A program made the position numbers and the translations under genes. A stretch of DNA of 62,861 nt, filler included, from Octopus bimaculoides (lineage: Eukaryota): NCBI RefSeq assembly GCF_001194135.2. It is 5 parts of 5 records of this genome, joined end to end, with 100 filler letters (N's around TTAATTAATTAA, not from the genome) between each part and the next. Parts side by side here need not be neighbours in the genome. Positions count along the whole stretch, not along the records: positions 23,897 to 39,181 come from NC_068992.1; 4 more parts are not named here. One strand, given 5' to 3'. This document shows, piece after piece, positions 1 through 62,861 of this stretch. Below the pieces are notes generated by a model. It worked only from the letters and a program-made list of their open reading frames with translations. It did no database searches and was not told the origin of the DNA. Each line of letters begins with the position of its first letter. Within the stretch, counting starts at the first letter, position 1.

Positions 1-26546: not shown

Positions 26547-28224
26547 TTACGATAAATTAATTAAAAGTGTTTTCTCCTAAAAATTCAATCTAATTATACC
26601 TAAAGAAAAAGATACATAAAACAACCCTCAACGTCAACACTTCAAAAACCTAATAGAATATTTTAAATATGTTTTCACCGAAAAAATAAAAAAATACCAG
26701 CCCCCACCACACACAAACACATGCGCATACACACACACANNNNNNNNNNNNNNNNNNNNNNNNNNNNNNNNNNNNNNNNNNNNNNNNNNNNNNNNNNNNN
26801 NNNNNNNNNNNNNNNNNNNNNNNNNNNNNNNNNNNNNNNNNNNNNNNNNNNNNNNNNNNNNNNNNNNNNNNNNNNNNNNNNNNNNNNNNNNNNNNNNNNN
26901 NNNNNNNNNNNNNNNNNNNNNNNNNNNNNNNNNNNNNNNNNNNNNNNNNNNNNNNNNNNNNNNNNNNNNNNNNNNNNNNNNNNNNNNNNNNNNNNNNNNN
27001 NNNNNNNNNNNNNNNNNNNNNNNNNNNNNNNNNNNNNNNNNNNNNNNNNNNNNNNNNNNNNNNNNNNNNNNNNNNNNNNNNNNNNNNNNNNNNNNNNNNN
27101 NNNNNNNNNNNNNNNNNNNNNNNNNNNNNNNNNNNNNNNNNNNNNNNNNNNNNNNNNNNNNNNNNNNNNNNNNNNNNNNNNNNNNNNNNNNNNNNNNNNN
27201 NNNNNNNNNNNNNNNNNNNNNNNNNNNNNNNNNNNNNNNNNNNNNNNNNNNNNNNNNNNNNNNNNNNNNNNNNNNNNNNNNNNNNNNNNNNNNNNNNNNN
27301 NNNNNNNNNNNNNNNNNNNNNNNNNNNNNNNNNNNNNAAAAATACCACTCAAGTTTAATATGGATAGGGGTAACTAATGGATTTGTTGAAATAAAATTCT
27401 CCACATCCCCCAATCAGGAAACAATTTCAATACCTTAGGCTTGCCATTGCCCCGTGGTAATGCTGCGAGCCTGCTGGCTGGCTTCAGTAGGTTCCATTGA
27501 AACTTATGGTGTGCGACCAAATGTAGCACTTCATGCTGCATTGATATTTCTTTTGTCTCTCTCTTTCTCTTTCTTTCTCTCTTCTCTTTATCTTTTTTAT
27601 CTTGATTTTATTGTTTTCTTTGTCTTTCTTTTGTAAAACCTTATATTAAGGAAAAATAAGAATAAGAGATATTTTTTCATACAATAAATTTGATAGTAAT
27701 AAATAATAAATTCATTCCTGCAGCAGCTAGTGAGAACACCAGATGCTGTTTGATCTTGGGATGACTTTTTGTCTCCCTCTGATATACAGTGTTTTTAAAC
27801 AGTGCCTCCATAAGAGATTTTTCTTGAATAAAAACTGCAGCAACTGGCCTATCACCAGTGTATATACATTAAGTATGATAAATTGAAGGTTTATGTGTGT
27901 GAAATTTGAAACTAAACAACACCATTTGTTTTAAATTTCAAGGAAGTGATTTAGCTAATACTTTCAAATGCAAATAAATATGATTATTCACTTCATATGT
28001 CAAACAAAATATATTTCTCTACAAAAGATAAAGAACTGAAATTGTCCAACACTAATAAATTGTTTGTTTCTTTTTCTTAAATGTTGTCTTAAATAATTTA
28101 AAGAAATTACTTAAATGCATGAATTGTTGTTGTTGGCACTCCGACCCCATGGTTTGAATGAAACATTGGCTTTTTTTAACATCTTCAATGTTAACAACAA
28201 AAGTTTTGTTATGTATATATCTGC

Positions 28225-28328
28225 CAAATCAGATTGGAGCCTGGTGTAGCCATCTGGATCACCAGTCCTCAGTCAAATCGTCCAACCCATGCTAGCATGG
28301 AAAGCGGTTGTTAAACGATGATGATGAT
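28225..28328 (+). mobile_element. RTE LINE 3' terminus
   Basis: Reverse complement of 3748-3870, ending in (GAT)n. Confidence 0.8.
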
Positions 28329-28939
28329 ATCTATAAACCCAAGCATGTTTATTTTTCTGNNNNNNNNNNNNNNNNNNNNNNNNNNNNNNNNNNNNNNNNN
28401 NNNNNNNNNNNNNNNNNNNNNNNNNNNNNNNNNNNNNNNNNNNNNNNNNNNNNNNNNNNNNNNNNNNNNNNNNNNNNNNNNNNNNNNNNNNNNNNNNNNN
28501 NNNNNNNNNNNNNNNNNNNNNNNNNNNNNNNNNNNNNNNNNNNNNNNNNNNNNNNNNNNNNNNNNNNNNNNNNNNNNNNNNNNNNNNNNNNNNNNNNNNN
28601 NNNNNNNNNNNNNNNNNNNNNNNNNNNNNNNNNNNNNNNNNNNNNNNNNNNNNNNNNNNNNNNNNNNNNNNNNNNNNNNNNNNNNNNNNNNNNNNNNNNN
28701 NNNNNNNNNNNNNNNNNNNNNNNNNNNNNNNTATATATATATATATTGAGAGAGAGAGAAAGAGTAAAAATTATTTGCCAGAATAATGTGGCAGTCCTGG
28801 TTAGGAAGAATGTGACTGCTATTTAGACCCAGTAAACACTGTCTCCAGCTAGCTATCAACACACTATCTGCATCCTTATATTTTCAAACAAGGGAGTTTA
28901 GTGTCTCCACTCAGCTCTAAAGCAATATTTGCGTGCTGA

Positions 28940-29155
28940 TGAAGGTGGTGAGCTGGCAGAAACGTTAGCATGCCGGGGAAAATGCTTAGCGGTATTTCGT
29001 CTGTATTTACGTTCTGAGTTCAAATTCCACCGAGGTCGACTTTGCCGTTCATCCTTTCGGGGAGGATAAATTAAGTACCAGTTGCATACTGGGGTCAATC
29101 TAATTGACTGGCCCCTTCCCCCAAAATTTTAGGCCTTGTGCTTAGAGTAGAAACA
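28940..29155 (+). mobile_element. tRNA-derived SINE
   Basis: Same family as 15178. Confidence 0.8.
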
Positions 29156-29295
29156 AATATCCATGTACCCATGGTTTCTGGGTTATTTCCCCCCATCAGC
29201 ACAGAATAACTGCTCAGCTAGAGACAGTGACACTAAATTCTTGTTTGAAATATATATTTTTCAAAGTGATGCATGGTCACGGATCTTATAAATGG

Positions 29296-29607
29296 GAAAA
29301 ATATTACTTCTAAATCTCTGAATGAGAAACATTCAGTCACAGTACTTTAGAGTAAAGATTATTTGCCAACATAATGTGGCAGTCCGGGTTAGGACGAATG
29401 TTACTGTTATTTAGCCCCAGGAAACATCGTGCTAAACAAGGATGAAGATAGTGCATCAATAGCCAGCTGGAGACTATGTTTCCTGAAGCTAAATAACAGT
29501 AACATTCATCCTCATCAGGACTGACACATTATGTTGGCAAATAATCTTTACTCTAGAGTAACGTTACTAAGTCTTTCTCATTCAGAGATTTGGAAATAAT
29601 AGTTTTC
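29296..29607. repeat. Imperfect inverted repeat (arms 29296-29427 and 29476-29607)
   Basis: For example 'agagtaaagattatttgccaacataatgtg' versus 'cacattatgttggcaaataatctttactct'. A third copy lies at about 28752-28860. Confidence 0.85.
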
Positions 29608-31388
29608 TGTGTATTTATATATATATATATATATATNNNNNNNNNNNNNNNNNNNNNNNNNNNNNNNNNNNNNNNNNNNNNNNNNNNNNNNNNNNNNNNN
29701 NNNNNNNNNNNNNNNNNNNNNNNNNNNNNNNNNNNNGACAAAAGAAAGAAAAAGAAAACAAAGGAATACTAAGGATTGTTTTTGAAATTTTAAAATTCTG
29801 TTTGTTACTTTAAAGAACTTCCTGCTCTCAGTTACTATTCAAGTGAATTACACATAGACACATATGTCCATATACACATATATGTATATACAAATATATG
29901 CATTTATGCATAACACACACACATACACACACACATACATACACACACATACACACACATACACACACACGACACACACACATGTAATTAAAGCTGTACC
30001 AATACACTAAAATTAGACGCACACATGCACATACAATCTTGTTGACAAATCATATTACATCTCACTTTAGATCCAAGCCCAAAATTTTTTAGGAGTGGAT
30101 TAGATGTAGCTGTGTAGCACATACACATTGATTCTACACTCTTCATTAGAATTAGTTTATCAAACCAACGAAAGAACTAACAAGCAAACTGACCGCAACA
30201 AGATTTGAAATCAGAATATAAAGGATCAAAATTTAAAAAAAAAAACCATTTAGCTTGACGCTGTATTGATTCAGAGCAGTCACTGATTTGTGAAAATCAC
30301 ATTTTCAATTAACCAGTAAGTTTTGGTTTCTTATTTCCTCTACTTGTTTGTTTTTATCTTTTATCTTTCACTTGCTTCATTCATTAAACTGTAGAACATG
30401 CTGGGGCACAACCTTGAAGGGTTCAGGAGTTCTCAGCCATTTTTTTATCTACAGACCCCTTTCATTACTATTTTATTCTGGTTGACCCCCATCTCATTAC
30501 TATTCNNNNNNNNNNTATCTACAGACCCCTTTCATTACTATTTTATTCTGGTTGACCCCCATCTCATTACTATTCAATGTTCAAAAACTAGTTTTATAGA
30601 AACTTCTTTTACAAATTCCTATTTTGTTTTTCACACATTAACTTGAATAGGTTGAACCATATAAAATGTTAGAGAAAAACCACCCAGCTATTTCTTGCAA
30701 TACATAACAATACATACATCTAAAGCAAAATTTTTTCAGGGGCCTTTAAAATAGTATTGTGTTTCATCAGGAGTTAATTTTGCTAAAAACCAGTTTTGTG
30801 AGAATGGAGAGAGTTAATAAGCCTATTGAAGAAAGTTACACATTAGAATATTTAAACTGAAATCTCAACTCAAATGGTACTGTTAAGTTAATTATGACCA
30901 ACTCACTGAATCTGTCTAAAGTAGTGGTTGCTGCTTTGGTTTTACCTCCAAATCAACCCTATCTGGCAAAACTATGATCAAAAGGCATTCTCAGTGATAA
31001 TCTCAGTTTTCCCTACAAACATAGTGCCCCTAAGACTACTCTAACAAAAAAACCATCATTTTTTTAAAAGTGGTAATATTTGGATTATATTTCTAGCAGA
31101 TCATTTATGTAAAGCAACTGGCAGTGCTAAGTGGCCTGATTGTATAAGATTATTTGAGTAAATAATGTGTATAGTTAAGTACGGTTAAATATAAGAAACT
31201 ATTGGCACACGCAGTTTTAAATGAGAGCGTTTGATAAAAAAAGATTACTATAATCTAATCTATCAATTTTATTGTACTATAATTTTGATGGCCCATTACA
31301 CACTCTAGTTCGTGGGAGCCCACAAAGATAATCCTCCTCCTCCTCCTCGTCCTCCTCCTCCTCGTCCTCCTCGTCCTCGTCCTCCTCC

Positions 31389-31920
31389 TCCTCATCATCA
31401 TCATTTAATGTCTGCTTGGTTGGACAGTTTGACTGAAAACTGGTAAGCCAGGGGGCTGCATGAGGTTCCAATCTGATGTGGCAAGGTTTCTATAGCTGGA
31501 TGCCCTTCCTAATGCCAACCACTCCGAGAGTGTAGTGTGTGATTTTTTTACGTGCCAACAGCATGGGTGCCATTGACCTGGCACCAGCATCAGTCGCGAC
31601 TATGGTCTCACTTGGCTTGACAGGTCTACACAAAAGTCATGGTCGCCTGTCACTGCCTCCATGAGGCCTAACGCTCGGATGGTGCTTTGTACGTGCCACT
31701 GGCACGAGTGCCTGTTAGATGGCACTAACATCGGCTATGACCGTGATTTCACTTGGTTCAACAGGTCTTCACAAGCACAGCAAATCACCCAATGATTGAA
31801 GGGTGCTTTTAATGGGCTAGTTGCACTGGCATCAGCCACAACTATGATCTCACTTGGCTTAATGTCACTGCTTCCATGAGGCCCAATGCTCAAATGGTGC
31901 CTTTTACATTCACAGGCATG
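31389..31920 (-). mobile_element. RTE LINE 3' end, degenerate
   Basis: Homologous to 3750-4500 ('ctggatgcccttcctaatgccaacca'), with an (ATG)n tail. Confidence 0.8.
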
Positions 31921-32099
31921 TTTTCTATTTGTAGCCACTCTTAATTCTAGATTCACTGCTCCAATGAATTTTCATGTTTAAAATTATAAAATGATTTCTT
32001 AAAGAAATTTTTTTAAAAAGTGGAATGTGGGCTGCAATTGCTTAAATCTTGACAAGTGTATTATTTTATAAAATAAGAAAGGATAAAAAGACATATTTG

Positions 32100-32240
32100 A
32101 CCTGTACAGGTAAAATTCATCTGTGTCTTACACAAGTTCAGCTTTGTGGGTTTTGGAATGGGTTTAAATTTTAACCCATTTTCCAAGAGTTTAATTTCTT
32201 CTTTAGATAATATTTGTAATGGGAAATTTTGAGTAACTGT
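32100..32240 (-). mobile_element. Penelope-like RT N-terminal fragment
   Basis: 'LSKEEIKLLENGLKFKPIPKP' resembles the PLE motif LS..E..LL.KGL.F.P. Confidence 0.5.
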
Positions 32241-32316
32241 TCTGACTTTCAATAAAAAGTGATATATTTTCTCTATTTTCAAAAAGTCATTCAAATATTT
32301 TGTTTACTTTCAGATT

Positions 32317-32362
32317 ATGAATTGCATTTTCATTTTACTTTGTCTCCTGCAAATAGTTTACA
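32317..32362 (+). CDS. PLAT-like secreted protein gene, coding exon 1 (signal peptide)
   Basis: tttactttcag|ATT-ATG...TAC A|gtaagt encodes MNCIFILLCLLQIVY and ends in phase 1. Confidence 0.7.
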
Positions 32363-33019
32363 GTAAGTATTCTAACCTATAACTTCCTTCATGAATTCTT
32401 AAAATAATAATTTTCATCTCATCAAAACATATTTATATATATATANNNNNNNNNNNNNNNNNNNNNNNNNNNNNNNNNNNNNNNNNNNNNNNNNNNNNNN
32501 NNNNNNNNNNNNNNNNNNNNNNNNNNNNNNNNNNNNNNNNNNNNNNNNNNNNNNNNNNNNNNNNNNNNNNNNNNNNNNNNNNNNNNNNNNNNNNNNNNNN
32601 NNNNNNNNNNNNNNNNNNNNNNNNNNNNNNNNNNNNNNNNNNNNNNNNNNNNNNNNNNNNNNNNNNNNNNNNNNNNNNNNNNNNNNNNNNNNNNNNNNNN
32701 NNNNNNNNNNNNNAATAGCATAATACTACAGTTAATAACAACCATTGACATGAAAGATACAACTAATATTCAGAAAATCTTTGAACTAATATTGATTTTT
32801 AATTTTGATTTCTAATATTGGCACAAGGCCAGCAATTTTGGTAGAGAGTATATGTCCATTTCATTGAACCCAGTATTCAACTGGTACTTATTTTGTTGAC
32901 CCTGAAAGGATGAATGGCAAAGTCGACCTTGGCAGTCTTTTGAATAATATCAATTTTTCATCTAATGAATTTAAGTTTTTTTGTCCAATTTCTGACACTA
33001 ATTATCAATAATTCTTTAG

Positions 33020-33091
33020 GCTCCGTGGATCAGAATAAACATGCCCAGAGTGCAAAAGATCTACAAATACAGAACTATCCAATGCCAAAAG
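33020..33091 (+). CDS. PLAT-like secreted protein gene, exon 2
   Basis: tctttag|...AAAG|gtatg; 72 nt, phase 1-1; (S)SVDQNKHAQSAKDLQIQNYPMPK(G). Confidence 0.7.
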
Positions 33092-33289
33092 GTATGTTTT
33101 AGAATAATATATGTTTTAAGTATATTTGCAGTGTGCTACCAAATCAAATATTGTTTATTTTTTTTAATCTTGTGCTATCATCTGCTTCAATCTTAGCAAA
33201 ATATTAATAAACATCTGGTTACATCAGATTCAGGAAATTACATTTCCATTGTTTTCCCAAAATTGCAGTTACTGTCTCTGCAGTGATTC

Positions 33290-33490
33290 CTTATGGGCCA
33301 GGGGCTTTCCCTGTCATCATACTCTTAATTGCTTTATCTACCATGATACTGTCAACTCGGATAGCTGGTCCCTCTGTTGGGTCAACATTCGGCAGACTCT
33401 CTTTCTTCCATTCATTCTCTTTATTGAGCAATCTTTTGTAGTGGCATCTCCAAACCACTTTCTTTGCAGCCTCATTTAGTACAAGTGCAC
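33290..33490 (-). mobile_element. RTE LINE internal fragment
   Basis: 'WRCHYKRLLNKENEWKKESLPNVDPTEG' is nearly the same as ORF 6006-6242. Confidence 0.85.
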
Positions 33491-33723
33491 CACACAGCCA
33501 CACCTGCACCTATGCTATTTATATATTAGATATATATATATATGAACAAATGAGCATGTGCATTTTTTGCAATGATTTGATAAGCGGTGGCGAGTTTTAC
33601 AGTTCTGTAAATAATAATAATATTTTATAAGCTTAAAGCTTATAAGCGATCACTGTGTTTTGACTAAAGAAAATAGTCTATTATTGTGGCACAGAAACCC
33701 GCGACGGAAAAAAGTAGGTTTTC

Positions 33724-33789
33724 CATATGCGTGGGACTCGAACCCACATCTCTATTTTTTCATGGTATGTGTGCTGTCATTTACACTAA
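33724..33789 (-). other. tRNA-like (Pol III) head, probably a SINE remnant
   Basis: GTTAGTGTAAATG...GTGGGTTCGAGTCCCAC contains a T-arm/B-box. No complete cloverleaf is present. Confidence 0.45.
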
Positions 33790-33994
33790 CATACCCATTC
33801 AATTCTTCCTGTCAGATTTAAGAACTATAATTTCATAGTGTTGTTTTTAATAAACAAACGAGAATGTGCATTTTCTGAAATGATTTGATAAGTAGTTCTG
33901 AGTTTTACAATTCTATAATTTTGATAAGTAGTTCTGAGTTTTACAATTCTATAAATAATAATATTTTATAAGCTTAAAGCTTATAAGCTATCAC

Positions 33995-34235
33995 CTGTAT
34001 TGGTTTGTTCATGTTCCTGTAATATAGCGGTTTGGCAAAAGAGATTGATATAATAAGTACCAGGTTTTAAACAAGGTTTGTTCATGTTTCTTTAACATAG
34101 CGGTTTGGCAAAAGCGTTCGATACAATAAGTACCAGGCTTTAAACAATAAGTACTGGAGTCGATTTGTTCAACTAAAATCCTTTGAGGCGGTGCCCCAGA
34201 ATGGCCGTAGTTCAATGACTGAAAGAAGTAAAAAA
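33995..34235 (+). mobile_element. SINE 3' portion, duplicated at 37380-37562
   Basis: Same family as 13232; part of the tandemly duplicated gene segment. Confidence 0.7.
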
Positions 34236-34307
34236 CGGTGTACAAACAGTATTATTACAAACAGTCAATCTATGCAATAAACATTATCTCATTGTGCTTT
34301 GTTTCAG

Positions 34308-34564
34308 GTTACTGCTGGAGAATCACATTTTATATTTCAAGGAAACTTTTGTCTGGAACCTCAAACTATATCACTGTTCAATTAATCAATGATGAAACAC
34401 GAGTTTTCTCAAATAGATTACCCTGTTCAGATAAATGTGAAAGGGGATCTCAACCAAGCTTTTATTTTTGCACTCCACAAATTGATCCAGTAAAAGAAGT
34501 AAAATTAAATGAAACGGTAAAACATTTCTGGAATGGATTGACATCTGTTTGGAGATTGGAAAGC
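34308..34564 (+). CDS. PLAT-like gene exon A1
   Basis: gtttcag|GT TAC...GAA AGC|gtaagt; 257 nt, phase 1-0. Encodes YCWRITFYISRKLLSGTSNYITVQL...KCERGSQPSFYF...VKEVKL...WRLES, which resembles PLAT/LH2 (GT...V.+.L; ERG....F; W.L+.V). Confidence 0.8.
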
Positions 34565-34626
34565 GTAAGTATTTGGATAGAATTCTCATTTTTAATCCGT
34601 GTGTGTGTGTGTGTGTGTATGTGTGG

Positions 34627-34700
<74 letters not shown>

Positions 34701-34834
34701 ATGTGCGTGATTTTGCAGCATTATCATGTTACTCAAAAGGTCCTGTTTTCGATTCAGGTAATAACATATCAGTATCTAACTCCTTCTCTTACGGCTTTCA
34801 ATTCAGGTAAAGAAACAGGTACATAAATATAAGG

Positions 34835-35925
34835 ATATGAAAATATCTCCTTTTAATGTAGAACATAATCAACTAAAGTAACACCTGTTGGCACAAACAG
34901 AGTTAAGCTATCAACAGATATATTTCAGTGTGATAATCTTTTTATCTGTAATACTGTTTGTATTAGCAGTGAATCCCTTGTCAGCACTGTTAACAAAATG
35001 TGAAGGCTACATGCTGAGATATACAGGAAAGAATAAAGTTAATGTCATCCACACATTTTTTGTTGATGACGTAAAGTGTAATATGATCAGCATCAAGAGA
35101 CAATTAGAACTACACGAGATAAAGGAATGGAGTTAAGCTAGATAAATGCTTATACATGATAGTCAATCGAGGAAAGATTGTTGACCAGACACAGAACATG
35201 AACATCAACAGCTTGTCATCTCCCCAATTTCTAATGATAAAATCTACAATTACCTCGGAATCGATGAGAATGTTGCATACGTTGGTGCGGTGACTAAAGC
35301 CGGTAAAGCAACAGAATACTTCTGTAGACTCCCGAAAATATGGGATGTCTGCATTTAACCATATCTCACAATGCTTTTGCAGTACAATTGCTAATACCAA
35401 TATTTGAGATATTGGATTGGATACTTGATGAGATACACAGTCTGGATATGAAAACCAGAAAGGTACTGACCACCCCTGGCAACTTCCATATTAACAACGA
35501 CACCGATAGGATATATGTGAGATGAAATGATGGCAGTAGAGGCATAAGGTCAATCCAAAAACCCTTTGGAATTCGCATTGTATCACTCAGACAACACCAG
35601 CTGAACAGTAAAGAAAGAAATGAGTACGTTCCATGCATACTCAAAAGGGAGAGCAACAACATTGTCAGAGTGGTAGAACTACTGAGTAGGTGCTCTGAGA
35701 ATACAGCTATCTTATGCAACAACCCAATGGAGACTGGACTGGCCAACTTAAACAGAAGCTTGAAGGAGAAGCAGGTATCATACCAGCAAAAAGCAATGCA
35801 TGGGTACATATCCCATAAGATAGAGAGCAACAACAGTATTGACAGGAAGAGCAGTCTCTCCTGGGCCCACAATAGATACATTACAACCCAGATACTCCTT
35901 TGTGCTGATTTCAAGCTAGATTCAA
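34835..35925 (+). mobile_element. R4/Dong-type LINE RT fragment, degraded
   Basis: 'LFVLAVNPLS', 'HTFFVDDVK', 'YNYLGIDE', 'LDMKTRKVLT...DRIYV...RGI'. Confidence 0.75.
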
Positions 35926-35929
35926 TGAA

Positions 35930-36300
35930 TTGAGAATCCATGACACTTCCATCATTCGCCATGGCTCCAGGTACCAACACAAAGGCAGAAATTTTAGTCT
36001 CAAACACAGTAGGGATGTCAGAAGAGTTATATGCAATTACTCGAGAATTTCTGCGATTCACCTCAGCATCCACAGTGAACTTCTTCTCAACCACAAACAT
36101 GAGAGTTTTTAAGGCACCTTGATGCTTGACGAATGACAGAAGCTTTGAGCATCTCTTAGCTCTGATTGCTTTGCCCTTGGCTGTTAGTAGGTGACGGTGT
36201 CGTCGAACACGGCTAGTCATGCCAAGGTTCCTGTTCACAGCTCAGATCACCGTGGAAAGGGACACATTGCATTTCATTGAAAGAGTTGTCATGGATGTGA
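35930..36300 (-). mobile_element. maT/mariner-like transposase fragment
   Basis: 'EKKFTVDAEVNRRNSRVIA...PTVFETK...VLVPGAMANDG' resembles DEK.F.V...N.QN.R...VMVWG. Confidence 0.6.
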
Positions 36301-36369
36301 ATGGGTTGGGTTCAGTCCAGCGTGTGTTACATGCAACGTGCTTTACATTTTTATTTCATTTCTTTGCAG

Positions 36370-36463
36370 ATTGATTTGATGAACTTGAATACTTCAGCTA
36401 ATTATAGATGCACACTCGATAACCCTGATGCCGACGAAAAAGGCTGTAAACTAAATCCCACAG
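36370..36463 (+). CDS. PLAT-like gene exon B1
   Basis: tctttgcag|ATT...ACA G|gtaaat; 94 nt, phase 0-1; IDLMNLNTSANYRCTLDNPDADEKGCKLNPT. Confidence 0.75.
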
Positions 36464-36526
36464 GTAAATTATAACATATGTCTATGTAGTTAATGAGCTA
36501 TACACATAGACAAATATATATATATT

Positions 36527-36846
36527 ATAATTATACCATATGTTACATATAAAATCATACCTTGATACTGTGTGGGCTAAAATCCCTGTTGACAGGCCGC
36601 TGATATTTATAGGGTGTTAAACACTTTATGTATGCAAATTAGAGACTCCTTGATAGAGTAACTGCTGCATTTGTTGAGTATATAAACAGTTTGGCTGCTT
36701 GTTTCTCTGGAGACTGTCAGAATGATGCAGATGCCTCTGATGAGAACCCAACAAGGTTCGAAAATTGATTAAAGCTATTCATTAATTTTTATCAATCTGC
36801 AGAGAAGTGGCTAAAATTTGCCCTGTTCATAATTATACCATATGTT
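36527..36846 (+). mobile_element. PLE pLTR-like insertion bounded by 18-bp direct repeats, with a degenerate hammerhead at 36733-36775
   Basis: ATAATTATACCATATGTT occurs at 36527-36544 and 36829-36846. The insert is absent from the paralogous intron at 38880-38931. Motif: CUGAUGA-GAACC-CAACAA-GGUUC-GAAA. Confidence 0.6.
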
Positions 36847-36856
36847 CTGTACACAG

Positions 36857-36915
36857 AAAGAGAAGGAGAAATCATTACCAATCCAAACAAGTATTTGTGT
36901 AGAAGAAATGAATGA
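36857..36915 (+). CDS. PLAT-like gene putative terminal exon C1
   Basis: ctgtacacag|AA AGA...GAA TGA; phase 1; (E)REGEIITNPNKYLCRRNE*. The stop and Cys are conserved in C2. Confidence 0.45.
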
Positions 36916-37318
36916 GGTTAAAAAATAGACTGTCAATGGAGATAGTACAAATATACAATGAGCTATTTTCAGGTTCTATCTACCAAATCCACTCACAATG
37001 CTTTCATCAGTTCGGTGTTATAATAGAAGACACTTGTCCAAGGTGCTGTGAATAGGATGGAATGCAAACCCACATGGTTTGGAAGTAAGCTTCACAACTA
37101 CACAGACATACCTGTGCCTCAAAAATATTTATTAAGTAGTTTTAAATATGGACGCAAATGTGGCTATGTAGTAGGAAGTTTACTTTTCCAGCACACACAT
37201 GATTCTGAGTTCAATCCTACTGCTTGACACCTAGGGCAAATGTCTTTTACCATAGCCTCAGGCCAACCAAAGCTTTGTGGGTAGATTTAACGAAGATGCC
37301 CATCCTATATGTATATGT

Positions 37319-37350
<32 letters not shown>

Positions 37351-37634
37351 CTTTGCATTTGTGTTTGCCTCACAATCACTACCTGACCACCAGTATTGGT
37401 TTGTTCACATTCCTGTAACATAGCAGTTTGACAAAAGAGATTGATATAATAAATACCAGGTTTTAAGCAATAAGTACTGGAGTCGATTCGTTCAACTAAA
37501 ATCCTTCGAGGCGGTGCCCCAGCATGGCCGTAGTTCAATGACTGAAAGAAGTAAAAGATAAAATGTATACAAACAGTATTATTACAAGCAGTCAATCTAT
37601 GCAATAAACATTATCTCATTGTGCTTTGTTTCAG

Positions 37635-37891
37635 GTTACTGCTGGAGAATCAAATTCTATATTTCAAGGAAACTTTTGTCTGGAACCTCAAACTATATCA
37701 CTGTTCAATTAATCAATGATGAAACACGTGTTTTCTCAAATAGATTATCTTGTGCAAAAAAATGTAAAAGGGGATCTCAACCAAGCTTTTATTTTTGCAC
37801 TCCACAAATTGATCCAGTAAAAGAATTACAATTAAATGAAACGGTAAAAAATTTCTGGAAGGGATTTGTATCTGGTTGGACATTGGAAAGT
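37635..37891 (+). CDS. PLAT-like gene exon A2 (duplicate of A1)
   Basis: Same splice sites and length as A1; 19 nt differences; no stop codons. Confidence 0.8.
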
Positions 37892-38552
37892 GTAAGTATT
37901 TGGATAGAATTCTCATTTTTAATCCATGTGTGTGTGTGTTTTAGTGTGACTCTGTAAGTGAGGTTGTGAGTTCGCTTCCGGAACTTGGCTGTGCGTTGTA
38001 TTCTTGAGCAAGACACTTTATTTCACGTTGCTCCAGTTCACTCAGCTGCAGAAATGAGTTGTGACATCTCTGATGCCAATGGAAGATACACAAGAGGTGA
38101 GAACACAACCTGCATGGAGGATCATAGAGCAGCAGAGGTCCTCTGTAAAGGGGAGCAGACAATGCAAGCTTTGCATAGCAGTGCAAGCAAGGATCCTTAA
38201 AGACTTGCTGGGCTTGCAGTCTCTCTTATACACAAGACATGAGGTCTATAGTCCATGCCCCCATTTTAAATGCTACCTGCTGCAGGTGTGGGATATCTAG
38301 TTTTATGATTAGGGCTGTAAAAAGTATTTGCAGACCGGAATCAACCTAAGGGCAGAGGTTGCCTGTTCATCCTTTAAATCCATAAGATCTTCCAACCAGA
38401 CCTGTCAATGGGTGATAACCTATCTCGTTTACAGGTCAGACAGTGTACTTACTGCTCTAAATTTTAGAGTGTGCTTCTTTTTAGGATATATGATCCACTC
38501 ACTATATATATATCATCATCATCATCGTCGTCGTCCATCTCTCTATCTCTCT

Positions 38553-38715
38553 TGGCTGTGTGGTAAGCAGCTTGCTTACCAGTCACATGGTTCCGGGTTC
38601 AGTTCCACTGCGTGGCATCTTAGGCAAATGTCTTCTACTATAGCCTCGGGCCGACCNNNNNNNNNNCAGCATGGCCGCAGTCAAATGACTGAAACAAGTT
38701 AAAGAGTAAAGAGTA
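38553..38715 (+). mobile_element. tRNA-derived SINE, second family (gap inside)
   Basis: 'ggctgtgtggtaagcagcttgc...ggttccgggttcagttccactgcgtggca'. Related copies at 37160-37290 (+) and 24650-24730 (-). Confidence 0.7.
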
Positions 38716-38785
38716 AAGAGTATATGTTTGTGTGCATGTGTGTTAAATGCAACATGCTTTACATATTTGTTTCACTTTTTTGCAG

Positions 38786-38879
38786 ATTGATTTGATGAAC
38801 TTGAATACTTCAGCTGAATATAGATGCACACTCGATTACCCTGGTGCCGAGAAAAAAGGCTGTAAACTAAATCCCGCAG
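38786..38879 (+). CDS. PLAT-like gene exon B2 (duplicate of B1)
   Basis: tttttgcag|ATT...GCA G|gtaaat; IDLMNLNTSAEYRCTLDYPGAEKKGCKLNPA. Confidence 0.75.
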
Positions 38880-38931
38880 GTAAATTATATCCCATGTCTA
38901 TGTAGTTAGCAAGCTATATATATGTATACAG

Positions 38932-39059
38932 AGAGTGACAGAGAGAGAGAGAGAGAAAGAAAGAAAGAAAGAGGGGGAGAGAGAAAGCTGGGGAGAGAGA
39001 AAGCTGGGGGAGAAATCATTACTGATCCAAACAAGTTTCTGTGTAGAAGAAGTAAATGA
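38932..39059 (+). CDS. PLAT-like gene putative terminal exon C2
   Basis: gtatacag| acceptor; a GA-rich expansion stays in frame to GEIITDPNKFLCRRSK*. The implied intron is only 52 nt. Confidence 0.35.
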
Positions 39060-39300
39060 AGTTGAAGATGCTTGGAGAATATATGAAATTATTTGAATTT
39101 TAATACATACATAATACATCATTATCATCATTGTGTAACGTTCATCTTTCATGTATGCATGAGTAGGAAACACACACACATNNNNNNNNNNNNNNNNNNN
39201 NNNNNNNNNNNNNNNNNNNNNNNNNTTAATTAATTAANNNNNNNNNNNNNNNNNNNNNNNNNNNNNNNNNNNNNNNNNNNNTACATTAATCGTATTTCGG

Positions 39301-39340
39301 CCAGAGTTCTTTCGTCACACTTCTGCGATCTCATCAGTGG
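39301..39340 (-). ncRNA. Minimal hammerhead motif with a 1-nt bulge in stem II (assembly duplicate at 39520-39559)
   Basis: CCA-CUGAUGA-G(A)UCGCA-GAAG-UGUGAC-GAAA-G-AA-CUC-UGG. Confidence 0.55.
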
Positions 39341-41566
39341 TCCTTTGCTTTCTTCTCTCTTATTTGTGTGTCTTTCCTTACTAACGATCAGCCATTTTGT
39401 ATTTTTCTATGGTTTAGTCTGTTTTTAAGGGACTAGCTTTGAGAGTTGCATTTCCTCGTGTTCGGTAAAAATGTGTTTATTATGNNNNNNNNNNTTATTT
39501 TACATTAATCGTATTTCGGCCAGAGTTCTTTCGTCACACTTCTGCGATCTCATCAGTGGTCCTTTGCTTTCTTCTCTCTTATTTGTGTGTCTTTCCTTAC
39601 TAACGATCAGCCATTTTGTATTTTTCTATGGTTTAGTCTGTTTTTAAGGGACTAGCTTTGAGAGTTGCATTTCCTCGTGTTCGGTAAAAATGTGTTTATT
39701 ATGGTAGTTTGACCTTAGAGTCTCGCTTAGCGTGAGGCATTCAAGTTTAGTAATGCCCTTATATAAATATATATATATATTTATGCATGTGTATATATTA
39801 TATGTAAACACATGCATAAATGATTGCATAAATGATTGTATAAATGATTACACGCATACGTATGTACGTACATACATACATGTCTATATCTATATCGATA
39901 TATATATATATATAGAGAGAGAGAGACAGACAGACAGATGTATGGAATGAGAGTATGAGTAAGGGAGAGAGAGACAGAATGAGAGGGGAAGAAAGACAGG
40001 CAGGGAAACCTGATATATATAAGATATGCGGAAAATTTTGCCACAGATGGAAAATCTGTTTTTATTGTATTTTAATTTATATTTCTGAGATGTAAATATA
40101 AAATGTTCCTCACAACATTACTTAATTATTTTAACTTTAAAATAGTATATAAGGTTATAAATAGAGTTTACTACATACCTTTACTTTGAGTTTGATATCT
40201 GTGATACAGAATGATGCTCAAATGGTTTGTTTGGTGGAGTTTGTGACTTTCACAGTTTTATCAATATAGTTCGTTTCCTTTTACTTCTTTGTTTTTGGTG
40301 GGGAAGGGGATTTGGGGGGAGCATCGTAAGAGATTGTGGTTAACAGACTTATATCGGTTCATTTGTTTACATTCAAATTTGCTTGATCAGAGCATTATAA
40401 CTTATTCTCACGTCGACATTTAGAAACTAGTTCCCATCTTCTGATTAATGTTTCTGTAAATTTTGGTAAGGATGAAATATTCCCCTCATTGCAGAAAATT
40501 GCAATGGGGGTTTTCCTTTAGCTAAAGTGCAATGTTAACTAGATCTCGTCCTAATCCTTAATATGACATCCCTACACAGCTTATACTCCTGTCTTATGTA
40601 AAGTACTATTATTTAGTGTTTATTAAAGGTAAACTTTTTACAATTGTTGTTGTTGATTCAAGGATCTTTCGTGCCTTACCGTTAGTTTGAACCTCTGTCA
40701 CAAATCCCCGACCGTAGGTGATTTATTCCACGATTTATCTGTTTTTATATTTTATTTCATTATGATTCTGGGGTCGAAATAAATAAATCAAATTCCTGAA
40801 AAATCAGAGTAGACAGGGCCTAAATAGACATAAGAAGCGCTGGTAACTGCCGAGTTGAAAGTCTAATAAGGATAAATGTGAAGCAGGATCTGGCATTACA
40901 TATCCTGCCGCGTGATCAATTGCCGCCATTTAATTTTGACGAATGAGTAATTTTTATCTGGTCTTAGTTAATCTATTCTTGAAAGCACTTCTGTGTTTGT
41001 CTCTATGAAAATGTTTTTGGTTGTGTATTGAGGTAACTGTGTAGATGTAGATCAATGACATTTTTAACACTTATTTTGATTGATTCGGACCTGGCAATAC
41101 GCTTGCCTCACTCGTCATAATTTCTCTTTCGCAGCCTCTCACGATTACAAATTATGGATATTATCGTAGTTATAGAATATTAGGAGTATTATTTTCTGTG
41201 AATATTTTATATATTGTCAGCTATTCATGATTCTGTAATTGAAGTGTAAACTGTTGTATATTAGCCTTTTTTTCTTTCTTCTTAACAATATTCCTCAGCG
41301 GTATTTGCTAAGTACTTTTTACTAATACAATACTATTTTTTTTCTACTTCTGTGTTCATAAATAATTTTACCCATGAGTTTCTCAGTATAAAAAATGTCG
41401 ACAGTATTTGGTGTAATACTTATTGTGTAGTTGCATTGCTACCCTGCAAAACCCATCTTCATTTATGTATTTGAACTGCATAGCTACATTATAAAATGAA
41501 AGCATGAGACAAAACAAATTGAAAAAAAATCTCTTAAATTCTTCTCAGATTTAAGAAAATGAGCCA

Positions 41567-43212
41567 TTGGATATTTTTCAAAAACTTTCGAGATCATTTG
41601 AGAGTAGGCCAACGCTGCCGCAGATACTTAATCATAACGTCGCAGAAATTAGAAAAGTGCTTTGTTGCTTCATACACAATAGTAAGCTGATTGCTAAAAC
41701 AGAAAATCAGCACAAGATTAATGAGTCAGTCATCATGCCTTCATGGTCAACAATATCTTACGTCATGAATTTGAGTGCCAACAAAACTATTCAGGCAATT
41801 CCTTTGAGTAATTCCACTGTTGCCAGAAGAATCGATAAGATGGCGCGTGACATTGAAGAAGAGTTAGTCATTTCAGTTCAATCGAATAAATTCTCTTTTC
41901 AAATAGACAAAAACTACTTTGCAAAGTTTATATAAGATTCTGAGGTTATGTAAGATTCTGGAAAGGGAATGAATTGATGGAAAGGATGTTATTTGTTCAG
42001 AAGATTAAAATAGATACAAAGGGACTGTCTGTTCTTGAAGTAGTTAAAGTTACCTAGGCGTAAACAATAATCCAACAAATATAACTACTTGTTCAACTGA
42101 CGGTACCACTTCTATGACTGGTTATTAAAGATGATTCTTCGCCCATCTAAAAGGACCATACTGGTTGTGCGCATCATTCACTGCGTAGTTCATAGGGTTC
42201 ACCTAGTAACTTAAAACTGACGAAGACGTCTCAATCTTTCGCTTCGGCTGTCATAAAGATATAAACTTTACCAAACTCTTCTGGAACGCCTCTTCCAACA
42301 ACTATGTGAATAAAATGGTGAAGACTTTCAAAACTCTACTGTTGCATATCGAGGTGAAGTGACTTTCTAAAGGAAACTATCTTCAACGTTTTGAGACGTT
42401 CTTAGGCATATCTGAGTCTTCTTCTATTCTCTTTATTAGACTTTCATGTCTCAGTTTATTAAATACAGCAATACAGATTAAAGCAGTAGCCTCATAGACA
42501 GTAAGGAAGCATTTGTTCCTTTCCTTAAGAAACTCGAAGTATATTGGCACAACATAAGGCTTTGGAATTTTCACAATTTCCAAACCTAGGAATAATCGAT
42601 TTGGTACTGAAAAACGATGAGCTTATTAATTTATGTGAATCATCTTAACAGATACAAATATATTCAAGAAAAATTTGATGCCTTTTGAACCTAGGTGTCC
42701 TGGAACAGACTTTTAATCCTTTTAAAATTGAAGCTACTGAAGTTGAGGTAGAGGTTCAAGAGGATTTCATTTATCTTTAAACTAATACAATTGTACTTCC
42801 TCAATTCGATCTGTTTCATAAAAATTTGGGGATCAAAATTAATCTGCCAAATATATTCCCTGTACTGTGGAGAAAGGTCCAAATATATTTCATTGCATTT
42901 CCACCAGCGTATTTGGTCGAGTGCAGATTTTGTTGCCTTATCAAAATCAAAGAAAAAGTCTTGAGATCGCAACAATATCATAAAACTTGTCGGAAAACAA
43001 CAATCTTGAGGATCGCATTAGTTATATTAAATATTAAATCTTAACTTCATGCATTTCTTATTCAGTTATGTCTTATGTCAAAATTCTAATTTATTTGTGT
43101 TCACTAAATTATTTTCTATTTCTGCTGATGTCCCCTTTGTTTGACAAAGGCCTTAGAATCTAAGTAGAACTTTTAAGAAGGTCCTGAGGGGGAAAAAATG
43201 GTTGAGAAGAGC
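41567..43212 (+). mobile_element. hAT (Buster/ZBED5-like) transposase remnant
   Basis: 'AIPLSNSTVARRIDKMARDIE', 'STDGTTSMTG', 'HCVVHRVHL', 'LLHIEVK*LSKG' and 'FPVLW...AFPPAYLVECRF'. TIR-like 'ggttgagaa' near 43200. Confidence 0.8.
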
Positions 43213-44135
43213 TAAGTGTATATATATTATATATTTTGTGCATGTATATGTGCGTGCAGATGGTTGGATAGATGGATGGTTACATAGGTCTATGAGACAA
43301 GGGATTCACCTGCAACGACTGACAAACTGTACAAAGCTTCTTATAGATTGACTGCGACAGTATTCCTGCTGATCATTTTGATGTAAATGTTTCCTGGCAT
43401 GTAGCTACCTAGACAAATAATCAATTCAATTCAGGTTAGGTTGTTGTTGTTGCTGCTGTTACTTTTGTTGTTATTTAGGTCCAAATTACCCTTTATCGAG
43501 CAGACCTATGATCAAAGACGTTCCATTTATAACCACCTTGCCTCTTTATATATCTTGCACTACATTCTGGATTCGCTTGTATGTGATTTTAAGGAATTTG
43601 GCTGCTACTTCTTGCAAGCCCAGTGACCTTGTAGAAGCTCGTTCTTTGAATCCATTTCTGATGAACTGATACAGTTACAGTGGATATGACATGTGCTGAA
43701 GCGTTTTTTCCAATTCTCTAGAGCTCTTAAGAGAAATGATTTCCGTGTTTTAAACATCGAAATCTGTCTTAAATCGAGAGACAAACCACCAGAAAAGAAG
43801 AGGCTACGTTTTACTGAGTTAAGTAAAATAATATTTGAGAAAAAACGTTGTACATAGTCTAACAATTGTTAGATATGGATTTGTCATGTTAGTGATCAGA
43901 TGGTGCTCACCCACTATTGGAGGAGGGGTTAGTAGACTCCCTAGATGTCTAATCAAGATATTCTAAATTTTGCTTCATGGAGATGGGGTGATATATTTTA
44001 ATCGCAACCACAGAAGAATTGAAAGAGTTTGCAATTCAGATATAAGTTGAAAAATTTTTCTTCAGATTCAGATTAACAGAAAGCTAACGCAATATAATGT
44101 AGATTTTAACAAGTGTTTTTTACAATTTAGCTTCG

Positions 44136-44167
<32 letters not shown>

Positions 44168-44622
44168 CATACATGCAAGCACGTATGTATGTATGTATGT
44201 ATGTATGTATGTATGTATGTATGTATGTATGCGCATATTCACTTCTTCGAAACATTTATATAGCTTGTGGAGTATTTTCGTAATTTTAAAGCGGAATTCC
44301 GGAAATTGAGTTATGATCTGTTCTGTCACGAATTAACTACTATTTCTTTAACGTTATCATGAAAACTTGAAATTTGATAAAGAAAAGCATTGAATATTTC
44401 TTGAATTTTTCTATAAGTTGCAATGAAAGAGATTAAGAGATTATAAATTTCTGATATGATTTTGATAGAATGCAGTAAGTTATGATATTCAAGATTGAAG
44501 GTATCTCTGAGAAATTTTGCCAGGTAATATTGTGATCGTTCTCTTTTCACAATGGGAATGAATATTTAGGAAATGGGTGTTGGCAGTCTTGTCAATAGTA
44601 TGGGATCCGAGCATTCTTTTCT

Positions 44623-44657
<35 letters not shown>

Positions 44658-45287
44658 NNNNNNNNNNNNNNNNNNNNNNNNNNNNNNNNNNNNNNNNNNN
44701 NNNNNNNNNNNNNNNNNNNNNNNNNNNNNNNNNNNNNNNNNNNNNNNNNNNNNNNNNNNNNNNNNNNNNNNNNNNNNNNNNNNNNNNNNNNNNNNNNNNN
44801 NNNNNNNNNNNNNNNNNNNNNNNNNNNNNNNNNNNNNNNNNNNNNNNNNNNNNNNNNNNNNNNNNNNNNNNNNNNNNNNNNNNNNNNNNNNNNNNNNNNN
44901 NNNNNNNNNNNNNNNNNNNNNNNNNNNNNNNNNNNNNNNNNNNNNNNNNNNNNNNNNNNNNNNNNNNNNNNNNNNNNNNNNNNNNNNNNNNNNNNNNNNN
45001 NNNNNNNNNNNNNNNNNNNNNNNNNNNNNNNNNNNNNNNNNNNNNNNNNNNNNNNNNNNNNNNNNNNNNNNNNNNNNNNNNNNNNNNNNNNNNNNNNNNN
45101 NNNNNNNNNNNNNNNNNNNNNNNNNNNNNNNNNNNNNNNNNNNNNNNNNNNNNNNNNNNNNNATATATATATATATATATACACCCACATACTTATACTG
45201 ATGAAATTAATTAAAATATTTATGTATTTATTTTTTCTCCTTCCGTTCCTATCTAAATGTTGTTTTTGTTTTTTTCTTTTTTCTCAG

Positions 45288-45496
45288 TTGGCGGTGGCTC
45301 AGCTGGATGTGTGCTCGCTTCACGACTTTCTGAAAATGAAAACAATACTGTTTTACTTTTAGAAGCCGGTAATGTTGAAACTGGAAGTATGTTTGTGAGC
45401 ATTCCAGCTGGAGTGGCGAAGTTGTTTAGATCATCCTATGATTGGCAATATTTTACAGAGCCACAAAAACAAAGTTGTCAGGCACTTAATGAAAAG
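45288..45496 (+). CDS. GMC oxidoreductase (glucose/choline dehydrogenase-like), FAD-binding exon
   Basis: ttctcag|TT GGC GGT GGC TCA GCT GGA...GAA AAG|gtaac encodes VGGGSAGCVLASRLSE...VLLLEAG (GxGxxG); phase 1-0. Confidence 0.92.
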
Positions 45497-46115
45497 GTAA
45501 CACTAGTCGTGGCTTTTTTATAATTTTCATAAATCTTTCATATGATTTTTACTCTACTTCCAAAATTATTTATGTCTAAATTATTTTTCTTTTTTAAAAA
45601 ATATCATTTTATAAATGATATATGCCTAGTTAATTATATAACAACTAACTATGGGTAGTAAGCTACGAAATTCTTACATTCAATCGATTTCTTATTATTC
45701 AAACTACCTCATGGTCCCAGTAGACAAAATGGAAAAGGTGTTGCTCCGGAGGATGGCGAGAGAGATGTGCTGTAACAGGCACTCTGACTCACGGGGCTCG
45801 CACTTACGGATAGCAATCTCCGCTCCGATAGCAGTGAGCAGGGATATGGCACGGTGACACGGTGACCGAGAACGCCAGAGGTCTCCACTGCTACAGGGTC
45901 GACCATAAACCTGTCAGAGCGCGACCGGTACTTTTATAAATTAAAGGTCAACCTCAAAGATTCAAGGAATAGTAAAACCATAATTTCAAATTAATTATCA
46001 TTTGAGATGGCTTAAAATTACCAAATGCGTAGTAGATGTTTGCATTGAAATTGTCAGGAAATATTCAGAAATTATTTTTTTTACTCACCCACTAATCTTT
46101 TGTTGTGCATTTTAG

Positions 46116-46305
46116 CGAAGTTACTGGGCCAGTGGAAAAACTTTAGGAGGTTCCAGTAGTATAAATTTTATGATCTATGAACGTGGAAACCACTACAACT
46201 ATGATGAATGGGCAGCCAGAGGCTGTGAAGGCTGGAGCTACGATGAAGTTTTGCCTTATTTTATGAAATCAGAAGGTAATAAAATCGAAGAGCTAGAAAA
46301 TTCGG
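46116..46305 (+). CDS. GMC oxidoreductase exon
   Basis: ttttag|CGA...TCG G|gtaag; [24 protein letters not shown]...[15 protein letters not shown] (GMC signature 1); phase 0-1. Confidence 0.92.
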
Positions 46306-47534
46306 GTAAGGCATCTTTTCAGAATATTTATGTATATAATTCTGAAATAAATTTTATTCAATCATCATTTTAAAATATTACATTCGAACCAGTAATAAAG
46401 CAATTAATTAAATTTTTCGAAAGTTAACTCCTTATGACAACACAGTCCCGCTATTTCAGCATGCTTAGGATCTGGAAAGTGCCGGATTATCAAATATGCG
46501 AGTGTATTGGAACATAGTCAAAAACTTTTTTTAACCAAGTCATAAGATATGTAGCTATGTTTCAGCAGCCTCAATATCTGCTGGATCTAGGAAGAGCTCA
46601 GAAACTAGGGAAATGGAGTTGGTGATTGTGAAGCTTTCTTAACAACAACCATTACCCACGCGGTATGAGCTAGTCAACTGGGAAGTAGTTACATAGTCAC
46701 TTGACCTGCCAAAATTGGCAGCTAAATATCCCCTAAATTACACTCAGCCGACTTAAAAGGCAGAAATACATTCAATAATATAACCCTTGATTCTTACTGC
46801 CCCCAAAAAGGGATAAGTTATTCATGACTAGAACGTCTTTGATCATAGGTCTACTCGCTAAGGACTAGTCTGGGTCTAAGCACCAGAAATTGGGCAATGT
46901 AGTTGTATATATTAAAAAGGCCAATGGTTCATAACTGGAATGCCTTTGATCATTGATCTACTTGATCAGGATTGATCTAGGGTTAAACATTATAAAGATA
47001 TATGCTGTGCAACTAGGATCTTAAAAGCTTATTTCTGAATGCAGATACAAACTAATGTGTACTGTTGGATTTATTAGTTACTACACTAAAGCCTAGACAA
47101 GGAGATGAAGGCTTTATTGATATCGATTATTTGCTTTTGGTTCTCATTCATATATACGTTTTGTAATAGTATCCATACTTATCGAATATTTTTTCCAAAA
47201 ATTATCTCCCAAAACTCTATCTGGGTCTTCTATGCGAAGCTGGGCCTCGATAAGATAACTTTGTCCTTGTCATTCACTACTATTTGTTAATTTTAATTTA
47301 GGTGATCTCTTTTACTTAGACTGACTCCATAATAATAATATTTACTTACGCATTATTGTTATTACTTGAACATTATTTGTATTACTTTTACTATAATGAC
47401 ATAGGATATTTTCACTAACAGGATTTCTTGTTTTGTGTTCAACTCTACAGCTAACTTACTTTTTATATTCAGTAATGTTTTCTGCTATAGCTAGTTACTT
47501 CTGCAACATACTACTAGATTACTTTAAATATTTG

Positions 47535-47745
47535 TTTCAAATTTTGGCACGAGACCAGTAGTTTCAGGGGAGGGAGGGAATCGATTTCGTCGATCCCAGT
47601 GCTCAACTGGTACTTATTTTACCGACCCCGAAAGGATGAAAAGCAAAGTTGACCTCGGCGGAATTTGAACTCAAAACATAGCGATGGCCGAAATGCCGCT
47701 AAACATTTTCCCCTGCGCGCTAACGATTCTGCCAGTTCGCCGCCT
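47535..47745 (-). mobile_element. tRNA-derived SINE
   Basis: Reverse complement of the 15178/28940 family. Confidence 0.8.
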
Positions 47746-48175
47746 TGATTGCTTAATGTACTAAAATATTCTTCTTCAGGATACACTGCTGAAATTGGGA
47801 TGTTTTTAATATACCTTTTATATCATCAAATACGATAAATCAAAAGGCATGCAAACAAGTATTTTAAAAGTATACCACGAAAGAACAAGTAATTTCTGCT
47901 ATCGATATTTATTAATATTTTTACATATATTATATATTNNNNNNNNNNNNNNNNNNNNNNNNNNNNNNNNNNNNNNNNNNNNNNNNNNNNNNNNNNNNNN
48001 NNNNNNNNNNNNNNNNNNNNNNNNNNNNNNNNNNNNNNNNNNNNNNNNNNNNNNNNNNNNNNNNNNNNNNNNNNNNNNNNNNNNNNNNNNNNNNNNNNNN
48101 NNNNNNNNNNNNNNNNNNNNNNNNNNNNNNNNNNNNNNNNNNNNNNNNNNNNNNNNNNNNNNNNNNNNNNNNNNN

Positions 48176-50459
48176 NCCCCAGTACTGGGACAAAAGAGTT
48201 CAGGTTGGACCATTTTGCCCCATAAGAATTTTTATTACATTTTGCCATATTCAAATACATACTCGTGTGTATTATTCTGGAATACATCTTTTATTCATAA
48301 AAGAACTGAAAATGACAGAAATGAAGGTAAACTATGATCATGAGAAATGCTGTTTCCTGCTCTCAGTTTGCATACCCACCCCACCCTGAAGTATCATGGA
48401 TTCTTTTTTTTTTTTTTTTGCTGAAGACACAGAAATAATGCTCAATGTGACTGGTCAGCAAGGTAGCTGATTAGGGGACACAAAGTTCATAAATGAATGT
48501 AACGTCATCAATCCCAACCCCAGCACACTTTTGGTGTGCCCATTCTTTGCACAGCTGGCATTCAATCCAATTTTCTGTTGGGGGTTCTCGATAAAGTTCG
48601 TCACAGAAAATGCCTTGTCTGTTGTTTTTGATGTGCAGGCTGGTATCTTCAGCACACTTCCTAGGGTCTTGGGTTTGCGAGCATTTCCCCTTGCTGTTGG
48701 TTTAGTTGTTGGTTTTTTCATGGCTTTAGCTGACAGAGAATCATTAAAGAGTGAACTGGTGAGGCACTCTGAAGTTTGAGCTCTTCTTTTTCATACTGTA
48801 GCCTGAGTTCCTGGAACAGGCGACAAGGAAACAACAGAGATTCTTTGTTATGGTGAATTGTGTAGGCCTATCTATGTACCTTCTTGACTTTTTCATCCAT
48901 CTGCACCTTTGACAGATGGATCATAAGACTGTGAGGGTGCAGGATCTACTTGTGGCTGTTCCTATGATGGTGCTGGACTTTCTTTAGGATCAGCAACTTC
49001 AGTGACTTCTGTCGAAATGTAATTGACATCACCAAACACATCCGGCGGATTTTATGGCCAGATCCCAGCGCAACGAAATTCACTGCAAGTATTCTGAGCC
49101 GTTGCAGCTCGTATGAAGGCCAGCCCAAAAAGGTAGTAACTTTGAAACCATCTACCCGCTGACCTGGATGATCGATGATCCACTTGTTAATTTTCTGGTG
49201 ATAAAAGGTTTTGAGGAGCGCAAAAAAGGCCCTGACTACGGGCTGTAGCTTGTGGCTGGTATGAGGCGGAATTGATACCATGATTACGCCATGTTTGCGA
49301 GCTAGCTCAATTGCATCCAACTTAATGTGGCTGATGTGATTGTCCAAAAGGAAGAGCACTTTTCTCTCAACAGATGGATTTGCATGTTGAACGAGATGGC
49401 GTAGCCACTTAGAAAAATGTTTCTCGATCCATCCATCCATTTTCGCTTCCATAAGCAACTGAACATTCTGGTGCTCCATGAAGCAACGGGTCAGCTATGC
49501 GCTTCCTCTTGAAGATAAATGCAGGCGGTATGAAATGCTCGGTGACGCCCATTGGACACACAGTTCGTCCTTTCTCAGCACTAACAATTCGTCCAACCTG
49601 CTTCGCTCTCTTCAGTGAGATGACTTTTGGAACTCTCTGCACTAAGGACAGACCTGTTTCATCCATGTTGAAAATCCGATCATCTGTGAAATGGTGCTGC
49701 TGGTAAATTTCTTTTAGAACATCAAAAAATCTGCCAACTTGGACCCTGTTAAATGCTGCAGTACGATCAACACTCGTTGACTGAGCAATGCGCAGGTTGA
49801 GTGTTGGATGGCGCTTTTAAAAAACAAACGAGCCAGTCCGCTCCAGTTTCTCTTTTTTCTTTATTGACTTTATGGGGGATCTTGCTGGCCTCAGTAACCT
49901 CAAAAGCCAAGGAACGCAAACCTCTTGAAGTGAGACCATAAAAAATCCATTGCAGGTAGACACAGTGCTCTAGCAGTTCCTCCTCAAAATTTTTTAGTGT
50001 TGGCTGAAAATGCCATAAAGAAACCTGGCCAGGAGAAGACACTTTGTCTTCCAGGTGTCTCTTCAAGGTTGTCTTGGGGACTTCATGCTGCTTTGCTGCC
50101 TGGTGAAGAGAACTTTCTTGTTGGTCAGATTGCATGGCTGCCTGTAGGTTATCTGGAGTCCAAGAGCCTCTTCCAGTTTTACGAATGTAATATCTGACCA
50201 TCTGAAAATAATAAACAAAATGGGATTAAGAAAGTAAGATAAAACTCATGCACACTCACACCCACACAGACACCGGCGCTCACACCCCTACACACACACG
50301 CACACACTCGCATTTGCATACAAATACACCCAAACAAATACACCCACATACACATACATGCACACGCACACATACACAACGCGCACGTGCACATACACAT
50401 GCACACACACATGCACACGCATGTAGATACATACACAAACACACAAGCACCCACGCACG

Positions 50460-50506
<47 letters not shown>

Positions 50507-50959
50507 ACACACATGCAAATAACATACACGCATATGGAGCAAAACGGGACAGTGGACCGTTTTGCCCCAACACCCTTTGGTCCGTTTTACCCCATTCAGG
50601 TTACAACAAAAAAATGTCTGCTCAGCATTCAAACCTAAGGAAAAATCAAGGCTGCTGTGGCTTAAACATTGACATTTGAAATGTTTCAAAATTTGATAGG
50701 CCATACTTACCTAAGGTGTTGGCATTTATTTCATTAACATGATATATTTGAAAGCAATACTTACATTGAATACTTAAATTTTAGTATTTTCCTTCCTTTG
50801 TCGTGAAAACTGCCGCCAAAATGAAACCTTTCGGGATGTAAGATCGAAGGGAAGTAACTTTGAATTAGAAAGCGTTCACGGCGGTTAAGTCCCATTTAGA
50901 TGTCTGAAATGGGGCTTGTCCGTTTTATCCCAGTGGTCCATCTTGCCCCGGTTTCCCCT
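48176..50959 (-). mobile_element. pogo/Tigger-like (HTH_psq + DDE_1) DNA transposon, frameshifted, inside a GMC intron
   Basis: ATG at 50201 'MVRYYIRK...SLHQAAKQHEVPKTTL'; 'MDETGLS'; 'LLDNHISH...PPHTSHKLQP'. Partial inverted ends 'actgggacaaaa' (about 48184) and 'ttttatcccagt' (about 50923). Confidence 0.88.
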
Positions 50960-51223
50960 TCTGCTTCATAAATAGTAGGACACACTTGACAATGTAGACC
51001 TTAATATACAAAATGACATAATGGTCGTAGATTGAACACCTTCGATTGCAAACTTTTCTCAGTATCGATCCGAGACTAAACAATGATTGTAATTATCATT
51101 ATACCACGTTTCAAATTAAATTAATTCAGGTTGTTAAGTATCAGGTTGCAAAGTAATAAGAAATTTAAATATATATGCTTAAATACATGTCCGATGATAA
51201 CATTTTATGTCACTTATTTCTAG

Positions 51224-51352
51224 TTTACCATAATACCGATGGACCACTAATCATAACGAAAGCAGGAAGCACACCAATCATCAATCATTTCCTCGGTGCA
51301 GCAAAAGAGCTTGGTTACTCTGTTGGAGATATAAATGGAGATTTAGTCGAAG
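51224..51352 (+). CDS. GMC oxidoreductase exon
   Basis: atttctag|TT TAC CAT...GAA G|gtaat; (V)YHNTDGPLII...FLGAAKELGY...DING; phase 1-1. Confidence 0.88.
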
Positions 51353-51765
51353 GTAATGTTGTTCTTCACTCTTTATTAATATCGTTCATAGAAAATGTGA
51401 TGATATGCTTGGTTTTGGGACCAATCAGACCTGCCTCCTGATGATAATACAATTCCTTCTGCACCTTGCCGTGAGTTGTGCTAATGTTTATCAGGGTTTT
51501 ATGATTTTTCTAAGCTGAGGCCTATCATCAGTTAAGGTGTCCAGTACCGTGGATAACACTTGGAAGAGTTGCTTTATAATGGCTCTTTAACCCTAAGTGA
51601 AAAAATTCCATGTCCCCATCCAGTTCATGACTCGTATTCTAATAAGCATAAGACCTCAAAAGGCCATCTGCAGCTACCGAGTCCCAGCTGGACTCGATGT
51701 AATGATTAATAGCAATCCTGAAGAATAAATGATGAAATTTTCTGACCATTCCACACAACCGATCT

Positions 51766-51803
<38 letters not shown>

Positions 51804-52040
51804 TACACCTGCACACACTTACACATACAAACACACACAGATACAGAAATGCATACAAACATGTATATATATATATATACATACGTATATACATATGGCA
51901 GTCTGAAAAATAGGACGAATGCTGCCGTTGATTAGCTCCAAGGGGCCATCGCCTTTAGCTCGCTATGTGACACACGAATCTATGTCCATTATAACCTTCG
52001 AACAGGGGAGGTCAGCCGCTTCCCCTTGCTGGTCTGGCAT

Positions 52041-52080
52041 CTACAGACTAGTTTCGAGGTATTGCCTCTTATCAATGTAG
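52041..52080 (-). ncRNA. Minimal hammerhead ribozyme with a U3-A8 variant core
   Basis: CUACA-UUGAUAA-GAGG-CAAUA-CCUC-GAAA-C-UA-GUC-UGUAG: stem I 5 bp, stem II 4 bp, palindromic ACUAGU stem III. Confidence 0.7.
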
Positions 52081-52706
52081 AGCAGCCGAACCGAGCAGGC
52101 GTCGCTACTGACCGTCTGTACGAAGGATTATATACCTAAATTCAGTGGAATACATCCACTGGTTTTCAAAAATAGAATATTTATATATATNNNNNNNNNN
52201 NNNNNNNNNNNNNNNNNNNNNNNNNNNNNNNNNNNNNNNNNNNNNNNNNNNNNNNNNNNNNNNNNNNNNNNNNNNNNNNNNNNNNNNNNNNNNNNNNNNN
52301 NNNNNNNNNNNNNNNNNNNNNNNNNNNNNNNNNNNNNNNNNNNNNNNNNNNNNNNNNNNNNNNNNNNNNNNNNNNNNNNNNNNNNNNNNNNNNNNNNNNN
52401 NNNNNNNNNNNNNNNNNNNNNNNNNNNNNNNNNNNNNNNNAATTGAGCTCAACAGTTGTTTCATCAAGATAACCATCATTAAATATGTAATTACATAATT
52501 GTAATACATAATTTAGATTGAATAAATTTAAATTCAGTTAACTTAATTTCTCTTACAGATTGTTTTAGCCGATTATGGAGATACACTTAAGTCGGTCCGA
52601 TATGGATTTACTGCAACATTTTAATATATTGGAGTTTAACGATCTGTTATTAACTGGGCTCTTAACTACCGTTGATATATTTTTCATTGTTTATACATCA
52701 GTTCTC

Positions 52707-52738
<32 letters not shown>

Positions 52739-52864
52739 TGTATGTATGTATGTATGTATACATATACACACACAGACGCACACTCAATCGCGAACGTACT
52801 TATACACACACACACACACGCAAGCACACCATCACGTGCGCGTTTCTTCAGTTACTCATGAATC

Positions 52865-53070
52865 GTTACCGCTCCAAATAAAAAGCATAGCTGCGTTTCT
52901 TCCGGCTTTACGTTCTGAGTTCAAATTCCGCCGAGGTTGACCTTGTCCTTAATCCGCTCGAGATCGATACAATAAGTACCAGTTGAGCACTGGGGGTCAA
53001 TGTAATCAATTTACTTCCTCTTCTAAAATTTGCTGGCCTGTGTCAAAATTTGAAGCTATTATTATTATTA
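52865..53070 (+). mobile_element. tRNA-derived SINE
   Basis: Same family as 15178. Confidence 0.7.
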
Positions 53071-53236
53071 TCATTCGGTGGTTTTATTTTCATCACGTGC
53101 TTTCAATGCACTACCGAGCTCAGCTGAGTGTGCCTTGTGGATGTGTTGTGGTTTGGTTTGGTGTTATTAGTTTTACTGTATTGAAAGTGCTTTACGTAGA
53201 ATATGAGCAGTGCCTAGATTGCTATTTTCTGTATGT

Positions 53237-53276
<40 letters not shown>

Positions 53277-53775
53277 AAAATGAAAAAAAGCCAGAATGCT
53301 GAACTGGAAGCATATTTTAATAAAGACTTTTTTCTAACCGGTTTTCATTGCGAAGAAGCAAATTATCAAGAAGGAGAATGAAAATGTTTTTTTACAAAGA
53401 AGTACACAATGAAGAAAATAATATATAAAACAATAATATATAAAAAAATAAATAAACCCATACATTATATTGTCTTTGAGCTTTTGTGGTTCAATNNNNN
53501 NNNNNNNNNNNNNNNNNNNNNNNNNNNNNNNNNNNNNNNNNNNNNNNNNNNNNNNNNNNNNNNNNNNNNNNNNNNNNNNNNNNNNNNNNNNNNNNNNNNN
53601 NNNNNNNNNNNNNNNNNNNNNNNNNNNNNNNNNNNNNNNNNNNNNNNNNNNNNNNNNNNNNNNNNNNNNNNNNNNNNNNNNNNNNNNNNNNNNNNNNNNN
53701 NNNNNNNNNNNNNNNNNNNNNNNNNNNNNNNNNNNNNNNNNNNNNNNNNNNNNNNNNNNNNNNNNNNNNATATAT

Positions 53776-54420
53776 ATATATATATACATATTCTTACGTC
53801 CTGATGTTTTAGTTATGTATTTGTCTGTATGCCTTTTAACCAAACCTAAAGTACCTATTATTATGGGGATTATTTCTATTTTCAAGCTCCATATCTGTAT
53901 TATCTCTATTTCCAGATGTTTGTATTCCAAGATTTTCTTTGTTTCTTTTAGAGATACATTGTCATCTGTCGAGACTGATATGTCAACTAGAAAGCACTTT
54001 TTCTTAGTGATACTTGACGACAATATCTGGCCTATTAAACTTGATTTCTCTATATGTGTGTATTGGCATGTCCTAGATTATGGTTGCTTTCTGTTCTGGA
54101 ACATGCTTATATTATTTTTGTGTTGTTATTCCATAGTACTGGCACAGCTTCCAGTGTATACAGGTTTCAACACTGTCTTGTGCGTGGATATATTCTTTCT
54201 TAGTCAGGATTGGGCAGCCAGAGACATTATGATTTATTGTTTTTTCCCCATAGCCACATATTCTGCAGTTACTTTTTTTCTTCACTATGTGTTTTTGTTG
54301 GTTTCTGTTGAGGAGACTTTGATCTTGTACTGCAATCAAAAAATCAGTCAGTCTCTATTTTGGGTCCCGAGCTTCTCACTATTGTTGGGTTGTTATTTCG
54401 TCTATTTCTTTTCTGTTTAG
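53776..54420 (-). mobile_element. R4/Dong-type LINE C-terminal fragment
   Basis: 'CRICGYGEKTINHNVSGCP...IHWKLCQYY' (CCHC) and 'FLVDISVSTD...YKHLEIEI...IPIIIGTLG' (REL endonuclease). Confidence 0.8.
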
Positions 54421-54454
54421 CTTATCCCAGTGTTGTTGTTGTTGTTGTTGTTAC

Positions 54455-54631
54455 ACGCTGGCAGAATCATTAGCACTCCCGTCTTTACGTTCTGAATTCA
54501 AATTCCGCTGGGATTGACTTTGCCTTTCATCCTTTCGGAATCGATAAAATAAGTACCAGATGAGCACTGCAGTCGAGGTAATCGACTTAGCTCTACCCTA
54601 AAATTGCTGGCCTTGTACCAACATTTAAAAC

Positions 54632-54632
<1 letters not shown>
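54455..54632 (+). mobile_element. tRNA-derived SINE
   Basis: Same family as 15178. Confidence 0.7.
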
Positions 54633-54694
<62 letters not shown>

Positions 54695-54695
54695 C

Positions 54696-57240
54696 ACAGG
54701 TTTTGTTGGAACTCCTGGAATTTTGCATGCGTAGCGGGCTTGCTGCCTGCAGCCTACAGTACCATATTATCTGTTCTTTTCAACCATCTAGTACTTTCCT
54801 GATTAGTCTTACCGTGCCAAGGAAGCAAAACATTTGTAACAGTTCTACTTGGCACTCTATTCCGTTTTCCTTTATATTCCTCTTCATGCCTTCTGATACT
54901 GTCCCCAACAATAATTGGCACTATCTTCACCTTCTTCATTTTCCGTAGTCGGGTTATTTCGTACTTAAGAGGGTTGTGTTTATCTATCATTTCGCCTTCC
55001 TTCTTGACTATTCGTGGGTCAAAGGGGCATGCAATATTAACTATATAGCATATGTGGTGCATTTTGTCCACCACCACTAAGTCCGGTCTGTTATGCTCTA
55101 GCATCTGATCTGTTTGGATTGGGAAATCCCAGAGGATTTTGCTAATCTACGACTCCGCCACTGTCTGCTGTTTGTGCTCATACCACGTCTTGCCTCTCTC
55201 TAACACCCACTTTTTGCACAGTTTCCAATGTAGCACTTTCGCTACCTGATCGTGTTGCCACAACTTGTAGTGGTTTTGGGAATGTCTAGGGCATTCGATC
55301 ATGATATGGGCAATGGTTTCATCCACTCTATTGGAGGTGTAGCATAACGGAGACACTTACTCATTCCTAAGGTTGACCCTCCAGTTCGTGGCCAAAGCCT
55401 AGTCTTGCATTGCCAGTATAGTGCTCTCAGTCGCTTTTTTTAGTGTTCCTTTCATCAGCTAATCCCACCTATTTTTCCAGCAACTACTGTTGTGGCTGCA
55501 AGGAATTGATTGTGTAATCCCTTCTTGTGTAATTCTTCATGTCCCTTTTGCACTTCTTCCTTTGTTTTTCTTATTTTTCTCTGCTCTCAATACGCCTTCG
55601 TTCCTAACTGTCACTAGCAAGGTTTCCTTACTTTGGGTAGGTATCTCATTAAGGTCTCGTGTTCGATACGCACGCAGTCTTCCAAACTTATCAGTCCCCT
55701 TCCTCCATTTGCTCTCTTCATGTATAGGTGATCAGTGTCCGCACGTGGACGATGGAAACCATGCATCGTTAGAAGCTTTCTTGACTTCCAGTCCATCTCC
55801 TTTAGTTTCTCCTCTGTCTGCTTCAAGACTGCGCGCAACTTTATTGCCGAAATTATATACCTGGCATTTAGCTTTGAAGCCAATATTTTTCTCACTCGCT
55901 GTAGGTACTCTCTTTTTGTTTTTTAACTTCATATCATTGTGTTTGATTTCATCTGCCTCAAATATTCAGGATGAATTGCCTTCATCATTTCACCACTTGG
56001 CAACCATACACCTGTTTTGAAAAGCTTTCCTCGTCTCATCACCATCGCAGCAAACTCCATCTTAATATTACTGGAGAAAATCTGCTACTACTCTTTGTTT
56101 CAATTCTTCAGAATCACATCATACTCTTCATCTCTTATTCTATGTTCTTTCCAGCATTATTCTTATGCTTTTGTTCTGCAATCCCCTCTACTCAATCTAT
56201 CAACTTGTCCTAAATGTCTTTTTGACTTTGTTTGTTTCTCACAAATTCGTCTATGCCAGTATGGTTCTTTACGTTCTGGTCGTTCTCTTCTTTAGTATCC
56301 AACTCTATCTGCAGCAACCATAGCAGCAGCCCAAATAATCTTGCTAGTTTGTTATATTTCTCGTCTGGAATTGCCCCAGGACCGAATCTATCTTTTCAGT
56401 TTTAACCTTGAGCTTGTGTCGGTCAATGTACCTCAGGTTGTGGGTTGCTTGATCCTGGTCTTCTCTTATATATCGACACAGCGTCCTCACTGTGTCTTGT
56501 TGGTCATCATCGTATTCTTGTGATATAGCTCTTCCTATTACTTCTGCTTCATTTGCTGAGAATGCAGTTACATTTACACTTTGCTCTACGTCTTCACTGC
56601 CGCCATTCATTTCTCTGTTTTCACTGGGCAATGTATCTGTTGGTGAAGTATTATTTCTATTTTCTACTTTCCCTTTTTATCTCTTCAATCTCTATGTCTG
56701 TTAACCACCCTTATGTTCTTATTGCTCTTGCCTGGTCGGCTAACCGTTGCTCACTTATTTCGAAGAGTCCTATTTCATTCCATTTTGTTTTCATTCGTTG
56801 TCGGAATTCCTTTCTACTGGGTTCACTCCTGATCAAGCATTCGATTACTGTTCGTTTTACCTCCTATCCCACCTTCTTCTTTGCCTCTAAGCTCTGTGTA
56901 TAATTAGTTTATGGAGGACGACCGGACCTGCGCTTTAACCATAGGGCACCTGCCGGGAGAAAGGCTTTCACCTTTGGTTGCAGCCTCATTAATACCGTTA
57001 TTTTATACATTTATATTAGACATTTTCACTCAACAATTTGGTTTGTGTTTTAAGGTTAGCCACCAACCGGTATTTTTATCGAGACATCATCTCTAGTAAG
57101 ATGGCCCATGAGTTGGGCCTGTTCCCTTTGCATTTCTGTGCGTTGAGGTCCATGACCATGATTCTCACTAGGAGACAGGTGAGCGTCTGTTGGCCCCGTA
57201 TTTTCATCCAAATATTGCTCCGGAATTAAGTCCCGATTCG
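54696..57240 (-). mobile_element. R4/Dong-type LINE with internal deletion; (TAA)n tail at 54633-54695
   Basis: N-terminal ORF 56344-56631; 'ILASKLNA...DHLYMKRANGGRGLISL'; 'ETIAHIMIECP...HDQVAKVLHW'; 'NRPDLVVVDK...IACP' (PD..D/E REL nuclease). Confidence 0.85.
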
Positions 57241-58233
57241 CGATTCATTCATCTTCATCCCAGGCATGGAGTCGTTGGACACTGACAGGTTGTCACCATT
57301 GTGACTAAGGAGTCCGATCTACTCCAGTTTTAAATCAAAGATTTCCTTCTCTTAGACAGACTGCCAACCAAGGCTCAAGAGTTCGTCTACCCGTCTTCAG
57401 AATAGCCATTGACTCTTCTCAGTTCCTCTGCCCTTTGCCGGTCTTTGTTTTTAATCCAGCAGGGTGTCGAAAATCCACCTTCCTAACCAAGTAAGTTTAG
57501 TGGGGTTGCTGCTTTAGTCGCTGACAGCTCGACGGTTTCACAACGCCACTTGTTAATCATTCTGGGTTATTATGAATCTGGGTAATTATTTACTTGTTCA
57601 CTATCAAAATTTAGCTATTACAACTATAATCCCAATCTTATTATTTACTTGTTCACTATTGTAGTTTCACTATTATTACTATAGTTATATTATTACCATA
57701 AGGTCTAGAGGGCCTAATATTGTCTCCCCTGATTTCTTTAGACAACAAATGATGGTAGATTTACGGCTGTTGGTTTAGCTACTGAAGATACTGCGACGCT
57801 AAATAGAAGAGCGGGCTCGTTGTATCTACTAATACAGGCTGTTTGTTTGTTTTTATTATCAATAATGAAGAAACAAACTTATTTTAGCGTAAATCTTTAT
57901 ATTCATCAAAAATAACAATATCTACAATTTTTTTTCTTAATCAATTGAAAAAGGTAATTTTAAAAAGTAAACGGCTTTAGTGAGGTTCTGATGCAGGTAA
58001 CGGGGGTTTCGTGCGTTGGCACTAATCAAACTAGTCACAGTCGAAGGCCTATGAGTTTATGCAGCTGTTGATATAGCTGTGAGTTTATATAGCTGGTGTT
58101 ACTTATCAACAGCTATATAACCTCACAGTCCTTTGATCTATGAATAGTTTGATAAGTGCCAACACACGGAATTCTCATACCTTGAGTCATTCTCTTACTT
58201 CTGTTAAATGTTAACATACATGTGTATGTATAC

Positions 58234-58264
<31 letters not shown>

Positions 58265-58920
58265 NNNNNNNNNNNNNNNNNNNNNNNNNNNNNNNNNNNN
58301 NNNNNNNNNNNNNNNNNNNNNNNNNNNNNNNNNNNNNNNNNNNNNNNNNNNNNNNNNNNNNNNNNNNNNNNNNNNNNNNNNNNNNNNNNNNNNNNNNNNN
58401 NNNNNNNNNNNNNNNNNNNNNNNNNNNNNNNNNNNNNNNNNNNNNNNNNNNNNNNNNNNNNNNNNNNNNNNNNNNNNNNNNNNNNNNNNNNNNNNNNNNN
58501 NNNNNNNNNNNNNNNNNNNNNNNNNNNNNNNNNNNNNNNNNNNNNNNNNNNNNNNNNNNNNNNNNNNNNNNNNNNNNNNNNNNNNNNNNNNNNNNNNNNN
58601 NNNNNNNNNNNNNNNNNNNNNNNNNNNNNNNNNNNNNNNNNNNNNNNNNNNNNNNNNNNNNNNNNNNNNNNNNNNNNNNNNNNNNNNNNNNNNNNNNNNN
58701 NNNNNNNNNNNNNNNNNNNNNNNNNNNNTATATATACATATATATGCATGTATAACAGTGTATAAAGATTTATACATGTATACATAGAGAGGAGACCCTT
58801 GACGAAACTCCTTACATGTTAAATGGACACTCATATATTTAAAAGCGTTGTCTTATAACTTTTATTATGCATGCTAACCACTGGTAATAAAGTATTTTAA
58901 TTTATTACTTTCATGTTTAC

Positions 58921-58952
<32 letters not shown>

Positions 58953-59804
58953 TGTATGTATGTATTATGTATGTATGTATGCATGTATGTATGTATGCAC
59001 GTATGCATGTATGTATACATTACTGGTGAGGGCCTGTTTATAGGGTTACCCTGAGCTTCTCGCCATAAAGAGTATCTTTATGGCGTAGGCGTATCATCAG
59101 ACCCTAAGATTTCTTGGCTTAGGGCCTCTTTAAAGTATAGAGGGGGAACGAACTGGATATAAACAATAGGGGTTATCTCCCTCTTCTGGTGGTCATCGGC
59201 TTCCGACTATGTCGTTCTCTTTCAGCTATGCCTTCTGTCGACTGTGAGGGTAGAAGGTAAAGAGTTATCTCCCACTCTCATCAGCAATCAACTTCCAACC
59301 GTGGTGTAAATATTATCGCTAATAGCGCTATTATGCGGTTACCAAAAATAGAAATTTCCTGAAATTCAAGCACGGCCCAAAAATCTCAAGAACAGAGATT
59401 TTCGGGCCGTGCTTACATTTATATATATATATATATATATNNNNNNNNNNNNNNNNNNNNNNNNNNNNNNNNNNNNNNNNNNNNTTAATTAATTAANNNN
59501 NNNNNNNNNNNNNNNNNNNNNNNNNNNNNNNNNNNNNNNNATATAAACAAATAGTAAATGAGTATATGCATATATACGTACATGTATGTGCATACCGACA
59601 TCCACCTGTATGTATAGGTGCATGTCTGGGTACAGGACATTGCAAACAAAACAGAGACGAGAAAACACACAAGCCACATAGAGAACATCCTACTTCATCA
59701 GCTACCTCCGTATTAACACCGGCGTTTCGAAGAGCTAGGCAGGATGCATCGTTATATATATATATATATCATCAACATCATCATCATCAACATCATCATC
59801 ATCA

Positions 59805-59898
<94 letters not shown>

Positions 59899-60137
59899 CA
59901 TTATTATTATAAATACGCACTAATTTCTATAGTTTACTGTGTATAAACTTTTTTTGTCAGTAATATACAATTGATAGTATGATTGTATATGTGTTTACGC
60001 ATATATATATAGATAGATACATGCATAGATATTTGTGTGTATGCGCGTATGTGTGAATTTATCCATATATTTATATGTACATATGGTGGTGCTCCAGCAT
60101 GACCACAGCCACTTGGCTGAAACCCATAAATAAATAA

Positions 60138-60191
<54 letters not shown>

Positions 60192-60458
60192 ACATGTATA
60201 GAGAGAGAGAGAAAGAGAGAGAGAGAGAAATAGAGAGAGAGATAGAAAGATAGAGAGTGAGTGAGTGAGAGAGAGTGAGAGAGAGTGAGAGAGAGGAAGA
60301 AGATAGATTCACTATATATATATATATATAAATACTTAAAATACTTATACCCGCACACACTTGGAGAAAGCGAGATAGATAGATTTTACATAAAATATAT
60401 TCATTCTTTATTCTCAGTAGCTTAAACATTTTCTTAGAAAAACAGAAACACACAAACA

Positions 60459-60510
<52 letters not shown>

Positions 60511-60513
<3 letters not shown>

Positions 60514-61312
60514 CGATTGATAAATTGACGCCATTTCATATTTTTTATAACACGCTTGCGCATTTTTGTCTTTGATTTTGTCGACTACAAAGTATAGTAG
60601 GGTCACTTGGACACAGTCTTTGAGGAAAACAGCACCAATGATGCAATTCGTTCTGCCACAAATTTGGAAACGACATAGTGTATTGCTTGGCATTCGTGCC
60701 GGAAGCTCCAATATGAACATTTCAGAGTGTTTCGGTGTCAAACTGAGGACACGTATCGAGATTGATAAAAATCAAACATCTAGTCAACGACATCGTGTTT
60801 GGAGTGATCACTACTGATGGCGACGTTATATCTCCATTCATCTTCTCACACGGCTTCAGACCCAAGCAACTGGAGGAGGTACCCTGGGTGAAGAGGGTAG
60901 CAGATGCAAGACTCTGTGTCTGTCTGCGCCATTCCAAACAAGCAGAAGAACACAGTTACGACTGTTAGACAATTTCTGCGACCACATTACTCTTAACATC
61001 GGGCCACCTAATTTCAACCTCTTTGATTTTTATGTGTGGAGTGCAGTTGAGCGAGAGACCAACAAAAGATGAACTGAAGGGAAGGATGATGGTAGCATTC
61101 ACCATCTTACACTAGGAGACCGTCCAGAAAAATTGCAGGGGATTCCGAAGTCGTCTCGAGGCTGTGGTTGAAGCCGAAGGCAATTTTATTGAATAAATTA
61201 ACTCTTTAGTATTTCAAGATATTTTTATGTAATTTTGGTAAATATATCTGTAAAAATGAGTGTTATTTTCATTTTTGCGTAATTTAGACGACAATTTATT
61301 CACCGCACCCTG
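60511..61312 (+). mobile_element. Tc1/maT-like transposon remnant with degenerate TIRs
   Basis: Ends 'gtgcgattgataaattgacg' and 'cgacaatttattcaccgcaccctg|ta'. Internal 'VFGVITTDGDVISPFIF' and 'PPNFNLFDFYVWSAVERETNK'. Confidence 0.75.
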
Positions 61313-61332
61313 TATATGTATATATATATATT

Positions 61333-61372
<40 letters not shown>

Positions 61373-62227
61373 CATGTATGTATGTATGCATGTATGTATG
61401 TATATATACATGCGCACATACACATGTGTGTATATTTGCATACACACATACATAATGTAACCATTCTTGCGGTATGAAAAATAATTACGAAGGGGGGGGG
61501 GGGGCTCACCTTCTTAATTTAGTGAAGGAAGTACTTTTAATTTCCATCATAATCGGAAAAAGCAATTATTGTCTTCAAGACTTAGTTTTGTCAGGAAATT
61601 TGTGGAATACAACCCTTAGAATTTAAGTTAAAATTAATTATGAGAATATACTGTGAACTGAGTCCCTACTTTAGTATCATGGTGACAAACCCTCGACATG
61701 TTTCAGTTATATTAGACCTTATCAAGCATGCTCCAGAATTTGTTGAATAGAAAATTGTATAGATTTTTTTTCTAAATGTACACAAAATGCTGTTATAATT
61801 TACTGAGTAGGATTGATTGAAAACGCATGTGGATAACTCCAAATATATATAAATTAATATTGCTATGTTGTCTTAGAAAAATGCTTGTTTTCTTTTTATA
61901 TTGTTGTTCTTTTTTTATTATTCTCATATACCTATTAGATTATTCTTCACTGTTGAGGTTTAAAGAGGCCGAAATATGTCACACTTCCAAGTATCAAAGT
62001 CATTACTGTTCCACATTTTTGTTTATTAAATGTAGTTAACTTAAATTTAAGAAATCGTCTTCCGAGCCTATCTTGATTAGAAATATTCATTAAGATGATT
62101 GTATTTTCACACAATGGGTGTAATTGAAATTAAATAAAATTCACTTTGCTTACTACATTAATTTTAGTACCAGCCAATACATGCATACATACATACATAT
62201 ATACATGCATGTGCGTATGTATGTATG

Positions 62228-62277
<50 letters not shown>

Positions 62278-62820
62278 TATACATATGTGCACACATATGG
62301 AGGATCTTCGCCATTCAAAAGCGTTTCAGCTGTTCGATCAACTGAATTATTCGCTCCTGTTTTTACATTCCAACGGATGAGTATTCCGCAGACCATTTCA
62401 TCGATAGCGGCAAGGTTATTTTAACAGAATTTCTATGTGTCCTGCGGTAAGGAAGTACTGAGAGGATTTCTGTACACCCTCTGTCTATACAATTCCATTC
62501 ACAATGCGTAGGTCAAACAAAATGGAATTCGGAGATGCCACTCAATGAAATCGGACCCAACAGGGTCGCAGCCAGGAGGTCCTGGCTCTGGATTTAATTA
62601 TTTAGTTAGACTGCGTATGTACATCTGCACGAGCAACTGCCCATGCAAACAAACACACGCACCCGAACACGCACACACACACTTATGTATATACTTACAT
62701 ACGTTCATATACATGTATATATGTTCTGAATTATGTGTGTGTGCGTAACGGATATATCTCTATACACCTTTTCTCGAAAATATAAAAAGATATATGAAAA
62801 AAAATTATGTAATATAATGT

Positions 62821-62861
<41 letters not shown>

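Follow-up and report, generated by a model that had tools for sequence, protein, structure and literature searches.

The window, a stretch of 62,861 nucleotides joined from five parts of the Octopus bimaculoides genome (GCF_001194135.2), carries the first six coding exons of LOC106876762, a real gene that is public yet uncharacterized. Its cysteine-rich product is probably secreted, judging from its sequence, and it contains three tandem modules for which our structural models support a highly divergent PLAT/LH2-type fold, a predicted eight-stranded beta-sandwich. The protein is most likely a soluble, multivalent three-unit derivative of a receptor-like family. A literature search on LOC106876762 returned no publication.

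Gene structure

The exons lie in the part taken from NC_068992.1 (positions 23,897 to 39,181), and the gene continues on another stretch, L002. The features are as follows.

32317..32362, + strand: exon 1, 46 nt; ATG start; signal peptide, MNCIFILLCLLQIVY, plus 1 base; donor gtaagt; ends in phase 1
32446..32713, unstranded: assembly gap of 268 N within intron 1; no exon hit
33020..33091, + strand: exon 2, 72 nt; 24-residue linker after the signal peptide, SSVDQNKHAQSAKDLQIQNYPMPK-G; phase 1 to 1; donor gtatgt
34308..34564, + strand: exon 3 (A1), 257 nt; first 85.7 codons of PLAT-like unit 1; phase 1 to 0; donor gtaagt
36370..36463, + strand: exon 4 (B1), 94 nt; last 31 codons of unit 1; phase 0 to 1; donor gtaaat
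37635..37891, + strand: exon 5 (A2); PLAT-like unit 2; tandem duplicate of A1
38657..38666, unstranded: assembly gap of 10 N within the A2-B2 intron, in a SINE-like repeat copy
38786..38879, + strand: exon 6 (B2); end of unit 2; ends in phase 1; donor gtaaat
L002 18445-18567, 19911-20167, 21634-21727 and 22788-22801: continuation of the gene; optional linker exon, unit 3, and 14-nt terminal coding exon

The initial annotation had placed exons 1 to 4 at exactly these positions, with canonical splice sites and phases 1, 1, 0 and 1, and the sequence agrees in full: all four exons have GT donors, and exons 2 to 4 have an AG acceptor downstream of a pyrimidine tract. The second A+B unit (exons 5 and 6), for which the initial annotation gave no coordinates, repeats the splice sites and phases of the first and encodes a protein 84% identical to it; A2 matches A1 at 238 of 257 nt, and the flanking intron is likewise ~91% identical. 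A gap-free O. vulgaris assembly (L001) agrees with this gene in exon order (signal-peptide exon, linker exon, then A and B), in boundaries and in phases. Neither gap within the gene's introns in the window alters an exon or the frame. The two flanks of the shorter gap match 37161-37268 (left) and 37520-37562 (right), on the same strand and colinear with the full SINE-like copy at 37161-37562.

The 273 residues spliced from the window are 100% identical to RefSeq XP_014780936.1 (UniProt A0A0L8GI40), with exon 1 accounting for residues 1 to 16. This 394-residue protein comprises the signal peptide, the linker and three 117-residue units. Because exon 6 finishes in phase 1 with a GT donor, the reading frame runs beyond the end of the part at 39181, an assembly gap. 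The stop codon is located in L002 after unit 3, and the C-terminus (…NPK-VIAM, then stop) rests on a predicted splice to the 14-nt coding exon. In isoform X1, units 2 and 3 are separated by a stalk-like exon. The gene had been described as hidden, small and composed of four exons, and as absent from the ORF track. None of this holds: it is listed in RefSeq (isoforms X1 and X2) and in four UniProt entries, the full models have 394 to 434 residues with three PLAT-like units, the third outside the part shown here, and both A exons lie inside listed ORFs (34238-34810 and 37619-37957).

Probable secretion and cluster context

The hydrophobic N-terminus noted earlier is indeed signal-peptide-like in a crude check that combined Kyte-Doolittle hydrophobicity with a -3/-1 cleavage-site heuristic. 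The h-region reads IFILLCLLQIV, and the single -3/-1 site, VYS/S, predicts cleavage after Ser16. A Kyte-Doolittle scan of the product found no second hydrophobic 19-mer, and no transmembrane (TM) segment is predicted. In the public models the protein stands alone, as proposed: none joins an enzyme or channel domain to it, and it stops a few residues past module 3.

As the initial annotation listed, NET and NTS sequons and six cysteines (unit positions 3, 40, 44, 55, 100 and 112) are present per A+B unit. Six family units from O. bimaculoides and O. vulgaris could be aligned, all with a 257-nt A exon and a 94-nt B exon. Both sequons are invariant among them, and so are four cysteines only (C40, C44, C100 and C112); Cys3 and Cys55 are each missing from some copies. 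The four invariant cysteines probably form two disulfides per module. Like secretion, these disulfides and the glycosylation of the product are putative.

LOC106876762 belongs to a small tandem cluster (LOC106876762/LOC106876757). Its tandem paralogues are type I membrane proteins in which one module is followed by a stalk rich in Thr and Ser, a TM helix and a cytoplasmic tail where Tyr motifs recur. Two O. vulgaris relatives, P0004 and P0007, have the TM helix and the tail, and the public model of a third relative, P0003, has the stalk but lacks both. The window itself contains the end of the preceding paralogue.

26072..26546, + strand: last coding exon of the preceding paralogue; cytoplasmic tail with repeated D/E-N-x-Y-S-V motifs

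This tail is ~62% identical to that of P0004 and 60% identical to that of P0007.

Could LOC106876762 itself be membrane anchored? The true transcript would then run into stalk, TM and tail exons, and the VIAM stop would be an annotation artefact or belong to a minor isoform. Such an architecture is what P0004, P0007 and the tail exon at 26072-26546 display, the stalk-like exon of isoform X1 would fit it, the donor of the B3 exon (gtaaat) is as good as those of the other B exons, and there are assembly gaps downstream of the gene, including one of 240 N after the terminal exon (L002 24828-25067). However, a relaxed tblastn search with TM, tail and stalk queries found none of these exons in the 7.7 kb that separate the stop codon from the signal-peptide exon of the next paralogue, its sole weak match not being an exon, and the RefSeq model and all four UniProt models share the VIAM stop. 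We therefore consider an anchored product rather unlikely and favor the soluble, three-unit protein.

Predicted fold of the module

Each 117-residue module is encoded by one A exon (257 nt, phase 1 to 0) and one B exon (94 nt, phase 0 to 1). Units 1 and 2 were modeled with AF2 from 5-6 closely related sequences; both models are of medium confidence and have 117 residues in eight predicted strands (pLDDT 72, pTM 0.68-0.69). In the model, exon A1 encodes strands 1-5 and the first part of strand 6, and exon B1 the remainder of strand 6, strands 7-8, the NTS sequon, Cys100 and Cys112. Searched against the PDB with Foldseek, both models have nothing but PLAT-bearing chains among their 50 best matches. 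The best are the coral 8R-LOX chains 3fg4_A (E 1.9e-4, TM 0.75) and 3fg3_D (E 1.4e-5, TM 0.76), aligned over 117-119 columns, and the other chains include 5-, 12- and 15-LOX, pancreatic lipases, LPL and Rab6IP1. PLAT is the sole domain common to lipoxygenases, lipases and Rab6IP1.

The PLAT assignment had initially been made by eye. It gains support from the predicted structure and, weakly, from a sequence profile, whereas Pfam PF01477 is silent: hmmscan with the 273-residue product and with a single unit gave no PLAT-clan match even at E<=10. Sequence searches of the PDB gave no match either. A HMMER search of 1.84 billion proteins with the unit profile recovered a canonical, Pfam-verified PLAT repeat of the protist protein P0011 (residues 1447-1538, E 9e-5), colinear over 92 columns and spanning query positions 4-98, although this match sits among false matches of like score in repetitive proteins. 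Outside Octopus, HMMER connected the unit over almost its entire length with P0011 alone; relatives of the family were found only in Octopus. Alignment of the units with ten PLAT repeats of P0011 by hhalign gave 77% probability (E 2e-5) and paired SGTSN with AGTDA, ERGSQPSF with ERGxxDxF, and WRLESI with WHLxxV (octopus first). The corresponding alignment with an approximate 5-LOX sequence gave only 2% probability.

UniProt names all four entries (A0A0L8GI40, GHW4, GHR7 and GJ50) "Ig-like domain-containing protein," a label that probably traces to a PROSITE profile. We looked for an Ig-like domain and found no support for this label: the Pfam scan matched no Ig family, and the Foldseek top 50 of either model lacked Ig chains. 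It is very improbable that the module is a different beta-sandwich (Ig-like or C2) or an unrelated fold, and its PLAT match an artefact of a medium-confidence model. The UniProt name, the missing Pfam match to PLAT, and models that reach a pLDDT of only 72 from a shallow alignment would fit this reading. Against it, Pfam matched no Ig, C2 or other sandwich family, two independent models agree in finding only PLAT-bearing chains, and the colinear match to P0011 provides an independent sequence link that includes the hallmark motifs.

Evolutionary pattern

The dS between units 1 and 2 is 0.06, smaller than the values of 0.12-0.21 to the O. vulgaris copy, which suggests that the three-unit form arose via a recent duplication of an exon pair. 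The dN/dS ratio is ~0.7-1.4 in all comparisons. Between O. bimaculoides and O. vulgaris, exons are 86% and introns 86-87.5% identical, yet the exon carries 0 indels and the flanking intron 16-37 gap positions. Frames, splice sites and stop-free ORFs are intact in all six units of the two species, and the only length change is an in-frame 12-nt deletion in a loop. Sixty of the 117 columns are invariant, including the four cysteines, both sequons and core hydrophobic residues. Variation is concentrated in loops of low pLDDT, above all at residues 12-16, 72-81 and 101-109, which are rich in Phe, Trp, Leu and Lys and contain the single in-frame indel.

A young, neutrally drifting array of duplicates, transcribed but dispensable and on its way to a pseudogene, would look alike in its dN/dS, in the equal identity of exons and introns between species and in the loss of Cys3 or Cys55 from some copies, but we regard it as most unlikely given the intact units with their single in-frame deletion, the invariant core and the low joint probability of stop-free copies under neutrality (0.05-0.2 per copy).

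The near-neutral dN/dS, combined with a frame and core kept strictly intact and with relatives confined to Octopus, instead suggests that the gene has a fast-evolving extracellular recognition role rather than one in housekeeping lipid metabolism.

Proposed role

On balance, we lean toward a secreted protein with three divergent PLAT modules, a soluble derivative of a receptor family that would recognize surfaces via loops. By analogy with the PLAT domains of lipoxygenases, lipases and alpha-toxin, each sandwich may contact a membrane, a lipid or a protein surface through the loops at one of its tips, and the variable loops (residues 12-16, 72-81 and 101-109) are the putative ligand-binding sites. 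The sequons and putative disulfides would adapt the module to the extracellular space, and three modules in tandem could provide avidity. The recognition might be immune, serve another form of self/non-self discrimination or be a kind of surface sensing. The venom, skin or immune effector suggested in the initial annotation would be a candidate role.

A more far-reaching version is speculative and, in our estimation, improbable. Here, the cluster would represent an octopus-specific receptor class with a disulfide-bonded extracellular PLAT ectodomain, a mucin-like stalk and a phosphotyrosine-type tail, and LOC106876762 would be its soluble trivalent form, acting as an opsonin, a decoy or a carrier of lipid ligands, with hypervariable aromatic and basic loops under diversifying selection for the surface lipids of microbes or prey.

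What follows from the proposed soluble PLAT protein? PLAT has mainly been encountered as an accessory domain in lipoxygenases, lipases, polycystins and cytosolic repeat proteins. If the predicted fold holds, PLAT/LH2 gains an extracellular, glycosylated and disulfide-stabilized form that serves as the ectodomain of both a receptor-like family and a soluble tandem-repeat protein, and the label "uncharacterized" or "Ig-like" can be replaced by a testable one. The cluster also adds a case to the lineage-restricted, fast-evolving gene clusters of cephalopods, about whose functions little is known. In practice, it offers a clear, testable hypothesis of loop-mediated recognition of lipids or membranes; no new biological principle is involved, and the gene model was already public.

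Comparison with known systems

The closest structural parallel is the PLAT/LH2 domain (PF01477) of animal lipoxygenases and of pancreatic and lipoprotein lipases, an eight-stranded sandwich of ~115 residues. The predicted octopus unit superposes on it at TM 0.70-0.76 over its entire length and shares the motifs G-T-[DS], E-R-G…F and W-x-L-x-x-[VI]. Its variable aromatic and basic loops align with the membrane-insertion loops of 5-LOX, a weak lead obtained with an approximate 5-LOX sequence. The differences are substantial. Identity to solved PLAT domains is 10-18% and the Pfam model misses the unit, the protein has no catalytic domain, and the acidic Ca-binding positions of PLAT (AGTDA) are replaced by SGTSN. 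Unlike the lipoxygenase and lipase domains, the octopus unit is putatively extracellular and has four invariant cysteines and two N-glycan sequons.

The head-to-tail arrangement of PLAT modules is shared with LOXHD1 and with the protist protein P0011, which combines EML with 13 PLAT repeats. LOXHD1 is large and cytosolic and has no signal peptide. The same is true of P0011. The octopus protein, by contrast, is a three-unit form with a predicted signal peptide, glycan sequons and cysteines, and its paralogues are TM-anchored. Ig-like domains are extracellular beta-sandwiches, often in tandem, with cysteines and N-glycans, and the octopus module is predicted to resemble them in this.

A last parallel comes from plants. 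The PLAT-plant-stress proteins, such as Arabidopsis PLAT1, are small, consist of a PLAT domain only and have a predicted secretory signal peptide (PMC4232524). They differ in being single-domain plant proteins that are ER-associated and found by standard PLAT models, and no relationship to the octopus family is detectable in their sequences. Yet their basic layout, in which PLAT-type domains alone follow a signal peptide, is the one predicted for the octopus protein.

Gene structure and public identity

LOC106876762 begins in the part of the window taken from NC_068992.1 (23897-39181; here, the piece), which equals CM046612.1:8,767,613-8,782,897 of assembly GCA_001194135.2. The initial annotation had joined four exons into a gene, and all four are borne out, with their coordinates, splice sites, lengths (46, 72, 257 and 94 nt) and end phases (1, 1, 0 and 1). 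The last two, A1 and B1, recur downstream as A2 and B2, and a third pair lies beyond the piece in L002, the O. bimaculoides genomic locus of the gene (window coordinate = L002 coordinate + 22316).

Coding exons of LOC106876762 (a slash marks the splice site)
32317-32362, + strand: exon 1, 46 nt, ATG…TTTACA/gtaagt, end phase 1
33020-33091, + strand: exon 2, 72 nt, …ttctttag/GCTCCG…CAAAAG/gtatgt, end phase 1
34308-34564, + strand: exon A1, 257 nt, …tttgtttcag/GTTACT…GAAAGC/gtaagt, end phase 0
36370-36463, + strand: exon B1, 94 nt, …ttctttgcag/ATTGAT…CCACAG/gtaaat, end phase 1
37635-37891 and 38786-38879, + strand: exons A2 and B2, second copy of A1 and B1, splice sites and phases identical
L002 18445-18567: optional exon, 123 nt, isoform X1 only, ANAKEPAIPY…SVL
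L002 19911-20167 and 21634-21727: exons A3 and B3 (unit 3)
L002 22788-22801: terminal coding piece, 14 nt, …VIAM*, splice predicted

Each A+B pair (351 nt) codes for a unit of 117 residues, 98 of which are identical between units 1 and 2. Because B2 terminates in phase 1 at a GT donor, the reading frame runs out of the piece, which itself ends at an assembly gap; 1222 N separate this end from the remaining part of the gene. Scanning the piece for tRNA genes and against Rfam gave no matches.

The six-exon product of 273 aa is 100% identical to the 394-aa XP_014780936.1 (uncharacterized protein LOC106876762 isoform X2, Octopus bimaculoides). Hence, the gene is already public, though uncharacterized, and the description of it as hidden and small does not hold, as the gene continues past the piece to unit 3. 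The statement that the ORF track misses it is only partly true, because the listed ORFs 34238-34810 and 37619-37957 contain both A exons. UniProt labels the same protein (A0A0L8GI40) 'Ig-like domain-containing protein', a name supported neither by Pfam nor by the fold search. Literature searches for the gene, the protein, the UniProt identifiers or a PLAT domain in octopus found nothing relevant.

In two UniProt isoforms (P0002 and P0006), A1 is joined straight to B2 (34308-34564 to 38786-38879), skipping B1 and A2 (351 nt) in frame, which is possible because the phases are symmetric. The result is a hybrid module in a two-unit protein, and these isoforms could reflect either cassette-like alternative splicing of half-domains or a two-unit haplotype. 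An allelic or haplotig mis-assembly is an unlikely origin of units 1 and 2, which differ by ~8%; it is also disfavored by the three units in public transcript-based models and by the third, more diverged unit downstream.

Assembly gaps and intronic sequences

Two gaps fall within introns of the gene, and both leave the coding sequence untouched. Around the first (32446-32713, intron 1), the order of exons matches that at the O. vulgaris chromosome locus L001, which has no N and carries a signal-peptide exon, a linker exon, A and B in succession. The second (38657-38666, in the A2-B2 intron) interrupts a SINE-like repeat copy, with the left flank matching 37161-37268 and the right flank 37520-37562 of the full copy, colinear and on the same strand. 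The join is sound, and ~250 nt of repeat are absent. This interspersed repeat (…ggcggtgccccagcatggccgtagttcaatgactgaaagaagtaaaa…) has its full copy at 37161-37562 and partial copies at 33992-34240 and 38553-38710; it stands directly upstream of both A exons, spans the 10-N gap and was in part duplicated along with the exon pair.

The introns also hold decayed frames at 34888-35900 (+) and 33250-33520 (-) that resemble by eye the reverse transcriptase of non-LTR retrotransposons (FFVDD, YLGI, GKAPGP). Pfam gave no matches on these frames, and therefore the resemblance stays by-eye and unconfirmed; the intronic ORFs, including one of 290 aa at 35366-36238 (-), had no Pfam match either.

Predicted fold of the 117-residue unit

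The initial annotation had called the product PLAT/LH2-like by eye. The HMM check gave this call no support: the unit falls below the threshold of PF01477, and the spliced product had no PLAT-clan match in Pfam even at an E-value of ≤10. Its sub-threshold Pfam matches (Big defensin, E-value of 0.011; GUCT; and similar) were treated as noise. Searches of all PDB sequences by phmmer with a single unit and by profile were likewise without matches.

Structure prediction and remote homology, on the other hand, favor the call. AlphaFold2 models of units 1 and 2, built from an input alignment of 5 to 6 family sequences (pLDDT 72, pTM 0.68 to 0.69), are both eight-stranded and all-beta, and with either model the first 50 places of a Foldseek search against the PDB were all PLAT-bearing chains. 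Coral 8R-lipoxygenase matched with a TM score of 0.75 to 0.76 over 117 to 119 columns (E-values of 1.9e-4 and 1.4e-5 for the two models); the other chains among these 50 were 5-, 12- and 15-lipoxygenases, pancreatic lipase and related proteins, lipoprotein lipase and Rab6IP1. PLAT is the sole domain common to the matched proteins.

A search of 1.84 billion representative proteins with a profile built from the units, done without word indexing, retrieved four Octopus proteins and then a few weak matches. Only one of the latter covers nearly the whole unit and falls inside a true PLAT repeat: P0011, a protist protein with EML and 13 Pfam-verified PLAT repeats, where query positions 4 to 98 align with residues 1447 to 1538, one of these repeats (E-value of 9e-5). 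Pfam placed most of the weak matches (P0008 to P0010, P0012 and P0013) in repeat proteins (ankyrin, SprB, Calx-beta and DUF5018) over short stretches, and these were discarded. Aligned by hhalign with ten PLAT repeats cut from P0011, the units gave a probability of 77% and an E-value of 2e-5 over 92 columns, with hallmark positions of the family paired (SGTSN/AGTDA, ERGSQPSF/ERGxxDxF and WRLESI/WHLxxV). We conclude that the unit is probably a very divergent PLAT-like domain, a fold assignment that comes from medium-confidence predictions. Set against the Foldseek and P0011 matches, a beta-sandwich of a non-PLAT kind, with which the silence of Pfam would agree, seems quite improbable.

Secretion, modifications and the tandem cluster

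The N terminus has a short polar start, a strongly hydrophobic core (IFILLCLLQIV, mean Kyte-Doolittle value of 3.15) and a single -3/-1 site (VYS/S), and no comparably hydrophobic window of 19 residues was found elsewhere in the 394 aa. By this heuristic hydrophobicity and cleavage-site check, which is not SignalP, the secretory character proposed earlier holds up and the protein is likely secreted. Also as described earlier, each unit of the gene carries the sequons N-E-T and N-T-S and six Cys. The sequons are invariant across the six units examined, as are Cys40, Cys44, Cys100 and Cys112; Cys3 and Cys55 are each substituted in some copies. From these features we infer cleavage, glycosylation and disulfide formation.

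LOC106876762 sits in a tandem cluster with its members on the same strand. Of the preceding paralogue, the tail exon alone was found within 23897-32316:

26072-26546, + strand: the preceding paralogue's last coding exon, encoding the cytoplasmic tail (R)HRCKKSGSNLTSEEMTEKSTT…MESRHK*, acceptor ttttcttag/ at 26071

Its repeated D/E-N-x-Y-S-V motifs, of the CMV[ED]DN-x-YSVA type, may be phosphotyrosine signaling sites. The same region has five more N gaps (25119-25718, 26740-27337, 28360-28731, 29637-29736 and 30506-30515), which may hide the stalk and TM exons of this paralogue. The next paralogue starts 7.7 kb past the stop codon with a signal-peptide exon (L002 30480-30527) showing 100% identity across 16 residues. 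Since ~700 nt of upstream sequence (window 29809-30505) are also duplicated near it at 80% identity (L002 26260-26940), the segmental duplication took in the putative promoter region.

The relatives are LOC106876757 of O. bimaculoides (P0003) and two O. vulgaris genes ~200 kb apart on one chromosome, CAI9731026 (P0004) and CAI9731029 (P0007). In both O. vulgaris proteins, a single unit is accompanied by a Thr/Ser-rich stalk, a TM helix and a cytoplasmic tail of the kind encoded at 26072-26546; the public model of P0003 has a unit and stalk, without TM or tail. The models CAI9731026.1 and CAI9731029.1 are mis-annotated, their A exons being truncated or omitted from the predicted proteins: the DNA holds intact full-length A exons at the two loci (L001 39547-39803 and L003 7915-8166) and a better linker exon at L001 28723-28791. 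CAI9731026.1 extends over 83 kb and may combine parts of two or more genes.

Downstream of LOC106876762, relaxed tblastn up to the next gene found no stalk-2, TM or tail exons, and therefore the protein looks like a soluble derivative. A 240-N gap downstream and a terminal splice that is only predicted leave some room for a membrane-anchored true product, which the tblastn result makes unlikely. Past the stop codon, L002 24283-24327 gave a weak stalk-like match but does not represent an exon.

Evolution of the units

Units 1 and 2 are 92.6% identical in their exons and ~91% in the flanking intron, with a dS of 0.06, compared to 0.16 to unit 3 and 0.12 to 0.21 to the O. vulgaris unit; by these comparisons they are recent duplicates. 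(GT)n microsatellites lie ~35 nt after each A-exon donor (34598-34700 and 37925-37940), and another lies upstream of A2 (37310-37350). These microsatellites may have favored the unequal crossing-over by which the exon pair became duplicated.

Pairwise dN/dS is 0.7 to 1.4, and between species the A exon (86% identical) is no better conserved than the flanking intron (86 to 87.5%), as would also be seen in a functionless, drifting duplicate. We give this explanation little credence. Gap positions between species number 0 in the A exon versus 16 to 37 in the intron, the sole length change among six units is one in-frame 12-nt loop deletion, and 60 of 117 columns are invariant. When random substitutions were simulated at the observed numbers, only 21%, 10% and 5% of trials yielded a unit free of stops. 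The pattern reads as a preserved frame and core with a fast-changing surface. Outside Octopus, the 1.84 billion proteins contained no relative above noise except the PLAT link, P0011.

Proposed role

What the analysis demonstrates is the gene model, the repeat anatomy, the cluster context and the predicted fold. The best-supported reading is that of a secreted, N-glycosylated, disulfide-stabilized protein made of three PLAT-like sandwiches. It would be a soluble member of a receptor-like, octopus-restricted and fast-evolving family, and its candidate biological roles, among them the putative effector role of the initial annotation, are immune, venom, skin and chemosensory. Variation clusters at residues 12 to 16, 72 to 81 and 101 to 109, low-confidence loops with many Phe, Trp, Leu and Lys residues, and we hypothesize that the variable loop tips attach the protein with avidity to a membrane, lipid or protein surface. 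In a weak alignment with a 5-lipoxygenase N-terminal sequence, loops 12 to 16 and 72 to 81 fall at its membrane-inserting Trp loops, a lead rather than a result. In summary, our verdict is a probable divergent form of a known domain, PLAT, carried by an already annotated gene.

Follow-up and report, generated by a model that had tools for sequence, protein, structure and literature searches.

Gene architecture and annotated products

The window, that is the whole 62,861-nt stretch of joined Octopus bimaculoides sequence (GCF_001194135.2) along which all positions here are counted, includes a part of NC_068992.1 (positions 23,897-39,181) that carries the 5' two-thirds of LOC106876762 (Table 1). 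Exon pairs A1/B1 and A2/B2, which an earlier note on this DNA had described as two copies, are not two genes but successive two-exon modules of this single gene, and P0001 (XP_014780936, 394 aa) is 100% identical over both. The product is a secreted, octopus-specific protein in which a signal peptide precedes a tandem array of three 117-aa repeats, 78-84% identical to one another. Each module consists of an A exon of 257 nt and a B exon of 94 nt (351 nt together) with phase-1 introns on either side; the intron between A and B has phase 0 in every unit, and the A+B unit is phase-symmetric. All four A and B exons in the window have AG/GT splice signals and, because B1 ends in phase 1, splicing of B1 to A2 is in frame and creates a Gly at the junction. 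The third repeat lies beyond this part of the sequence, and A3/B3 were taken from the chromosome locus L002 (window coordinate = L002 coordinate + 22316).

Table 1. Features of LOC106876762 and its upstream paralogue in the window
Feature	Position	Strand	Basis
Last exon of upstream paralogue: cytoplasmic tail, 14-aa repeats with Tyr motifs	26072..26546	+	tblastn with P0004, P0007; translation; 42-nt repeat family D8
Exon 1: start codon and signal peptide (MNCIFILLCLLQIVY + 1 nt), GTAAGT donor	32317..32362	+	tblastn, 100% identity to P0001/P0005 residues 1-16
Exon 2: SVDQNKHAQSAKDLQIQNYPMPK; phase-1 end as in B exons	33020..33091	+	sequence; equals P0001 residues 16-40
Intron block before A1: 3' part of SINE and ~80 nt to acceptor, module-duplicated	33992..34307	+	repeat families D4, D6, D7; counterpart 37388-37634
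Exon A1: repeat 1 residues 1-85 (beta1 to start of beta6)	34308..34564	+	sequence, AF2 model
(GT)n microsatellite, 36 nt past A1 donor	34598..34706	+	same place after every A exon
Exon B1: repeat 1 residues 86-116 (remaining beta6, beta7, beta8), phase-1 end	36370..36463	+	sequence
Intact SINE copy in intron preceding A2; reference for gap flanks	37161..37562	+	family D11
Exon A2: PLAT-like repeat 2 residues 1-85	37635..37891	+	sequence, AF2 model
SINE copy in A2-B2 intron, broken by assembly gap 38657-38666	38553..38710	+	alignment to intact SINE
Exon B2: repeat 2 residues 86-116	38786..38879	+	sequence
Intron block past B2	39009..39066	+	family D14; counterpart 36865-36922

A1/B1 and A2/B2 stem from a unit of ~3.3 kb that was duplicated in tandem together with its intron and SINE flanks. 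The block preceding A1 differs from its counterpart by 9% substitutions over 243 nt; it is conserved upstream of A3 too, and the two O. vulgaris modules also have it. Conservation of the block past B2 indicates that the duplicated unit reaches beyond the B exon.

Four products are annotated for LOC106876762. RefSeq X1 and X2 carry all six A/B exons and differ by an optional stalk exon, and the UniProt models P0002 and P0006 omit B1 and A2, joining A1 straight to B2. Mutually exclusive use of the two exon pairs does not agree with this annotation, in which X1 and X2 have A1, B1, A2 and B2 in series with B1 and A2 in frame.

The upstream paralogue is a membrane-anchored form of the same family. 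LOC106876762 lies in a cluster with paralogues in which a single domain of this kind is combined with a Ser/Thr-rich stalk, a transmembrane helix and a cytoplasmic tail bearing Tyr motifs.

A divergent extracellular PLAT/LH2-like domain

Neither repeat matched a Pfam family at E<=10, P0005, searched at full length, had no PLAT match at E<=0.1 (the PF01477 gathering score was not reached), and a sequence search of the PDB with the octopus domain found nothing. AF2 models of repeats 1 and 2, built from five input sequences, have eight strands at medium confidence (pLDDT 72, pTM 0.69-0.70). For both models, all 50 Foldseek matches listed are PLAT-bearing proteins (E down to 4e-5, TMq up to 0.75), including coral 8R-LOX (TMq 0.75), pancreatic and lipoprotein lipases, 5-, 12- and 15-LOX and RAB6IP1. 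A profile search of 1.84 billion proteins returned a single non-octopus full-length match, P0011 (E=9e-5, profile positions 4-98), in which Pfam recognizes 13 PLAT domains. The octopus profile aligns to eight successive P0011 repeats with the motifs AGT, F-E-R-G and W-x-L-x-S-[VI] in register, and the aligned P0011 repeat itself matches solved PLAT domains of LOX, PKD1 and alpha-toxin in the PDB. Together, the predicted models and the profile search identify the octopus domain as a highly divergent, disulfide-bearing, N-glycosylated extracellular PLAT/LH2 beta-sandwich. Repeats 1 and 2 each have six Cys, two N-glycosylation sequons and the core motifs. The automatic UniProt name, Ig-like domain, was also considered and discarded: no Ig family was found in Pfam and no Ig fold is among the Foldseek matches listed for either model.

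Differences between repeats concentrate in the loops of one tip

Our recount of repeat 1 against repeat 2 agrees with the earlier note in its numbers: 19 nucleotide differences between A1 and A2 (19/257) and seven between B1 and B2 (7/94), 22 of them non-synonymous and 4 synonymous (Nei-Gojobori count), altering 13/85 residues in A and 6/31 in B at exactly the positions claimed. Residues 7-37 and 45-63 and the six Cys are indeed unchanged between the two repeats; across the family, however, two of the Cys vary: one O. vulgaris module has Phe in place of C2, and two further members have Asn or Ser in place of C54. The clustering of changes in patches also stands, and by homology the patches are four loops of the ligand-binding tip. 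Of the 19 amino-acid differences, 11 map to these tip loops (beta1-2, beta3-4, beta5-6 and beta7-8; p=0.02 with a beta1-2 boundary widened after the variation was seen, p=0.006 when loops are defined strictly), and the even-numbered loops of the opposite tip have none. That the variable loops would form one exposed surface is read from strand topology and the 5-LOX alignment rather than from measured three-dimensional clustering.

In an alignment whose wild-type 5-LOX sequence was checked against 3o8y, the variable patches coincide with the membrane- and Ca2+-binding loops of 5-LOX (W13/F14, N43/D44/E46, W75 and W102; functional residues from PMC5113960). The changes D41K and E44K align with the Ca2+ ligands N43 and E46: repeat 1 is acidic at these positions, and repeats 2 and 3 have Lys. 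The net charge of the tip loops is 0 in repeat 1, +8 in repeat 2 and +6 in repeat 3. Given the differences in tip charge and at Ca2+-ligand positions, the three domains probably differ in the surface they recognize, with different lipid or anionic surfaces as the probable targets. The earlier suggestion of different binding specificities is plausible to this extent, from the charge of 0 versus +8 and from D41K/E44K. The gain of Lys at several sites, which had been pointed out, has no direction; K75, for example, is the majority state of the family and N75 is peculiar to repeat 1. Nothing in our analysis ties LOC106876762 to venom or immunity, with which the pattern had been compared. We infer that the sandwich core and the terminus-side tip would have been held constant and the four loops at the opposite tip diversified between domains.

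Gene conversion and tests of selection

With 277 non-synonymous against 71 synonymous sites in the comparison of repeats 1 and 2, neutrality predicts a split of 20.7:5.3 (3.9:1). The observed 22:4, which had been presented as a modest excess over neutrality, is for this pair alone not above it (binomial p=0.36), and the pair omega ranges from 0.87 to 2.05 by method. Whichever reading holds, the ratio by itself cannot support an inference of selection. Near-identity of the intron just 5' of A is real, with one differing site in the last 60 nt. It does not extend to introns in general, as the alignable flanks differ at ~11% (39-41 of 368 nt) and the exons at 7.4%, nor are introns more conserved than synonymous sites overall.

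The modules are mosaics. For the quartet of repeats 1, 2, 3 and ov, informative sites divide 9:7:4 among the three incompatible groupings (other quartets have too few informative sites), and along exon A they fall into runs spanning nt 34-62, 122-131 and 233-256 (clustering permutation p=0.019). About 11 of the 26 differences between repeats 1 and 2 are states common to other modules, clustered and phylogenetically incompatible; judged by this pattern, they appear to be variants exchanged by gene conversion, not new substitutions. The mosaic thus points to gene conversion, which in turn confounds tests of selection. Loop diversity would then represent a pool of alternative states that conversion has shuffled among modules; that diversifying selection favoured it is probable rather than certain.

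Site models were fitted with our own implementation to five modules from two species on a single tree, though the data are mosaic. With this larger sample a class of sites at omega ~2 is nominally supported, the pair alone being neutral: M0 gave an omega of 1.06 over the five modules (omega = 1 not rejected), and M2a improved on M1a with an LRT of 7.85 (p=0.02), placing 56% of sites at omega 2.15. Neutral simulations reached this LRT in 2/60 mosaic replicates (empirical p ~0.03) and 0/30 single-tree replicates, and with 37% frozen sites they reached omega >= 1.06 in 0/90. By partition, omega was 2.08 for the loops (above 1 at p=0.088 only) and 0.62 for the rest, with core partition values of 0.54-0.62. 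Within the loops, mean synonymous divergence is ~0.10 against a pN of ~0.20.

Loop non-synonymous divergence exceeds that of the flanking intron in 10/10 pairs (ratio 1.3-3.4), in a comparison where the loop set is partly a post hoc choice, pairs are not independent and introns may have been converted. For single pairs, the excess has p=3e-5 in ov-ov2 and p=0.24 in repeat 1 versus repeat 2. Young converted flanks beside old unconverted loops could mimic such an excess without selection. Diversifying selection on the loops is plausible but not proven.

Our preferred reading, in which we have moderate confidence, is that LOC106876762 encodes a secreted protein of three PLAT-like domains whose tip loops have been diversified between domains by conversion and probably by selection. 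Relaxed constraint on the loops combined with patchy gene conversion, under which conversion tracts would time and again homogenize introns and conserved exon stretches and leave unconverted loops looking older and hypervariable without positive selection, is possible but in our view doubtful. The neutral pair ratio, an M0 omega compatible with 1 and a loop omega not significantly above 1 speak for it, and the clear mosaic of incompatible splits, the (GT)n tracts that flank every exon and the rise of the median LRT from 0.2 to 1.9 in mosaic simulations fit it as well. It accounts less readily for neutral simulations that never attain the observed omega and rarely the LRT, for loop synonymous divergence at half the loop pN, and for the match between the loops that vary and the functional PLAT tip while the opposite-tip loops are almost invariant.

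Alternative splicing could also generate diversity if A and B exons of different repeats, for example A1 and B2, formed chimeric domains as cassettes. The phase symmetry of the 351-nt unit, the constant phase-0 A-B intron, the optional stalk exon and the A1-B2 junction in two of the four annotated products would suit this, but the A1-B2 models stem from older automatic annotation and the current RefSeq models hold all six exons, and we regard it as improbable. That A2/B2 is a non-functional pseudo-exon pair under neutral drift, as a pair omega near 1 and the skipping of B1 and A2 in P0002 and P0006 might suggest, is very hard to reconcile with its open frame, canonical AG/GT sites and polypyrimidine tracts, its full set of Cys, sequons and core motifs, its presence in X1 and X2, the derived states SCAKKCK and SGW common to repeat 3 and O. 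vulgaris modules, and a core omega of 0.54-0.62.

Comparison with known PLAT proteins and recognition families

The lipoxygenase PLAT/LH2 domain (PF01477; human 5-LOX C2-like, coral 8R-LOX) has the same eight-strand beta-sandwich of ~115 residues (TMq 0.70-0.75) and the AGT, FERG and W-x-L motifs. The octopus domain differs from it in several ways: a signal peptide makes it extracellular, it has five or six Cys and a conserved pair of N-glycosylation sequons, it scores under the Pfam threshold, its beta5-6 loop is longer by 4 residues, and no catalytic domain is attached to it. The C-terminal PLAT domains of pancreatic and lipoprotein lipase, among the best structural matches of both octopus models, are likewise secreted. 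Through their tip loops the lipases attach to lipid particles or to partner proteins. In a lipase the domain occurs once, as an accessory to the enzyme, whereas the octopus protein consists of tandem PLAT-like domains only. Tandem PLAT arrays are also found in LOXHD1 (15 repeats) and in P0011, but these are cytoplasmic, Cys-poor and recognized by Pfam; the octopus repeats are only ~15-20% identical to them and, unlike theirs, are recent duplicates.

Clustered paralogues, secreted and membrane forms and Tyr-motif tails recall KIR/LILR and the mollusc FREPs, as do variation in the putative binding loops, the mosaic pattern and an overall omega near 1. Unlike in those families, the octopus domain is PLAT-like rather than Ig or fibrinogen, and the support for selection is statistically weak. 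We consider it unlikely, if conceivable, that the locus belongs to an octopus-restricted family of secreted and membrane recognition receptors whose disulfide-stabilized PLAT-like ectodomain takes the role of an Ig, lectin or LRR domain. Under that reading, positive selection and conversion among tandem modules would diversify the four tip loops, chimeric splicing might add to this, and the Tyr tails (YxN, YxxM) of the membrane forms would signal when a lipid or anionic ligand binds, perhaps in immunity or in contact chemoreception.

Octopus proteins labelled uncharacterized or Ig-like are here re-identified as extracellular PLAT-type domains. To our knowledge, an architecture in which a signal peptide and one or more PLAT-like domains are combined with a stalk, a transmembrane helix and a Tyr-motif tail, together with a soluble three-domain form, is undescribed, and searches with the gene identifiers and for PLAT/LH2 in octopus or cephalopods found no literature on the family in the library covered. 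Should the loops prove to have diversified adaptively, the family would be a lineage-specific one for recognition on a lipid-binding fold, and selection and gene conversion could be followed there as they act jointly on tandem domain modules, in a small and tractable system. Otherwise the locus would be a young tandem duplication of the ordinary kind, with relaxed loops.

Assembly gaps in the locus

An assembly gap at 32446-32713 lies within the intron upstream of exon 2. A second gap (10 Ns, 38657-38666) interrupts the A2-B2 intron at a distance of 765 nt 3' of A2 and 120 nt 5' of B2, and no reading frame runs across it. Its flanks match the intact SINE at 37161-37268 and 37520-37562, colinearly and with orientation preserved, which indicates that ~250 nt of SINE sequence are missing at this position.

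Gene structure and tandem modules

The two-repeat query showed 100% identity over its whole length to XP_014780936 (uncharacterized protein LOC106876762 isoform X2, Octopus bimaculoides), and in the product of this gene three tandem repeats of 117 residues follow a signal peptide. The piece of the window carrying the first two repeats is a stretch of CM046612.1 (positions 1581-16865 of the chromosome locus record L002; window coordinate = L002 coordinate + 22316) and terminates at a 1.2-kb gap. The exon positions in the earlier note were confirmed for A1, B1, A2 and B2. In the A exons two initial bases complete a codon and the 3' end falls on a codon boundary, and the B exons have one extra base at the end, so that the frame is kept from B1 to A2 and the 351-nt A+B unit is phase-symmetric. 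A two-exon, PLAT-like module is duplicated in tandem inside one secreted protein. The duplicated exons, spoken of as two copies in the earlier note, encode successive domains of a single LOC106876762 polypeptide and are neither paralogous genes nor alternative exons. Mutually exclusive use of the two exon pairs is unlikely with B1 and A2 joined in frame, and A2/B2 are unlikely to be pseudo-exons; both have splice sites of the same kind as A1 and B1 and lie within the full-length protein match.

Coordinates of the features in the window and in related records (L002, O. bimaculoides; L003, O. vulgaris)
Feature	Window	Other record	Strand	Remarks
Exon 1 (signal peptide)	32317-32362
Exon 2	33020-33091
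Exon A1	34308-34564		+	AG acceptor after pyrimidine tract, GTAA donor
Exon B1	36370-36463		+	AG acceptor after pyrimidine tract, GTAA donor
Exon A2	37635-37891		+	AG acceptor after pyrimidine tract, GTAA donor
Exon B2	38786-38879		+	AG acceptor after pyrimidine tract, GTAA donor
Optional stalk exon		L002 18445-18567		isoform X1 (P0005) only, skipped in X2
Exon A3		L002 19911-20167
Exon B3		L002 21634-21727
N run in A2-B2 intron	38657-38666	L002 16341-16350
SINE segments matching its flanks	37161-37268 (left), 37520-37562 (right)
ORF region, A1-B1 intron	34888-36300
ORF of 290 aa	35366-36238		-
(GT)n after A exons	34598-34706, 37927-37945
(GT)n with SINE 3' part (example)	37299-37350
Last exon of upstream paralogue	26072-26546		+	14-aa repeats (42-nt family) at 26222-26446
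Signal-peptide exon with flanks	32163-32431	L002 30326-30594		98% identical
A exon upstream of P0007 model		L003 7913-8157
N runs (assembly gaps)	25119-25718, 26740-27337, 28360-28731, 29637-29736, 32446-32713			behind families D1, I1-I8
Identical 60-mers	30446-30505, 30516-30575			flank 10-N gap 30506-30515

No reading frame spans the N run in the A2-B2 intron. Its flanks match two segments of the intact SINE upstream of A2, colinear and in the same orientation, and the gap therefore conceals ~250 nt of SINE. The chromosome-level record carries the same gap, so that the A2-B2 linkage depends on scaffolding and SINE colinearity.

Two UniProt models (P0002 and P0006, window 34308-38879) join A1 directly to B2, omitting B1 and A2 (351 nt, in frame), which would yield a chimeric domain. 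The A1-B1 intron exceeds the A2-B2 intron by ~0.9 kb and contains long ORFs without a match in Pfam; this region is probably a decayed mobile-element insertion. A (GT)n tract lies 36 nt past the donor of every A exon in both species (counterparts in L002 and in the O. vulgaris loci L001/L003), each A exon is preceded by the 3' part of a SINE with another (GT)n tract, and (GT)n is also found before B exons. This conserved placement suggests that the tracts were duplicated together with the module, and they may favour recombination or gene conversion. The optional stalk exon, located after repeat 2 and before repeat 3, shares homology with the stalk found ahead of the transmembrane helix in paralogues, which suggests that LOC106876762 originated by fusion or unequal crossing-over between neighbouring family members.

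A divergent PLAT/LH2 domain

Pfam searches with single repeats and with the whole protein gave nothing usable, a profile search of PDB sequences with the octopus domain gave zero matches, and UniProt labels the proteins "Ig-like domain-containing". PLAT-like motifs were visible by eye, and the idea was then tested three ways. AlphaFold2 models of repeats 1 and 2 (pLDDT 72, pTM 0.69-0.70) were both eight-strand sandwiches, and for both models all 50 of the 50 Foldseek matches listed against PDB were PLAT/LH2 domains, including coral 8R-LOX (TMq up to 0.75), pancreatic lipases, LPL, 5-, 12- and 15-LOX, 11R-LOX and RAB6IP1. A profile search of 1.84 billion representative proteins recovered, beyond the octopus family and short spurious matches, one protein only: P0011, a non-octopus protein of 2605 residues with 13 Pfam PLAT domains (E=9e-5, profile positions 4-98). 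Eight successive P0011 repeats align to the profile with AGT, F-E-R-G and W-x-L-x-S-[VI] in register. Finally, a P0011 repeat matches the solved PLAT domains of 11R-LOX, polycystin-1, 8R-LOX, 5-LOX and alpha-toxin. From the predicted structures, the profile match and this transitive match we concluded that the octopus domain is a very divergent PLAT/LH2 domain. Profile matches to ankyrin, SprB, Calx-beta and similar proteins were short and repetitive and were judged spurious. Unlike classical PLAT/LH2 domains, the octopus domain is extracellular, behind a signal peptide, with two conserved N-x-S/T sequons, five or six Cys and a longer beta5-beta6 loop. The predicted disulfides are C39-C43 and C99-C111, and C2-C54 would be an optional one.

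Differences between repeats in the putative binding loops

The octopus domain was aligned with wild-type 5-LOX (sequence verified against 3o8y). Octopus L13 and L14 correspond to W13 and F14; D41, K42 and E44 to N43, D44 and E46; and the 70-79 and 101-109 loops to the loops containing W75 and W102, respectively. The 5-LOX counterparts are Ca2+ ligands and membrane-inserting tryptophans (PMC5113960), exactly the residues engineered out in "Stable-5-LOX". The differences between repeats 1 and 2 are enriched in these four odd-numbered loops, which make up 40 of the 116 codons and hold 11 of the 19 replacements (Fisher p=0.02; 0.006 when the loops are taken strictly from DSSP). By the up-and-down strand topology of the models the four loops would share one tip. 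None of the 19 falls in the even-numbered loops at the opposite tip; the core and the termini-side tip are both conserved.

The net charge of the tip loops is 0 for repeat 1, against +8 for repeat 2 and +6 for repeat 3. The tip of repeat 1 would be acidic or neutral with Ca2+-type residues and those of repeats 2 and 3 Lys-rich, and the three domains may differ in ligand or membrane preference. Binding by domain 1 is predicted to be Ca2+-dependent or neutral, and domains 2 and 3 are predicted to take anionic ligands independently of Ca2+. The earlier note listed several changes that add Lys; a directional gain of Lys was rejected, the Lys states being alternatives common across the family.

Selection and exchange among modules

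The reported totals were reproduced: 19 of the 257 nt differ between A1 and A2 and 7 of the 94 between B1 and B2, which a Nei-Gojobori count in the sole open frame divides into 22 non-synonymous and 4 synonymous changes. Thirteen residues are replaced in A and 6 in B, precisely those described. Neutral change over 277 non-synonymous and 71 synonymous sites would give 20.7:5.3 (binomial p=0.36), and omega ranges from 0.87 (YN00) to 2.05 (ML); the repeat 1/repeat 2 pair alone is statistically neutral, though its description was exact. The last 60 nt of intron before A do have only 1 differing site, but across all alignable flanks of A1/B1 and A2/B2 the intron divergence is about 11% (39-41 of 368 nt) and that of the exons 7.4%.

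Five modules with DNA, namely repeats 1-3 and two from O. vulgaris (ov and ov2), were then used, with pairwise omega of 0.6-2.5. In our own GY94/F3x4 maximum-likelihood implementation of the site models, M0 gave omega 1.06, no different from 1, and M2a (lnL -979.20) improved on M1a (lnL -983.13; LRT 7.85, p=0.02), with omega ~0.01 for 44% of sites and 2.15 for 56%. The outcome was unchanged on the second-best tree, nearly tied with the best (LRT 7.86); on a third, which fitted far worse, the LRT rose to 12.27 and the sites were divided differently among the classes. When sites were partitioned by structure, omega was 2.08 in the tip loops (p=0.088 versus 1) and 0.62 in the remainder; between repeats 1 and 2 the non-synonymous/synonymous counts were 13/0 in the loops and 9/4 in the rest. 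Loop pN exceeded flanking-intron divergence in all ten pairs (ratios 1.3-3.4), with p=3e-5 for ov-ov2 and p=0.24 for repeats 1 and 2 (ratio 1.3).

The variant states are exchanged mosaically among modules. Among repeats 1, 2, 3 and ov, the 20 informative exon sites are divided 9:7:4 between three incompatible groupings and cluster in runs (permutation p=0.019): within exon A, repeat 1 groups with repeat 2 at nt 34-62, repeat 2 with repeat 3 at nt 122-131 (the SCAKKCK patch), and repeat 2 with ov at nt 233-256. Shared states make up about 11 of the 26 repeat 1/repeat 2 differences, and such sharing implies exchange of pre-existing variants rather than new mutations. The pattern in the sequences points to gene conversion among modules, with convergence a less likely alternative.

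Anisimova et al. reportedly found in 2003 that mosaicism gives false positives in site-model tests. We therefore calibrated the tests on a simulated neutral M1a null. An LRT of at least 7.85 was reached in 2 of 60 three-segment mosaic replicates and in 0 of 30 single-tree replicates, and M0 omega of at least 1.06 in 0 of 60 and 0 of 30, respectively; the selection signal from five sequences withstands this particular null and is still marginal. The main rival explanation combines relaxed constraint on the loops with patchy conversion, and is consistent with the mosaic runs, the neutral repeat 1/repeat 2 pair and the tip-loop omega. The M2a result and the excess of loop pN over intron divergence argue for loop diversity that is probably favoured by selection. 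The numbers in the earlier note were correct, and its inference of diversifying selection and different binding specificities is only partly supported, with the toxin- or immune-type framing conjectural.

Assembly gaps near the gene

A "219-copy" repeat and "100% complementary 283-nt inverted repeats" (families D1 and I1-I8) were ruled out as runs of N. Two 100% identical 60-mers flank a 10-N gap and look like a gap-flanking assembly duplication, not a biological tandem repeat.

A cluster of related genes

LOC106876762 belongs to a gene cluster. Upstream lies the final exon of a paralogue, coding for a cytoplasmic tail of 158 aa that contains some three 14-aa repeats and several Tyr motifs (YSVA in three copies; YSNE and YVNS, of the YxN type; YIDM, of the YxxM type). 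This tail shares 62% identity with that of the O. vulgaris family protein P0004, and nothing was found for it in Pfam. The signal-peptide exon and its flanks recur 20 kb downstream, presumably as exon 1 of the next paralogue, and these copies are far more alike than the PLAT modules are among themselves. A literature search on the gene identifiers, or on PLAT/LH2 in octopus or cephalopods, found nothing relevant to the family, which is annotated but uncharacterised and apparently octopus-restricted.

Single-domain members with stalk, transmembrane helix and tail are encoded in O. vulgaris at two loci ~300 kb apart (L001 and L003). Upstream of the annotated model of the family protein P0007, which begins only at its B exon, L003 contains an intact A exon whose splice sites are good. 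It lacks 12 nt, in frame, in the beta5-beta6 loop and has Asn in place of C54; the exon is probably missing from the O. vulgaris annotation.
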